NCBI GenBank assembly: GCA_964527645.1
Contig: CAZGQK010000002.1
Coordinates: 24,022 to 88,021, forward strand
Length of the DNA: 64,000 nucleotides
Source of the DNA: an uncultured Legionellales bacterium
GTDB lineage: Bacteria > Pseudomonadota > Gammaproteobacteria > CAZGQK01
Direction of reading: 5' to 3'
Shown one piece after another: positions 1 to 64,000 of this stretch. How positions within the stretch are numbered: the stretch's first letter is position 1; each line of letters opens with the position of its first letter. The notes under the pieces were generated by a model that was not told where the DNA came from, made no database searches, and saw nothing but the letters and a program-made list of their open reading frames with translations. Position numbers and translations under genes: made by a program.

Positions 1-1349
1 AAATGACGCAGATCTTTCGGTGCATTAATCATACGAAAACCGCTTAATTGTTTGCGGTTTTCTGCTATTAAGTCAAAAACTTCAATTAAATAATCAAAAT
101 GGCTTTGTGTATAAACACGCCGCGGAATCGCCAAGCGCACAAATTCCATCTTTGCTGGCTGCGCACATCCCTGCTCATCCGTAGAACCAAACATAGCCGA
201 ACCTATTTCAACACCACGTACACCACCCTCAAGATACAAAGCATTGGTCAGCGCAATCCCCGGAAATTCCAGCGCAGAAATATGCGGCAAAAAACTACCT
301 GCATCAATAAAAATAGCATGACCACCGAATGGTTTAACCACCGGTACCCCTTGAGCCGACAAGGCATTGCCCAGATATTGAATGGTAGCGTGGCGATATT
401 TTTGATAATCATCCATCAGCGCTTCTTTTAACCCCACCGCAATGCACTCTAAGTCACGCCCCGCCAACCCACCATAAGTTGGAAAGCCTTCTCGCAAAAT
501 TAAACTCATACGAAAACGTTGTGCCCAATCCTCATCATGACACACAAAAAACCCGCCAATATTCGCAATAGCGTCCTTTTTGCAACTCATAATTGCCGCA
601 TCAGCATAAGAAAACATTTCTTGCGCAATCGTCAATAACGATTTTTCGGCATAACCAGCTTCGCGCTGTTGAATAAAAAAAGAATTCTCAGCAAAGCGAC
701 AAACATCCATTACCAATGGTATTTTATACAAATTCAACAAGGCTTTCATTTCACGAACATTTTGCATAGAAACCGGCTGCCCGCCCGCGCTATTATTGGT
801 AACCGTAAGCATGGCAAAAGGCATTCTATCTTTGCCATAGGTATCAATAAATTTTTGTAATTTATTTAAATCAATATTGCCCTTAAAATCAGCTTCGTGA
901 TCAGGATCCAAGTCCTGATCGGCAATTAAATCACATGCCTTAGCGCCCAAACATTCAATATTCGCGCGCGTAGTATCAAAGTGACAATTGTTGGCAATAA
1001 CATCGTCAGCCTTAAGCACTTGTGAGAAAAAAATGCTCTCCGCCGCACGCCCCTGGTGAGTCGGAAAAACATGTGGCATATCGGTGATTTCATGCACAAC
1101 ACGATAGAACTTTTTCCATGAACGGCTACCGGCATAACTTTCATCACCTTGCATTAAAGCCGCCCACTGTTTGGCTGACATCGCGCCAGTACCGCTATCG
1201 GTTAATAAATCGATGCAACATTTATCCGCATCTAAACGAAAAACATTGTATTGCGCTTCTGCTAACAATTGTTCGCGCTGCTCGCGCGTAGTAAACTCAA
1301 TTTCCTCAACCATTTTAACCTTAAAAGGCTCGACAATTGTTTTTGGCAT
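1..1349 (-). CDS. beta-eliminating lyase, tryptophanase / tyrosine phenol-lyase family (3' end runs off the window)
   Basis: Absent from the ORF track because it has no stop inside the window. Manual minus-strand translation from the ATG at 1349 gives MPKTIVEPFKVKMVEEIEFTTREQREQLL...IDLLTDSGTGAMSAKQWAALMQGDESYAGS...PTHQGRAAE...TNNSAGGQPVS...MSCKKDAIANIGG...EGFPTYGGLAGRD. This is colinear with E. coli TnaA and Citrobacter TPL, including the PLP-lysine KKD region. Confidence 0.85.
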   Translation of the reverse strand, partial: MPKTIVEPFKVKMVEEIEFTTREQREQLLAEAQYNVFRLDADKCCIDLLTDSGTGAMSAKQWAALMQGDESYAGSRSWKKFYRVVHEITDMPHVFPTHQGRAAESIFFSQVLKADDVIANNCHFDTTRANIECLGAKACDLIADQDLDPDHEADFKGNIDLNKLQKFIDTYGKDRMPFAMLTVTNNSAGGQPVSMQNVREMKALLNLYKIPLVMDVCRFAENSFFIQQREAGYAEKSLLTIAQEMFSYADAAIMSCKKDAIANIGGFFVCHDEDWAQRFRMSLILREGFPTYGGLAGRDLECIAVGLKEALMDDYQKYRHATIQYLGNALSAQGVPVVKPFGGHAIFIDAGSFLPHISALEFPGIALTNALYLEGGVRGVEIGSAMFGSTDEQGCAQPAKMEFVRLAIPRRVYTQSHFDYLIEVFDLIAENRKQLSGFRMINAPKDLRH

Positions 1350-1788
1350 TTAATCTTCCTTATGCTTAACAAATGAATCTTATCCACTATTAATCAGCAC
1401 TGATAAATTTTTAAAGACTTACACTATCACTTTTTTAAAAAATAACATATAAGTATTTAAGCATTAATAAAATTTTTTCATATCTGTACCGTTACCGTGA
1501 TACGCTTCGTAAAAAACATTAGATCTATGCCCAATCACAAATGGCAAGTTAACGAGTTTTAATAAAAAACTTACCATTGTTTTATTTTATTGTGATAATT
1601 TTAAAATTAAATACCAATATTTTGAAAAGACAAAACTAAGATCCATTATTGTTACCAGCCGTACTATACGTAACAATGCGCACCAATTTAACTCAATACA
1701 CCTCCCCTTATTTTTTTTAATTTTTACTTCAACTGATAATTGGTATATTATTAACATCAACGACACTTTTATACGAGAAGACAAGGCT

Positions 1789-2244
1789 ATGGTAAAACAT
1801 ATTTTCGGCTGTTGCTGCCTACTTTGTAAAAGTCGTTGCCATGTGGCGGACGAAAATATTGACGATCTGCTCATTGAGGTATTTGGGCCAGAGACCGCAA
1901 ATAGCCGCCGGTGCGCAGACTTTAAAAGAAGACTTGAAAATCTTATTCAGGCACTAAAAGCGGATGGATGCAAAAGTAGTGGGAGACTGCGTGCAATCTA
2001 CAGTGCAACTTCTCACCCGCAACTTGCTGACGCCATAGACCCCCCTCCTTGTCATTTTTGTCATCCCGGACTCCACTCACCATACTACGATATTAGACAG
2101 CCCTTGGCCGAGTGGGCGCGGGCAGAGGAAGCAATATCGTATAATGAATCGGAATTGGGTTGCTGCCCCCACTGGCGTGGTGGCATGGCGTGTATAGTAG
2201 AGAGGATTTACTACGCATACGAATTAGCTTGCGCGAGGAAATAG
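1789..2244 (+). CDS. hypothetical cysteine-rich protein (ORFan, 151 aa)
   Basis: Only long ORF in the ~1.1-kb gap between the lyase gene and tadA. It has 13 Cys, including N-terminal GCCCLLCKSRC. The SD is weak (AAGG). No family recognised. Confidence 0.4.
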   Translation: MVKHIFGCCCLLCKSRCHVADENIDDLLIEVFGPETANSRRCADFKRRLENLIQALKADGCKSSGRLRAIYSATSHPQLADAIDPPPCHFCHPGLHSPYYDIRQPLAEWARAEEAISYNESELGCCPHWRGGMACIVERIYYAYELACARK

Positions 2245-2469
2245 AGAGACTCACAGTATCGGCCCCAACAGCGCAAGGTAGCATGTCACGGTAGAAGCAT
2301 CATCATCTTCAGCTCCCCCAAGTATATTATACGTATTGAAATTCTTTGTAACTTAATAAGATTTTTTTAAGCTTTTTAACAACAACAAGCCATTACAATT
2401 TGTTTGCTCACTTGCAGAAAAAGCTCATAAGAACAAAAAGTTAAGGTAAATATTCAGATACATTTTTCA

Positions 2470-2928
2470 CTAGCGACGCTCTTTAAAAAAATTCTGTAAT
2501 AAGCTACTACACGCCTCTGCCATCACACCACCGCGCCATTGCAACTGATGATTCACCCACGCACGCTCAGTTAATTGATCAACCGTGGCAATAACACCCG
2601 ATTTTGGATCCCAAGCACCAAACACCAAACGCTTAACGCGCGCGTGCAACATCGCACCCAAACACATCGCGCAAGGTTCCAAAGTAACGTATAAAGTGGT
2701 ATCCAACAATCGATAATTTTTTAAAGCCGCCGCCGCTTGACGCAACACCAATATTTCAGCATGCGCGCTAGGATCGTGAGTTGAAATAGGTTGATTAAAA
2801 GCTTCGGCGAGCAGGACATTATCTTTAACTAAAACCGCACCAACCGGCACTTCATTTTGCCCAGCACCTTGTTTGGCAATTGCCAACGCCTGCGCCATCC
2901 ATTGTTGATCGCTTAATTCATCATGCAT
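2470..2928 (-). CDS. tadA: tRNA-specific adenosine deaminase
   Basis: Cytidine/deoxycytidylate deaminase zinc motifs HAEILVL and LEPCAMC. Start moved to the MHDELSDQQW Met at 2928 so the gene abuts the guaA stop (2930) instead of overlapping it. Confidence 0.9.
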   Translation of the reverse strand: MHDELSDQQWMAQALAIAKQGAGQNEVPVGAVLVKDNVLLAEAFNQPISTHDPSAHAEILVLRQAAAALKNYRLLDTTLYVTLEPCAMCLGAMLHARVKRLVFGAWDPKSGVIATVDQLTERAWVNHQLQWRGGVMAEACSSLLQNFFKERR

Positions 2929-2929
2929 G

Positions 2930-4498
2930 TCATTCCCACTCAATCGTCGCCGGAGGTTTACTGGAAATGTCATAAACAACGCGCGCGACTTGCGGAATTT
3001 CATTAATAATTCGATTACTGACAGCCGCTAAAAAATCGTGCGGTAACGGTGCCCATTCGGCAGTCATAAAATCCACGCTTTGTACTGCGCGCAAAGCAAT
3101 CACATATTCATAACTACGCGCATCGCCCTTCACACCAACGGCTTTAACCGGCAAAAATACCGCAAATGCCTGTGCGACTTCATCATACAAGCCCATTACC
3201 CGTAACTCTTGCAGAAAAATAGCGTCAGCTTCTTGTAAAATGGCAATAAATTCTGGCTTAATCTCACCCAGCACACGCAAAGCTAAACCTGGCCCAGGAA
3301 AAGGATGGCGCCCCAATAAATGCGCAGGCAAACCTAATTCTGCACCCAAACGACGCACTTCATCTTTAAATAAATCACGCAACGGCTCAATTAATTGCAA
3401 CGACATATGTTCTGGCAAACCACCGACATTGTGATGCGATTTAATCACCTGTGTTTTACCAGACTTTGCTGCCGCTGATTCAATAACATCGGGATAAATA
3501 GTCCCCTGCCCCAACCATTTAACGTTATTTAACGATTGCGCTTCTTTTTCAAACACGCGAATAAACTGCTCGCCAATTATTTTACGTTTTTTCTCTGGGT
3601 CATCGACACCTTTAAGCGCTTTTAAAAAACGATCTTTGGCATCAACCACAATTAAATGTATACCAAAATGCGCAACAAATATTTTTTCCACCTCGTCGGC
3701 TTCATTTAAACGCAATAAACCGGTATCGATAAAAATACAAGTCAGCTGGTCGCCAATCGCTTGATGAATAATCGCTGCAGTTACAGCCGAATCAACACCA
3801 CCGGAAAGCCCAACAACAACACCGTCATCACTGACCTGTTGACGAATCTGTGCGATACTCTCGGCTGCAATATTGCTGGGTGTCCAGTTTTTTTCACAAC
3901 CACAAATTTCCTTGACAAAATTGCCCAGCATTTTTTTACCCTGGCGCGTATGCGTGACTTCTGGATGAAACTGCAAGCCATAAAAATGGCGTTTAACATC
4001 GGCCATGGCCGCAATAGGTGAATTAGCACTAGTGGCAATGACATTGAAATCAGACGGGCATTTATTGACACGATCGCCATGACTCATCCACACATCCAAT
4101 AACGGCTCATTTTTATCACTACTACGATCTTGTAAATTGGCAAATAAAGTTTTGGCATCGCTAACACAAACTTGTGCATAACCAAATTCACTTTTGTGCG
4201 CACTGGTGACTTCACCACCCAATTGCTGCGCCATAGTTTGCATGCCATAGCAAATACCCAAAATAGGACAACCCAAAGTATAAATTTCAGCCGCTGGTGC
4301 AAGCGGATTAGCCGCAACCACCGATTCTGGCCCACCGGATAAAATAATCCCTTGCGGGGCAAAGCTTTCGATTTGCGCCATAGCCATATCACCGGGGAAA
4401 ATTTCACAATAAACCCCCAGCTCGCGCACACGCCGTGCTATTAATTGCGTGTATTGCGAACCAAAATCAAGAATAAGTATTTTTTGTTCGGTTTTCAT
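2930..4498 (-). CDS. guaA: GMP synthase (glutamine-hydrolysing)
   Basis: 522 aa. N-terminal GATase ([24 protein letters not shown]), ATP-pyrophosphatase P-loop SGGVDSAV, C-terminal ...PPATIEWE. Confidence 0.97.
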
Positions 4499-4510
4499 AA
4501 AATAAAGCTT

Positions 4511-5983
4511 TTATTGCTCTTCAATCGAATAATTCGGCGCTTCTTTAGTAATCGTTACGTCATGCACATGGCTTTCACGCATCCCCGCATTAGTAATGCG
4601 AACAAATTCAACGTCATTGCGCAATTCATCAATAGTTTTACAACCCGTATAACCCATACAAGAACGCAGGCCACCCATTAGCTGATGCACCACGGCTTTT
4701 AAAGGACCTTTATACGGCACTCGCCCTTCAATGCCTTCGGGTACGTATTTGCCCACTCCTTGATCTTGATCTTGAAAATAGCGATCACTGGAACCGTGTT
4801 TTTTCGCCATAGCATCGATCCAACCCATACCACGATAAGATTTATAAGAACGCCCTTGATATAAAATTAAATCCCCAGGAGACTCCTCGGTGCCGGCAAA
4901 CAAACTACCAATCATCACTGACGAAGCACCGGCCGCCAAAGCTTTGCAAATATCACCAGAATAACGAATACCACCATCGGCAATCACCGGAATATTTTTT
5001 TTCGATGCCACTTTCACCACTTTTTGAATAGCGGTAATTTGCGGCACACCAATACCCGCCACTACCCGTGTAATACAAATTGATCCTGGACCCATGCCTA
5101 CCTTGATGGCATCGACACCCAGCTTCACTAACGCTTCTGCTGCCTCAACGGTAGCAATATTACCTGCCATTAATTGTACATCGGGGTAATGTTTTTTGAT
5201 CCACTTAACACGATCCAACACCCCCTTGGAAAAACCATGTGCCGTATCGATTACCAATAAATCAACACCCGCGGCTACCAATGCCGCTACCCGTTCATCG
5301 GTTTCACCACTAGTGCCTACTGCCGCACCAATGCGCAGACGACCCAAATCATCTTTACAGGCGTAAGGATTTTCTTGCGCGCGTAAAATATCTTTAACGG
5401 TAATCATGCCGCGCAACGCAAACGCACCATTAACCACCAATAATTTTTCAATGCGGTGTTTTTTAAACAAATTTAACACCTCGTCTCTGGAGGCTCCCTC
5501 TTGCACAGTGATTAATCGTTCTTTACTGGTCATAAGATTTTTGACCGGCTGATTCAGACTAGACTCAAAACGAATATCACGATTGGTAATAATACCCACC
5601 AACTGATCACCATCCACCACCGGCATACCGGAAAAATTGTGCGCCCTAGTGATGGCCACTAATTCTGCAATGGTGGTATCGGGGGCGACCACCATCGGAT
5701 CTTTAACAATACCACTTTCAAATTTTTTCACTTTACTGACTTCACTGGCTTGCTGAGCAACATCCATATTTTTATGCAAAATACCAATGCCTCCTTGCTC
5801 AGCGATAGCTATGGCTAAGCGCGCTTCAGTCACCGTATCCATTGCTGAAGCCAGCAACGGTATGTTCAAGGCAATACCTCGACTTAGCTGTGTCGCCAGC
5901 GAAGCGTCCTTCGGCAAAATTTCCGAATAACGCGGCAAGATTAAAACATCATCAAAAGTTAGTGCTTGTTCACTGTATTCCAT
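4511..5983 (-). CDS. guaB: IMP dehydrogenase
   Basis: [12 protein letters not shown]-terminus, CBS pair, catalytic loop [12 protein letters not shown]-terminal ESHVHDV. The Met at 5983 ([12 protein letters not shown]) aligns with the E. coli GuaB N-terminus. The track ORF extends to 6016. Confidence 0.96.
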
Positions 5984-6050
5984 AATGCCCCACTCAATTG
6001 ACCCAATAGATTCCATGATCCTGAATTCAGTACCATCCAGTTAACCAAAG

Positions 6051-6079
6051 AGTGTAGCGACTCATCTGCACAAGAGCAA
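6051..6079 (-). promoter_or_regulatory. candidate sigma70 promoter of guaBA (TTGCTC-N17-TACACT)
   Basis: Read on the minus strand: -35 TTGCTC (6079-6074), 17-nt spacer, -10 TACACT (6056-6051). It lies ~60 nt upstream of the guaB ATG and downstream of the terminator-like hairpin at 6112-6145. Confidence 0.4.
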
Positions 6080-6111
6080 TGAGAATACGTAGGAGTATGT
6101 GTTATTGCGAT

Positions 6112-6335
6112 AAAAAAAGGTGGTGAGCCGAGCGCTAAAGTCACCTATTACTTTAGCGGTGTGATTCAGTCACATCTTAGGCTTCCCACTCAACCATGGG
6201 CCTGCACACAACGCCACTTACACCACTCCTGGTTCTTGTAGTCTCACTCTAGGTCAGACTCACCTCCCCCCTCATTGGACCTATCCCTAAACCTTCCTTG
6301 GCACTCATGCACTCATGATGACATCCTGTCTTCCC
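6112..6335 (-). ncRNA. candidate small RNA or independent noncoding transcript upstream of guaB (unclassified)
   Basis: Minus strand: promoter-like TTTAAA-N17-TAAATA (about 6365-6337), then ~220 nt with no ORF. It ends in the hairpin GGTGACTTTAGCGCTCGGCTCACC followed by ACC+T7 (6145-6112). There are seven GGA motifs (ACAGGAUGU, CAAGGAAGG, AGGGAUAGG, GGGGAGG, CCAGGAG, GGGAAG x2). It matches no RNA family I can recognise (not RNase P, tmRNA, SRP or 6S). Confidence 0.25.
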
Positions 6336-6409
6336 TTATTTACAGATATAGCACGTGAATTTAAAAATTCCATAGATAACCAAATCGCCGCGGCAGTCAT
6401 TACCGTATT

Positions 6410-6432
6410 TTATCCACAAAATGTGTGGATAA
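6410..6432. promoter_or_regulatory. pair of perfect inverted DnaA boxes (TTATCCACA-N5-TGTGGATAA)
   Basis: Exact 9-mer consensus at 6410-6418 and its reverse complement at 6424-6432. One-mismatch boxes lie at 6613-6621 (TTATCCACC on the minus strand) and 6708-6716 (TTATCCAAA). Confidence 0.55.
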
Positions 6433-6851
6433 CTCTGTGTGTAAAGTGCTGGCAAACAAGCTAACCCGCTGTTCTAACATATCCACCGAACAGATTGGGT
6501 AGTGATTAGGCAGTGCTGTAAGCCTCGTCGCACGAGGCATAGCGGCCCATAAACAATGATAAGCAAGTGACTGTAATTAGAAAATTGATAAAGAATTTAA
6601 CAAAACTAAGTCGGTGGATAACTCCCCTTTCGTGCACGCTTTTTCTCCACTAAAATTAGACAATTTTTTTAAATATAATTTTCAAACAAGCTGTTAGGGC
6701 CTTATCATTATCCAAAAAACAGTGATTGATTGATCATTTTATAAGCAAATAATTAAACCCCACAATCCTCCCCCTCATCGAGCTCACGATTGTTTCGCCA
6801 TCTCATGACATTTATGAAATAATAACGGAAGTTTGAAACAAGGAACGATCA

Positions 6852-7595
6852 ATGACTCGAATACGCACGCTACTAAAATTAATGACACTAATCACAATCC
6901 TATGGACGGCACAAATGACTGATGCAAAAAATATACCAAATTTAAAAACGCACCACACACACACCAGCTCCTCACAGGCGGCAACCTCACCTGAGCAAGC
7001 ACTAGCCATTCTCAAAGCGGGTAATGAACGTTTTATCAAGGAAAACAAACAAACACGCGACTATATGCTCATTGCCAAAATGACCAGCGAACAAGGCCAA
7101 CATCCCACTGCCATTGTATTAAGCTGCGTTGATTCACGCAGCGTGCCCGACATTATTTTTGATCAAGGGCTTGGCAATATTTTCGCCGCTCGCATTGCCG
7201 GCAATGTCATCAGTTCAAATGTATTAGCCAGCATGGAATTTGCCACAAAATACGCAGGTGCAAAATTAATTGTTATTATGGGTCACACCAAGTGTGGCGC
7301 CGTCGCTGCCGCTTGCAGCCAAAATGTTACTGGGCACCTCAAACCACTTCTTCGACAAATCAAGCCAGCCGTTAAAACAGTTGAAAAGGCTACTGGCAAC
7401 CATAACTGTGCAGATCCTACACTGATTGACGCCATTGCCAAACAAAATGTTATCAATCAACTTAAACAAACCCTAAAGCAAAGCTCTATTATTCGCCAAC
7501 TGGTTAAAAAACATCAAATTATAATCGTGGGCGCTATGCACGATCTCAGCACGGGACAAGTAAGCTTTTTTGACGAACACGGCAAAGCCTTATAA
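6852..7595 (+). CDS. beta-class carbonic anhydrase with N-terminal signal peptide
   Basis: Beta-CA zinc ligand motifs SCVDSR and GHTKCGAV. Hydrophobic N-terminus LLKLMTLITILWTAQMTDA. Confidence 0.9.
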   Translation: MTRIRTLLKLMTLITILWTAQMTDAKNIPNLKTHHTHTSSSQAATSPEQALAILKAGNERFIKENKQTRDYMLIAKMTSEQGQHPTAIVLSCVDSRSVPDIIFDQGLGNIFAARIAGNVISSNVLASMEFATKYAGAKLIVIMGHTKCGAVAAACSQNVTGHLKPLLRQIKPAVKTVEKATGNHNCADPTLIDAIAKQNVINQLKQTLKQSSIIRQLVKKHQIIIVGAMHDLSTGQVSFFDEHGKAL

Positions 7596-7617
7596 AAACT
7601 ATTAAGAAGAAAAAATA

Positions 7618-8970
7618 GTGACCCAAAAAAGCACACCGGCAACTGTTGCTGAGGAATTAATTTACAGCGTCTCGGAACTCAACCTCAACGCACGTGAGGT
7701 TTTGAGTGAAGCCTTCGGCAGTATTTGGCTCAGCGGTGAAATATCTAACTTGGCAACACCCAGCTCAGGGCATATTTATTTTTCACTCAAAGATGCGCAA
7801 GCGCAAGTACGTTGTGCCTTATTTCGCGGAGTGCGTTCACGCTTGAGCTTTACTCCTGAAGATGGCATGCAAGTCTTGGCAAAAGCAGAAGTTAGTCTTT
7901 ATCCGGCGCGTGGGGATTTTCAATTAATTATTCATCAATTACAACCGCACGGTTACGGTGCACTACAAAAAGCCTTTGCTGCACTTAAAAATCGCTTACA
8001 ACAGGAAGGCCTGTTTGCCGATCAACACAAAAAGCCACTGCCCAAATTACCACAATGCATTGGTGTGATTACCTCGCCAACAGGAGCGGCCATTCACGAT
8101 GTTTTGCAGGTGCTCAAACGTCGCTTTGCTGGCATTCCCGTGATTATCTATCCAGCAATAGTGCAAGGTAAACAAGCCGCTGAAACTATCATTGATGCTG
8201 TAAAAACGGCCAATCAACGTCAAGAGTGCGATGTGCTTATCCTCGCTCGCGGTGGCGGCTCACTAGAAGATTTATGGCCCTTTAATGAAGAAGCGGTTGG
8301 CCGTGGTATTTTTGCCAGCCAAATCCCCATCTGCACCGGCATTGGACACGAAGTTGACACCACTATCGCCGATTTTATCGCCGATCAACGCGCAGCAACA
8401 CCATCCGCCGCCGCTGAGCTCATCACCCCTGACATCCAAGAATACCAACAACAGCTGCAGCACCTGGGCAGCTCATTGATGCAACAATTAAATCACCAAC
8501 TGGAAGTGGCGCAATGGTCACTAAAAAATCTGCGCCAACGACTTAAACACCCCGGCGAACGCATACAAGACCAAGCACAACGATTAGATCGCCTAGAACA
8601 GCGTCTACAATTGGCCATGCATCATTGTTTAAAAGGGCAGCTTATACGCAGCCAACACTTACAAGAGACACTGATTAATCTCAATCCAAGCGCTAAAATT
8701 CAGCAGCAACAACAAACTCTCAGCACGCTAAAAAAACAATTAACAACACTGATACAACACCAACTGCAGCAAAAACAATTAAAATTACAGCAACAGGCAC
8801 AATCCTTGGATAACTTAAGTCCATTGCAAACGTTGCAACGCGGTTATGCCATCACCACTTACAAAAATAAAATATTACTCGACGCCAACACAGTACATAA
8901 AGGTGAAAATGTGCAAGTTCGCTTAGCCAAAGGCGCTTTAGCCTGTCAGATAACAGAAACGCTTGATTAA
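7618..8970 (+). CDS. xseA: exodeoxyribonuclease VII large subunit
   Basis: GTG start. Colinear with E. coli XseA: OB-fold N-terminus (WLSGEISN...GHIYFSLKD), GVITSPTGAAIHDVL, RGGGSLEDLWPFNEE, GHEVDTTIADF, and a Q-rich coiled C-terminal half. Confidence 0.95.
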   Translation: MTQKSTPATVAEELIYSVSELNLNAREVLSEAFGSIWLSGEISNLATPSSGHIYFSLKDAQAQVRCALFRGVRSRLSFTPEDGMQVLAKAEVSLYPARGDFQLIIHQLQPHGYGALQKAFAALKNRLQQEGLFADQHKKPLPKLPQCIGVITSPTGAAIHDVLQVLKRRFAGIPVIIYPAIVQGKQAAETIIDAVKTANQRQECDVLILARGGGSLEDLWPFNEEAVGRGIFASQIPICTGIGHEVDTTIADFIADQRAATPSAAAELITPDIQEYQQQLQHLGSSLMQQLNHQLEVAQWSLKNLRQRLKHPGERIQDQAQRLDRLEQRLQLAMHHCLKGQLIRSQHLQETLINLNPSAKIQQQQQTLSTLKKQLTTLIQHQLQQKQLKLQQQAQSLDNLSPLQTLQRGYAITTYKNKILLDANTVHKGENVQVRLAKGALACQITETLD

Positions 8971-9110
8971 GACCTAGGAAAGCCGTAGCTCGAGTGCAAG
9001 ATCCAGTGCCCACACACTGGTAGAACCAAGCATAATTTGCTAATCTTTCAGACAACAAAATACACAAAACACCGCTTTAACAGGCATCACTAAGATATGT
9101 AGCCTAAACT

Positions 9111-10844
9111 ATGTTTAACTTGAGATCACAAACCAAAATAACCTCCGGCCAACAATGGTTTGATATCGCTGCCATCTCCCTGCTATGCCTGTGCCTATTC
9201 TGCTATTTACTCGGTGCTTACCCCCTCATTAACCCCGATGAGGCACGTTACAGTGAAATTGCGCGCGAAATGCTACTCAGCGGCAACTACATCACGCCAA
9301 CACTCAACGGCGTACCCTTTTTAGATAAACCACCACTTTTCTATTGGCTGCAAGCGGTTTGCCTGCATGTATTTGGTGTCTCTGAATGGTCGCTGCGCTT
9401 ATGGCCCGCCATCGCTGGCACGCTAGGGTGCTTGTTTTGCTATATCACCGGCAGCAAGCTTTTTAATCGCCGTGTTGGATGGACCAGCGCTATTATATTA
9501 GCCACTTCATTGCTTTACTTTTTAATTGCGCATTTTGCCTCGATGGATTTAACCGTCGCTGTTTTTATCAGCGGCGCTTTGTTTAGCTTTATGCTTGCCT
9601 GCCAAGACAGGCAAAAAATAAAAACCTCCTATATGCTGCTCGCCTACACTTTTGCCGGTTTAGCCGTGCTCACCAAAGGCTTAATCGGGCTCGCGCTGCC
9701 AACCATGGTGATCGGCTTGTGGATTTTATTTTTAAGAGACTTTTCGCTTCTCAAACGTATGCGCATCATCCCCGGCATACTAATTATACTTGCCATTAAT
9801 GTGCCATGGTATTATCTGGCGCAACATCAAAACCCCATCTTTTTACATTATTTTTTCTACGTACAACAATTCCAACGCTACCTAACCCAAAACTTTAACA
9901 ACAAAAATCCTCTCTGGACTTATCCCGTCACCCTGTTAGTTGGCACAGCGCCCTGGAGTATTTATTGCTTACATGCCTTTTTAAATCGATTAAAAAATAT
10001 TTGGCAAAGCTTATTTAATCATCGTTGGCAATTATTTTTATTGCTGTGGATTATTAGCATCACTACCTTCTTCTCAATTCCTGCCTCTAAAACACTCGGT
10101 TACATTATACCCGTTTTTCCTGCGATCGCTTTATTAACCGCGCAATTTATTGATGAAATCTATACCTACCACTTTAAAATCGCCAAATTTGACCATTTAA
10201 TTATGTGCTGCGCACTTGTACTAGCGAGCATAGCTACCTACGCCATCACTTTGTTGCACCCACTGCCCAGCTGGGCCATACCGGCACCACTGCATCTGTT
10301 GGCTATTGTGCTGCTCTTGTCTGCTATTATTTTGTTTTTGTGCCAACGTTTAAACCCCTACACGCCCATTGTTGTTGTCAGCCTAACTGGCGCGCTAAGT
10401 TTACTGATTCTTATGCATACACTGGCAAACCACGCAACACAATTGGGCGTTAAAACGCAAAAACCCATCGCTGCCAAAATTAACCAATACCTAAAGCCCA
10501 ACGACATCATCGTTAGTTATGAAAATTATTATTACGATATACCAATTTATACTGGTCACTACCTCGAAATTATGACCAACATGCGTGATAAAACTATACC
10601 CCTGCATGACAATTGGCAACGTGAATTTTTAGCAGGATTCAACCCCAATGATAAACAACACTTCATCAACGTCGCACAACTGCAAAAACTTTGGCGCAAA
10701 AATCAACGCATTTGGATCCTAGTTGACAAGAGCTGGATCAATAAAGTACGGCAACAACTTAATCCTCCTGTTTATTCTGTCATGCATTATCGCCATGTCG
10801 ATTTAATTACCAACAAACCTTTACCCCATATACAGAAACCGTAG
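9111..10844 (+). CDS. ArnT/PMT-like glycosyltransferase (GT39/GT83-type, lipid-carrier dependent), polytopic membrane protein
   Basis: N-terminal periplasmic-loop motif NPDEARYSEIAREM followed by LDKPPLFYWLQA. It has at least 10 hydrophobic segments and a soluble C-terminal domain. Confidence 0.8.
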   Translation: MFNLRSQTKITSGQQWFDIAAISLLCLCLFCYLLGAYPLINPDEARYSEIAREMLLSGNYITPTLNGVPFLDKPPLFYWLQAVCLHVFGVSEWSLRLWPAIAGTLGCLFCYITGSKLFNRRVGWTSAIILATSLLYFLIAHFASMDLTVAVFISGALFSFMLACQDRQKIKTSYMLLAYTFAGLAVLTKGLIGLALPTMVIGLWILFLRDFSLLKRMRIIPGILIILAINVPWYYLAQHQNPIFLHYFFYVQQFQRYLTQNFNNKNPLWTYPVTLLVGTAPWSIYCLHAFLNRLKNIWQSLFNHRWQLFLLLWIISITTFFSIPASKTLGYIIPVFPAIALLTAQFIDEIYTYHFKIAKFDHLIMCCALVLASIATYAITLLHPLPSWAIPAPLHLLAIVLLLSAIILFLCQRLNPYTPIVVVSLTGALSLLILMHTLANHATQLGVKTQKPIAAKINQYLKPNDIIVSYENYYYDIPIYTGHYLEIMTNMRDKTIPLHDNWQREFLAGFNPNDKQHFINVAQLQKLWRKNQRIWILVDKSWINKVRQQLNPPVYSVMHYRHVDLITNKPLPHIQKP

Positions 10845-10957
10845 AAAAATTTTTCAGATTGTGTTAAATTCGTCAAACTTCAGGGAGTGACGCACACGGC
10901 AAATTGCCGCACTGCTGTCACTGACAATAGTTTCTTACATTATAAAAGGATACCAGG

Positions 10958-11428
10958 ATGTTCAAAAAAATTATTCTTCCAATCGCCGCGTTAACCAGCT
11001 GCTTAATTTTAGCCACATCAAGCTACGCCATAGGCATGGGAACCTACGCTGGACTACAAGTTGGCCGCACCGATATTGATAGTCACTGGCAGGTGGGTGG
11101 CCGCATATCGGTGGGTTACAAATTCATGCAATATTTTGCCGCAGAAGGTGGCTATGCTGAATACCGCGATGGCAACAATACTCTTGACGGTGTAGCAAAA
11201 GGCATCTTCCCTTTTGGTAACGGTATGGCCATTTTCGCTACAGCTGGTCTTGCTTATGTCAACGACAAAGCTGGCTCGGGTGCTGGCATTACTTATGGTT
11301 TAGGTGCAAGCACCGATTTAAGCACTAACACCACCTTTAGCGTTGCCTGGAGAAAAATTAATAAAGCCTCCAACGCCCCTGCCATAAACTTTTTAAACAT
11401 TGGCATGGGTTATCATTTCAACAGTTAA
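10958..11428 (+). CDS. small outer-membrane beta-barrel protein (OmpA-like/OMP_b-brl type)
   Basis: Signal peptide ending SSYA. Alternating aromatic/Gly beta-strand pattern (GGRISVGYKF, AEGGYAEY, GLGASTDL, FLNIGMGYHF). Confidence 0.7.
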   Translation: MFKKIILPIAALTSCLILATSSYAIGMGTYAGLQVGRTDIDSHWQVGGRISVGYKFMQYFAAEGGYAEYRDGNNTLDGVAKGIFPFGNGMAIFATAGLAYVNDKAGSGAGITYGLGASTDLSTNTTFSVAWRKINKASNAPAINFLNIGMGYHFNS

Positions 11429-11453
11429 GCCAAACTAGGCTTTTCACATGGAG

Positions 11454-11483
11454 CAGCCGGCTTACACATTGCCTAGCCGGCTG
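11454..11483 (+). terminator. stem-loop downstream of the OMP gene (CAGCCGGC-N14-GCCGGCTG)
   Basis: Perfect 8-bp GC-rich stem with no clear U-tract. Confidence 0.35.
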
Positions 11484-11510
11484 TCACACGCAACCGAGCC
11501 TCCCTCACTT

Positions 11511-11518
11511 TGTATAAT
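11511..11518 (+). promoter_or_regulatory. extended -10 promoter element TGTATAAT upstream of the lipoprotein gene
   Basis: TGnTATAAT match ~90 nt upstream of the ATG at 11608. Confidence 0.3.
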
Positions 11519-11607
11519 TTTTACTCATCGACAATTTCCACACTAATGCAATTTACAACAAAATATGCTATTTTCTCTAGGTTTTTTACCAACAAACAGG
11601 AGTAGTC

Positions 11608-11865
11608 ATGAAAAGAATATTCATAAAAAGTGCCGCTTTGGCTGCCCTAGGAGGCAGTTTAGCTTTATTAAGTGCTTGCAGCCCAACACCACCACCCCCA
11701 GGACCAGGAAGTCCACGCTGGGTTTGTTCTTATCTTCAGGTACAAACTGGCCAAATTTACAGGCGCATGGCATTTCATAGATATCGAGCACGTCAAAATG
11801 CATTGTGGAAATGTAGGAGCCAGCGAAATGGGCGCTGCGTCTTTCGATTTTGCCGCGGAATATAG
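11608..11865 (+). CDS. small basic cysteine-containing lipoprotein (85 aa), unknown function
   Basis: Good SD (ACAGGAG). Lipobox LLSAC after a K/R-hydrophobic leader, then a Pro-rich linker PTPPPPGPG. The mature part is Arg-rich with 4 further Cys. A strong terminator follows. Confidence 0.6.
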   Translation: MKRIFIKSAALAALGGSLALLSACSPTPPPPGPGSPRWVCSYLQVQTGQIYRRMAFHRYRARQNALWKCRSQRNGRCVFRFCRGI

Positions 11866-11893
11866 TGCAATTTTGGCTTAGTAATTAAATTGC

Positions 11894-11934
11894 TAAAAAA
11901 AACCATCGTTAAAAATAAGCGATGGTTTTTTTTG
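11894..11934. terminator. bidirectional rho-independent terminator
   Basis: A9-AACCATCG-loop-CGATGGTT-T8, located between the convergent lipoprotein and AI-2E transporter genes. Confidence 0.8.
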
Positions 11935-12054
11935 AAATGGATTATTCCTAACTGTTATTAATTCATGAAAACAACGATCTGTACATTTTGTGCCATTGTT
12001 TGAAGATAAACTACCTTCCCGCAGCCTTGGCAGCGCACGCCAAAAAACTGGGGC

Positions 12055-13140
12055 TTAGGACGCCTGCTCGCCTGGCACTTCAGCCTTTGGCCATGCTTTC
12101 AAAACTGCGTGAATCAATGCTGCCAACGGGATGGAGAAAAATACACCCCAAAATCCCCAAAAAGCACCAAAAATAATTACCGAAAGAATAATCACAACGG
12201 GATGCAAGCCTAAGGTTTCTGAAAATAAAACGGGCACCAACACATTACCGTCTAATATCACAATAATCAGGTAGGTTATCATTAAATAAATAAAATGCGC
12301 CGACAACCCCCACTGCATTAAGCCAACCAGTATCACCGGAATTGTCACCAACACCACGCCGATGTACGGAATAATAACGGACAAACCAACCAATGAGCCT
12401 AATAACACCGCGTACTGCAAACCTAATACCGCAAAAGCAGAAGACGCTACCGTAGCAATTAAAATAATTTCTATGACACGCCCACGCACATAACTACCGA
12501 TTTGCTCATTAACTTCCAACCAAACAGAGCGCAGCAATGATCTATTGGCCGGCAAATAACCGGAAAACCAAGTCAATATAGCTGCTCTATCCTTCAACAT
12601 AAAAAATACTAAAATAGGCACTAAAATTAAATACAACACTACCGAAACCAAGCTAGAAATGCCCGCTAATGAAAAGGTTAGTAATACATGAGCAAATTTT
12701 GCCGCCTGCGCTTTAATCAAAACCAATAAGTGCTCCGACTGCAGGCCACTCAATTCCTGAGGATAGCGTGCAATGAGTTTATTCATAAATTGCTGCGATT
12801 CACTTAAAATACTGGGCAGCTGATGGATTAAAGTAGTTAATTGATGCCATAACAATGGCAACACACCAATAATAGCAAACACAAGCACGGCAACAAAAAA
12901 TATAAAAGTCAAAATAACGGCAAGCAAATGCGGTAATTTGCAACGCTGCAAAAGCCGCACCACTGATTGCAACAAATAGGCTACCACAACGCTGGTTAAA
13001 ATAGGCGCAAAAATATCACCAAAAAATTCGATGAAAATCACCCCCAATAACAGCACAAAAAACAAAGAAATCGCCGCTGGATCGGAAAAAGTCCGACGAA
13101 ACCATGCCGACATACTCTGTAACAACGGATTACTACTCAT
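12055..13140 (-). CDS. AI-2E family transporter (PerM/YhhT-like, UPF0118)
   Basis: Eight or so TM segments. Family-typical LVPILVFFMLKD, IPYIG, LDGNVLVP..LGLHPV and a C-terminal FSIPLAA segment. Start set at the Met at 13140, overlapping the ribH stop. Confidence 0.85.
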   Translation of the reverse strand: MSSNPLLQSMSAWFRRTFSDPAAISLFFVLLLGVIFIEFFGDIFAPILTSVVVAYLLQSVVRLLQRCKLPHLLAVILTFIFFVAVLVFAIIGVLPLLWHQLTTLIHQLPSILSESQQFMNKLIARYPQELSGLQSEHLLVLIKAQAAKFAHVLLTFSLAGISSLVSVVLYLILVPILVFFMLKDRAAILTWFSGYLPANRSLLRSVWLEVNEQIGSYVRGRVIEIILIATVASSAFAVLGLQYAVLLGSLVGLSVIIPYIGVVLVTIPVILVGLMQWGLSAHFIYLMITYLIIVILDGNVLVPVLFSETLGLHPVVIILSVIIFGAFWGFWGVFFSIPLAALIHAVLKAWPKAEVPGEQAS

Positions 13141-13597
13141 GACCCACACCCTCAGTTGCAAATTGCGACATCAATTGTACCATGTCTAATGCCGCATCGG
13201 CAGCATCGCTGCCTTTATGACCATGCGTACCACCAACACGATCCCAAGCTTGCGCCTTATTCTGTGTCGTCAACACGCCAAAAATCACCGGCAGATTATA
13301 ATCTAACGATACGCGCTGACAGCCCATACTCACCTGCTCACACACATAATCGTAATGATTCGTCTGCCCTTGAATCACCGCCCCCAAACAAATAATCGCC
13401 GACGCTTGCTGGTGGCGCGCTATTTGCTGCGCCAACAAAGGAATTTCCACCGCGCCTGGCACATGATAAATAGCTAGCTGTTGTGCGCCCACCCCTTTTT
13501 GTTGCAGCCGTGCAACACAACCCTGCAACAGTGCCTCACAAATATCAGCATTAAAACGACTGACCACAATAGCAAAGCGTGCTGGTACATGACTCAT
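13133..13597 (-). CDS. ribH: 6,7-dimethyl-8-ribityllumazine synthase
   Basis: 154 aa. FAIVVSRFN, HVPGAVEIPL, VICLGAVIQGQTNHYDYV and GVLT motifs typical of RibH. Confidence 0.93.
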   Translation of the reverse strand: MSHVPARFAIVVSRFNADICEALLQGCVARLQQKGVGAQQLAIYHVPGAVEIPLLAQQIARHQQASAIICLGAVIQGQTNHYDYVCEQVSMGCQRVSLDYNLPVIFGVLTTQNKAQAWDRVGGTHGHKGSDAADAALDMVQLMSQFATEGVGHE

Positions 13598-14826
13598 TGC
13601 GTTTTTACCTCATCATTATCAAACTTTAATAAATGTCCCATCTTTTTTTGCTTGGTGCGCAAATAATGAATATTTTTTTCACTCGGCTTCACTTGAATAG
13701 CCTCGCGCGAGACCACATTAATACCATAAAGCTGCAGGGCAGAAATTTTATCCGGATTATTAGTCAATAAACGCACATTGGCGACCTTTAAATTTCGTAA
13801 GATTTGAGCCGCTATCCAATAATCACGCTCATCGGCAGCAAAACCCAAATGTTGATTGGCTTGAACCGTATCCAATCCTTGCTCTTGCAAGGCATAGGCT
13901 TTAATTTTATTAACCAAACCGATACCGCGTCCCTCTTGGCGCATATACAATAACACGCCGCCAACGACAGAAATCTTTTGCAATGACTGTTCTAACTGCC
14001 AACCACAATCACAACGCATTGAACCAAACACATCGCCGGTTAAACATTCGGAATGCAAGCGCACCAAACAAGGCTCATCCGCCTTAATATCGCCAGCTAT
14101 TAAAGCAATGTGCTCACTGCCATCGATGCTATTGGAAAAAACTTTGCTGCGAAAATTTCCTAAATTTTGCAATGGGAGTCTAGTACTCGCTTCTTCTTTA
14201 ATTAATAGCTCATGTTGCACCCGATAGGTTAGCAAATCTTTAATCGGGCAAATGGTTAAATTGTGCTGCTTGGCGAACGCTTGCAAATCATCGGCACGCG
14301 CCATGGAGCCATCTGCATTCATAATTTCACAAATCACCGCCGCCGGTTTTAACCCTGATAAACGTGCTAAATCTATACTACCCTCGGTATGCCCCATACG
14401 CGCCAACACCCCGCCTTGCTGTGCTTGCAGTGGAAATATATGCCCCGGCATAACGATGTCTTGCGCCTGGCTTTGATTATTCACCGCCACTTGCACCGTG
14501 CGCGCACGATCGGCGGCTGAAATGCCCGTGGTAATACCTTTAGCAGCACCAATCGAAACACCAAAGGCGGTATTGAAATGCGCACGATTATTTTTCACCA
14601 TCGGTGGAATTTGCAAGCGCTCAAAATCTTCTGGCAACATTGGCAAGCAAATTAAACCACGGCCATATTGGCTCATAAAATTAATCGCTTCTGGCGTGAT
14701 TTTTTCTGCCCCAATAATTAAATCACCCTCATTTTCACGCGCGGCATCATCAACTAAAATAACCATTTTACCTTGACGCATGTCCGCTATAGCTTGTTTA
14801 ACCGCTGATAAAGCATTTGTCATCAT
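13594..14826 (-). CDS. ribBA: bifunctional 3,4-dihydroxy-2-butanone-4-phosphate synthase / GTP cyclohydrolase II
   Basis: DHBPS half (ENEGDLI, HTEGS). GCHII half (HSECLTGDVFGSMRCDCG, YMRQEGRGIGL). Confidence 0.95.
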   Translation of the reverse strand: MMTNALSAVKQAIADMRQGKMVILVDDAARENEGDLIIGAEKITPEAINFMSQYGRGLICLPMLPEDFERLQIPPMVKNNRAHFNTAFGVSIGAAKGITTGISAADRARTVQVAVNNQSQAQDIVMPGHIFPLQAQQGGVLARMGHTEGSIDLARLSGLKPAAVICEIMNADGSMARADDLQAFAKQHNLTICPIKDLLTYRVQHELLIKEEASTRLPLQNLGNFRSKVFSNSIDGSEHIALIAGDIKADEPCLVRLHSECLTGDVFGSMRCDCGWQLEQSLQKISVVGGVLLYMRQEGRGIGLVNKIKAYALQEQGLDTVQANQHLGFAADERDYWIAAQILRNLKVANVRLLTNNPDKISALQLYGINVVSREAIQVKPSEKNIHYLRTKQKKMGHLLKFDNDEVKTQ

Positions 14827-14840
14827 AGATACTCGCTGTT

Positions 14841-15914
14841 TTAATGATTTAATTCCAATTCACAAACCACATCATTACCCACTTGCTGCCAAGTCAACGC
14901 TTGCGTAGTCAAATCCAACGCCGCCGCAAAAGCACTGGTTGCTTGATCGCCTAAATATTTAGGCGCCACATACAATAAGGCGCGATTTAAAAATCCCGAA
15001 CGGTATAAAGAATAAAAACATTTACCCCCGGCTTCCACCCATAAATCGTGCACACCATCAGCACCAATCGCCGCTAAAATAGCTTGCCAGGCCAGCGCAC
15101 CATCGGCTTGCTCTACCATGACACATTTAACACCCTGCTGTTTTAATTGCGCCAATCGTTGTGCATCCGCTGCTTCGGCATGAAAAACGGTCAACGACTG
15201 CAGGCTACGTACCACTTGTGATGTCAACGGCAAGCGCAATTGACTGTCCAACACATAAAGGGGTTTTTGCGTCGTTTTTTCGCCAACACGCACATTCATC
15301 GCTGGATCGTCATTAATAATGGTATTAATCGTTGTCAAAAGGGCATCACTAGCACCACGGCGCTGATGCGTTAATTGTTGTAAATCACGGCCGGTAATAC
15401 CGAGCGGTTCACCTTGGTGACCCGCAATTTTGCCATCCAAACTCATCGCCAATTTTGCCGTGACCCATGGTTTTCCCGAGCGCCACCAATAACCATAGCT
15501 TTGATAAAAGCGCTTGATCTCGGCCAACTCTACTTGCTCACAAACAATACCTTTGGCTTGTAACTGTGCTACGCCCTGACCAGCAACCGCTGGATTCGGA
15601 TCTTTTAGCCCATAAACCACACGCGCAAGCTGTGCTTTGGCAAGCACATCCACACAAGGCGGTGTTTTTCCCCAATGACAACAAGGTTCAAGGGTCACGT
15701 ATAAAGTGGCGCCAGTTGCCGCTTCATCCAAAGAAGCCAGCGCCTCGACTTCCGCATGCACCTGCCCACAACCACGGTGATAACCCTGTCCCAAAACCCT
15801 ACCTTGCTTAACTACCACCGCTCCCACGGCTGGATTGGGCGCACAATGCCCCCGCCCCTGTGTGGCCAGCACTAGCGCTTGCTGTAAGAACATTTGATCA
15901 CCCGACATAATCAC
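14841..15914 (-). CDS. ribD: bifunctional diaminohydroxyphosphoribosylaminopyrimidine deaminase / 5-amino-6-(5-phosphoribosylamino)uracil reductase
   Basis: Deaminase motifs HAEVEAL and LEPCCHWGKTPPC, followed by a reductase domain. The true start may be one of the downstream Mets (MFLQQAL). Confidence 0.93.
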   Translation of the reverse strand: MIMSGDQMFLQQALVLATQGRGHCAPNPAVGAVVVKQGRVLGQGYHRGCGQVHAEVEALASLDEAATGATLYVTLEPCCHWGKTPPCVDVLAKAQLARVVYGLKDPNPAVAGQGVAQLQAKGIVCEQVELAEIKRFYQSYGYWWRSGKPWVTAKLAMSLDGKIAGHQGEPLGITGRDLQQLTHQRRGASDALLTTINTIINDDPAMNVRVGEKTTQKPLYVLDSQLRLPLTSQVVRSLQSLTVFHAEAADAQRLAQLKQQGVKCVMVEQADGALAWQAILAAIGADGVHDLWVEAGGKCFYSLYRSGFLNRALLYVAPKYLGDQATSAFAAALDLTTQALTWQQVGNDVVCELELNH

Positions 15915-16103
15915 ACCTTATATGTATGGTCGCGATGATAACAAATTGCCCTATGGGAGTACACGATAGGCAAAGGCAGGTTGGTTGGTTAATCCATTTA
16001 TGGACGAGGGCCAAACAAGTCACAGAATGGGGCAAATGCATACAAGCCACCTGCTGATAAGCAAATTTACATAACCACCGCAATCCATTAGTATCTCTCT
16101 TCT

Positions 16104-17384
16104 ATGGAGACAAAAAACTCGCCCAAAAAAACTTCAAAAATGAGCGTATTCAGCTGGTGCTTATACGATTGGGCGCACTCGGCCTTTCCTGTGATAATCA
16201 CCACTTTTGTTTTCTCAACCTATTTTACGCAAAAAGTAGCAGCCAACCCCATTATCGGCACCGCGCAGTGGGGCGATGCCATCGCCATCGCTGCACTTTT
16301 AACCGCGCTGCTCAGTCCTCTGTTAGGCGCCGTAGCGGACAACCACGGCCACCGCAAACCTTGGCTAGCCTTATTTGCCTTAATGTGCATTATCGGATCA
16401 GCTTTGCTGTGGTACGCCAAACCCAATCCGGATTACGTTCATTGGACACTATTTTTTGTCATCCTTGGCACTATGGGTTTGGAAATTGGTATGGTGTTTT
16501 ACAACTCCATGCTGCCCGATTTGGCACCGAAGGATTATATCGGACGTATCTCAGGCTGGGCATGGGGGTTAGGTTATTTTGGTGGCCTCAGTTGTCTTAT
16601 TATTGCGTTATATGTATTTGTTGAAGGCTCCACTCCTTGGTTGCCACTGAATCATGCGCAATCAGAGCAGATTCGTATTTGTGGACCTTTAGTGGCTGTT
16701 TGGTTTGCATTGTTTGGTTGGCCGGTATTTGTCTTTGTCCGTGATCGCCCCAATACCGGCCTTAGCTTAGGTCACTCCATGCGCAGAGGCTTAAAGCAGC
16801 TTCTCAATACGTTAGCGCAATTACCCAAGCATCGTGATATTTTAATTTTTCTTATTGCACACATGCTCTATATTGATGGTTTAAACACGTTATTTGCTTT
16901 TGGTGGTATTTATGCAGCGGGCACTTTTCATATGTCCTTTGATCAAGTCATTCAATTTGGCATTGGCATGAATGTGGCTGCTGGCATTGGTGCGGCTGGC
17001 TTTGCCTGGCTCGATGATTTCAAAGGCTCTACCCTTACCATTTTTATTTCTCTCATTATTATGATCAGCTCCGGCATTGGTTTATTAATTATTCATAGTC
17101 AATTATTATTTTGGATTTTAGGCATGGTCTTTAGCGTTTGCGTGGGTCCCGTGCAATCCGCCAGTCGCTCTTTAATGGCACGCATTGTGCCAAAAGATAT
17201 AACCACTGAAATGTTTGGCTTGTATGCTTTTTCTGGCAAAGCCACTGCATTTCTAGGTCCATTTATTTTGAGCATGTTAATCCTGACATTTAAAAGTCAA
17301 CGCATAGCCATGTCATCGGTTATCGCTCTGCTGTTCGCCGGCATGATTGTTTTATTTTTCATGCGCAGCAACAAAAAAACATAA
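16104..17384 (+). CDS. MFS transporter, UMF1/Atg22-like family
   Basis: N-terminal SWCLYDWAHSAF signature of the UMF1 family, with ~12 TM segments. Confidence 0.8.
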   Translation: METKNSPKKTSKMSVFSWCLYDWAHSAFPVIITTFVFSTYFTQKVAANPIIGTAQWGDAIAIAALLTALLSPLLGAVADNHGHRKPWLALFALMCIIGSALLWYAKPNPDYVHWTLFFVILGTMGLEIGMVFYNSMLPDLAPKDYIGRISGWAWGLGYFGGLSCLIIALYVFVEGSTPWLPLNHAQSEQIRICGPLVAVWFALFGWPVFVFVRDRPNTGLSLGHSMRRGLKQLLNTLAQLPKHRDILIFLIAHMLYIDGLNTLFAFGGIYAAGTFHMSFDQVIQFGIGMNVAAGIGAAGFAWLDDFKGSTLTIFISLIIMISSGIGLLIIHSQLLFWILGMVFSVCVGPVQSASRSLMARIVPKDITTEMFGLYAFSGKATAFLGPFILSMLILTFKSQRIAMSSVIALLFAGMIVLFFMRSNKKT

Positions 17385-17592
17385 CCTCCCAGAAGTTTCG
17401 CACTAGCAACGTGGGAACACCTGCCTCCTTTCCTCTCTCCTTGTAAGCCATAGCTCAAACCCTAAGCCCATAATCTCCCTTAAACCAAGCAACAACTCTC
17501 GCTACCGGTCATAGAGCAAACCCTATATAACATTAACTCAGGATTAAAGACGGCAAAAAGTAGCACAAGAACTCTATAAGGTAGAAATAAAG

Positions 17593-18864
17593 TTGAAAAA
17601 ACAATCCGTTATTCTTATTTACGCAAGTGTTGTTTTGGGCTGGCTACAGTACGCTAGCATTGGTTATCTAGCGCCAACGCTCGCTCAAGTTCTATTTCCA
17701 CAAGCCAACCCGCACTGGCTCGCCCTCATTAGCTGGACACTCATCATCAGCAGCTGCCTGGTTCCTGCCTGCGGAGCCTTAATATTTGGTTACCTAGCTG
17801 ACCGTTATGGACGATGCCGTATTTACCCAGTGACTATTTTATTATTAGGCGGTGCTTCTTTAGTAATTGGCTTATTACCAAACTACACACACATCGGCAT
17901 CATAGCGGCTATGTTGTTTTTGTTCTTTCATCTCATTCAATCTTTAAGCTTTGGCGGGCAAATCGATGCTAGCGGTGTCTTAGCACTTGAACAAAAAAGC
18001 CAAAACAACCAAATTCAACGGATTAACTGGGGCTGGTTTGCCGCAGGTCTTGGCTTAGCTGCCGGCGGACTATTCACTCACCTAGTCAGTCACCAACAAT
18101 TATTACAGTGGGGCTGGCGCTTACCCTTTTTACTTGGCGCACTGAGCGTAGTAACAGCATATCGCTTAAAATCTTTATTATCTGAAACAGAAGCATTTCG
18201 CAAATACCAAAATATACCGCGTATTAACCCCATAAAAGTATTACTACAAAACTATAAATCCAGCTTATTAAAAGCCATGCTTCTGTGCGGATTTATTGTC
18301 ATTAATCTCGGTATTTGTAGCTTTTATTATTACCACTTTCTTATTGAACACATGGATTTAACCCAGTCGCGCACACTGTGGATCACTGGCTTTGCGATTG
18401 GCTGGCTATTACTGTTGCTGCCGATTATGGCACGGGCTGCCGATCAAATCGGCAATACCACCATGATTTTAATTGGCTTAATTGGTATTGCCATCAACGC
18501 GCCGACCCTTTATTTACTCAGCAGCTCTACCTCTTTAACTATTGTTGCTTTTATACAAGTATTCTTCGCTATCTTTACCGCCAGCGCATGTGCCCCAATT
18601 TTTAAAATAATTTTAAATTTATTTCCTACACAAATTCGCTATACGGCAGTTATGCTTTCTTGGGCACTCAGCCTTTCACTGTTTGGCCGAAGCCTATATC
18701 GATTCGCCGACTATTTAATTCAATACTTCAATGATCCCTACGCACCGGCATTCTACGCCAGCGCCGCAGCCGTTATCGCCTTTTTGCTTATCTTGGCACA
18801 ACACTTAAACCGCACCTATCACATTACCGATGACAGCAGGAATCTGAGAAAAGAAAGAATTTAA
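17593..18864 (+). CDS. MFS transporter (metabolite:H+ symporter-like)
   Basis: TTG start. 12 hydrophobic segments. The GYLADRYGR loop between TM2 and TM3 is typical of MFS. Confidence 0.7.
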   Translation: MKKQSVILIYASVVLGWLQYASIGYLAPTLAQVLFPQANPHWLALISWTLIISSCLVPACGALIFGYLADRYGRCRIYPVTILLLGGASLVIGLLPNYTHIGIIAAMLFLFFHLIQSLSFGGQIDASGVLALEQKSQNNQIQRINWGWFAAGLGLAAGGLFTHLVSHQQLLQWGWRLPFLLGALSVVTAYRLKSLLSETEAFRKYQNIPRINPIKVLLQNYKSSLLKAMLLCGFIVINLGICSFYYYHFLIEHMDLTQSRTLWITGFAIGWLLLLLPIMARAADQIGNTTMILIGLIGIAINAPTLYLLSSSTSLTIVAFIQVFFAIFTASACAPIFKIILNLFPTQIRYTAVMLSWALSLSLFGRSLYRFADYLIQYFNDPYAPAFYASAAAVIAFLLILAQHLNRTYHITDDSRNLRKERI

Positions 18865-19008
18865 CCTTACGCGCACAATGATGATGCCATTGCTGGCTCA
18901 ACCAAACAGCTAAATCCCGCACATAAATTACAGCACGCACCCACCCTACTTGCCGCTTTATCTAGATACTTCCTTATAATTTCTGCATCTACCCAGGAGG
19001 CACAGACC

Positions 19009-19136
19009 GTGATCAAGTCGCGGGATGACGGTATAAAGGAACCAGCCGTGGTCAAGCCACGGTACGTGTTTTTAAAAAATAGCGCAACAAAGCCAGGGGG
19101 CAAAAGAACCCCTGAATCCCGTGGTCAAGCCACGGG
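19009..19136. repeat. cluster of REP/MITE-like short palindromic elements
   Basis: GTGATCAAGTCGCGGGATGACGG (19009-19032), CCGTGGTCAAGCCACGG (19046-19062) and CCCGTGGTCAAGCCACGGG (19118-19136). The same unit types recur at 41674-41862, 45001-45150 and 63627-63680. Confidence 0.8.
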
Positions 19137-19252
19137 ACATGTTTTGTGCCCAGACACGAAGTGAGGGTTTTGAAAACACCGGAATTTACTTTTCGCTAAA
19201 TGAGGATTTTTCAAAACCACCACGACAAAGTATGGGTGCAAAAGAACCTTTT

Positions 19253-20827
19253 CTAAAAGGAATCCGCGCTAGCAAGCGCCCAATCAGACGAATACCACCC
19301 ATGCACCTCATCGCTTAAGAAATTCCCCGCCGCAACATAATGAAAAATATCACGATAACTGCGCGCATCCGCTTCATCCCAGCGCAATAAAATCATCTCT
19401 GGCGTTAATTTGTCAGGATCATCACAACCCATGGCGCCACACATGTCGAGAAAACTTTCAATCGTAGCACGATGGTAATTAACCACGTGCACGGCTTTAT
19501 CTTTTATCACTAGCGCCCGGTTACGCTTGGGATCTAACGTGGTCACTCCGGTAGGACAACGATTGGTATGGCAACGCAACGCTTGAATACAACCAATAGA
19601 AAACAACATAGCACGCGCAATATTACAGGTATCTGCACCAAGCGCCAGTTTCATGACAACATCAAAACCTGAGGCAACTTTGCCGCTGGAAATTATACGA
19701 ATTTGATCGCGTAAATTAATACCTACTAAACAATTGTGCACGAAAGCCAGCCCTTCATTGATAGGCATACCAAAGCGATTGGTGTATTCCAAAGGTGCCG
19801 CACCCGTTCCCCCTTCTGCACCATCAACGGTAATAAAATCAGGTAAAATACCGGTTTCTAACATGGCCTTACAAATACTCATAAATTCACTTTTTATTCC
19901 CACACATATTTTAAAACCAATGGGCAAGCCACCAGATAAATCACGCAACTTTTGCAAAAATTCTAATAAACCGCGTGGCGTGGAAAATTCTGCATGTGTC
20001 GGTGGCGATAAACAATCTTTACCCATTTCGATACCACGAATATGCGCAATTTCTTCGGTAATCTTTTCTTTCGGCAACAGTCCACCGTGAGAAGGCTTAG
20101 CACCTTGCGAGAGTTTTATCTCTACCATTTTGACTTGTGGGTACTGTATTTTTTTAACAAACTCCTCTTCACTAAAACGACCATTCGCTTGCCGACAACC
20201 AAAATAAGCGGTGCCCAGCTGCATAATAATATCACCACCTTCACGTAGATGGTGGTTAGTCAACCCGCCCTCTCCAGTATTATGCGCAAAATTGCCAAGT
20301 TTAGCACCACGATTCAAGGCACGCACAGCATGGGCACCCAGCGCACCATAACTCATCGCTGAAACATTAATGCGTGAGGCTGAATAAGGCTTTTTACATT
20401 GTTTACCCCCAAAAATAATGCGTGCTTTTTCTGGATTTACCTTTTTAACCGCCAGCGAATGCATAGCAAATTCATAACCAAAATCCATAATATCGTGCTC
20501 AGTACCAAATGGATGCGCCGCGTCAGCATTGATGGCACGACGATAAACCAAGTCCCGCACCTCGCGATCGTAGGGCCTACCGCTTAAATTACCCGCCACA
20601 AAATACTGTTGAATTTCAGGACGAATAAATTCAGATAAATAACGCAAATGGCCTAAAACCGGATAGTTTCGCAAAACATTGCGATGAGAAAAGACATCGT
20701 AAACACCAATAAAAATAAGCGGAAAAATGACATATAAAGCATATATGGCATGCGGTTTATGTGGATAAATTAACGCCACTAAAATTAAACTCAATACCGA
20801 TAATAAATAAAATGCTCGCCTGACCAT
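19253..20827 (-). CDS. FMN-binding glutamate synthase family protein (GltB domain-2-like) with N-terminal membrane anchor
   Basis: Two N-terminal TM segments, then KLSQGAKPSHGGLLPKEKIT..IA..RG...SPP.H and ITVDGAEGGTGAAP motifs typical of this family. Confidence 0.85.
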   Translation of the reverse strand: MVRRAFYLLSVLSLILVALIYPHKPHAIYALYVIFPLIFIGVYDVFSHRNVLRNYPVLGHLRYLSEFIRPEIQQYFVAGNLSGRPYDREVRDLVYRRAINADAAHPFGTEHDIMDFGYEFAMHSLAVKKVNPEKARIIFGGKQCKKPYSASRINVSAMSYGALGAHAVRALNRGAKLGNFAHNTGEGGLTNHHLREGGDIIMQLGTAYFGCRQANGRFSEEEFVKKIQYPQVKMVEIKLSQGAKPSHGGLLPKEKITEEIAHIRGIEMGKDCLSPPTHAEFSTPRGLLEFLQKLRDLSGGLPIGFKICVGIKSEFMSICKAMLETGILPDFITVDGAEGGTGAAPLEYTNRFGMPINEGLAFVHNCLVGINLRDQIRIISSGKVASGFDVVMKLALGADTCNIARAMLFSIGCIQALRCHTNRCPTGVTTLDPKRNRALVIKDKAVHVVNYHRATIESFLDMCGAMGCDDPDKLTPEMILLRWDEADARSYRDIFHYVAAGNFLSDEVHGWYSSDWALASADSF

Positions 20828-20860
20828 ACCAATCTCCTGTTAAAATATTATTAGCCAATG

Positions 20861-23800
20861 CTAATATTGCAACTTTACCGCACCCACTCCACACAGATCA
20901 CTTAACCTTTTCAGCAATTCTTGCTTGGGATCCACCCGCCATTGCTTACCCAGTTCTAGGCGCGCACTGGCATAATCAGCGACAAAATCAATGGCAATTG
21001 GACAACTTCCACCACAAAAATCTTTGATCAAGTTAGGCAGCTCGTCAAGCAAGCCATTGAGCTTTTCCGAACATTCTAGCTTAATTAATACACATTTACC
21101 AAGCTTGCCACGCGCCACGTCAATGGCAACAAGATCCTCCGCTACTAACTTCATCCCGCCTGTGTATTTATCTTGACCCAACTCACCTTTAACCATAATC
21201 ACAGCATCCTTGACTAATATCTCATCACTTTTTGCCAATAACTCGCTAAAAACCGTGATATCTACCTTGCTGCTTAGATCTTCCAAAGACAAAATAGCCA
21301 TTTTTTTGCCTTTTTTAGTTATTAATGTGCGCACAGAAGACACCAAACCACATACTACCGCTGTCTTTTTTTGCAACATAGGTAATTCGGCCAAAGAACA
21401 AGTTGATAGCTGCGCTATTTCCTCAGCATAAGCCGCCAACGGATGCCCCGATATATAATAACCCAACGATTCCCGCTCACCTTGCAAACGCGTCAAATCA
21501 TCCCATTTCTTAACATGAATATAAGGCAAATCCTGCTCAGCCTGTTCTGGCAACTGCTCACCCAAACTGCCGAAAAAATCATGTTGGCCAACGCGATCAT
21601 CACGGTTTTTTTGCTCAGCGTATTGCAGAGCTTTACCCACAGTAGCCATTAAACTGGCACGCTGAATGTTAAAACTGTCCAGTGCACCTGAATAAATTAA
21701 CGCCTCTACCACACGTTTATTCACTTTTTGTGAATCCAAGCGCTGACAAAGATCAAATAAATTTTCGTAAGGGCCATTTGCCCGCCGCTCATCTAAAATA
21801 TTTACAACAGCAGCTTCACCCACCCCTTTAATTGCACCTAAGCCATAAATAATTTCTAATTTTTCATTAACGGTAAAACGATAATCACTGTTATTAATGT
21901 GCGGGGGAATAACCGGTAATTTTAATTGATCACATTCATCGACCATGGACACAATTTTGTCGGTATTATCTAAATCAGAAGACAGCACCGCTGCCATAAA
22001 TTGTGATGGATAATGCACCTTTAGCCAAGCTGTTTGATACGCTATCAGTGCATAAGCCGCTGAATGCGACTTGTTAAAACCATAGCCAGCAAATTTTTCA
22101 ATATGGTCGAATATATGACTCGCTACTTTTCCACTAATCTTACGCTGCTCAGCACCAGCAACAAAAACAGAACGCTGTTTAGCCATTTCCTCTGCTTTTT
22201 TCTTACCCATCGCGCGACGCAACAAATCAGCAGCACCTAATGAATAGTTAGCCAACACCTGGGCAATTTGCATTACTTGCTCTTGATACAAAATAACACC
22301 ATAAGTCGGTTTTAAAATAGTCTCTAAATCTGGATGCGGGTAACTAATTGCCGCACGACCATGCTTACGATTAATAAAGTCATCTACCATTCCTGACTGC
22401 AACGGTCCTGGTCGAAATAGAGCCACCAAGGCTATAATTTCTTCAAAAGTATCTGGCTGTAGGCGCCGGATTAAATCCTTCATGCCGCGTGATTCTAACT
22501 GAAACACTGCGGTGGTGACACAGGCTTTTAATAATTCGAAAGTTTTTACATCATCTAGTGGAATTTTATTAATATCGATAAATTCTTTTCCGGATTTTTC
22601 TAATTTTGTATTAATGGTTTGCAATGCCCAATCAATAATGGTTAAAGTTCGCAGTCCCAAAAAGTCAAATTTAACCAAGCCAACCGCTTCGACATCGTCT
22701 TTATCAAACTGAGAAACAATCGAACCGCCATCTTCTTCACAATATAATGGGGTAAAATCAGTTAATTTTGTCGGTGCAATCACAATACCACCGGCATGTT
22801 TGCCAGCATTGCGCACGATGCCTTCCAATCTTTTCGCCAAATCAATCAACGTCGTTACTTCTTCTTCTTGCTCATAACGCTCACGCAAAGTGTCTTCTTC
22901 TTTCAGCGCACGATCCAAAGTCATCCCTAAATCAAAAGGAATTAATTTCGCTATTTTATCCACAAAGCCATAGCCATTTCCTAACACGCGCCCAACATCA
23001 CGCACCACCGCTTTGGCTGCCATAGTACCATAAGTAATAATTTGCGAAACACTTTCCTGGCCGTATTTTTTCGCAACATAATCAATCACCAGATCACGAC
23101 GCTCCATGCAAAAGTCAACATCAAAATCAGGCATAGACACACGTTCTGAATTGAGAAAACGCTCAAACAATAGCTCGTATTTTAAAGGATCTAACTCAGT
23201 AATGCCCAATGAATAAGCCACCAATGACCCGGCACCTGAACCACGACCTGGCCCTACAGGTATTTTTTGCTCTTTTGCCCAATTAATAAAATCAGCCACA
23301 ATTAAAAAATAACCTGAAAACCCCATTTGATTAATTATTTCAACTTCTTTTATGAGACGTTCATAATAATCAGGATGATTGGACAACTGATCTATACTCA
23401 CTGACAAGCGCTGAGACAAACCTAAACAGGCCTGCTGTTGTAAATATTTCTCACGCGTTACAGTGTCTGGCACAGGAAATTTGGGTAAGAAATTTTCATT
23501 TAAAGTTAACTGAACATTGCAACGCTTAGCAATCTCCGCTGTATTTCTCAAGGCTTCAGGAATGTCAGAAAATAATTCTTGCATTTCTGCTGCTGTTTTA
23601 AAATACTGCTCAGCAGAATAATTGCGCTGACGCTGCGTATTGTTAAGCAAATTTCCCTCCTGAATACAAACACGCGCATCATGAGCTTCAAAATCATCTT
23701 GCTGTAAAAAATTTACCTCGTTGGTAGCAACCACCGGCACCTGATATTGATGCGCCAGTTTGATCACCTGCTGCAAATATTCACTTTCTTGTACGCGCCC

Positions 23801-24316
23801 AGTACGTTGCAATTCCAAATAGAAACGATCGCCAAAAATCCCCAGCCAATGCTGCAACTTTTCCCGCGCTGCTTCGTGTTTATCACTCAATAATAATTGG
23901 CCAATGTCACCTGCCCGAGCACCCGAGAGAACAATTAAACCGGCATGCATTTCATCTAACCAAGCACGCAGAATAACCGGGCGACCATTTTTTTGCCCTT
24001 CCAAATAGGCCTTTGACAACAAGCAAGTTAAATTTCGATAGCCTGCATTATTTATACATAACAAAGTTACATGAAAATATTTTTTTGCAGCAAGATCCTT
24101 CGCCAAACAAACATCTGCTCCGATAATTGGCTTAATACCACGACTAATCGCTTTACGATAGAATTTTACCAAGGCAAATAAATTCATATCATCGGTTATT
24201 GCTAGCGCGGGCATCTTTTGCTCGCTCGCCTTATCCAGCAAAGCATTTAAACGCACAATTCCATGACTAATGGAATATTCACTATTAATGCGCAGATGAA
24301 TAAATTTTTCCGACAT
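20861..24316 (-). CDS. dnaE: DNA polymerase III alpha subunit
   Basis: 1151 aa. PHP N-terminus (FIHLRINSEYS), polymerase core (GFSGYFLIVADFI, PDFDVDF), OB-fold C-terminus. Confidence 0.97.
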   Translation of the reverse strand: MSEKFIHLRINSEYSISHGIVRLNALLDKASEQKMPALAITDDMNLFALVKFYRKAISRGIKPIIGADVCLAKDLAAKKYFHVTLLCINNAGYRNLTCLLSKAYLEGQKNGRPVILRAWLDEMHAGLIVLSGARAGDIGQLLLSDKHEAAREKLQHWLGIFGDRFYLELQRTGRVQESEYLQQVIKLAHQYQVPVVATNEVNFLQQDDFEAHDARVCIQEGNLLNNTQRQRNYSAEQYFKTAAEMQELFSDIPEALRNTAEIAKRCNVQLTLNENFLPKFPVPDTVTREKYLQQQACLGLSQRLSVSIDQLSNHPDYYERLIKEVEIINQMGFSGYFLIVADFINWAKEQKIPVGPGRGSGAGSLVAYSLGITELDPLKYELLFERFLNSERVSMPDFDVDFCMERRDLVIDYVAKKYGQESVSQIITYGTMAAKAVVRDVGRVLGNGYGFVDKIAKLIPFDLGMTLDRALKEEDTLRERYEQEEEVTTLIDLAKRLEGIVRNAGKHAGGIVIAPTKLTDFTPLYCEEDGGSIVSQFDKDDVEAVGLVKFDFLGLRTLTIIDWALQTINTKLEKSGKEFIDINKIPLDDVKTFELLKACVTTAVFQLESRGMKDLIRRLQPDTFEEIIALVALFRPGPLQSGMVDDFINRKHGRAAISYPHPDLETILKPTYGVILYQEQVMQIAQVLANYSLGAADLLRRAMGKKKAEEMAKQRSVFVAGAEQRKISGKVASHIFDHIEKFAGYGFNKSHSAAYALIAYQTAWLKVHYPSQFMAAVLSSDLDNTDKIVSMVDECDQLKLPVIPPHINNSDYRFTVNEKLEIIYGLGAIKGVGEAAVVNILDERRANGPYENLFDLCQRLDSQKVNKRVVEALIYSGALDSFNIQRASLMATVGKALQYAEQKNRDDRVGQHDFFGSLGEQLPEQAEQDLPYIHVKKWDDLTRLQGERESLGYYISGHPLAAYAEEIAQLSTCSLAELPMLQKKTAVVCGLVSSVRTLITKKGKKMAILSLEDLSSKVDITVFSELLAKSDEILVKDAVIMVKGELGQDKYTGGMKLVAEDLVAIDVARGKLGKCVLIKLECSEKLNGLLDELPNLIKDFCGGSCPIAIDFVADYASARLELGKQWRVDPKQELLKRLSDLCGVGAVKLQY

Positions 24317-24319
24317 AAA

Positions 24320-25426
24320 TTACGACTCACTCCATTTTCTATCCAATTGCCGCTGCTGTTGATGATGCAAAATAGCAAAGCGCAATAGCTTATCAATCAG
24401 TTCCGTTTCATCAACTCCCGCCTGCTGCCACAATTTAGGATACATACTAATATTAGTAAATCCGGGGATGGTGTTTAATTCATTAACCACGACCTCACCA
24501 TTTTCTGTTAGAAAAAAATCAACGCGCGCCATACCCAAGCATCCGAGAGTTTTATAGGATTTTATCGCTATATTTTGTATCTCTTTAACTATCTCTTCTG
24601 GTAAATTTGCTGGAATAACAATTTCGGCACCTTGTGGATCCAGATATTTAGCTGCATAGCTGTAGAATTCGTGTTTTACTTTTAATTCACCAATGCCAGA
24701 CGCACAGGGATTTTCATTACCCAACACCGCACACTCCAACTCACGCCCTACAATAGCTTGTTCTAACAGCACACAGTCATCATAACTAAAAGCCAATGAC
24801 AAGGCTGCATCATACTCAGATGGATTATGAACTTTCGATACACCTACTGACGATCCACAAGCATTCGGCTTAACAAAAAAAGGCAGGCCTAAATATTTCT
24901 CTATTTCTGCAAAATTATGCGCATGATTTTCTTGTTGATAAAGCGCCAACCATTTAGCCACAGAAATATTATTTTTCTCTAACAATTGCTTAGCATACAC
25001 TTTTGACATGCACAAAGCAGAGCTCAGAACATTGGCGCCAACACAGGGCAAATCCAACATCGCTAATAACCCTTGCACTGCACCATCCTCACCCAATGTA
25101 CCATGCAACAGCGGAAATACCACATCGACACAAAAGGGCGAACTTAGCTCAGCCAATGGCATTAACATACCATCACTTGCTCCCGGCACTAAAGCTAGAG
25201 GGATAGAAGCAAGTTTGCTCAACGCCAAAGGTTTGTTGGGTTGTGCCGCTAATAAATCAGCGCCATCTTGTAGTTGATGCCAACGGCCCTGCGTGTCAAT
25301 ATAAATAAGAAAAAGTTCATGGCTGGTTTTTTGCAACGCAGCAACGACATTTTTTGCTGAAACTATAGAAATTTCATGTTCTACCGATTGGCCACCAAAT
25401 AAAATAGCCACCTTTAACCTTTGCAT
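24320..25426 (-). CDS. ddl: D-alanine--D-alanine ligase
   Basis: KVAILFGGQSVEHEISIVSA N-terminus and an ATP-grasp body (FFVKPNACGSSVG, VNELNTIPGFT). Start moved to MQRLKV (25426), downstream of the rnhB stop. Confidence 0.93.
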   Translation of the reverse strand: MQRLKVAILFGGQSVEHEISIVSAKNVVAALQKTSHELFLIYIDTQGRWHQLQDGADLLAAQPNKPLALSKLASIPLALVPGASDGMLMPLAELSSPFCVDVVFPLLHGTLGEDGAVQGLLAMLDLPCVGANVLSSALCMSKVYAKQLLEKNNISVAKWLALYQQENHAHNFAEIEKYLGLPFFVKPNACGSSVGVSKVHNPSEYDAALSLAFSYDDCVLLEQAIVGRELECAVLGNENPCASGIGELKVKHEFYSYAAKYLDPQGAEIVIPANLPEEIVKEIQNIAIKSYKTLGCLGMARVDFFLTENGEVVVNELNTIPGFTNISMYPKLWQQAGVDETELIDKLLRFAILHHQQQRQLDRKWSES

Positions 25427-25437
25427 ATTTTCTCCCA

Positions 25438-26049
25438 CTAAACCTTCTCTAGCAAACATTTTTTCACGGGGCCAAAAGAACGACGATGAATTGCACTAAC
25501 GCCTAATTCTTGCAATGCTGCCACATGCATTTTTGTCGGATAACCTTTGTGCTTGGCAAAACCATAACCGGGGTAGCGCTGATCATAATGCACCATCTCT
25601 GCATCACGCACCACTTTGGCAATAATCGATGCCGCACTGATTGCCGGCACCTTTTGATCACCCTTAATGATGGCGCGCACCTTACCAGGCACCTTTGGAC
25701 AACGATTGCCATCCACCCAAGTTTCTTCTGGCAACACTGTCAAACCCAAAACAGCTCTCCTCATCGCTAACAAACTGGCCTGCAGAATGTTGATTCGATC
25801 GATTTCCTCAACCTCTGCCCGGCCAAGCGCATAACAAACGCAATGCTCAAGAATCTCGCCATAAAGCCTTTCCCGGCGTGCCGCAGACAGCAACTTAGAG
25901 TCCGCTAAACCGAGGATTGGATGCTCAGGATCCAAAATCACCGCCGCCGCAACAACCGCTCCAGCCAAGGGCCCGCGCCCCACTTCGTCCACTCCAGCGA
26001 GCAATGAGGGCTCGTCGAGACAATCATCCGTAATCTTCTTATGTGACAT
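25438..26049 (-). CDS. rnhB: ribonuclease HII
   Basis: [20 protein letters not shown] catalytic N-terminus. Start moved to MSHKKI (26049); the longer track ORF adds an implausible hydrophobic extension. Confidence 0.93.
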
Positions 26050-26144
26050 CCAAGTTTTCCAAACAACAACCCAAAGAGACACTACTATAGCATTGCTTCT
26101 TAAAAAAAAAAGTGCCAATATGGGCACTGTTGAAAACACAGCTC

Positions 26145-27188
26145 ATGGAGCACAGTCAACTGAAAAACGTCGTCAAAATACCAAGATCTCATACGCACCA
26201 AATATGTACAGCCGTGGTCGGTGTTGGCTATTTGGGACATTATCATGCGCAAAAATTTGCCACCCTTAAGAAACTGAGCAAACTGGTTGGCGTGTGTGAC
26301 ATAGACGAAGAAAGATGCCAGGAAATGGCACAAAAGTATCAAATCAAAGCATTCAGTAACTATCGTCACCTGATCGGCAAAATTGATGCTGTCAGCATTG
26401 CCACGCCCACACCACAACACTACGAAATTGCCAAATTTTTCTTAGAAAACGGTGTGCATGTCTTAGTCGAAAAACCCATTACTACCACACTGAAAGAAGC
26501 CGACGAATTAATCAAAATTGCTCGCAAAAATAAACTGATCCTACAAGTGGGTCACCTTGAACGCTTCAACAATGTCATTAAAGCACTACGAACAAAATTG
26601 ACCCACCCGCTATTTTTTGAATCCGAGCGTCTTGCCCCCTTTAAGTTAAGAGGCAGCGATGTCAATGTTGTGCTTGACTTAATGATCCATGATATTGACA
26701 TTATTCAATCTTTGGTCTCAGCAAAAATAAAAAATATTTCAGCCAACGGCGTCTCAGTTTTATCCCCGTTTATCGATATCGCCAATGCGCGCATTGAATT
26801 TGAAAATGGCTGCGTTGCCAATGTAAAAGCTTCTCGTGTCAGCTTAAAAGTAGAAAGAAAACTACGCATTTTTCAACACGATGGTTATTTTTCTCTAGAT
26901 TTAGAAAATAAAACACTAGCCGCTCATCGCAAAGGCAGAAAAGAAATGTTTCCTGGTATACCCGAAATTGTTCACACGGAACAAAACTACGAAAAAGGCG
27001 ATGCCCTATTAGAGCAAATTATCGCTTTTCTCCATTGCATCATTGACAACAAACCACCCATTGTCAGCGGTGAAGATGGTCGCAATGCCCTGGCAGTTGC
27101 CACACAAATCAGCCAGATTGTCCGTGAAAATAATAAAATAGCCTACTCACAAAAATCGACAGATAAAATATATGTCGAGACCAAATAG
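26145..27188 (+). CDS. Gfo/Idh/MocA family NAD-dependent oxidoreductase (GnnA-like position, coupled to lpxB)
   Basis: Rossmann N-terminus AVVGVGYLGHYH and the EKP motif (VLVEKPIT). Its 3' end overlaps the lpxB start by 17 nt. Confidence 0.8.
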   Translation: MEHSQLKNVVKIPRSHTHQICTAVVGVGYLGHYHAQKFATLKKLSKLVGVCDIDEERCQEMAQKYQIKAFSNYRHLIGKIDAVSIATPTPQHYEIAKFFLENGVHVLVEKPITTTLKEADELIKIARKNKLILQVGHLERFNNVIKALRTKLTHPLFFESERLAPFKLRGSDVNVVLDLMIHDIDIIQSLVSAKIKNISANGVSVLSPFIDIANARIEFENGCVANVKASRVSLKVERKLRIFQHDGYFSLDLENKTLAAHRKGRKEMFPGIPEIVHTEQNYEKGDALLEQIIAFLHCIIDNKPPIVSGEDGRNALAVATQISQIVRENNKIAYSQKSTDKIYVETK

Positions 27189-28326
27189 TAATACAATCTT
27201 AATTATTAGCGGTGAGGTTTCAGGCGACAATTTGGGCGCCGACCTGGCTTTACACCTGCAAACTGCTCTGCCTAATACGCGATTAGTCGGTGTCGGTGCC
27301 AACAAAATGCAACAAGCCGGCGTTGAAATTCTAATTAACTCAGAGCCTCTCGCCGTCGTTGGCTTTACTGAAATCTTCGGCCACCTGGGCACTATTATTG
27401 CTGCTTTTAACAAGATAAAAAGATTTTTAAAAAAAGAAAAGCCCAAGCTGGTCATTCTCATTGATTATCCTGGTTTTAATTTACGCGTAGCTAAAATGGC
27501 ACATCGATTGGGTATTAAAGTCCTTTATTATGTCAGCCCACAATTATGGGCCTGGCGCTCTGGCCGCATTAAAACAATCCAAGAAAATGTTGACCATATG
27601 GTAGTCTTGTTTCCATTTGAAGAGACACTCTATCAAAAGGCCCAAGTACCGGTTACCTTTATTGGACATCCATTAAGCAAGGCGATAAAAGTTGAGCAGG
27701 ATAAGGCGAGTATTTGCCAGGAGTTTCATTTAAATGCAGAACAACCGATCATCGGCTTACTACCAGGTTCACGTAGCAAGGAAATTAAGCATCTGCTACC
27801 CATTATCATCAATACTGCCAATCTACTTCATAAAAAAATACCCCATGCGCAATTTGTGTTACCCATCGCCGATGGTGTCGATAAAGCAGCGCTACAACAA
27901 GCATTGCCCGACTATATCTGCACCACCGAACAACGCAATTACGCTAGCATCTCAATTTGTGATGCCATCATTGCTTGCTCTGGCACGGCAACCTTAGAAA
28001 TTGCTTTATTAGAGATTCCATTGGTGGTTATCTATAAAATTTCAAGTTTAAGTTATTGGATTATTCGTCAGTTAATTAAAGTGCCTTACATTTCTCTGTG
28101 TAATATTGTTGCAGGCGAAAAAATAGCGCAAGAGTTTATACAACAACAAGCCACTCCTGAAAACATAGCTACTGAGATTTTAAAATTATTAAATGATCCA
28201 AACTATCGACAAGCAACACTTAGCAAATTACAAAACGTTAAACACGCACTGGCCGATGGCCCAGGCCCGCAACAAGTGGCACAAATTGCCAGAGGCTTGC
28301 TGGATGCCGCATCAAGCCTAATATGA
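27172..28326 (+). CDS. lpxB: lipid-A-disaccharide synthase
   Basis: ISGEVSGDNLGA N-terminus, DYPGFNL, YYVSPQLWAWR, LLPGSR; colinear with LpxB. Confidence 0.93.
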   Translation: MSRPNSNTILIISGEVSGDNLGADLALHLQTALPNTRLVGVGANKMQQAGVEILINSEPLAVVGFTEIFGHLGTIIAAFNKIKRFLKKEKPKLVILIDYPGFNLRVAKMAHRLGIKVLYYVSPQLWAWRSGRIKTIQENVDHMVVLFPFEETLYQKAQVPVTFIGHPLSKAIKVEQDKASICQEFHLNAEQPIIGLLPGSRSKEIKHLLPIIINTANLLHKKIPHAQFVLPIADGVDKAALQQALPDYICTTEQRNYASISICDAIIACSGTATLEIALLEIPLVVIYKISSLSYWIIRQLIKVPYISLCNIVAGEKIAQEFIQQQATPENIATEILKLLNDPNYRQATLSKLQNVKHALADGPGPQQVAQIARGLLDAASSLI

Positions 28327-28487
28327 AGGAATGAAACACAGACGCTCCAGAAATTATAAAAAACTATTTTAATTTTCCTAGGTATGTCCCAAAATTTCTT
28401 GCCTGCTGGTTTTGTTACGTAGGAAATTTAAACTTCAACCGGCGTATATCACCTGTGCAAGAAGCCCGCACTCACTGCGAAAAAAAA

Positions 28488-29078
28488 TTACGAGCTCGCC
28501 ACCTGCGGACGCCGCCAGATAAGATAGCCCATGACAATTGCATACACACTCAATAAGCCCAGCCCTACTTGCGGAAAACCAAACACGGCCGGCGCAAAAA
28601 CAGTCATGCGATTGGTGGCAATTTTAACCGGGATATTACGCAGCAAATGCGCGGCAAAAACAATAAGATACAATCCAAGACCGAGCAACCAATAAAATTG
28701 GCCTAACCAAATTGTTAGAACAATAAACATCATGATCATTAATAAAGTATCTGAAAAATAATCCAACTGCGCACCAAAAACGGTGACACGGCTATCGTGT
28801 CGCGCCAAAGCACCATCAATGCCGTCAAACACGGTACTCACACACATTAACACAACAAAACCCCAATAACTGTAAAACAACACCCACAGGCCAAGCAGAC
28901 CAAAAGCAAAACCAACCAGTGTCACTGTTACTGGGAAAATATCAAAACGCACAAACAGTTTAATTATCGGCAGAAATAAAGCATCTTTCAGCTGACGAAT
29001 CCGCTTTAATAGAGGACTATTGTATTGTAATAATTGAAAAAGCCACTGCATAAAAATCTTCTTCCCACAAAAGCACAA
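28488..29078 (-). CDS. CDP-alcohol phosphatidyltransferase family protein
   Basis: Signature DG-x2-AR-x8-G-x3-D-x3-D is present (FDGIDGALARHDSRVTVFGAQLDYFSD) in a ~6-TM protein. It is the last gene of the lpxD-fabZ-lpxA transcription unit. An alternative start lies at 29051. Confidence 0.8.
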   Translation of the reverse strand: MCFCGKKIFMQWLFQLLQYNSPLLKRIRQLKDALFLPIIKLFVRFDIFPVTVTLVGFAFGLLGLWVLFYSYWGFVVLMCVSTVFDGIDGALARHDSRVTVFGAQLDYFSDTLLMIMMFIVLTIWLGQFYWLLGLGLYLIVFAAHLLRNIPVKIATNRMTVFAPAVFGFPQVGLGLLSVYAIVMGYLIWRRPQVASS

Positions 29079-29087
29079 TACATCTGC

Positions 29088-29858
29088 TTAGCGAGCAATA
29101 CCTCGCTCTGAAGCATCCATTAAGTCTAACATCAAGGTTAACTCGGGCGTTTTTTTCGACATTTCCTTCACTTTGGAACATGCCTCCCTCCATGGCAAAC
29201 CTTGCTTAAACAAAACGCGAAAGGCTTTACGAATTTCACTTAATTGCGCGTCTTGAAAACCGTGTCGCTTCAAGCCAACACTGTTTAAACCGTGGTGTAC
29301 CGCCGGATTACCAACCACCATCATGTAAGGCAAAATATCACGATAGACTTTACAACCACGCCCTAAAAAACTATAGGAACCAATTGTGCAGAATTGATGA
29401 ATACCAGTAAATGCGCCCAAGACAACATGATCACGCACCTTCACATGCCCAGCTAACGAAGCGTTGTTGGCAAATACAGCACTGTTACCGACCTGGCAAT
29501 CATGCGCAATGTGCGCATAGGCCATAATAAAATTTTTGTTACCTATCCGTGTCACACTTCCACCTGCTTGCGTGCCACGATTAAGCGTACAGAATTCACG
29601 AATAATATTGTCATCACCTATTTCCAGCGAAGTACTTTCTCCTGCAAAATCTAAAGACTGCGGATCTTCGCCAATGGATGAGAATTGATAAATTTTATTG
29701 TTTTTGCCTATTTTTGTTTTAGCACTAATACAAACATGGGGGCCAATAACCGTGCCCGAACCAATTTCAACCTCTGCTCCTACAATTGACCAAGGACCAA
29801 TCACCACGTCTTTAGCAATTTTTGCACTTTCATCTATAATGGCACGATTATCAATCAT
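29088..29858 (-). CDS. lpxA: acyl-ACP--UDP-N-acetylglucosamine O-acyltransferase
   Basis: Left-handed beta-helix hexapeptide repeats plus a helical C-terminal domain, in conserved position after fabZ. Confidence 0.95.
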   Translation of the reverse strand: MIDNRAIIDESAKIAKDVVIGPWSIVGAEVEIGSGTVIGPHVCISAKTKIGKNNKIYQFSSIGEDPQSLDFAGESTSLEIGDDNIIREFCTLNRGTQAGGSVTRIGNKNFIMAYAHIAHDCQVGNSAVFANNASLAGHVKVRDHVVLGAFTGIHQFCTIGSYSFLGRGCKVYRDILPYMMVVGNPAVHHGLNSVGLKRHGFQDAQLSEIRKAFRVLFKQGLPWREACSKVKEMSKKTPELTLMLDLMDASERGIAR

Positions 29859-29860
29859 TA

Positions 29861-30307
29861 TTAACTCCCTTTAGCATTGATAAATTCAGCCGTACAAACC
29901 ACTTTATCTCCAACGCTTGCCGTGCCTTTAAATTTCCAAAAATCATCACCACGGCGCCGCAAAACTTCCACGTACAAACACAATTGATCCCCAGGGGTAA
30001 CCACTTGCTTAAAACGTGCATTATCAACACCCGCCAAAAAATATATAGTTTCTAACGCAGGAGACAATTTAAGGGTTTCAAAAATAAGAATGCCACCCGC
30101 CTGCGCCATCGCTTCTATAATTAAAACACCCGGCATCACCGCCAAATCAGGAAAGTGCCCAGTAAAAATAGGCTCATTGATGGTCACATTTTTAATGGCC
30201 TTGATAGATTTATCTACCTGAATTTCTAACACACGGTCCACCATTAAAAAAGGAAACCGATGCGGCAAATATTCTTGCCTTATTTGATCAATCTTAATAT
30301 CAGTCAT
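29861..30307 (-). CDS. fabZ: 3-hydroxyacyl-ACP dehydratase
   Basis: [19 protein letters not shown] and [12 protein letters not shown] motifs. Confidence 0.96.
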
Positions 30308-31343
30308 GGGATGCCTCTTCCAATCTTTTAATACGCTTAACTATTTTGTCCAATTGTCGAAATAAAACCGCACAACGTCGCCACTGACTGCCCGGCAATA
30401 CACCGGTACCCGAAGCATAAAACCCAGGTGCCGTTAGCGACTTGGTCACCATCGCCCGGCCGGCAATAACAACCTGGTCTACAATTTGCAAATGGCCACC
30501 AATCCCTGCTCCACCACCTATTTTGCAAAAACGTCCAATATGCGTGCTGCCTGCTACCCCGGTACAACCCGCAATGGCGGTATGGGCACCAACGTGGACA
30601 TTATGCCCTATTTGGATTTGGTTATCTAACTTAACTCCTTCTGCAATAACAGTATTCTCCAAAACGCCCCGATCGATAGTGGTATTTGCCCCTACTTCGA
30701 CATCATCAGCTAACAAAACACCTCCCAGCTGAGGAATCTTGTGCCATTTTTGTTCGCTATTGGCGTAACTAAACCCATCGGCACCAACCACCACGCCGCT
30801 GTGCAAAATAATACGATTACCGAGTTGTACATTATGGTAACAAGTCACTCGCGGATAGAGGTAGCAATCATCACCAATACAACCATCATCGCCCACGTAA
30901 CAACCAGCCGCCAATACCGTATTGGCACCTATTGTCACACGATCGCCAAGCACACAATGGGGACCAATGGATGCCGACGGACTCAAGCTGCATTCAGCAC
31001 CCACAATGGCCGTAGCATGCACACCCGGACTTACCGTTTTTTTTGGGGCGAATAATTGTGCTAATTTAGCAAAAGCAAGATAGGGATCATCTGTCACCAA
31101 CGCATTTACCGGGCAATCTTTTAACATCTCTTCTTTTAATATTACGGCAGAAGCTTTAGTCCCCGGCAAATACTGATCATGATGATGACCGCCACTCAAA
31201 GCATCTACAGTTAAAAAACTAATCTGTTGTGCAGCAGCATTTGCTAACGGCGCAATGCCAACAATCGTACAATTAGGGTCACCCACCAAGCGCGCATTAA
31301 TATGGCTGGCCAGTTCTTGAAGGGAATAACTGTTTTCTTTCAT
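30300..31343 (-). CDS. lpxD: UDP-3-O-acylglucosamine N-acyltransferase
   Basis: 347 aa with an N-terminal uridine-binding domain then hexapeptide repeats. It sits between skp and fabZ. Confidence 0.95.
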
Positions 31344-31422
31344 GGTATATTCACAAAGATATTCTCCTTGGCAAGCGGCAGATCAACAGCAACCTGCCAA
31401 GGAACAAACCATTTATCGTCTA

Positions 31423-31926
31423 TCACTTAATATATTTTTGTACTTGCGATGTAATATCTACTACCGCATTACCATTGGAATAAAGCACACTATTTTTAGG
31501 CAACACTAAATCCAATTTCTTTTTTTGTGCCACTTTGCCAACAGCTGCTTGTAATTTTTTCATAAATAAAGCCATGGCTTTATTTTGCGCCACATATAAA
31601 TTTTGCTGATATTGCGCCTGACTTTGACGCAATTGAGCCGCCTGTTTCGTTATAGCAGTACGCAATGCACTAACCGCTTTAGCACTCATCACCGATTGAT
31701 TTTTTTGCAATTTTTTAATATTCGCCTGCAAAGATTTGTCCAAAGCCAAAATGGATTTTTTTCGCCCAGCGAATTGTTTGTCCAGTTGTTTGTTTATGTT
31801 ATTGATAGATGAAGAAGAACGCAGTACTTGCTGCGCATCAACAACACCAACTGTAAAAGCAGCAAACAGTTGTGTGGTTAACAACAGCGACGCAAATAAT
31901 ACAAAAACCTTCAATACTCTTTTCAT
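31423..31926 (-). CDS. skp: periplasmic chaperone Skp (OmpH)
   Basis: Signal peptide followed by a Q/K-rich coiled coil, in conserved position between bamA and lpxD. Start set at MKRVLKV. Confidence 0.88.
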   Translation of the reverse strand: MKRVLKVFVLFASLLLTTQLFAAFTVGVVDAQQVLRSSSSINNINKQLDKQFAGRKKSILALDKSLQANIKKLQKNQSVMSAKAVSALRTAITKQAAQLRQSQAQYQQNLYVAQNKAMALFMKKLQAAVGKVAQKKKLDLVLPKNSVLYSNGNAVVDITSQVQKYIK

Positions 31927-31964
31927 AACACTTCTCTCCAATGGTTAAATAAATTCTCAACTCA

Positions 31965-34265
31965 CTAAATACTTCCCGCCATACTAAAACCAATCAACTC
32001 TGTTTGATCCCCTGGCTTCTTGTTAAGTGGCTTAGCCAAACTAATCGAAATTGGCGCACCGAAAAACGGCAATTTAAAACTTACCTTTACGCCAGCCGAA
32101 TAACGAATGTCACTCATATTCACCCTATCTTGATAAATATTACCACCCGCCACAATCAAAGCAATGCGCAGATTATGACTGATGGGATTTGGAATAATAA
32201 GATCCAAACCACCAATGATTTGCACATTACCACCCAAGCCATCCCCATTGGCATCAACCGGACCCAAGGTATTAGGTTCAAACCCAGGAACCGTGCCAAT
32301 ACCACCAGCATAATAATTAAGGAAAAACGGCAAAGAACCCGTACTACCGATGCCATTTCCATAACCCAGTTGCGTATGTGGGTTTAAAATAAAACCATGA
32401 CTACCTAATGGCAAATAATAACTGGCTTGATAATTTAATTTATAATATTTCAAACTGTTGCTATCTAATGGGAAACTTACACTGCCCCCTAAAGATGAAT
32501 ACAGCCCACTATCCGGAAAAGGCTGCTGGTCATAAGTCAAATACGTCCAACCCAGCCCCAACGTTCCTTCATCAAATCGCGTGCCATGTTTGTCCAAAAA
32601 CTGCATAAATGAAGCTGGGGTCTGTCCATCTATGCCAGTGACACGATAATGATCATAACCTAAACTTAAGCTATAAGCACTTTGGTCGGACAAAGGAAAA
32701 GAATAGTTAACTGCTCCGCCATACCCATCTTGATTATAATCCGCCAAATTAACACTGCCTGGTGTTACCTTGCTGTAATAACCGGAAAAACCACGGCCGA
32801 TGCCACTTGGCGTGTAATTCGGATTAAAATAATTGGCCGTATATGACGTATAGTAGGAACTACGTGAAAAATTAAAGCCAACCAGATTACCTGTGCCAGC
32901 AAAATTAGGCATAGATACTCCCGCACCATACATAAAACCATACACATCTGAATAACCACCATTTATAGATGCCGATCCAGCAGTAATTTCTTGTACGTGA
33001 TAATTTAAGTCAACTTGATTGGGTTTGTTAGGCACCGGTATGGTCGCCACTTGAATATTGCCAAGATAACCTAAATTTCTCAAATGACGCGTTGAAGTAT
33101 TTACTTTAGATAGCGAAAACAACGAATCTTCAAACTGTGTTATTTGACTACGAATGACATTTTGGTCGGTATGTGAATTCCCAATAATATTAATGCGGCG
33201 CACATAAACGCGACGCCCTGGATTTATTTGATAAACAATGTTAACCAAATGACGAGCATCATTAAGCTGCGGAATGGTGCGAATTTCAGGAAAGGCATAA
33301 CCTTGATCGGCGATATAATCAGATATTTTTTTTGTCACCGCTATGATTTTTGCGCGCGAGAAAACTTGCCCCGGACGAACGGTGATCAACTGCCTCATGG
33401 CTGCCTTTTGTCCCAGTGGATTACCAGCAATTCGAATTGAACCAATGCGATAAACACTACCCTCAGAAACTCGAACAGTAATATAAACCTTCGCGTGATC
33501 TGGACTCATAGAAACTTGGCTCGACACCACCTTAAAACGCAAATAACCATGATCAAAATAAAAATTGCCTAACGACTGCAAATCCGTATCCAGCTTTTCC
33601 TTGGAATAACGATCATTATGCGTAAAAAATGAAAATAAACCTGACTTGGATAATTTGAAATTTTTCAGTAAGGTATGTTCACTAAAGTGCTGATTCCCCA
33701 AAATTTGTACACTTTTGACCTTAGCAATAGGGCCTTCTTGAATATCAAACACCAAAGCCGTGCGACCATGTCTACTCTTGGTAATTTCTGATGTTACCTT
33801 AGCATCAAAGTAGCCCATCATATAATACTCTTGTTGCAGCCCCGCCGTCATTAAGCGGATTTGCGATGAATTATAAATCGAACCCAAATCTACGCCCATT
33901 TTTTTCAGCGCTTTCTTTAAACGTTTAGTAGAAATCGCTTTATTACCTTTAAAAGTAATTAAACTAATAATTGGGCGCTCTTGCACCTGAATAATCAAAG
34001 TGCCACCGCGACGCGATAACGCTACGTTACTAAAGAAATTAGTGCGATAAAGCGCCTCAATAATTTCTCCACCACGCTTGGGCGTATACTTTTCGCCACG
34101 ATGCACTGGCAAATAACTCATCACCGTGCCCTTATGAATACGTTGCAGCCCTTGCACTTGAATCTGATCAATAACAAAACCATTCGCTGCCCAGAGAGGA
34201 GAAGAAACCAAGATGAGCACTAGAAAGCTTAGGAACGTTCGTTTGCATTTAGTCATGATGGTCAT
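31965..34265 (-). CDS. bamA: outer membrane protein assembly factor BamA
   Basis: 766 aa. Signal peptide, POTRA repeats (IDQIQVQGLQRI..., VKSVQILGN, IGSIRIAGN, VRRINIIGN) and a Gly/aromatic-rich C-terminal barrel. Confidence 0.95.
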   Translation of the reverse strand: MTIMTKCKRTFLSFLVLILVSSPLWAANGFVIDQIQVQGLQRIHKGTVMSYLPVHRGEKYTPKRGGEIIEALYRTNFFSNVALSRRGGTLIIQVQERPIISLITFKGNKAISTKRLKKALKKMGVDLGSIYNSSQIRLMTAGLQQEYYMMGYFDAKVTSEITKSRHGRTALVFDIQEGPIAKVKSVQILGNQHFSEHTLLKNFKLSKSGLFSFFTHNDRYSKEKLDTDLQSLGNFYFDHGYLRFKVVSSQVSMSPDHAKVYITVRVSEGSVYRIGSIRIAGNPLGQKAAMRQLITVRPGQVFSRAKIIAVTKKISDYIADQGYAFPEIRTIPQLNDARHLVNIVYQINPGRRVYVRRINIIGNSHTDQNVIRSQITQFEDSLFSLSKVNTSTRHLRNLGYLGNIQVATIPVPNKPNQVDLNYHVQEITAGSASINGGYSDVYGFMYGAGVSMPNFAGTGNLVGFNFSRSSYYTSYTANYFNPNYTPSGIGRGFSGYYSKVTPGSVNLADYNQDGYGGAVNYSFPLSDQSAYSLSLGYDHYRVTGIDGQTPASFMQFLDKHGTRFDEGTLGLGWTYLTYDQQPFPDSGLYSSLGGSVSFPLDSNSLKYYKLNYQASYYLPLGSHGFILNPHTQLGYGNGIGSTGSLPFFLNYYAGGIGTVPGFEPNTLGPVDANGDGLGGNVQIIGGLDLIIPNPISHNLRIALIVAGGNIYQDRVNMSDIRYSAGVKVSFKLPFFGAPISISLAKPLNKKPGDQTELIGFSMAGSI

Positions 34266-34517
34266 AATACCCTTTATCCATTTGTGCGTTAAACAATCTC
34301 GCCGTGCCTAGCAACGACAATCCTCATGCATTTATCCGATTTTAAATCCATCGGCTTAACAACCCGGCAGCAAGCCGCCGAAATTGTTTACTTATTTTAC
34401 TTCGCCTACGCGGGAGACCCGTACTGTCGGCAAGCAAAAGGAAGTCTTTCATAACTCCTTTGCAATCTCCATCGATCTTGCCTCCCTGACAAGAGGGGCC
34501 ATTATACAACACCTCTA

Positions 34518-35705
34518 TCACCTTGCACAGCATTGTTGCGTGAGATAATTTTCCGCGACAACGCGTGCTTTTTGATCAACTGCTAAAATAGCTTCTAAAT
34601 TATTCTCTGAACTCACGGGTAACGTATCAAGCGCATATGCCACCACATCATAAATATGCGTAAAGGCAATTTTACCAGCCAAAAAGGCCGCCACAGCTAC
34701 TTCGTTGGCCGCATTTAAAACAACAGATGCGTCACCGCCGGCGATTAAGGCCTGATAAGCCAACGACAAGCAAGGATATTGTTGCTGCGACAATGGCTGA
34801 AAATCCAAGCGAGCACATTGCAATAGGTCCAATGGTGGCACCGATGTGCCGATGCGCTCCGGCCAGGCCAAAGCACAAGCAATCGGAGTGCGCATATCGG
34901 GCTGACCTAATTGTGCCAACAGCGAACCATCCAAATAACGCACCAGGGAGTGCACTACGCTTTGCGGATGTAACACCACCTCAAGTTTTGTGGCAGGCAG
35001 ACCAAACAACCAATAGGCTTCGATAAGCTCCAACCCTTTATTCATCATGGTCGCCGAATCAACAGAAATTTTTGCCCCCATCGACCAATTCGGGTGCGCA
35101 CAAGCTTGTTGTGGCGTAGCTGTTTTCAGCTGCTCCACAGTCCATTGACGAAACGGCCCACCGGATGCAGTTAGTATTAGCGACTCCACCCCCGAAGGTA
35201 CTTGCCCGACACAAAAGCCCGTCGGCAAACACTGAAAAATAGCATTGTGTTCACTATCCACTGGAATCAGCTGGGCTTGTGATTTTTTCAACGCCGCCAA
35301 AAATAACCCACCGGCCATCACTAACGGTTCTTTGTTAGCCAACAAAACGCGTTTACTCGCCCTAACTGCCGCCAAAGTTGGCAACAAACCGACTGCACCA
35401 ACAATAGCCGCCACCACAATTGAACTTGCTTCATCCTCAGCTACATCAATTAAAGCTTGCTCGCCAGCCAACACCTGCGTCGCACAACCACGCTCTTTTA
35501 ATTGCGTTGACAACGCCGAAGCGTAAGCTTTATCGGCAATCACTGCATAGCGCGGTTTAAACTGCACACACTGCTCAACTAATTTATCAACATTGCGATG
35601 CGCGGTTAATGCCTCAACCGTATATAATTGCGCATGTTGTGCTAACACATTAAGCGTGCTAACACCTATCGAACCCGTTGAACCTAAAATAGTAACTTTT
35701 TGCAT
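34518..35705 (-). CDS. dxr: 1-deoxy-D-xylulose 5-phosphate reductoisomerase
   Basis: ILGSTGSIGVSTL NADPH site, LANKE, SEHNAIFQCL and NKGLE motifs. Confidence 0.96.
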   Translation of the reverse strand: MQKVTILGSTGSIGVSTLNVLAQHAQLYTVEALTAHRNVDKLVEQCVQFKPRYAVIADKAYASALSTQLKERGCATQVLAGEQALIDVAEDEASSIVVAAIVGAVGLLPTLAAVRASKRVLLANKEPLVMAGGLFLAALKKSQAQLIPVDSEHNAIFQCLPTGFCVGQVPSGVESLILTASGGPFRQWTVEQLKTATPQQACAHPNWSMGAKISVDSATMMNKGLELIEAYWLFGLPATKLEVVLHPQSVVHSLVRYLDGSLLAQLGQPDMRTPIACALAWPERIGTSVPPLDLLQCARLDFQPLSQQQYPCLSLAYQALIAGGDASVVLNAANEVAVAAFLAGKIAFTHIYDVVAYALDTLPVSSENNLEAILAVDQKARVVAENYLTQQCCAR

Positions 35706-35708
35706 GTT

Positions 35709-36533
35709 TTAAATCTTTTGAAACGCCAACACAAACATAAACCAAAACCACAAAGCAATTGGCAGCGCAGCCAACAAACTATCAATACGATCTAAGATAC
35801 CACCGTGCCCTGGCAACACATGCCCACTATCCTTAACATCAGCTCGTCGCTTCAACATACTTTCCATCAGATCGCCCAAATTAGCGAACAACGCCACTAC
35901 TACTGTCAATAACAACGCAGTAAACCATTCCGAGTAGGCGATTTTAGCCACCAATAAAATGATGACGGCCGCCACCAAAGAAGACACAATCCCGCCGAAA
36001 AACCCTACCCACGTTTTTTTTGGACTCACACGCGCCACCCACAAACGCTTACCCCAAAATCGACCGCTAAAATAAGCACCACTATCATTGACCCAAACCA
36101 ATATTAAGGGTATTAACAAAGACCACGCAGAAGTAGCGCGCAACTCTACGACACTGACCCAGCAGGTAACCAATAGCAACCATCCCAGAAACATTTTAAA
36201 AGCTTTACTTTGCAATCCCAGCGGCATATAGCCTTTGGCATAAACCAAAACCGCACAAAAAGCCCATAACCAAGCCAATAAGGAAATTCCTAAAATCAAT
36301 GGGATTACGCGTCCTGACAGAAAAAACATAACCGCCAAAAGCAATACCGTAATGATTAAGTACAACACTCGCGAGGTCACATGCCTTAAGCCGACCAACC
36401 ATGACCACTCCCAGGCAGCCCAAGCAACAATCACCCCCATAATTAGCGAAAAATATAGCACCGGCAGATAAAAAGTTACCGCCAAGAAAACAATTAATAA
36501 TAAAACCGCAGTCAACAATCTTTGTCTAAACAT
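35709..36533 (-). CDS. cdsA: phosphatidate cytidylyltransferase
   Basis: Polytopic. C-terminal signature GDLMESMLKRRADVKDSGHVLPGHGGILDRIDS. Confidence 0.95.
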   Translation of the reverse strand: MFRQRLLTAVLLLIVFLAVTFYLPVLYFSLIMGVIVAWAAWEWSWLVGLRHVTSRVLYLIITVLLLAVMFFLSGRVIPLILGISLLAWLWAFCAVLVYAKGYMPLGLQSKAFKMFLGWLLLVTCWVSVVELRATSAWSLLIPLILVWVNDSGAYFSGRFWGKRLWVARVSPKKTWVGFFGGIVSSLVAAVIILLVAKIAYSEWFTALLLTVVVALFANLGDLMESMLKRRADVKDSGHVLPGHGGILDRIDSLLAALPIALWFWFMFVLAFQKI

Positions 36534-37254
36534 CCATCTCTTCCTTCTGTTCCCTGGTTAAACCAAAACGACGGTCCCTGTTTTTGTACCAAGCCAATGC
36601 TTGTGCAAAACACGATGCATCAAAATCGGGCCAATAAACATCGGTAAAATACATTTCTGCATAAGCCAATTGCCACAACATAAAATTGCTGAGCCGCTGC
36701 TCACCGCTGGTGCGAATAAATAGATCGGGCGGCGGTAAATCTGGAAAGCACAAATGTTGAGACATTGTTTCTTCATCTATCTCACTAACCGTAATCTTGC
36801 CCTCCACAACAGATTGCGCTACCCGCTTGGCTGCTTGTACAATCTCCCACTGGCCACTGTAATTAATCGCCAACACCACTTGCAGCTGACAATTGCCCGC
36901 TGTATGGCTTTCTGCGTGTGTAATTTTAGTCAGTAAGTTGTCGTTAAAATAATGACGATCACCCATGAGACGGATGCGAATACCACGCTTATGCAAATCT
37001 TTTAAATAAGAACTCAGCACCTCTGCGAACAGGCCCATTAAACTTTTGACCTCATCACCTGGACGATGATGATTATCTAAGCCAAAAGCAAACAATGTCA
37101 AAACTTCAATTTCACTTTCCAGACAAGATTCAATTAGTGTTTTAACTGCTTTTACACCAGCACGATGTCCTTTGGCACGTGACATTTTTTGTTGTGTCGC
37201 CCAACGCCCATTACCATCCATAATAATCGCAACATGTTTTGGCTGTTCATTCAT
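36526..37254 (-). CDS. uppS: ditrans,polycis-undecaprenyl-diphosphate synthase
   Basis: HVAIIMDGNGRWA, IRTSGEQRLSNFMLWQ. Confidence 0.96.
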   Translation of the reverse strand: MNEQPKHVAIIMDGNGRWATQQKMSRAKGHRAGVKAVKTLIESCLESEIEVLTLFAFGLDNHHRPGDEVKSLMGLFAEVLSSYLKDLHKRGIRIRLMGDRHYFNDNLLTKITHAESHTAGNCQLQVVLAINYSGQWEIVQAAKRVAQSVVEGKITVSEIDEETMSQHLCFPDLPPPDLFIRTSGEQRLSNFMLWQLAYAEMYFTDVYWPDFDASCFAQALAWYKNRDRRFGLTREQKEEMDV

Positions 37255-37284
37255 AGGCTTTCTACAAATAATCGTAGGAAAATA

Positions 37285-37842
37285 TCAAATCGACATCAAA
37301 TCTTTTTCTTTAGCACTAATAACAGATTCAATGTTCTCAACAAATTTATCGGTTAATTTTTGAATTCTAGTCTCTGCTTTACGCTCATCATCTTCACTGA
37401 TTTCTTTGGCTTTAACTAGATCTTTAAAATCGCCATTGGCCTCACGACGAATATTGCGCACAGCAATACGCCCCTTTTCGCCCGCATCACGCACAATACG
37501 CGTTAGATCACGACGTCGCTCCTCAGTCAAAGGTGGCAAGGGAATATGAATGACAGTACCCGCGGTATTAGGATTTAAACCCAAACCAGAACTCATAATC
37601 GCTTTTTCGATTGGTGCCACCATGGTCTTTTCCCACGGCGTTACTTTTAGCGTTCGCGCATCTTCCACCGCAACACCAGCCACTTGGTTAAGCGCCGTTT
37701 CAGTACCATAATAATCGACTTTAATGTGCTCCAACAAGCTTGGATGAGCTCGTCCCGTACGTATTTTTGCTAATTCATTTTGCAACGCATCAATTGATTT
37801 CTGCATGCGCTGTGTAGCATCATTTATAATTTCATCAATCAC
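37285..37842 (-). CDS. frr: ribosome recycling factor
   Basis: 185 aa, colinear with Frr ([11 protein letters not shown]..., LTEERRRDL). Confidence 0.96.
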
Positions 37843-37854
37843 AAATATCTCCTG

Positions 37855-38580
37855 TTACTCTTTTACCAGCGTACCTTCCTCTTCTCCCGTAATAACACGG
37901 TAAAGCGCCCCTGGTTTAGTAATATTAAACACACGTAGTTTCATATGATGATCACGACATTGGCAAAATGCTGATAAATCCATTACTGCCAGCTCTTTAT
38001 CCAACGCCTCTTGATAAGTTAGGCGCGGTAGTAATTTGGCATCTGCATTTTTTGCCGGATCCTTGTCATAAACACCATCGACATTGGTGGCTTTTATAAT
38101 AATATCAGCATCAATTTCAATACCGCGCAAACTCGCAGCTGAATCAGTCGTCACTAAAGGATTCCCGGTCCCTCCAGCAAATACCACCACACGCTTTTGC
38201 TTAAGATGATGAATAGCTTTGCGACGCGAAAAATGATCAACCACCCCACTCATGGGAACTGCGGATAAAACTCTTACCGAAAAACCAGCGCGCTCAAAAG
38301 CATCACGAAACGCTAATCCATTCATCAGTGTTCCGAGCATGCCCATGTAGTCACCAGTAATGCGTCTAATCCCCACCTTCGACAAGGCTGCACCACGAAA
38401 AAAATTGCCGCCACCAATAACCACAGCAACTTCAACACCCAGCGCGTGAATTGCACCAATATCTTTAACTAAGGAATCCAACATCGCTGGCGAAATAAAA
38501 GCAACACCGTCGCCCATCAACGCCTCGCCACTCATTTTTAATAAAATGCGTTTATAAATCGGCTGTTTTCCCTTAGACAT
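37855..38580 (-). CDS. pyrH: UMP kinase
   Basis: YKRILLKMSGEAL, VIGGGNFFRG. Confidence 0.96.
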   Translation of the reverse strand: MSKGKQPIYKRILLKMSGEALMGDGVAFISPAMLDSLVKDIGAIHALGVEVAVVIGGGNFFRGAALSKVGIRRITGDYMGMLGTLMNGLAFRDAFERAGFSVRVLSAVPMSGVVDHFSRRKAIHHLKQKRVVVFAGGTGNPLVTTDSAASLRGIEIDADIIIKATNVDGVYDKDPAKNADAKLLPRLTYQEALDKELAVMDLSAFCQCRDHHMKLRVFNITKPGALYRVITGEEEGTLVKE

Positions 38581-38592
38581 AGCTAATTTTCC

Positions 38593-39477
38593 TTATTGGT
38601 TATCCTCAACCTGTGCACGCACCTCATCGGCAAAATTTTGCGTTGCTTTTTCAATCCCTTCACCGACCTCAAAACGCACAAACGCTTCAATTTTGGCGTT
38701 GTCATTTTTTGCCAATAAATCGGCAACCGTTACTTCCGGATCTTTTACAAAGGGTTGGCCCAGCAAACTGTTTTCTTGCATAAATTTCTTCATGCGACCC
38801 ACTACCATTTTTTCAATAATATTATCTGGCTTGCCACTTTCTTTGGCTTGCGCAAGATAAATATCTTTTTCACGCGCCAGTAGTTCAGCTGGAATATCAT
38901 CCCCACCAATTGCTTTTGGATTGCTCGCAGCAATATGCATAGCAATATCTTTCGCCAATGCTGGATTATTTTTATCTAAGGCAACTAAAACACCAATACG
39001 ATCACCGTGCAGGTAAGCACCTACAACGCCACTGGCCTTTATCCAAGCTAAACGTCGAGGTTTTACATTCTCGCCAATTTTAGCCACCAAAGCTTGGCGC
39101 GTTTGCTCCAATGTCTCGTCGCTACCTGATGCTTTTGGCAATTGCATTAATGCGTCGATATCCTGCGCTTTTTCCGTCAATGCGCGCTCAACCAATAATT
39201 GGGCAAATGCACGGAAATTGTCATCGCGCGCAACAAAGTCAGTTTCTGAATTAATTTCTAGCAGCAGACCTTCCAAACCAGAAACTGCTTGCAACACTAC
39301 GCCTTCGGCGGCAATTTTATCGGCACGTTTAGCTGCTTTAAGCTGACCGCTCTTACGCAAAAAATCAATCGCCGCTTCAATGTCGCCTTCAACTTTAACC
39401 AGCGCTTTTTTACACTCCATCATGCCAGCACCCGTACGTTCACGTAATTCTTTCACTAATTTGGCTGTAATGGCCAT
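38593..39477 (-). CDS. tsf: elongation factor Ts
   Basis: [27 protein letters not shown]-like N-terminus; 294 aa. Confidence 0.96.
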
Positions 39478-39506
39478 ACCTACTCCTCACTTTTAATCAA
39501 ATATGT

Positions 39507-40694
39507 TTAAGCCTCATCTTTAGGCGTTTTCTCTTCTGTCTTTTTTGCCGTGGTTTTTTTCGCAGGTGCTTTTTTAGCTGTGCTTGCCTTGGCTGTGGTT
39601 TTTTTAGCAGCGATTTTTGTCGCTGTGCTTGCCTTGGCCGTGGTTTTTTTCGCAGCCGTTTTTTTCGCTGTGCTTACCTTGGCCGTGGTTTTTTTAGCAG
39701 CGGCTTTTGTTGCTGTGCTTGCCTTGGCCGTGGTTTTTTTCGCAGCCGTTTTTTTCGCTGTGCTTGCCTTGGCCGTGGTTTTTTTACCAACCGTTTTTTT
39801 AGCGGCCGGTTTTTCGGCCTCTTCTTTCTCTACTTTTTTAACCATTTTCACCGTTTTGATTTTTGCTGGCGCTTTTTTCTCTGCTGACGATTCAGCTGCT
39901 TTTGCAGCCGCAGGTTTCCCTGCTTTATCGGCAACTTTCGCAGTAGGCTTTTTCATCACTTTAATAGCAGCCGCCGCTTGTTTAGCCGCTTGTTCCGCTG
40001 CTCTTTGCTCCGGTGTGCCACGCACATCGTTAATCGCTTCGGCAATCGCATGACAATACAAACGAATAGCACGCGCACCGTCATCATTACCCGGCACCAT
40101 ATAATCAATGCCTTCGGGTTTGCCATTAGTATCCACGATCCCAACTACTGGAATTTTTAAACGATTGGCTTCTTGCACCGCAATTTTTTCATGACCCACG
40201 TCAATGATAAAAATAGCATCCGGCAAACCGCCCATATCCTTGATGCCCGACAAGCAAGCGGATAATTTATCTTTTGCCCGCATAATGCTTAATTTTTCTT
40301 TTTTAACTAATTTTTCAAACCGTGGACCTTCGATAGTCTCAGTTAATTCTTGTAATCGTTTAATAGAACGACGAATCGTTTTGTAATTGGTGAGCATGCC
40401 ACCCAACCAACGATAATCGACATAGGGCATGCCACAACGAATCGCTTCTTCGCGCACAATATTGCACGCCGCATGTTTGGTGCCGACAAATAAAATCTTG
40501 CCACCTTTACCCGCTGTATTCGCCAAAAATTGTAGCCCGCGCTTAAACATTGGCAGCGAATATTCTAAATTGATGATATGAAGTTTGTGGTGAATCCCGT
40601 AAATATAAGGTGTCATCTTGGGATTCCAGGACCGAGTCTTGTGTCCAAAATGTACACCGGCCTCGAGCATTTGACGCATGGTCACTTGTTTCAT
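39507..40694 (-). CDS. rpsB: 30S ribosomal protein S2 with ~150-aa Lys/Ala/Thr-rich repetitive C-terminal extension
   Basis: S2 core ([19 protein letters not shown] ... [12 protein letters not shown]) is colinear with the 241-aa E. coli S2. It continues in frame with [10 protein letters not shown]...([15 protein letters not shown])n...[10 protein letters not shown]. Start set at [10 protein letters not shown] (40694), preceded by GAGGAG. Confidence 0.93.
39545..39795. repeat. in-frame 45-bp tandem repeat (about 5.5 copies, 90-bp higher order) encoding the S2 tail
   Basis: The plus strand reads GCTGTGCTTGCCTTGGCCGTGGTTTTTTTCGCAGCCGTTTTTTTC reiterated with few substitutions. It encodes TAKASTA(K/T)K(T/A/I)AAKKT units on the minus strand. 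Confidence 0.9.
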
Positions 40695-40862
40695 TGCTTT
40701 CTCCTCAGGGTTAAGCCTCCACACGCCCAAAACCTTGACCCAAAGGGCACCCCAAGCTTTTGTTGTCGACATGTGTGTGTCGTTTCGTTAATAACATTTG
40801 CTAAATCTAGCGCTGCTTTATACCATAGATGGCCAACAACAACAACGCAAGCAGGAAAACTC

Positions 40863-41651
40863 ATGGCCGTTGACATTAAAAGTCCAGAAGATATCGTGAA
40901 AATGCGTGCTGCCGGACGCCTAGCTGCCGAAGTCTTGCAGATGATTGGCCCACACGTACAGGCGGGCATCACCACTGAAGAATTGGATCAAATCTGCCAC
41001 GACTACATTATCGACAAAGACGCCATTCCTGCACCATTAAATTACCGCGGGTTCCCCAAGTCCATCTGCACCTCCATCAACCAAGTGGTTTGTCACGGCA
41101 TCCCGGGGCCAAAAAAGCTCAAAGATGGTGATATCATTAATATAGATGTCACGGTAATCAAGGATGGTTTTCACGGTGATACCAGCAAAATGTTTTTTAT
41201 CGGCAAGACCCTACCCATCGCCCAGAAGCTTGCTCGAGTAACGCAAGAATGCCTCTATCTCGGCATCCGCCTGGTCAAACCCGGCACACAACTCGGCGAT
41301 ATCGGCGCCACCATCCAAAAACACGCCCATAAAAACGGCTTCTCCGTAGTGCATGAATACTGCGGCCACGGCTTAGGACGCCAGTTTCACGAACAACCCC
41401 AAGTGCTACATTACGGCACCAGCGGCACCGGCATGGCATTGGAGACCGGCATGACGTTTACCATCGAGCCAATGATCAACTTGGGCAAACGTCACATCAA
41501 ACAACTCGGCGATGGCTGGACGGTGATCACCAAAGATCGCCGCTTATCCGCGCAATGGGAACATTCCCTAGCCGTCACCGCAGATGGCGTGGAAGTGCTA
41601 ACTCTGCGTGATGATGAAAACTTAGAGACCATCTTTAAGCAGAGTTTTTAG
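40863..41651 (+). CDS. map: type I methionine aminopeptidase
   Basis: MAVDIKSPEDIVKMRAAGRLAAEVL, VCHGIPG, DIINIDVT, HEYCGHG; 262 aa. The track ORF has a spurious 95-codon 5' extension antisense to rpsB. Confidence 0.95.
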   Translation: MAVDIKSPEDIVKMRAAGRLAAEVLQMIGPHVQAGITTEELDQICHDYIIDKDAIPAPLNYRGFPKSICTSINQVVCHGIPGPKKLKDGDIINIDVTVIKDGFHGDTSKMFFIGKTLPIAQKLARVTQECLYLGIRLVKPGTQLGDIGATIQKHAHKNGFSVVHEYCGHGLGRQFHEQPQVLHYGTSGTGMALETGMTFTIEPMINLGKRHIKQLGDGWTVITKDRRLSAQWEHSLAVTADGVEVLTLRDDENLETIFKQSF

Positions 41652-41673
41652 GCACGCTTTTTCAACCCCCCAT

Positions 41674-41862
41674 TCGCTATCCTGCGACTTGATTCGGGAT
41701 CCAAAATTTTGCCTACCTTCCTGGATCCCGTGGTTAAACCACGGGATGACGGTCAGAAGATGGATGGGGCACCAAATCCGCCTTAAAACCACCTTCGTCA
41801 TCCCGCAACTTGATTTGGGATCCCCCCCCCACCACCATCCTCCGCGCAGGCGGGGGATGCAG
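41674..41862. repeat. cluster of four REP/MITE-like palindromic units
   Basis: TCGCTATCCTGCGACTTGATTCGGGATCC; CTGGATCCCGTGGTTAAACCACGGGATGACGG; TTCGTCATCCCGCAACTTGATTTGGGATCC (followed by a C9 run); CACCATCCTCCGCGCAGGCGGGGGATGCAG. Confidence 0.8.
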
Positions 41863-41983
41863 AGTCTAGCCAAGAGCAACACCACCCAAGCCATAGCCAT
41901 GGCTAAACCTTAAGAAAAAATTAATAATATGAATTATTTTCATATCTTATATGATTGGCTTAATTATTTAACAAAAAGTAATT

Positions 41984-42067
41984 CACAGTCCGACAGGAAG
42001 TCCCCGAATAAACTTAGCCGCACCCAATGGGTGCTGAATTTATAGTATTAACGATAGGGGAAATAGT
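41984..42067 (+). promoter_or_regulatory. conserved leader/promoter cassette, copy 1
   Basis: CACAGTCCGACAGGAAGTCCCCGAATAAACTTAGCCGCACCCAATGGGTGCTGAATTTATAGTATTAACGATAGGGGAAATAGT directly abutting the ATG at 42068. Identical to copy 3 except for a 1-nt indel. Confidence 0.75.
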
Positions 42068-44206
42068 ATGCTAGCAGATGCAAAAACACCGCTTCTTACA
42101 GAAAATGACGTAGTCATAACAATCGACAATAGATTTATTCCGGAATCAAGCTGTCCACGGTTTTTGGAACTGGCTGAGGCCTCTACTATTCGCACAGCAA
42201 CCAGTGGAGATTTTTTAGTTAAAAAAAATTCTTCGGATAATCTAACTATCTATGAAGTCGTTGGCTCTGAAAAAGCCCTAGTGATATTAGATAGTGACGA
42301 TGAAGTTGAATTCTATGCTGTGCCTGAAAATTTCGATGGCCCCACCTTTACCACACGTAAGAAAGCCGCTGACCACATCAACGAAATAGCTAAAAAGAAT
42401 AGGTTACCACAGCAAAGCGCCATTTCTAGCGATATCAGCGCACTTCTCTCGGCATCAGGTCCAACAATAGAACTCTTTGTCACGTTGACAGTCATGGTCA
42501 ATGTGTATCGCGCACTAGTCAACGGTGAAAAAAATACTGAGATAACAGGCAATGCTTATTTAATTTTGACAGCTTTTACCTTATTTTATTGGCCTATTAA
42601 ATGGTTACAAACATCAGCAAATTTGGGTGTTCGTTCCGGTGTTTCACCAAAACTATTAAAGTATCAGTGCATGGTAATGTTTATTAGTGCTATTATTCCG
42701 TTCCGTGAATTTTTGACTGATTTCACAGCACTAACAGCAGCTGGATTTGAACACGGCCTTCTGAAACCCCATAATAACACCTCTAGCACCAACGAAAATG
42801 ACCCCAAGCAGATAGCCTTATTGATGATATTTGTATTGTTATCGGCAACTCGACTCTTAAAAATTGCTCTTGCAGATATGGCCAATGTCTTTAGAAATTC
42901 TGGACATCCTGTCGCGCAACGGACTCCAAATCCATTGAGAACATTTATGAGTAAAGTGCTTCATTTGGTTGTCGATCGACCGATGGGATTTTTGATGCTA
43001 ATGACTTACCTTGCCGCTTGGTTAAATATTCCTATGTTGCGCTATTATGTCGGAGACACCGCCGCACCAGCGTGTGCTAATATGACCAGTGGAAAAGAAG
43101 CATCACTGCCAAATCAATGGGGGCTTCTCGTAGCCTCAATGGGTGGCGTTTTGTTCGGCCCAGGTGAATATTTTCTATTAACGCTTGGGCATAGCCCGTG
43201 GCTTCGTAAAGCATTAGAGACTATGTTTCCTAATCCCCATAAACATCATAATTATTTAAAAAGCATTGGTGATTTCACTGATCGAACCGGCCCAATCTAT
43301 AAAATGATGGACTACTCTACCAAATTACAATTACGAATTCTTAGATTGCTGTGTATTTTTAATGGAAAAAACCCCATTGCAGAGCGAATGAAACTGCATC
43401 ATATACAAAAATCATTGTTTCGTGGTGGCATGTTTCTGGGTGTGGCCGCTCAATTATTTACATTGTTCGTGTTTGGAACGATTGTGTATTGTAGGATTGA
43501 TGAATCAAAGATGCCTGAATTTTTTGCTACACTTGCAACGATGTTAGCTGCCGGTCTTTTCAATGGATATAAAGAGTTTCAAGAACCTGCACGCGAGATG
43601 GTCTTTCAGTTATGTGCAAAACACCCTAGACACATCGGCGTTTACTTTATGTCAGAGGCTGGTCAACAAACATTAACTGAACACTTACATAAAAAAGTAA
43701 AGGCCGATGAAACCCTCACCGACAACGAAATTCTTCTACAGAGTGAGTTAGGCAAACAAACTGATATCATTTTGAGGATAACGAATGAGTTGCCCGATGC
43801 TGGTATTACTAATGCGACAGCTAAGGAATTTATAAACCAAGTGTCAACTGCACTCTCAAACGAGGAAGAAGCTGAGGAGGAGGACGAGAGTGGGAAATTA
43901 TCAAAAATTATCAAAGCGCTGCTGCCCTCTGAAAACGCTGCTTCTGCAAAACGATTAGAAGACCTGTGTGTAGAATATGCAAAGTGCCTAACAACTCTAT
44001 TTGATCTATCTACTAGCGTAGCGGCAGAACAAATGCCAAAACAGTTGTCTGGGCGTTGTGGCATTGTTTCCTGGTTCTCGCCCGATAATAAAGGTGTTCC
44101 CTATAAGGAGGATGGCACTGTAGACCCTGACGAGCTAATCAAGATGCAAATACACCCTGAAACTTCCACTAACGTCATTGCACTTAGTGGCCCGCTAAAT
44201 AAGTAA
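42068..44206 (+). CDS. ORFan polytopic membrane protein (712 aa): soluble N-domain, ~8 TM segments, soluble acidic C-domain
   Basis: Long ORF with SD AGGGGA. Hydrophobic segments occur at about residues 131-151, 160-180, 198-226, 247-268, 303-322, 349-372, 450-472 and 482-498. The C-terminal ~200 aa are hydrophilic with an EEEAEEEDE block. No family recognised. Confidence 0.75.
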   Translation: MLADAKTPLLTENDVVITIDNRFIPESSCPRFLELAEASTIRTATSGDFLVKKNSSDNLTIYEVVGSEKALVILDSDDEVEFYAVPENFDGPTFTTRKKAADHINEIAKKNRLPQQSAISSDISALLSASGPTIELFVTLTVMVNVYRALVNGEKNTEITGNAYLILTAFTLFYWPIKWLQTSANLGVRSGVSPKLLKYQCMVMFISAIIPFREFLTDFTALTAAGFEHGLLKPHNNTSSTNENDPKQIALLMIFVLLSATRLLKIALADMANVFRNSGHPVAQRTPNPLRTFMSKVLHLVVDRPMGFLMLMTYLAAWLNIPMLRYYVGDTAAPACANMTSGKEASLPNQWGLLVASMGGVLFGPGEYFLLTLGHSPWLRKALETMFPNPHKHHNYLKSIGDFTDRTGPIYKMMDYSTKLQLRILRLLCIFNGKNPIAERMKLHHIQKSLFRGGMFLGVAAQLFTLFVFGTIVYCRIDESKMPEFFATLATMLAAGLFNGYKEFQEPAREMVFQLCAKHPRHIGVYFMSEAGQQTLTEHLHKKVKADETLTDNEILLQSELGKQTDIILRITNELPDAGITNATAKEFINQVSTALSNEEEAEEEDESGKLSKIIKALLPSENAASAKRLEDLCVEYAKCLTTLFDLSTSVAAEQMPKQLSGRCGIVSWFSPDNKGVPYKEDGTVDPDELIKMQIHPETSTNVIALSGPLNK

Positions 44207-44243
44207 CAGCAGCATACAAGTTGTCTTAAACATAACTAGAGAA

Positions 44244-44267
44244 ATACCCCCCTCCGGCGGGGGGTAT
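44244..44267 (+). terminator. GC hairpin downstream of the 712-aa ORF (ATACCCCCC-TCCGGC-GGGGGGTAT)
   Basis: Perfect 9-bp stem followed by TTT then A-rich sequence. Confidence 0.5.
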
Positions 44268-44321
44268 TTAAAAAATTATTTGATAACACAACAGCAGACA
44301 AGATCTCGATATATTGATCTT

Positions 44322-44395
44322 CACAGTCCGACAGGAAGTCCCCAAATAAATTTCACCGCACCCAGATGGGTGCTAACTCAGAGTTATTATCAATT
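44322..44395 (+). promoter_or_regulatory. conserved leader/promoter cassette, copy 2 (diverged 3' part)
   Basis: CACAGTCCGACAGGAAGTCCCCAAATAAATTTCACCGCACCCAGATGGGTGCTAAC... The 5' ~55 nt match copies 1 and 3 with a few substitutions. The palindrome arms GCACCCA/TGGGTGC are kept and the spacer is changed. Confidence 0.65.
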
Positions 44396-44963
44396 ATGCA
44401 TGAAAATTTCACCGTAATAATGTTTACAGAATACCGCAGAGTAAAAGGCGGGATAGACCCTTTAAAAGCCCTTAAGCTATTAGGGCCATTTACGGTATCC
44501 ACCTGCACGCGCCATGTATACATACTACATAACCCCACGGAGAAGAAACTAGAACCTATAATTACCTCACTAACACCAACATGCAACTTACAGCGGCAAA
44601 CCGGTCAAGAAGCGTATAAACTTCTACTCATTTGGGCCAGTGGCGGACTCAGCCAAAAAAGAGAATTTTAAGCAAGACTCTCGCGTTGTAGGGCAAATTA
44701 GAGAGGCAATGAACTCTCATGAAAGAAAAACAGCAGAAACATACATCAAGCACAGAAAAGCCTATATGAGTCTGTTTACTTTTTTACTATGTGATATTAA
44801 AAAAATATATGCCGATCGCAATTCTCAGAAATTTCCAAATATTGAAGTAAAAAATAAATTTGTTGTGTCGACAGCAACACAGATTACACAGGAAAGGATG
44901 AAAGACCTTGCAGAAAGAAAAGAAAAACAGTTAACACGCAGTCCACAGAATAGTTGCGCCTAA
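44396..44963 (+). pseudogene. hypothetical gene split into two overlapping reading frames (possible frameshift)
   Basis: The frame starting at ATG 44396 (by analogy with the other cassettes) stops at 44671. A +1 frame is open from 44574 to 44963. The overlap contains an A6 run (44655-44660). No family recognised. Confidence 0.35.
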
Positions 44964-45000
44964 AGAACCTCCAAAAGCCAGGCCACAGATAAAAATAAAA

Positions 45001-45150
45001 CCACCGCCATCCTCCGCGAAGGCGGTGAATCCAGGAAACTATAACCCCCCCATGTACCGCGATTTATTTGCAGTATCCATGCACCGCCCAGGACCCGGGA
45101 TTACAAAAATGACAAGGATTTTTTTTCGTCATCCTCCGCCCCCCCACAAA
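45001..45150. repeat. REP/MITE-like palindromic units (partly degenerate)
   Basis: CCGCCATCCTCCGCGAAGGCGGTGAATCCAGG and TTCGTCATCCTCCGCCCCCCC..., the same family as 41674-41862. They are followed by a very AT-rich spacer. Confidence 0.7.
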
Positions 45151-45398
45151 GGCGCGCGCAAATAATATAAATAATATTTATCCTGTTTATCCTTTTTTTT
45201 AATTATCAATTATTTTAATCACCAATCAAAAATAAATCATTATCTTTTTAAATAAAACTCGCCTATATTGCCTGGAATCTGCCTATAAAAAATGCATCAA
45301 CAGCTTTATATTAAATATTAATATAAGTTATTTGTGGGTACAGAATAAAAATATAGGAATTATTAAGTAACATTTGAAATTGATTTAATTGATTATTA

Positions 45399-45481
45399 CG
45401 GTCCGACAGGAAGTCCCCGAATAAACTTAGCCGCACCCAAATGGGTGCTGAATTTATAGTATTAACGATAGGGGAAATAGT
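45399..45481 (+). promoter_or_regulatory. conserved leader/promoter cassette, copy 3
   Basis: From GTCCGACAGG to the ATG at 45482 it is identical to copy 1, except the palindrome spacer is AA instead of A. Confidence 0.75.
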
Positions 45482-47215
45482 ATGCACAATAGACTTAATC
45501 CGAAACCTGAGAGTAAACAGCCATTATTATCCAACCGCAGTGATGAAGGCGTCATTACGCGTTGCTTAGAAAATGTAACGACCCCCATGAAAGAGGACGG
45601 ACAGCTTGTTTTTACTATTCAACACACTGGCAACGAAATTCCCATGGCATCAGAAGATGACCTAAAAATAATTCTACTCTCAAGTATTGACGGCACATGG
45701 ACTTTAAATAAAAAAGAGCCAAAAGACCTGGTTTTGCCAGAAATATCGCCAATACTAGTGGAGGTTAATAGGAATCATTTAGCTGGAAAATCAGAAAATG
45801 AAAAAGATCGGGCCAATCAATTAATTGCTCGATTGGCTGTATGGCATGCTAAAGATCGCCAAGCACACGTAATAGACCCAAACTTTCGTTGTTTATCAAA
45901 AAAAACGTTCGACACGGTTAAAACTGCCGGTCATGTCGTTGCAGAAGGCTGGCTAAAACCCCTAGGCTGGTTACTTGCAATAGTCTATGCCTATCAAAAT
46001 ATATCAGGTAAATTAGCCAAGGAAGGATCAACCACACCTGAACCATACCCTTGGGAAATACTAGCAGCTTATGCTCTTCCTTTTGTTTTATTGGCCTCTC
46101 AATTAACCTTTATTCAAGGAAACTATGCGCGTGGATCCTTCACAGAAGTAAAACCGAAACAAGCTGCACGGGAATATTGGGATCCACAAACAATAATGGC
46201 GTTACTGCATAAAGAATTTGGCTTTTATGTGGATTTTAACGATGCTGAAACTAGGATAAAAACTGATCGACAAGACATCCCAGCCCTCTGGCTAGAGCCT
46301 AACCATCCGGCCGCGATAAAAGTAGCACGAAGCAGCCGTCTAAACATTGCCGCAGTTGCCGTCACTGAGACAGGTGATGGGGTCGCACTTGCGGTAGTGC
46401 TCGGTAGCCCCATGCTTTCAAAGTTAGGCCCAGTTCCAGCTACGATTATCACAACCATTATTGGCATGCTCGGTGGCGCTGGTGTTAAGGCTGTTGCCGC
46501 TATAGCAAACTCTACCGGTCAGCATTTTACGCTACAAGATGGGGAATATTATTTCAATACTGGGGAGAGACATACCCCTGCGAAGGATCGAAATCCTCAG
46601 GTTATGGGAGGGCCTCTTAAGATGGCACCGCTCTTAACCGTGGCACTACCACTATTATTTAGCGGAGCTCACGCGGCATCAATCCACAATTTGGGCTTAA
46701 CCAGAGAGTTGACGCTCCAACTAATGGCATTGGTCATTCCGGGAAGTCAAATAAAAACCTCTTTATACGATATACCAAGAATAGGTGTAGCTTTAGATGT
46801 TTCCGCAAAAGCCATGGAAGAAACCCCCTACTCCTCAATGAAGGCCGGCAACTCCTCAGCACAACAGCGCACCTGGAAGGATAAGGTAGCGAAAGCCCTG
46901 AGCCTAACTTGGATGCTGCCAAATGAGAATGCAGCAGAATGGAAACATAATCTAGTGATATTCTTAGCAATATCTTCCTACGCACCGGGCCTCTTTGCCC
47001 TTGCCTTTGAAAGTACACTAAACGTAGGTAAACACCTTGTTTTTCCTATGCTACCAGAATTATTAGCAACAGCATTCGAAAGCCTGGCGCCCAACATTTT
47101 ACCAGGGCCTATACTTTCTCAAGCAGGCTTTTTTTCCGCTGTAGTTGGCGCTACCGTAGCATGTCCTCAAAGCCATCAACTATACAAAGTACTAAGAAAT
47201 CGCCAAGTTCAATAA
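45482..47215 (+). CDS. ORFan polytopic membrane protein (577 aa): soluble N-domain followed by multiple TM segments
   Basis: Same SD and leader as the 712-aa ORF. Hydrophobic segments occur at about residues 158-175, 190-212, 287-343, 381-421, 489-510 and 546-560. It shares only a short N-terminal K-x-PLL-[TS] motif with the 712-aa protein. Confidence 0.75.
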   Translation: MHNRLNPKPESKQPLLSNRSDEGVITRCLENVTTPMKEDGQLVFTIQHTGNEIPMASEDDLKIILLSSIDGTWTLNKKEPKDLVLPEISPILVEVNRNHLAGKSENEKDRANQLIARLAVWHAKDRQAHVIDPNFRCLSKKTFDTVKTAGHVVAEGWLKPLGWLLAIVYAYQNISGKLAKEGSTTPEPYPWEILAAYALPFVLLASQLTFIQGNYARGSFTEVKPKQAAREYWDPQTIMALLHKEFGFYVDFNDAETRIKTDRQDIPALWLEPNHPAAIKVARSSRLNIAAVAVTETGDGVALAVVLGSPMLSKLGPVPATIITTIIGMLGGAGVKAVAAIANSTGQHFTLQDGEYYFNTGERHTPAKDRNPQVMGGPLKMAPLLTVALPLLFSGAHAASIHNLGLTRELTLQLMALVIPGSQIKTSLYDIPRIGVALDVSAKAMEETPYSSMKAGNSSAQQRTWKDKVAKALSLTWMLPNENAAEWKHNLVIFLAISSYAPGLFALAFESTLNVGKHLVFPMLPELLATAFESLAPNILPGPILSQAGFFSAVVGATVACPQSHQLYKVLRNRQVQ

Positions 47216-47229
47216 AAATAGCAATAAAA

Positions 47230-47282
47230 AATGCCCCCCAATCAGCGGGGGCATTACAAACTTCGCACCTTTAGGTGCGAAG
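47230..47282 (+). terminator. two consecutive hairpins downstream of the 577-aa ORF
   Basis: AATGCCCCC-CAATCAGC-GGGGGCATT (47230-47255) and CTTCGCACC-TTTA-GGTGCGAAG (47261-47282). Confidence 0.5.
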
Positions 47283-47437
47283 ATTGTGTTTGACTACTCA
47301 GTGGCTTGCCGCTGAGATTTCTTAGGTAAAAAAAACCATAGCCACAACGCCCAAATTTGACTTTTTTTAGACCCTACGGCAAACTCAGCTACGCTCGGGC
47401 CGATGGGGCTCGCAAACTAACGCTTAAGGATTAACGG

Positions 47438-47944
47438 ATGATTGAATTACAAACCAACTATGGCACGATAACTATTAAGCTCGATTCCGAGCACACACCG
47501 AAAACAGCGGATAATTTTTTGGCTTATGTGAAAGCGGGTTTCTACGATGGCACTATTTTTCATCGTGTTATTGACAACTTTATGATTCAAGGTGGTGGTT
47601 TTGATGCGCAAATGCAGCAAAAAGAAACTAACGCAACTATTGAAAATGAAGCAGATAAAGGTGGTAGCAATAAACGCGGCACCGTTGCCATGGCGCGCAC
47701 CAATGACCCGCATTCTGCCAGCGGACAATTTTTTATTAATGTCAAAGACAATGATTTTCTCAATCACCGTGCTAAAACGCCTGATGGCTGGGGTTATTGT
47801 GTTTTTGCTGAAGTCACCAGCGGCATGGATGTCGTCGATAAAATTAAAGCCGTCACTACCGGTAATTCTGCTGGCCATCAAGATGTACCCGTAGAAAATG
47901 TCGTTATTGAAAAAGCAAGCGTGGTTGATGAAAAGGCTGACTAG
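47438..47944 (+). CDS. ppiB: peptidyl-prolyl cis-trans isomerase B (cyclophilin type)
   Basis: [36 protein letters not shown]; 168 aa with no signal peptide. Confidence 0.95.
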
Positions 47945-47971
47945 CCCCTTAAAATTCATCTTGCACATGAA

Positions 47972-47997
47972 GGCCCCGGCCAAAGCCGGGGTTTTTG
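47972..47997 (+). terminator. rho-independent terminator of ppiB
   Basis: GGCCCCGGC-CAAA-GCCGGGG followed by TTTTTG. Confidence 0.8.
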
Positions 47998-48244
47998 TTA
48001 CGCAAATAAAATTAAATACACCCCACCCATTAGCTTTTACAAGAAAAATTATCTAGAATCTATTCATAAAATATAAAGTATAGGAGAAGAGCATTAATAG
48101 TGAAGACATCAAAATTATGTCACTAGCAGTTGTTATCGCCTTATTATTGACTTCTGTGGGTCGTTACTGTTGGTCGCATTGTAAAAGCCCAACAGGAAAT
48201 CGAGAAGAACAAGGAGGAGAAGCAAACTTAAGCCGCCCCCCTAA

Positions 48245-51200
48245 CTAACGCTGCTTAAATTTCCCCAAATAAGAATAAGCAATCGGCACCACAACGAGCG
48301 AAAAGAAAGTACCAACCAGCAGGCCGCCAATAACCACCCAGCCAATTTGGTGGCGGCCAACTGAACCAGGGCCCGTAGCCAGCGCCAACGGCAAGGTACC
48401 AAACACCATGGCTGCTGTGGTCATTAAAATCGGACGCAAACGAATCATCGCCCCTTCAACAATGGCCTCCCCCATCGGCATACCTTTTTCACGCAATTGA
48501 TTCACAAACTTGGTAATTAAAATACCGTGTTTACTCACCAACCCCACCAAGGTCACCACGCCAATTTCCGAATAAAGATTTAAGGTGCCCCCCACTAATT
48601 TTAAAGCGAGCAAAGCACCTACCATACTTAACGGCACCGCCACCAAAATAATAATTGGATCGATGAAACTACTAAATTGTGCCGATAAAACCAAATAAAT
48701 AAATACCAATGACATAATCATCAGCGCCGCAATACTACCTTGGGATTCAATAAACTGCTGCATTTTTCCAGAAAAGGCGGTGCGCAAATTACCCTTAATA
48801 GCACCAGGCTCTACCTTGTCAATGTATTTAATCGCATCACTGGCGGTATAGCCCGGCAATAAATTGGCACTAACCGTACCCGAGCGCATGCGATCAAAAT
48901 GCGACAAGGTGCCTTGACCAACCATTGGCGATAATTTTACTATACTCGATAAGGGAATCATTTGCCCAGCATTACTACCTAACGTGCTTTTTACATACAA
49001 TTTGTTAAGCACGGCAAAATCACTTAAATCCTGCAAGTCCATTTGTAACTTAACCCCATAACTACGGCTCCCCGATTCGACATCGGTCACATGCTTACCA
49101 CTCATCATGACATTCATGGTATCGGCAATATCTTGGATACTAATACCCAGATTCGCTGCTAAATCACGATTTACACTCACATCATATTGCTGAGTGTCAA
49201 ATTTCAAGTTGGTATTAACTTGCGTAAAACCCGGATATTGACTAAACAAGGCTTTCAGCCGATTAATTGGGCCTAATAAATCATCATAATTAGCATTAGT
49301 CATAACATTAAAGGTGACATCTGGACCTTGTTCACCATAATCAATTATTGGCATTTCTGCTGCACCGGCTATCACACCTGGCACTTTTCCCAGTTTAGGA
49401 TTCACCATAGTAATGAGCTGTTGTGGGGTATATTTTCGTTTTTGCCAAGGCTTGAGTAACACGAAAAAGTTAGATGAACCACCACCACCCTGCGAAATAA
49501 CATCACTAACGCCAGGGGCTTTACTCAGTATCCCAGAAACAATATCAGTATATTTGTTGGTATAACGGGTATTGGCATTGGCTGGAGAAATTAAATTAGC
49601 GACAAAGATACCACCGTCTTCGGCCGGCAAAAGCTCAGATGATAGACTTAAAAATAAAAGATAACCAATGGCGCCAACCACTACTAAAATACCAATGACA
49701 CCCAGACGCCAACTCAAAGCGCGCAGCAATATTTTTTTATACGCAGATGATACTCGCAAAAAAACCTTATCAACAATAGTACTTAAAGGATCATCTTTCA
49801 CTTTGGATTGCAAAATGCGCGCACACATCATCGGTGATAACGTTAATGCGACAAAGGCAGAAATCAATACGGCTCCTGCTAAAGTAAAGGCAAATTGCTG
49901 AAACAATTTAGCGGTAAAACCTTGCATCAAACCAATCGGCGCATAAACAGCCGCCAAGGTTAACCCCATGGCAATTACTGCCGTTGCAATTTCATTGCTG
50001 CCATTCAATGCCGCATCCATGGGCTTGGCACCCTCTTCAATATGGCGATGAATATTCTCCAACATCACAATAGCATCATCGACCACCAAACCAATCGCCA
50101 GTACAATCGCCAATAAAGACATCACATTAATACTAAAGCCCAAAAAATAAACCACACTAAAAACACCAATGAGACTCACCGGAATGGTCACCACCGGGAT
50201 TAACGTAGCGCGCGCTGAACCTAAAAATAAAAATACCACTAAAATAACTAAAACCACCGCCTCACCAATGGTGGTAAATGTTTCATTAATGGATTTTTTC
50301 AAAAAAGTGGATTGATCATAGGCTACATGCATTTTCATGCCAGCTGGTAGTGTCGTGCTTAATTGCGAGAGTTCTTTTTTAACTGCGCCAGCAATGTTAA
50401 TTGGATTTTGACCCTGCACCGGCTTGACCGCCAACATCACCCCTTCTTTACCATTGATTTTTAATGGTGCTAAAAACAAACTCCCCGAACCAAATTCAAC
50501 TTTAGCAATATCCTTAATGCGCACAGTCCCTTGTGGACTTTGTTTGAGAATAATATTGGCAAATTGGTTGGCATTCGATAATTGTGTTTTGGAAATAATG
50601 GAATAATTACGCAATGGTGCCTGAATCGATCCTGCTGAAAAGTCGATGTTATTGGCGGTTAATCGATTTTCAACATCAGTAACAGTTATACCATAAGACA
50701 TCATTTCTGCTGGATTTAACCAAATCCGCATAGCATAACCACCTCCACCATAAGTACCAACACCACCCACGCCCGGCACTTGCTGCAGTTCGGGCACTAT
50801 GTTACCGGTTAAATAATCACGGATTTCGGAGCTAGATTTTTTTGCATCTAAAAAAGTAATTAACAGCAAATCTGAACCTTGGCTACCGATGGTTAATGCC
50901 GGTGGATCAGCATCAGCGGGCCATTCAGGATTGGCGCGTACAGCAGAAATTTTATCGCGAATCTGGTTAACCTCTTCATCAAAATTACCACCCAGCACAA
51001 ATTGTATGGTGATACTACTGCTACCAATGGAACTTGACGAAGTCATATAATCAACACCATCGATATCAGCAAAAGAATTCTCTAACATAGTGGTTACTTT
51101 GCTTTCCATCAAGGAAGCACTAGCACCTGTGTAAGTTGTCCTTACTGTTATCACTGGAATCTTTAATTCCGGCATATAGCGAATATCTAAGCGCAAAAAA

Positions 51201-51283
51201 CCCACAATACCAATAACAATCAAGACGAGACTTAGAACTATCGCCAAAACCGGTTGTTCAATACAGGTTTTTACAAGTTTCAA
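48245..51283 (-). CDS. RND efflux permease (AcrB/MdtB-like, HAE1 type)
   Basis: 1012 aa with 12-TM and two-large-loop architecture. Typical segments include PVLAIVLSL..., VVDDAIVMLENI and LVSKHGILI. Confidence 0.92.
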   Translation of the reverse strand: MKLVKTCIEQPVLAIVLSLVLIVIGIVGFLRLDIRYMPELKIPVITVRTTYTGASASLMESKVTTMLENSFADIDGVDYMTSSSSIGSSSITIQFVLGGNFDEEVNQIRDKISAVRANPEWPADADPPALTIGSQGSDLLLITFLDAKKSSSEIRDYLTGNIVPELQQVPGVGGVGTYGGGGYAMRIWLNPAEMMSYGITVTDVENRLTANNIDFSAGSIQAPLRNYSIISKTQLSNANQFANIILKQSPQGTVRIKDIAKVEFGSGSLFLAPLKINGKEGVMLAVKPVQGQNPINIAGAVKKELSQLSTTLPAGMKMHVAYDQSTFLKKSINETFTTIGEAVVLVILVVFLFLGSARATLIPVVTIPVSLIGVFSVVYFLGFSINVMSLLAIVLAIGLVVDDAIVMLENIHRHIEEGAKPMDAALNGSNEIATAVIAMGLTLAAVYAPIGLMQGFTAKLFQQFAFTLAGAVLISAFVALTLSPMMCARILQSKVKDDPLSTIVDKVFLRVSSAYKKILLRALSWRLGVIGILVVVGAIGYLLFLSLSSELLPAEDGGIFVANLISPANANTRYTNKYTDIVSGILSKAPGVSDVISQGGGGSSNFFVLLKPWQKRKYTPQQLITMVNPKLGKVPGVIAGAAEMPIIDYGEQGPDVTFNVMTNANYDDLLGPINRLKALFSQYPGFTQVNTNLKFDTQQYDVSVNRDLAANLGISIQDIADTMNVMMSGKHVTDVESGSRSYGVKLQMDLQDLSDFAVLNKLYVKSTLGSNAGQMIPLSSIVKLSPMVGQGTLSHFDRMRSGTVSANLLPGYTASDAIKYIDKVEPGAIKGNLRTAFSGKMQQFIESQGSIAALMIMSLVFIYLVLSAQFSSFIDPIIILVAVPLSMVGALLALKLVGGTLNLYSEIGVVTLVGLVSKHGILITKFVNQLREKGMPMGEAIVEGAMIRLRPILMTTAAMVFGTLPLALATGPGSVGRHQIGWVVIGGLLVGTFFSLVVVPIAYSYLGKFKQR

Positions 51284-51301
51284 AATAACAATCCTTCAAT
51301 A

Positions 51302-52420
51302 CTATTTTGCTTTTGTGCTCGCATTTGCCTTGGCACCAGCACTTGAACTCATCGTGGTTGTCGAAGGTGCCGGTGCTGCTGTATTTACCACTTGCACACT
51401 AACACCATCACTCAACTTCTGTTGGCCAGCAATAACAACCTGATCGCCTGCTTGCAAGCCACTTAAAATCTGGACGACATTACCCACGTGTGATCCCAGC
51501 TTCACCCGTGTTTGTATAGCCTTGCCAGAGACTATTTTATAGACATAGTATCCCTTAACATCCGCAGTTACGGCTTGCTGTGGCACCACCAGGGCTTTTT
51601 TATCAATCTCAATTTGTTGTTCTACGTGAATGAACATGCCCGGATTGAGTAACGCGTCCTTGTTGGGCACCGAAGCTTGCACGGCCACTGCGCGGGTTGC
51701 TTGATTAATCGTAGGCGCAATATAATTTACTGTGCCATAAAATGTTTTATTGGGATACGCGCTAACAGTAATTTTAACTAATTGTCCTTTTTTTAATTCT
51801 GGCAGCAAGTTTTCTGACAAGGTATATTGTGCCTTTAATTGTGTCGCATTTACCAAAGTAACGATGGCGTCACCGGCAGTAACATAATCCCCCTCCTGCA
51901 CTTTGAATGCCGCCAATGCTCCTGAAAATGGCGCAGAAATTGTTTTTTGATTAAGCAACGCTTGTTTGCTCTGAACATTCGCGCGCGCCTGACTAACATT
52001 AGCCTCAAGTTGATCTAAGTCCTGCTGTGAAACGGCAATATTTAGTAATCCCTTAGAACGAATATATTTTTTGGTAGTAACGTCTAATTTACTCTGCGCT
52101 GTTGCCAAATCAGCTTTTGCGGTGTCATTATTTAATTGGACGATGGGCATACCCTTAGCAACTTCATCACCATCTTTAAAATTAATCTGATCGACACGCC
52201 CATCAACTACCGAGCTAATGGTTACCTCCTGTAAAGCTGTGAGCGAACCTAAAGACGCTACTTGTTTCGGCATACTTTGAATAGTAACGCTTGCCACATT
52301 GACCACCACTGGTGCAGCCTGAGCTGAAGAGGTGACTGTTTTAGCTTGAACTACATTAATGACAGCAAAGGCCATCAGCAACGAGGCAGTTATTATTCGG
52401 TATTTTTTTATCATCGCCAA
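51302..52420 (-). CDS. RND efflux periplasmic adaptor (membrane fusion protein)
   Basis: Signal/anchor N-terminus, lipoyl and coiled-coil hairpin regions. It lies directly upstream of the RND permease. Confidence 0.9.
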   Translation of the reverse strand: MAMIKKYRIITASLLMAFAVINVVQAKTVTSSAQAAPVVVNVASVTIQSMPKQVASLGSLTALQEVTISSVVDGRVDQINFKDGDEVAKGMPIVQLNNDTAKADLATAQSKLDVTTKKYIRSKGLLNIAVSQQDLDQLEANVSQARANVQSKQALLNQKTISAPFSGALAAFKVQEGDYVTAGDAIVTLVNATQLKAQYTLSENLLPELKKGQLVKITVSAYPNKTFYGTVNYIAPTINQATRAVAVQASVPNKDALLNPGMFIHVEQQIEIDKKALVVPQQAVTADVKGYYVYKIVSGKAIQTRVKLGSHVGNVVQILSGLQAGDQVVIAGQQKLSDGVSVQVVNTAAPAPSTTTMSSSAGAKANASTKAK

Positions 52421-52515
52421 ACCCTAAGCCAAAAAAACAGGAACATAAGCACTGATTATAAGTAAAACTGCCACTTTTATCCATTGCTCATACTATTTCT
52501 TCGTCACAAGCCCTT

Positions 52516-52947
52516 TCAACAAGCTAATTCCATCAACAAGGCATCTTCACTCCCATCTGGCGTAGGATAATAATTTTTACGTCGACCCATCTCACGAAAA
52601 CCATGCCGCTGATAAAGCGCTATCGCAGCCTGATTACTCACCCGGACTTCCAAAACAATCCGAGCCAAACCCTCTCTGCTAGCGGACTTTATAACATGAC
52701 GCAACAGATTGCTGCCGCGACCCTGGCCTTGCCAAGCCTTAGCCACCGCTAGGTTTAATAACTGACACTCATCCATTTGGTAGGAAACTAACACAAAACC
52801 AACCAACTCAACCTTCTGCAACAATAACCATCCATGATAGGATTGATTAAAACAATTACTGAGCACCACATCGCCCCAACTTGATTGTTGCAAACTTGAC
52901 ATCAATGCCGCCACCATTGAGACATCTTCTGGCAACCAGGCGCGCAA
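52516..52947 (-). CDS. rimI: ribosomal-protein-alanine N-acetyltransferase
   Basis: GNAT fold with the acetyl-CoA motif QGQGRGSNLL and C-terminal RKNYYPTPDGSEDALLM, as in E. coli RimI. It sits in the conserved holD-rimI pair. Confidence 0.88.
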   Translation of the reverse strand: MRAWLPEDVSMVAALMSSLQQSSWGDVVLSNCFNQSYHGWLLLQKVELVGFVLVSYQMDECQLLNLAVAKAWQGQGRGSNLLRHVIKSASREGLARIVLEVRVSNQAAIALYQRHGFREMGRRKNYYPTPDGSEDALLMELAC

Positions 52948-52948
52948 T

Positions 52949-53443
52949 TTAAGGATTTTTAGCCACCCCCATCAGTTGCATAGCTTGTTGCAAATCAGAC
53001 CATGCACCTTTTTTCAGGCTCGATTCTTGCAGCAACTCAGCCAAGCTGAAACTCACCACCACCGGCACGTTTTGCCAATTCCCAGCCAGCGCTCGCCACT
53101 GATCAATGGATTTTTCTGCCACTAAGAAGGCATTGGCAAGAACGGAACCCAACATAATAATGGTCTTGGGCTGATGATTGTGCTGGAGTATCTCCTCTAA
53201 ACTTTCATCAGCAACCTGCACATTAAGCTGCATAGCTCCCATCATTTTGTTTAGTAATTGAACAGCATCGGTCAACTGTAATTCTTCTCTCATCACCAAC
53301 AACACCCCCCGAACAACTCCAGCAGCATCACACAATTGGTAATTTTGCGTTTCGAGTCGCACTTGCGTCTCTTGGTTACGTTGTTGCCACAACGGAATCC
53401 CCATCGCCTGTAAATAAAGCAACTGTCTGCTGATAATGCCCAT
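52949..53443 (-). CDS. holD: DNA polymerase III psi subunit
   Basis: N-terminus RQLLYLQAMGIPLWQQR resembles E. coli HolD RDWQLQQLGITQWSLRR. Its position immediately upstream of rimI matches E. coli. Confidence 0.65.
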   Translation of the reverse strand: MGIISRQLLYLQAMGIPLWQQRNQETQVRLETQNYQLCDAAGVVRGVLLVMREELQLTDAVQLLNKMMGAMQLNVQVADESLEEILQHNHQPKTIIMLGSVLANAFLVAEKSIDQWRALAGNWQNVPVVVSFSLAELLQESSLKKGAWSDLQQAMQLMGVAKNP

Positions 53444-53538
53444 AATTCTCTCCCTAAATTGTATCAACTTTCACCACATACGCATTGCGCAGTGACTATG
53501 ATACTATATTCTCCTATAGAGATAACCTAGATAATAAA

Positions 53539-54534
53539 ATGCTTAAGGTACTAAAAATACTCATACTTTTACTCATCCTCGCGGCCTTAAGCTTCGCCGG
53601 TTATCGTTACTGGCGACACCAACAATTATTCCCCAGCACCGATGATGCTTATGTCCAAGCGCATGTGGTTAATATCTCTCCACGCATCAGCGGATCTGTC
53701 ATTAAAGTTGCCGTCCAAAACCACCAACCGGTTAAAAAAGGACAGTTATTATTCCAACTCGACCCGACTCCATGGCAGATTGCGGTGAACAAAGCACAAG
53801 CCAACCTAGACAACACCATCTCCGGGGTGAAGGCATTACAAGCTGCTGTACTGACCAATCAAGCACAACTGCGCGCACGTCAAGCTGAATTAGTAGACAA
53901 TCAACACAATGCCCGCCGAATTCTTAGCTTAGTTCGCCTAAAACTCTATGCCCCTGCTCAAGGTGACAACGCCACCCAACAATTAAATGTCGCCAAAGCC
54001 AATGTCAAAGCAGCGCAAAGTCAACTTAAAGAAGCGCAACAAAAACTCGGCCAACCCGGCGAGGACAATGCCCGTATTCGTGCTGCCAAGGCAGCACTGG
54101 CTAATGCACAATTAAACTTACAATACACCGACATCAAGGCACCGGCTAAAGGTTTCATTGCCAACTTCTCATTACGCATGGGCGATGAAGTAAGTGCTTA
54201 CCAAGATTTATTCGCCATTGTAGAAGATCACCAATGGTGGGTAAATGCTAATTTTAAAGAAACCCAATTAGCGCGAATTAAGCCGGGACAAAAAGCAAAA
54301 ATTGTTATTGATATTTATTCTGATCATCCATTTACTGGCGTTGTACAAAGCATTAGCGCTGGCAGCGGCACCAGCTTTAGTTTATTACCCCCAGAAGATG
54401 CTACCGGTAACTGGGTTAAAGTCACGCAACGTTTCCCGGTTAAAATAATTATTACAAACCCCAACCCACTATACCCACTACGTATCGGTGCCAGCAGCAC
54501 CGTTACCGTTAATACTAAAAGTTTAAATGAATAA
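53539..54534 (+). CDS. emrA: HlyD-family multidrug efflux adaptor (EmrA-like)
   Basis: Single N-terminal TM, TDDAYVQAHVVNISPRISG, long coiled coil, C-terminal beta-barrel (RFPVKI). It overlaps the emrB start. Confidence 0.88.
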   Translation: MLKVLKILILLLILAALSFAGYRYWRHQQLFPSTDDAYVQAHVVNISPRISGSVIKVAVQNHQPVKKGQLLFQLDPTPWQIAVNKAQANLDNTISGVKALQAAVLTNQAQLRARQAELVDNQHNARRILSLVRLKLYAPAQGDNATQQLNVAKANVKAAQSQLKEAQQKLGQPGEDNARIRAAKAALANAQLNLQYTDIKAPAKGFIANFSLRMGDEVSAYQDLFAIVEDHQWWVNANFKETQLARIKPGQKAKIVIDIYSDHPFTGVVQSISAGSGTSFSLLPPEDATGNWVKVTQRFPVKIIITNPNPLYPLRIGASSTVTVNTKSLNE

Positions 54535-56053
54535 CTCACGTCAACAAATTCTCTACCAAAGACGCCACTTAGTCATTATCACCATTATGTTGGTGGCGAT
54601 TCTCGAGGTATTAGATTCCACAATTGTTAACGTCGCTCTACCAGCGATGCAAGCATCTCTTGGCGCCAACGTCGATGAAATCACTTGGGTATTAACTTCT
54701 TATATCGTCGCTTCTGCCATTATGATTCCACTCACTGGTTTTTTAAGTGATAATTTCGGGCAGAAAAATTTATTGATCGTTAATATTAGCGGTTTTATGG
54801 TAAGTTCTTTTTTATGTGGCCTCACCAATTCGCTGGATCAAATGATTATACTACGCATTTGCCAAGGCGCCTTTGGCGCTGCCTTAATCCCATTATCACA
54901 GGCCATTTTACGTGAATCTTACCCGCTCGACCAACAAGGCAAGGCGATGGCCATTTGGGGAATTGGCATCATGACAGCACCGGTTTTAGGGCCAACTTTA
55001 GGCGGCTACATTACCGAACACGCCAGTTGGCGTTGGATTTTTTATATCAACGCACCTCTATGTATCATCAGTTTACTATTAACATTCTGGGTCATTCCGA
55101 CAACCAAGCGCCAATTAAAAAAACTAGATATCTATGGACTATCAACTATGATCATTGGTGTAGGTTTTTTACAACTTTTTTTAGATCAGGGTAATGAAAA
55201 AGACTGGTTTAGTTCAAATTTTATTAAGCTATCCTTTATTTTATCGATCACCGGAATGGTTTTGTTTATTATCCGCAGCCTTACACAAAAACAGCCCCTG
55301 GTTAATCTTAAACTCTATAGAGATCGTAATTTTTCTATTTCCGGACTCATTCTGTTAACATTTTGCGCCTGCATGTTTTCCTTACTGGTTATGCAACCTA
55401 TCATGCTGGAGAGTTTATTTCATTATCCTGTCATCGCCGCCGGCTGGGTAATGGCACCAAGAGGATTAGCCAGCGCAATTGCTATGATATTAGCATCGGT
55501 ATTAATGAAACGCATTAATGCCAAATATTTAATTGCAGTTGGCTTACTGCTGTGTGCATACGGCAGCTATTTAATGTCACAATATAATTTAAATGTTGAT
55601 ATGCTCGGCAACATCATTCCGGGTCTCTATCAAGGCTTAGGCATGGGTTTAATTATGGTGCCATTGACCACTTACTCTCTCGCCACCATCCCTGCGTCAC
55701 AAATCACCGAAGGTGCCGGTTTATACAGTTATGCACGCATGCTGGGCACTTCCGTTGGTATTTCAGTGATCAGCACCTTGGTCACGCGTGAGACGCAAAT
55801 TAATTACAATCAATTGTCAGCACATACCTCCATTTTTAATACCAACCTGCACCAATGGTTTAACCACCAGAGTCTCACCTTGCACAGCCCCCTCGGGGCA
55901 CAACGTCTGGCTGAACAAATAGCGACACAAGGGCGCATGATTGCTTTTAATGATGCTTATTTAGCCATTGCCATTGGCTTTGTAATCTTGATACCATTGA
56001 GCCTGTTTTTACAACGATTGGATTTTACAAACACTGATATGCAAGGACACTAA
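54527..56053 (+). CDS. emrB: MFS DHA2-family multidrug efflux permease (EmrB/QacA-like, 14 TM)
   Basis: LDSTIVNVALP, GFLSDNFGQKN, GPTLGGYITEHASWRWIFYIN signature segments. Confidence 0.9.
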   Translation: MNNSRQQILYQRRHLVIITIMLVAILEVLDSTIVNVALPAMQASLGANVDEITWVLTSYIVASAIMIPLTGFLSDNFGQKNLLIVNISGFMVSSFLCGLTNSLDQMIILRICQGAFGAALIPLSQAILRESYPLDQQGKAMAIWGIGIMTAPVLGPTLGGYITEHASWRWIFYINAPLCIISLLLTFWVIPTTKRQLKKLDIYGLSTMIIGVGFLQLFLDQGNEKDWFSSNFIKLSFILSITGMVLFIIRSLTQKQPLVNLKLYRDRNFSISGLILLTFCACMFSLLVMQPIMLESLFHYPVIAAGWVMAPRGLASAIAMILASVLMKRINAKYLIAVGLLLCAYGSYLMSQYNLNVDMLGNIIPGLYQGLGMGLIMVPLTTYSLATIPASQITEGAGLYSYARMLGTSVGISVISTLVTRETQINYNQLSAHTSIFNTNLHQWFNHQSLTLHSPLGAQRLAEQIATQGRMIAFNDAYLAIAIGFVILIPLSLFLQRLDFTNTDMQGH

Positions 56054-56054
56054 A

Positions 56055-56396
56055 ATGGATTGTTTATTTTGCAAGATTATCAATAAAGAGCTTGACAGCA
56101 AGCTGGTTCATGAAGATGAACAACTTGTTGCTTTTCACGACATCAAACCACAAGCACCGCAACATGTTTTGATTGTGCCACGCAAGCATATTGCCACAAT
56201 CAACGACCTTACCGAGGAGGATACAAAATTAGTTGGCCACATGGTACAGGTCGCCAAACAATTAGCGCAACAACTCGGCTGTGCCGAAGCTGGGTATCGC
56301 ACCTTATTTAATTGCAACAAAGCCGGCGGGCAAGACGTTTATCATATCCATTTGCATTTATTAGGTGGGCGCCAATTTACCTGGCCCCCAGGTTAG
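56055..56396 (+). CDS. hinT: HIT family (histidine triad) nucleotide-binding protein
   Basis: CLFCKII N-terminus, HVLIVPRKH, histidine triad HIHLHLLGG. Confidence 0.9.
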
Positions 56397-56419
56397 ACTT
56401 TTTCATTTTAGGATCAATC

Positions 56420-57004
56420 ATGTCAGAGATATTAGAAAAAAATACCCAACAAGTTTTATCGGAAAATTTTACCGAAATTATCAGTGCTATCGGCGAAGAT
56501 CCTGCGCGCGAAGGCTTGCAAAAAACACCACTGCGTGCAGCCCAATCTTTTGCGTATCTTACGCAAGGCTATCAAATCGACACGCAAGCCATTATACAAA
56601 AAGCTTTATTTAAATCCGACATGAGCCAGATTGTTATTGTTAAAGATATTGAACTGTATTCTTTGTGCGAACATCATTTGTTGCCCTTCATTGGTAAATG
56701 CCATGTTGGCTATATACCCAATGGCAAAATTTTAGGATTATCTAAAATTGCACGCATCGTTGATGCTTTTGCCCGTCGCCTACAAGTGCAAGAACGCCTA
56801 ACACAACAAGTTGCTGAGTCTTTATTATCAGGCGTAGACGCTAAAGGCGTCGCTGTGGTTATTGAAGCAAAACACCTATGCATGATGATGCGCGGTGTTG
56901 AAAAACAAAACTCAGTAATGACGACCTCTGTTATGCTAGGCAGATTTCGCGAATGCCATCGCTCACGAGCGGAGTTTTTGGCGTTGATCAACAACCGCGA
57001 ATAA
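56420..57004 (+). CDS. folE: GTP cyclohydrolase I (FolE type 1, zinc-dependent)
   Basis: [31 protein letters not shown]. Start moved to MSEILEK (SD-less track extension removed). Confidence 0.94.
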
Positions 57005-57116
57005 ATTGCAATACGCAGAACCCTACTTGCCGCGACTTGTTCGCACTATCCAGAAAATTTTTTATACTTCCTGGATTGCTTCGGCGCTACGCTTCCCACA
57101 AAGACGGTACCTTAAA

Positions 57117-57145
57117 TAAAACCACAGGTAACCCTGTGGTTTTAT
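57117..57145. terminator. bidirectional terminator hairpin between folE and the His-rich gene
   Basis: AAAACCACAGG-GTAAC-CCTGTGGTTTT. Confidence 0.75.
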
Positions 57146-57154
57146 TACCCATAC

Positions 57155-57406
57155 TTACCACCAACCGTGACGAATGCGTCTTTTCACTATATGCTTACGC
57201 ACATGCAAGTGTTCCAAATGAGCGACGTGATGCAGCACACCCGAAAAATTGCCGTTGCGAATAGCACGGCGCAACGCATGGTTCTGGTGACGTATCCTTC
57301 GATTGATATGATGTAAATGATGAAACGGATTGGCAGTGGCAATTGAACCTACACTAAAACCTAACGTAACCGCAGCAGCTACAATAGCTAACTTCTTAAA
57401 TTTCAT
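57155..57406 (-). CDS. small secreted His/Arg-rich protein (83 aa)
   Basis: Signal peptide MKFKKLAIVAAAVTLGFSVGSIATA. The mature ~58 aa contain two similar HH-x-HH / H-x-H-x-H + RRIRH blocks and end in GWW. Confidence 0.6.
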   Translation of the reverse strand: MKFKKLAIVAAAVTLGFSVGSIATANPFHHLHHINRRIRHQNHALRRAIRNGNFSGVLHHVAHLEHLHVRKHIVKRRIRHGWW

Positions 57407-57570
57407 AATTAACCCCTTTTTTATGATTAAGCAACGAAACCACTCTAACTGATCCGTGTTAATACAATATATCCTGAAGAATTAGATTTGTAACAGAAAT
57501 GAAACGAAGAGAAAAGCAAAAAATTAACAAAAATATGACCCTCATAACCAACTGATTAAATGTAATATTT

Positions 57571-57993
57571 TCAGGCTGATTCTTCACCATTAAGCTCAAT
57601 CAACCAGTTACGCAATCGTCTATGGTTCACGCCAAAATCAAAATGACCATAAACACTGCGACTAAACGTACGTAACGTACTATTATTATCATCAATGCGT
57701 ACGAACTGTACATCTATGACGTCGGGAAATCTGAACAAGAAACTCTTTTGCACATATTGATATTGTTGTTTTTCCGGCTCAGCACGCAATAACATTATCC
57801 TGGGTTGTTGACGAACAAGTGCGAGCCAACGCAGCTTTAACTCATCCAAAGAAATAGGAAAAACAGGTGCTTTTATTTGTCGTTTACCAGCAGCAGGTTG
57901 ATCACTCACTAAAGAATAATTGGGTTTGTCCGGCAAAGTTAAGTTGGAAAAATCAACCATCGGTATTTGCCGCCAATTACTTGCCATAACCAA
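57571..57993 (-). CDS. DUF1499-like protein
   Basis: The FRFPDVIDVQF ... SRSVYGHFDFGVNHRRLRNW pattern resembles the DUF1499 family as I remember it; not verified. Confidence 0.5.
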   Translation of the reverse strand: MVMASNWRQIPMVDFSNLTLPDKPNYSLVSDQPAAGKRQIKAPVFPISLDELKLRWLALVRQQPRIMLLRAEPEKQQYQYVQKSFLFRFPDVIDVQFVRIDDNNSTLRTFSRSVYGHFDFGVNHRRLRNWLIELNGEESA

Positions 57994-58035
57994 AGTATCT
58001 CCATCACATTAAATTACAGCACAACCAACTTCTTA

Positions 58036-59046
58036 TTAAACATTCACCGCTGCAGGAAGCGTGGTTAATAGATTTTGCACTTCTTTATAGCTCAGGCGCG
58101 GACCATACTTGGTTACCACTTGTGCAGCAACGTAATTGGCAAAGTGCGCTGCTTGTAACGCCGTATAATCATGCGTGATGGCATACAAATAAGCGCCGGC
58201 AAAGGTATCCCCTGCACCAATAGCATCAATCGCTTTCACTGGCACTTCATCGATAAAAGAACATTGACCTTTATCGCAAAAATAAGCCCCTTGATTACCA
58301 CGGGTAATTAACAATTGATCGGCATTTTCGCGCAACTTAACTGGCACATGATCGAGATCCTCGGAACCAGCAAAAATTTTCGCTTCTTGCTCATTACAAA
58401 ATAACACATCCACTTTATAATCGAGTACTTCCATTAACTGTGCATAACAATGCTGCACAATATTAGAGTCCGCTAACGATAGCGCAATTTTAACAGCGTG
58501 TTTTTTTGCCCACTGCGTTGCCTGTATCACAGCCTTGTGTGCTGAGGGTGATGCCACCAAATAACCTTCGATATAAAGATAGCTTGATTGCTGTAACGCC
58601 TGTTCATCCAAATCAGCAACGGAAAAACCTTCCGTTACACCCAAATAGGTACTCATAGTCCGCTCAATATCCGGTGTAATCAGCGCCACACAACTGCCAG
58701 TCACACCATCGGCTGCCGGCTTTGCTTCACGTTTCAAATGAATACCCGCGCGCAACACATTTTCCTTATAACGCTGACCAGCATCATCATCGGCTACACG
58801 GAAAGAAAGAAAACTCTTCGCCCCCAAGTGTGCTGCCGTTGCTAGAGTATTCGCCGCTGAACCGCCACAGGCTGTTAAATAATCTTGATCTTCTAAATGA
58901 CCAAGCAACGCATGCAAGCGCGCCTGGTCAATTAAAGTAGTAACACCTTTTTCAATATTTAAAGATTGTAGAACTGTGTCATCAACACGAAATTCAATAT
59001 CGAGCAAGGCATTCCCTATGCCATAAACATCGTATTTTGTAGTCAA
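58036..59046 (-). CDS. PfkB-family carbohydrate/nucleoside kinase (adenosine kinase-like)
   Basis: YDVYGIGNALLDIEF N-terminus, GGSAANT, C-terminal DAIGAGDTFAG. Start moved to TTG 59046 (GAGGAG 8 nt upstream) so it no longer overlaps pnp. Confidence 0.85.
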   Translation of the reverse strand: MTTKYDVYGIGNALLDIEFRVDDTVLQSLNIEKGVTTLIDQARLHALLGHLEDQDYLTACGGSAANTLATAAHLGAKSFLSFRVADDDAGQRYKENVLRAGIHLKREAKPAADGVTGSCVALITPDIERTMSTYLGVTEGFSVADLDEQALQQSSYLYIEGYLVASPSAHKAVIQATQWAKKHAVKIALSLADSNIVQHCYAQLMEVLDYKVDVLFCNEQEAKIFAGSEDLDHVPVKLRENADQLLITRGNQGAYFCDKGQCSFIDEVPVKAIDAIGAGDTFAGAYLYAITHDYTALQAAHFANYVAAQVVTKYGPRLSYKEVQNLLTTLPAAVNV

Positions 59047-59068
59047 CTCGCCAACTCCTCGATTGAAA

Positions 59069-61192
59069 TCATTGGTCCACCGTATCCTTCTCCTCTTGCT
59101 CAGTATCGTGCTCAGCATCTTTCATGCTTAAGCGCAAGCGACCCTTGTTATCAATTTCAATTAATTTCACACGAATTTGCTGACCTTCAGACAATTTATC
59201 GCGTACGTTATCAACGCGCTCGTTACAGATTTGTGACACATGCACCAATCCCTGAGTACCCGGTATAATTTCAACAAAAGCGCCGTAATCAGTAATCTTC
59301 ATCACCTTGCCATCATAAGTAATACCCACTTCTGGTTCAGCAACAATATCACGAATACGCTGCTCAGCTGCTTTGGCACAATCGCCATCAACCGCAGCAA
59401 TTTTAATCACGCCGTCGTCGGTAATATCAATGGTAGTATTGGTTGATTCCGTTAATTCACGAATTGTTGCCCCACCTTTACCAATCACATCGCGAATTTT
59501 ATCCGGATTAATTTGTATGGTAGTAATACGTGGCGCAAAATCAGAAATGTCTTGACGCGGTTCAGCCAATACTTCATTCATGCAATTTAGAATATGCAAA
59601 CGACCTTGCTTCGCTTGCTCTAAAGCACGATGCATAATCTCTTCAGTAATGCCGTTGATTTTAATATCCATCTGCAAAGCAGTGATGCCCTCTGCCGTAC
59701 CGGCCACTTTAAAGTCCATGTCGCCCAAGTGATCCTCATCACCTAAGATATCGGTTAATACTGCCACACGATCATCTTCTTTAATTAGACCCATAGCAAT
59801 ACCAGCAACCGGTGCTTTAATGGCTACACCAGCATCCATTAACGATAAACTCGTGCCGCAAACAGTTGCCATCGAAGAAGAACCGTTAGACTCAGTAATT
59901 TCCGATACCACACGTAACACATAAGGATTGTCTTCTTCTTGAGGAATCACCGCCTGTATCGCACGTTTTGCCAAGCGACCATGACCAATTTCACGACGCT
60001 TAGGGCCGGTCATCATGCCGGTTTCACCCACACAATAGTGTGGAAAGTTGTAATGCAACATAAAACCTTCACGATACTCACCCGTTAAACTATCAATAAT
60101 TTGTGAATCACGCGCCGTACCCAACGTAGAAACAACAATTGCTTGTGTTTCACCACGAGTAAAAACGGCTGAACCGTGTGTCCGTGGTAATACGCCAACT
60201 TCAATAGCAATAGGACGCACCGTGGTTAAATCACGACCATCAATACGCTCACCAGTACTTAAAACTTGCTCGCGTACTATTTTGGATTCTAAATCGTGCA
60301 GCATGGCTTTTACTTTATCTTCACTAATAGCCGATTCTTCATCTTCACCACACAAAGCATCACAAGCATTTTGTGCAACTACTTTAATCGCATCTTGGCG
60401 TTGTAATTTTTCTTTTATTTGATAAGCATTTTGCAATTGCTCTGTGGCAAAATCACTAATCTTTTGCTGCAAGTCATGATCAGTCTCTGGTGGTGTCCAA
60501 TCCCACGCCTCAGTGCCAGCTTCAGCAACTAATTCATGTATGGCGGTAATAACCACTTGCATTTGCTGATGACCAAACATCACCGCACCCAACATAACTT
60601 CTTCACTCAAACCATCTGCTTCTGATTCCACCATCAACACCGCTTGCTCCGTTCCAGCAACCACTAAGTCTAAATCCGAAGTCTCCAGTTGGCTGGCTGT
60701 TGGATTCAATAAATAGTTGCCATCACAATAACCCACCCGCGCTGCTGCAATCGGACCTTGAAACGGTGCACCTGAAAGTGAAAGTGCCGCCGAAGCGCCG
60801 ATTAGTGCTGGGATATCTGAATCAATCTCAGGATCCATAGAGATAACCGTTGCAACAATTTGCACGTCGTTTCGGAACCCTTTTGGAAACAATGGACGAA
60901 TAGGGCGATCAATCAAACGACAAGTCAATGTCTCACGCTCAGTTGGACGACCTTCGCGCTTGAAATAACCACCAGGGATCTTGCCCACAGCATAGGTTTT
61001 TTCTTGATAGTTAACCGTTAACGGGAAGAAACCTCGATCAACAGAGGCCTCTTTCTTGGCCACTACAGCCACTAGAACAACTGTATCACCCATGCGAATC
61101 ATAACTGAGCCGCTCGCTTGACGAGCAATTTGTCCAGTTTCGATAGTGACCTGATGGTCACCGTATTGAAAAGTTTTAGTAATTTTATTCAC
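59069..61192 (-). CDS. pnp: polyribonucleotide nucleotidyltransferase (PNPase)
   Basis: 707 aa with two RNase PH domains, KH ([11 protein letters not shown]) and S1 ([15 protein letters not shown]). Confidence 0.97.
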
Positions 61193-61212
61193 GTTTAATT
61201 CCTCAAAGTCAG

Positions 61213-61482
61213 TTAGTTACGTAAGCCCAAGCGTTTAATCAATTCCCGATAACGATTGATATCTTTATTCTTTATATATTTCAAAAACTTACGTCTCTGA
61301 CTCACCATCCGCAGCAGACCACGACGTGACGCATTGTCGTGCTTGTGTGCTTTCATATGATCGGTCAAATAGGCAATTTTGTGGGTAAGAATGGCTATCT
61401 GCACTTCGGCAGATCCGGCATCACTGGTGTTTTTACCATACTCTTTAATAATGGTGGCTGTTTGTTCAGCTGTTAATGACAT
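61213..61482 (-). CDS. rpsO: 30S ribosomal protein S15
   Basis: [16 protein letters not shown]..., [22 protein letters not shown]; 89 aa from the Met at 61482. Confidence 0.96.
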
Positions 61483-61811
61483 AAGCGCTTCCTCTTGTTG
61501 AAACATGAAACTCAGCTATCAACACATCATCCACTGTCATTGGCAGAATCTGCGCTCCCCAACGGGGTCCCAATAGCCACAAAAGCGGGATTATACCTGA
61601 TAAAACTGGCGCTGAGTAGACCTGGCAGTGAAACACAGCACTTAAAAATCAAGGAGATAAGGAATTTAGAACAACTCTCGAGTACAAGCGAAAACCCACG
61701 GCAAAATCCATGGAAAAAAATTAGCATGATCTGCGTATAACCTCCCGTATTGAGCCACCTCAACTTGCCGCTTACAGTCCTCTTAAGACAACAAACACGA
61801 GTTTACCTCAT

Positions 61812-63602
61812 ATGCTCAAACTTCACATAGATTCATTTGATCCGTCTGCTTTTATTTTAAAATCTATCGCCATTTACCCCATGACGTTTTCTTTGCCGTA
61901 TCATGGGGTCACCGAGCTGCTCAGCAAATCCATCCTATCACCGATGGCTTTTATTAAAAAAAAATTATGCTTCACCATTGGCAAACCTAAACCACAATAT
62001 CTACATGCTGTCATTACTGGTTGTGAGTTCTTGCCAGCTGAAGACGGCCATTATCGCTATAGGCTTAAATTTTCCTCACCGCTCCGTGGCTTACAATATT
62101 CTCAGCACAAACGTGTCTTTCAACAACAAAGCTTAACACAAATTGCGAAAACTTTATTACAAAAATGGCCTATAACTGATTTACACTTTGACTTACCCGC
62201 AATAAAAATAGCCCATCAAATGCAATACCAAGAAACCGATCTACACTGCTTGAGCCGCTTATTAGCAGATCAACAATGCTGGTATACTTTACAACAATCC
62301 CAAAAATCCATAAAATTATATTTATCCGATGATTTACCAACGCGCAACCACGTGCATCAATTATCCTGCCAAGAAAAAAGTGATTTATTATTTGACCAAC
62401 CAATGCTTTATCAAATACAAAAGAAACGAGCCTTGCAGTATAATCTAGCTAGCATCACCATCGCCGGCAAACAAGCCTCTCTATTAACGATTAAAACCAA
62501 CACCACCGGCTTGCAACTCGGTGATTATCTCAACTTAACCGATCATCCGCAGAAAAAATACAATCAATGTTATCGCATTGTCGCTCTGCGTTTTAATTAT
62601 CGTTTGCGCGATGGCTTGCATAATTGGCAACAAACACTAACACTGACTGAAATCCAAGAAAAATTACACCCACGCAAGCGTTTTAAAAAATCATTTATGC
62701 ACATTTTGCCAGCCAAAGTGATTAACTGGCCCAACACCAATTCAACTTTAAATCACAAAAACTATTATTTGTTACAATTTCCATTTGAAAAAAAAACACC
62801 CCACCCCCCCGGCGAAGGCGTTCCCACCTTGCAACCTTATGCCGACAATGGTCAAAGAAATTATGGCATTCATTGCACGCTCGCGGCACAGACACAAGTC
62901 GCTGTTGGTTTTTTGCAAGGGGACTTCAGTCAACCCTTTATTCTTGGCGTCATTCCTGGCAAAACCCAACCCGGCCCCAGCAATCATAAAAACCCACAAC
63001 AAAACATCCTACAAACCCCGGCGGGTAATTGTCTGAAAATAGACGATGGCAGCCACCCCGCCATCACTTTGGGCAACATCATTCACAAAAATTATCTGCA
63101 ATTAAGTGCAGCGGATAATAGTAAGAAAATTACATTACACAACCAATCCGGTAACATTTCTATTGCAGCAGCGAAAGAGATGGTGATGACAACAGTCGGT
63201 AATTTTTCTTTGCAATGTCAACGACAAATAGTGAATTCTCAAAGCATGCAAATCATCACGCAGCAAGGTGATATTAATCTTTCTGCCGCAAAAGATATTC
63301 AATTAACGGCCAAAGAAGCGATTCGCTGGCAAAGCCATAAAGACATAAACTTTAAATGGCAGGAGAATTTTCACATAAAAGCACAAGATGATTTCTCCAT
63401 GCTGGCTTCTAAGGAATTTAAAATCACCTCAGCGCATGGAAAAATAACACTAAACAGCGGTCAAACTGTTTATCTGCAAGCTAAAGAAAAATTGCACGCA
63501 GGACCCTTGTCGCTAATTAATGGTTCTCTCAACATAAACGCTAAAGCCATTACCTTAGCGGCAGGTGTTATAAATATATTTGGGTTAAATCCTGTGGCAT
63601 GA
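61812..63602 (+). CDS. vgrG: VgrG-like protein (T6SS spike / phage gp27-gp5 fold), 596 aa
   Basis: The N-terminal half follows the gp27/VgrG pattern (Y-R-Y-R-L-KFSSPLRGLQYSQHKRVFQQQSLTQIAKTLL; QMQYQETDLHCLSRLLADQQCWYTL). The centre has FSQPFILGVIPG (gp5 OB region). The C-terminal ~170 aa are a periodic beta-helix-like repeat (ITLHNQSGNISIAAAKEMVMTT...GDINLSAAKDIQLTAKE...GKITLNSGQTVYLQAKE...). Confidence 0.75.
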   Translation: MLKLHIDSFDPSAFILKSIAIYPMTFSLPYHGVTELLSKSILSPMAFIKKKLCFTIGKPKPQYLHAVITGCEFLPAEDGHYRYRLKFSSPLRGLQYSQHKRVFQQQSLTQIAKTLLQKWPITDLHFDLPAIKIAHQMQYQETDLHCLSRLLADQQCWYTLQQSQKSIKLYLSDDLPTRNHVHQLSCQEKSDLLFDQPMLYQIQKKRALQYNLASITIAGKQASLLTIKTNTTGLQLGDYLNLTDHPQKKYNQCYRIVALRFNYRLRDGLHNWQQTLTLTEIQEKLHPRKRFKKSFMHILPAKVINWPNTNSTLNHKNYYLLQFPFEKKTPHPPGEGVPTLQPYADNGQRNYGIHCTLAAQTQVAVGFLQGDFSQPFILGVIPGKTQPGPSNHKNPQQNILQTPAGNCLKIDDGSHPAITLGNIIHKNYLQLSAADNSKKITLHNQSGNISIAAAKEMVMTTVGNFSLQCQRQIVNSQSMQIITQQGDINLSAAKDIQLTAKEAIRWQSHKDINFKWQENFHIKAQDDFSMLASKEFKITSAHGKITLNSGQTVYLQAKEKLHAGPLSLINGSLNINAKAITLAAGVINIFGLNPVA

Positions 63603-63626
63603 GAAGTTTTAAGTTTTTTATATTTC

Positions 63627-63680
63627 GTGGATCCCTCGCCTTGGCGAAGGATGACGGTAGCGAAAACGGAGGATGACGCC
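63627..63680. repeat. REP/MITE-like palindromic unit(s) downstream of vgrG
   Basis: GTGGATCCCTCGCCTTGGCGAAGGATGACGG plus the partial unit CGGAGGATGACGCC. Flanks are the same GGATCC / GATGACGG as the other clusters. Confidence 0.7.
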
Positions 63681-63828
63681 GGAGAAAGCGCAAAATGACA
63701 GAAAAAAGTGCCAGACTAATGTGTAATCGCGAAGCAACGAGAACGACAACGGATCGTATGCGGTAATATTTGAATACCACAGGCGCAGTCGCGACAAAAC
63801 TTACGCGCCAATAAGATGCTTTTAATAC

Positions 63829-63999
63829 TCAAGCATCAGCGACCAAGCCAAGTTTAGCCAACAAAAAGTTAAAAAAAGCATTTTTAAGGGTAGTGCCTCG
63901 ATATTCCTTGTAAAGAAACCACATCACAAATAACGGAAGCAGCAATACGATTTCAATAATACTGGAAATCCACAAATTCCTCGCGCCAATAGGCACAGC
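63829..63999 (-). CDS. 3' end of an unidentified membrane protein gene (5' part beyond window)
   Basis: Manual minus-strand translation is open from the window edge: AVPIGARNLWISSIIEIVLLLPLFVMWFLYKEYRGTTLKNAFFNFLLAKLGLVADA-stop. It is too short to classify. Confidence 0.3.
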   Translation of the reverse strand, partial: AVPIGARNLWISSIIEIVLLLPLFVMWFLYKEYRGTTLKNAFFNFLLAKLGLVADA

Positions 64000-64000
64000 A

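Follow-up and report, generated by a model that had tools for sequence, protein, structure and literature searches.

In Borrelia burgdorferi, the ‘upstream homology box’ (UHB) of the erp genes is a conserved block of promoter, operator and leader sequence that precedes open reading frames (ORFs) of otherwise independent origin (PMC10016077). Members of the erp family are co-expressed through this common block, and the family has been shaped by recombination (PMC10016077). Here we analysed a 64-kb window (the whole stretch of DNA under study, 64,000 nucleotides) from an uncultured, phylogenetically isolated marine gammaproteobacterium and found three copies of a non-coding cassette for which the Borrelia UHB is, judged by analogy, the closest counterpart: in both, a conserved block precedes otherwise unrelated ORFs. 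The Borrelia block, however, extends into the coding region, taking in the leader peptide and the lipoprotein sorting residues, whereas the cassette stops at ATGC; it is carried on multiple cp32 prophage plasmids rather than as three tandem copies on a gammaproteobacterial chromosome; its binding proteins (BpaB, BpuR and EbfC) are known; and the sequences of the two elements are dissimilar. The original prediction stated that no described element matches, which holds for sequence and RNA families (the cassette has no match in Rfam) but not for the kind of element, as the UHB has been described (PMC10016077). We conclude that the cassette is real and previously undescribed, yet of a known general kind.

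JUMPStart/ops and similar elements are short, conserved, non-coding elements of the 5′ untranslated region (5′UTR) that act in cis ahead of unrelated operons. The cassette is likewise a short conserved non-coding leader element before unrelated genes, but direct reading finds no ops-like GGCGGTAG in it, the downstream units are single genes rather than long operons and an RfaH-type context is not apparent. Integron cassette arrays (attC) resemble the locus in that co-oriented orphan ORFs are parted by a conserved imperfect palindrome, here in a marine gammaproteobacterium. They differ in that the locus has no GTTRRRY/RYYYAAC core sites (copy 1 lacks any GTT on direct reading), that the repeat bears a Shine–Dalgarno sequence and abuts an ATG instead of trailing the preceding ORF, and that long AT-rich spacers and a terminator-like hairpin separate the units; neither the scanned window ORFs nor the flank genes include intI. 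The three units form a tandem island between map and a cyclophilin gene, with the following features (positions in the window):

41905–41983: shorter AT-rich tract upstream of copy 1 (direct reading)
41984–42067, + strand: leader copy 1 (module A, 41988–42035; module B, 42036–42067), ending at the ATG of the 712-amino-acid ORF
41988–42005, + strand: box GTCCGACAGGAAGTCCCC with the GTCC-N8-GTCC direct repeat; also at 44326–44343 and 45401–45418 (sequence scan)
42020–42034, + strand: palindrome or hairpin GCACCC-AAT-GGGTGC; in copy 2 at 44358–44373 (loop AGAT) and in copy 3 at 45433–45448 (loop AAAT)
42041–42046, + strand: −10-like hexamer TATAGT, 21 nt before the ATG; in copy 3 at 45455–45460
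42056–42061, + strand: Shine–Dalgarno sequence AGGGGA, 6 nt before the ATG; in copy 3 at 45470–45475; gone in copy 2
42068–44206, + strand: ORF after copy 1, 712-amino-acid orphan protein with hydrophobic helices
44247–44264, flagged on the − strand by the scan: GC-rich, terminator-like hairpin with T-runs, after the 712-amino-acid ORF
44322–44395, + strand: leader copy 2 (module A, 44326–44374), ending at the in-frame ATG at 44396
44366–44963, + strand: middle unit, ORFs 44366(44396)–44671 and 44640–44963, overlapping in different frames
45160–45396, + strand: very AT-rich tract directly upstream of copy 3 (direct reading)
45399–45481, + strand: leader copy 3 (module A, 45401–45449; module B, 45450–45481), ending at the ATG of the 577-amino-acid ORF
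45482–47215, + strand: ORF after copy 3, 577-amino-acid orphan protein with hydrophobic helices

All three copies were recovered where they had been predicted, on the same (+) strand and each abutting an ATG, with E-values of 1e-22 to 1e-30; the next best matches are at chance level. Copies 1 and 3 align over 81 nt with 98.8% identity and one gap (E = 5e-37), and the sole difference is the single extra A that had been noted, AA versus AAA between the palindrome arms, which adds one base to the hairpin loop of copy 3. Their identity has the sharp edge expected but runs from GTCC to ATGC, one base beyond the ATG at which it had been said to stop, and the junction TATGC is common to all three copies. 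Copy 2 matches the others at 90.6% over 53 nt; it had been placed merely next to a start codon, but like copies 1 and 3 it ends at an ATG (44396), which is in frame with the called ORF 44366–44671. An assembly artefact is an unlikely source of the arrangement, because the three recorded contigs with these genes are all reported to share it and because the repeat is probably too short to mislead assembly, being shorter than the k-mer (k127) named in the contig labels of one of these samples.

The genes that follow are far less alike than their leaders, as had been claimed. The 712- and 577-amino-acid proteins are, on sequence comparison, unrelated (BLASTP E = 0.32; no profile HMM match even at E ≤ 1000). 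Their coding sequences are indeed unalignable, but the K-(T/Q)-PLL-(T/S) motif proposed near the N termini is not significant, as 546 of 5,000 shuffles score as well. Among 1.84 billion representative proteins, the 712-amino-acid protein has two clear relatives; it has no match in Pfam, NCBIfam, PHROGs or PADLOC. No homologues of the 577-amino-acid protein were found. The two ORFs of the middle unit overlap at an A6 run (44655–44660), and the unit reads as one orphan gene of about 198 amino acids that was probably broken by a frameshift.

Further copies were absent from the window and about 13 kb of flanks (around 77 kb of this genome) by blastn-short, nhmmer --max and an unfiltered covariance-model search. 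The cassette had no match in GTDB species genomes, JGI metagenomes, IMG/VR, PLSDB or INPHARED, and it is absent upstream of the two homologues of the 712-amino-acid protein, where the best local match is at chance level (884 of 3,000 shuffles). These results bear on the possibility that the cassette is a dispersed MITE, REP or Correia-type mobile repeat with an outward promoter, present here three times by chance. The genome does contain short REP-like palindromic elements (core GTCATCC..), several of them intergenic and two flanking island units, and the copy searches covered only those 77 kb. However, the cassette bears no sequence relationship to these REP-like elements, has no terminal inverted repeats and no inverted partner or opposite-strand copy in the window, and its three copies are co-oriented and each fused to an ATG, so we regard a mobile repeat as very improbable. 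Nothing suggests that the cassette is mobile, and the mobile cassette that had been proposed finds no extra copy, inverted partner or nearby recombinase in its favour.

Direct repeats of 81–84 nt that lie 3.4 kb apart could also serve primarily as a recombination substrate, for programmed deletion, amplification or cassette switching, or as a site-specific recombinase core site formed by the palindrome with its 1–2-nt centre. The repeats exceed the minimum for RecA-dependent recombination, which is usually quoted as about 25–30 nt, and the inverted arms around a central dinucleotide (AA or GA) recall serine recombinase sites. Yet a recombinase gene was found neither among the scanned window ORFs nor among the flank gene calls, none of the three recorded contigs is a deletion or rearranged variant and the palindrome arms are just 7 bp; moreover, every copy is a direct repeat, which makes switching by inversion impossible. 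We consider such a primary function highly unlikely.

Within the cassette, two modules can be distinguished. Module A (about 49 nt) comprises the GTCC-N8-GTCCCC box, a linker and the GC hairpin, and is 90% conserved across the three copies; module B (32 nt) comprises the TATAGT hexamer and the AGGGGA Shine–Dalgarno sequence up to the ATG, and is common to copies 1 and 3 only. With up to three mismatches allowed, the 18-mer GTCCGACAGGAAGTCCCC occurs in the window only at 41988, 44326 and 45401 (0.00 expected). The predicted GTCC-N8-GTCC repeat is likewise confined to these three sites (0.35 expected), and GCACCC-N2–6-GGGTGC to 42020, 44358 and 45433 (0 expected). The palindrome has the fixed arms and variable spacer described originally; as RNA, however, it would form a 6-bp stem with a 3- or 4-nt loop (AAU, AGAU or AAAU) rather than 7-bp arms. 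The stems are invariant across the copies and the loops differ in length and sequence; covariation is absent because the stem sequences never vary (n = 3 copies).

Copy 2 separates the modules. It keeps its 5′ part and both palindrome arms and has a different 3′ part, as predicted, but the first approximately 50 nt carry 5 substitutions and are 90% identical. Against copies 1 and 3, it matches at 43–44 of 48–49 positions in module A and at 11 of 21 positions, plus an 11-nt gap, in module B (Fisher P = 0.001). The gap removes the Shine–Dalgarno sequence and the ORF is frameshifted; copy 2 therefore looks like a decayed copy. This pattern bears on the suggestion that the cassette is a neutral leftover of recent local recombination, in which copying or conversion recently spread the native leader of one gene to the adjacent genes. 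On that view the box and hairpin do nothing special, and the identity signals nothing beyond an ordinary promoter and ribosome-binding region. Such a leftover would explain why there are three copies only, all inside 3.5 kb, why no conservation was seen outside this genome and why, apart from the repeat itself, there is no structural or statistical signal. It sits poorly with a conversion or copy tract whose end is the start codon in each of the three units, with a decayed copy in which module A is retained and module B is near random, and with a sole change between copies 1 and 3 that falls in the hairpin loop; we consider it improbable. Three copies from a single genome do not allow selection to be told apart from recent copying.

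Because a non-coding block that is far better conserved than the genes spans the ribosome-binding region and ends at the start codon of unrelated proteins, the most economical reading is that originally proposed: the three orphan-gene units of the island would have a cis-regulatory leader in common, homogenized by gene conversion; on the sequence evidence, we give this reading an even chance of being correct. The near-identity of copies 1 and 3 would stem from a recent event of gene conversion or copying that was limited to this block, the one part of the units in which homology persists; none is detectable between the coding sequences. We infer that the block stops at the ATG because selection acts on the leader.

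How the leader would act is less certain. We tentatively favour a transcribed 5′UTR in which the Shine–Dalgarno GGGG is paired with the box CCCC, with a promoter plus operator nearly as likely. The whole cassette would then be 5′UTR, with transcription driven by upstream AT-rich DNA and starting at the left edge, a pyrimidine–purine step in all copies (CA, CA and CG). Of the AT-rich −10-like hexamers said to lie just upstream of each copy, those of copies 2 (TATATT at −16) and 3 (GATTAT at −10) are present, but copy 1 has no good hexamer at the matching position. Folded from the left edge, the Shine–Dalgarno GGGG pairs with the box CCCC at a predicted probability of 0.98 in copy 1 and 0.65 in copy 3, and the helix also appears in the centroid structures. 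It would close the ribosome-binding site and enclose the invariant GC hairpin; a protein or small RNA that binds in trans to the region of the box or the mini-hairpin, or else a physical cue (for example, temperature), could free the Shine–Dalgarno sequence, and the island genes would be translated under co-regulation. The predicted pairing (probability 0.65–0.98) recalls anti-Shine–Dalgarno leaders such as RNA thermometers and translational riboregulators, but there is no ROSE or fourU-type motif and no Rfam match, and the helix is only 4–5 bp around a loop of about 50 nt, with folds no more stable than those of shuffled sequence (z = −0.8 to −1.3). The probability that a GGGG Shine–Dalgarno sequence is preceded by chance by a CCCC within about 60 nt is not small (estimated at about 0.1–0.15). 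Copy 2 has the CCCC box without a GGGG partner; therefore either the box has, or once had, a role beyond Shine–Dalgarno pairing or module A was refreshed by gene conversion.

A DNA-level promoter plus operator is possible but somewhat doubtful. The cassette would span about −66 to +15 of a regulated sigma-70-type promoter, with TATAGT as the −10 element, starts near 42053 and 45467, the palindrome (centre about −26) as the operator of a repressor or MerR-like activator, GTCC-N8-GTCC (about −66 to −51) as an activator site, and an mRNA leader of only about 15 nt with an open Shine–Dalgarno sequence. TATAGT, located 21 nt ahead of the ATG in copies 1 and 3 as predicted, matches the −10 consensus at 5 of 6 positions and lies at a workable distance; copy 2 lacks it at the aligned position but has TATTAT (also 5 of 6) 5–6 nt further downstream. 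Direct repeats and palindromes are the usual shapes of transcription-factor sites, at 84 bp the block is roughly as long as a compact promoter region, and the RNA folding no better than shuffles also favours this alternative. No −35-like hexamer was found 15–19 nt upstream of TATAGT, which is typical of activator-dependent promoters but which we counted towards the 5′UTR. Against a promoter plus operator, the two functional-looking copies differ in their half-site spacer (1 nt in copy 1, 2 nt in copy 3), and dimeric DNA binders usually tolerate altered half-site spacing poorly. A fixed stem with a flexible centre (AAT, AGAT or AAAT) suits a hairpin better than a dimeric operator. The GTCC repeats are phased at 12 bp, whereas direct repeats of the OmpR/PhoB type are typically phased at 10–11 bp; the palindrome and the −10-like hexamer lie 11 nt apart in copy 2 instead of 6 nt; and no regulator gene adjoins the island.

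CsrA-type regulators are described as recognizing GGA in hairpin loops and repressing translation (PMC13443453, PMC4894983). The cassette resembles CsrA/RsmA-repressed leaders in that the box RNA could form a mini-hairpin, GAC-AGGAA-GUC, with the first GGA in its loop, and in that the second GGA overlaps the Shine–Dalgarno sequence (GGGGAAA). It differs in that the 3-bp mini-hairpin is absent from the predicted fold, copy 2 retains one GGA only, and two GGA motifs against 0.6 expected are no significant excess (Poisson P about 0.12). The CsrA-type control that had been suggested is thus possible but unsupported by the sequence; a csrA gene did not appear in the 77 kb covered, which is uninformative.

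If the cassette is a 5′UTR, the AT-rich tracts are likely to be a promoter or silencing region. The terminator-like hairpin at 44247–44264 has, on direct reading, a T-run after the stem on the + strand too; if it terminates the 712-amino-acid gene, the unit behind copy 2 needs its own promoter.

The cassette is a real sequence element that had not been described before, although its general type is known: an upstream leader shared by genes that are unrelated. Sequence comparison confirmed its three copies, all on the plus strand and where the original prediction had placed them, and resolves each copy into two modules:

41984–42067, plus strand, copy 1, before the 712-amino-acid ORF
44322–44395, plus strand, copy 2, before the middle ORFs
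45399–45481, plus strand, copy 3, before the 577-amino-acid ORF
Module A, 49 nt, the box GTCCGACAGGAAGTCCCC, a 14-nt linker and the hairpin GCACCC-loop-GGGTGC; copy 2 is 90% identical to copies 1 and 3
Module B, 32 nt, TATAGT followed by AGGGGA, up to the ATG; identical in copies 1 and 3

As first described, almost the same sequence is found in copies 1 and 3 (98.8% identity over 81 nt, E = 5e-37); the single difference is an extra A between the palindrome arms, and apart from this A the identity spans from GTCC to ATGC. Copy 2 is 90.6% identical to the other two over 53 nt (blastn-short). It had been placed next to a start codon; it ends at the ATG at 44396, whose frame is that of the called ORF. 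The TATGC junction is common to all three copies. On the 5′ side of the block the DNA is AT-rich and cannot be aligned among the copies, which have in common there only TTCAC/TTAC and a pyrimidine–purine step at the edge. Within the 64-kb window the 18-mer GTCCGACAGGAAGTCCCC (up to 3 mismatches; chance expectation of 0), the direct repeat GTCC-N8-GTCC (0.35 expected) and the palindrome GCACCC-N-GGGTGC (0 expected) are each restricted to the three cassettes.

The coding sequences that follow are unrelated, as had been claimed: comparison of the 712- and 577-amino-acid proteins gave a BLASTP E value of 0.32 and no profile HMM match at E ≤ 1000. A PLL motif that the two proteins had been thought to share near their N termini was equalled or beaten by 546 of 5,000 shuffles and is dropped; together, BLASTP, profile HMM and N-terminal shuffles rule out paralogy of the large ORF proteins. 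Among 1.84 billion representative proteins the 712-amino-acid protein has only two clear relatives, and the protein search found none for the 577-amino-acid protein or for the middle-unit ORFs. Searches of the island ORFs against Pfam, NCBIfam, PHROGs and PADLOC gave nothing meaningful; the only match was a sub-threshold one of ORF2b to NCBIfam (E = 0.015, 14 bits). Several hydrophobic helices are present in each of the two large proteins; AlphaFold models of the island proteins (pLDDT of 34 and 45) were too poor to use.

The cassette is absent upstream of both homologues of the 712-amino-acid protein (loci L024 and L062), which indicates that the leader is not ancestral to that gene family. 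A shared stretch, TA(T/C)AGTATTAA, is attributable to chance, as 884 of 3,000 shuffles score as well. Because the coding sequences have no detectable homology and these homologues lack the leader, we infer that copies 1 and 3 became nearly identical by recent gene conversion, or copying, of the leader alone, not by the duplication of a whole gene. Identity would end at the ATG because the tract covers no more than the block where homology and constraint coincide. That such recent conversion was neutral is a reading that we regard as improbable.

The middle unit looks decayed, because copy 2 is followed by two ORFs (44366–44671 and 44640–44963) that overlap in different frames (44640–44671) at an A6 run (44655–44660). 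These are probably one gene of around 198 codons broken by a frameshift. The break could be slippage-prone phase variation, an assembly error in the homopolymer or the mark of a pseudogene. The two modules of copy 2 have fared differently (Fisher P = 0.001). In module A the 14-nt linker carries 4 substitutions, whereas module B retains 11 of 21 matches and has an 11-nt gap that deletes the Shine–Dalgarno sequence. That module A has survived better in a decayed copy may be due to a partial conversion tract that refreshed it, or to an independent function of module A. A terminator-like hairpin (44247–44264) lies after the 712-amino-acid gene; it was flagged on the minus strand and, by inspection, has a T-run on the plus strand also, and because of it the units of the island are probably transcribed separately.

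The ribosome-binding region lies within the block, whose 3′ edge is the start codon, so transcription must cover at least the 3′ part of the block, and this part acts on expression. Two models had been put forward for the remainder, a complete 5′ untranslated region (5′ UTR) and an internal promoter with an operator, and both fit the sequence. We tentatively favour the first, with sequestration of the Shine–Dalgarno sequence, giving it an even chance or slightly less. In a fully transcribed leader, the CCCC of the box would pair with the GGGG of the Shine–Dalgarno sequence and sequester it; when folded from the left edge, this pairing has a predicted probability of 0.98 for copy 1 and 0.65 for copy 3. 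A point against the model is that copy 2 retains the box, yet lacks the GGGG partner. The hairpin also points to an RNA element: its stem positions are invariant in all three copies, while the loop differs in length and sequence in each and is the sole site of difference between copies 1 and 3. However, the same invariance means that the stems show no covariation, and none of the three copies folds more stably than shuffled sequence (z = −0.80, −1.26 and −0.92), the generic mark of a structured RNA. A transcript start at the left edge of the cassette would agree with the pyrimidine–purine step there and with the −10-like hexamers directly upstream of copies 2 and 3, although copy 1 has no comparable hexamer.

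The internal promoter is somewhat less probable but the closest rival. The direct repeat and palindrome, taken with TATAGT, would also describe a compact promoter under the control of an activator or a repressor. TATAGT nevertheless lacks a −35 partner at a spacing of 16–18 bp (candidates match at most 2 of 6 positions), which favours the 5′ UTR, and a consensus scan of the plus strand found no sigma-70 promoter in or just before the cassettes; an activator-dependent promoter may still be compatible with that result. By inspection, either the sequence or the spacing of the cassette fails to suit CIRCE/HrcA, sigma-54, sigma-28, sigma-32 or ECF-type promoter motifs, a phage-type RNA-polymerase promoter or nut-like boxA/boxB. 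A terminator or attenuator is not indicated either: the terminator scan did not call the cassette hairpin, which is followed by TGAATTTA in copies 1 and 3 and by TAACTCAG in copy 2, without a direct T-run.

An ATG within the palindrome (ATGGGTGCT; 42028–42075 and 45442–45560) opens a short, out-of-frame upstream ORF, which in copy 1 reads MGAEFIVLTIGEIVC* and has a stop that overlaps the main ATG; in copy 2 the palindrome ATG is the start picked by gene callers. We rejected this upstream ORF, which is probably not translated because no Shine–Dalgarno sequence precedes it.

The nearest described kind is the ‘upstream homology box’ of the Borrelia erp genes, in which one promoter, operator and leader block stands before ORFs that arose independently many times over, and brings about their co-expression (PMC10016077). 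The likeness lies in a conserved upstream block, here 81–84 nt at 98.8% identity, before ORFs whose products are otherwise unrelated (BLASTP E = 0.32, no HMM match). The cassette differs from the erp block in that it stops at the start codon, has its copies in tandem on a chromosome and has no known binding factor. Its layout also resembles that of CsrA-controlled and anti-Shine–Dalgarno leaders, but none of the testable features of those leaders reached significance. Of the CsrA-type control originally suggested, what stands is the presence of two GGA motifs, one of which overlaps the Shine–Dalgarno sequence, in copy 1 (41996 and 42059) and in copy 3 (45409 and 45473); copy 2 has one. Around 0.6 would be expected per 81 nt (P ~0.12). 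The approximately 77 kb of available sequence contain no csrA gene. A GAC-AGGAA-GUC mini-hairpin can be drawn, but predicted folds pair UCC with GGA instead. Control by CsrA is possible. An integron attC array was discarded, since no copy contains GTTRRRY (by inspection) and no integrase is found among the annotated ORFs.

Further copies were sought in the source genome and in public collections. The window and its flanks, retrieved via neighbouring genes (around 8 kb to the left and around 5 kb to the right; ~77 kb in total), contain only the three copies, all at gene starts, by blastn-short, nhmmer --max and an unfiltered covariance model built on module A. A weak covariance-model match at 34360 was dissimilar on inspection. 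Exact scans for the 18-mer gave 22 stretches in GTDB (one genome per species) and 21 in JGI metagenomes, but no cassette; these stretches are chance matches in DNA of 59–76% GC, mostly coding-like and none with the palindrome. IMG/VR gave a single, chance-level 18-mer match, and blastn against PLSDB and INPHARED gave no relevant match. The hairpin pattern also matched phage contigs of IMG/VR; in several of low GC content (L053, L055, L056 and L061) the exact hairpin CCGCACCCAAATGGGTGCT precedes a T-run and looks like an intrinsic terminator. Its resemblance to the cassette hairpin is coincidental and the two are unrelated. In agreement with the initial statement that no described element matches, no Rfam 15 family overlaps any copy, either at the gathering threshold across the window or at E ≤ 10 across 41600–45600.

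The proposal of a mobile cassette fared poorly, as the three plus-strand copies lie within 3.5 kb and no other was found in the ~77 kb or in the public collections searched. The many dispersed copies in both orientations and the terminal inverted repeats of MITE, REP or Correia elements are absent from the ~77 kb, and a dispersed mobile repeat is very improbable. We reject each of these identities for the cassette: Rfam family, terminator, integron attC site and MITE/REP, the last over the ~77 kb and the collections searched. Equally improbable is that recombination is its primary function: a consequence predicted from direct repeats of 81–84 nt is loss of the 3.4 kb that separates copies 1 and 3, but gene order is reported to be the same in all three contigs on record that carry island genes, and none of these three is a deletion variant.

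The window does contain a REP/MITE-like palindromic family with the core GTCATCC(C/T)(C/G)CG (8 matches compared with 1.5 expected). Seven matches are apparently intergenic (19019, 41740, 41797, 45006, 45128, 63645 and 63667; also 41829–41862 and 45001–45034) and one (39220) is inside a coding region. Several of these elements are clustered in the spacers that flank the island units, and their sequence is unrelated to that of the leader cassette.

The window matches metagenome contigs from SAMN05992386 and SRR5007147, and one contig with a window gene bears the label SRR5007147.PRJNA352798, marine metagenome; papers that use this project describe Mediterranean water-column samples. At 90% identity even the organism's ribosomal protein S15 is a singleton among approximately 15 billion proteins. 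S2, RbfA, Map, inorganic pyrophosphatase and AcrB, encoded in the window, its left and right flanks (L047 and L049) and locus L063, are likewise singletons in that set. The organism is phylogenetically isolated and has no close sequenced relatives, which is why comparative material is absent.

Function as a leader is plausible from the sequence, and the leader is seen in one isolated lineage. If it is a real control element, it would mark a small regulon in a marine gammaproteobacterium without close sequenced relatives, made up of orphan membrane proteins that evolve fast. The leader and its presumed history would also provide a natural example of the homogenisation of non-coding DNA beside coding sequences that share nothing, with the start codon as one tract edge and the presumed transcript start as the other, and thus a convenient case in which to study the shaping of regulatory DNA by gene conversion and selection. 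The arrangement of box, hairpin and anti-Shine–Dalgarno pairing is a directly testable model of riboregulation. We hold out only a slim chance for two bolder forms, in which module A, or the cassette as a whole, would be a new expression element complete in itself. In one, an undescribed regulatory leader RNA made up of these parts would sense a factor and, across the genome, gate the translation of orphan proteins that may be secreted or membrane proteins; in the other, a portable promoter or 5′ UTR cassette would be copied precisely up to the ATG before unrelated genes by a mechanism that has yet to be described. The wider importance of the element is at present limited because it is known from a single lineage.

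The island is flanked by map and a cyclophilin gene, beyond which lies an AcrAB-type pump; a t44 RNA and rpsB are upstream of map on the opposite strand, and the remaining genes of the window are housekeeping genes. Other features of the neighbourhood are:

39507–40772, minus strand, rpsB ORF with a long Lys/Ala-rich C-terminal extension and a weak match to Pfam HC2 (histone H1-like)
39547–39800, repeat in the rpsB extension, a 45-nt tandem unit with a 15-nt sub-period (5.6 copies, 86% match)
40710–40797, minus strand, t44 RNA (RF00127; 64.2 bits, E = 5.5e-12) between map and rpsB
61812–63602, plus strand, lone VgrG-like ORF with matches to the TIGR01646 and TIGR03361 N-terminal domains

The t44 RNA is the only gathering-level Rfam match in the window and supports a gammaproteobacterial origin. 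The VgrG-like ORF, annotated as Phage_GPD in the public gene call, adjoins rpsO and pnp, and no other type VI secretion genes are found in the 5 kb past the window. A small protein of the Coxiella-named CBU_0592 family is encoded just past the right end of the window (L049, 4424–4723), and rpsB as called in public assemblies encodes 395 amino acids.
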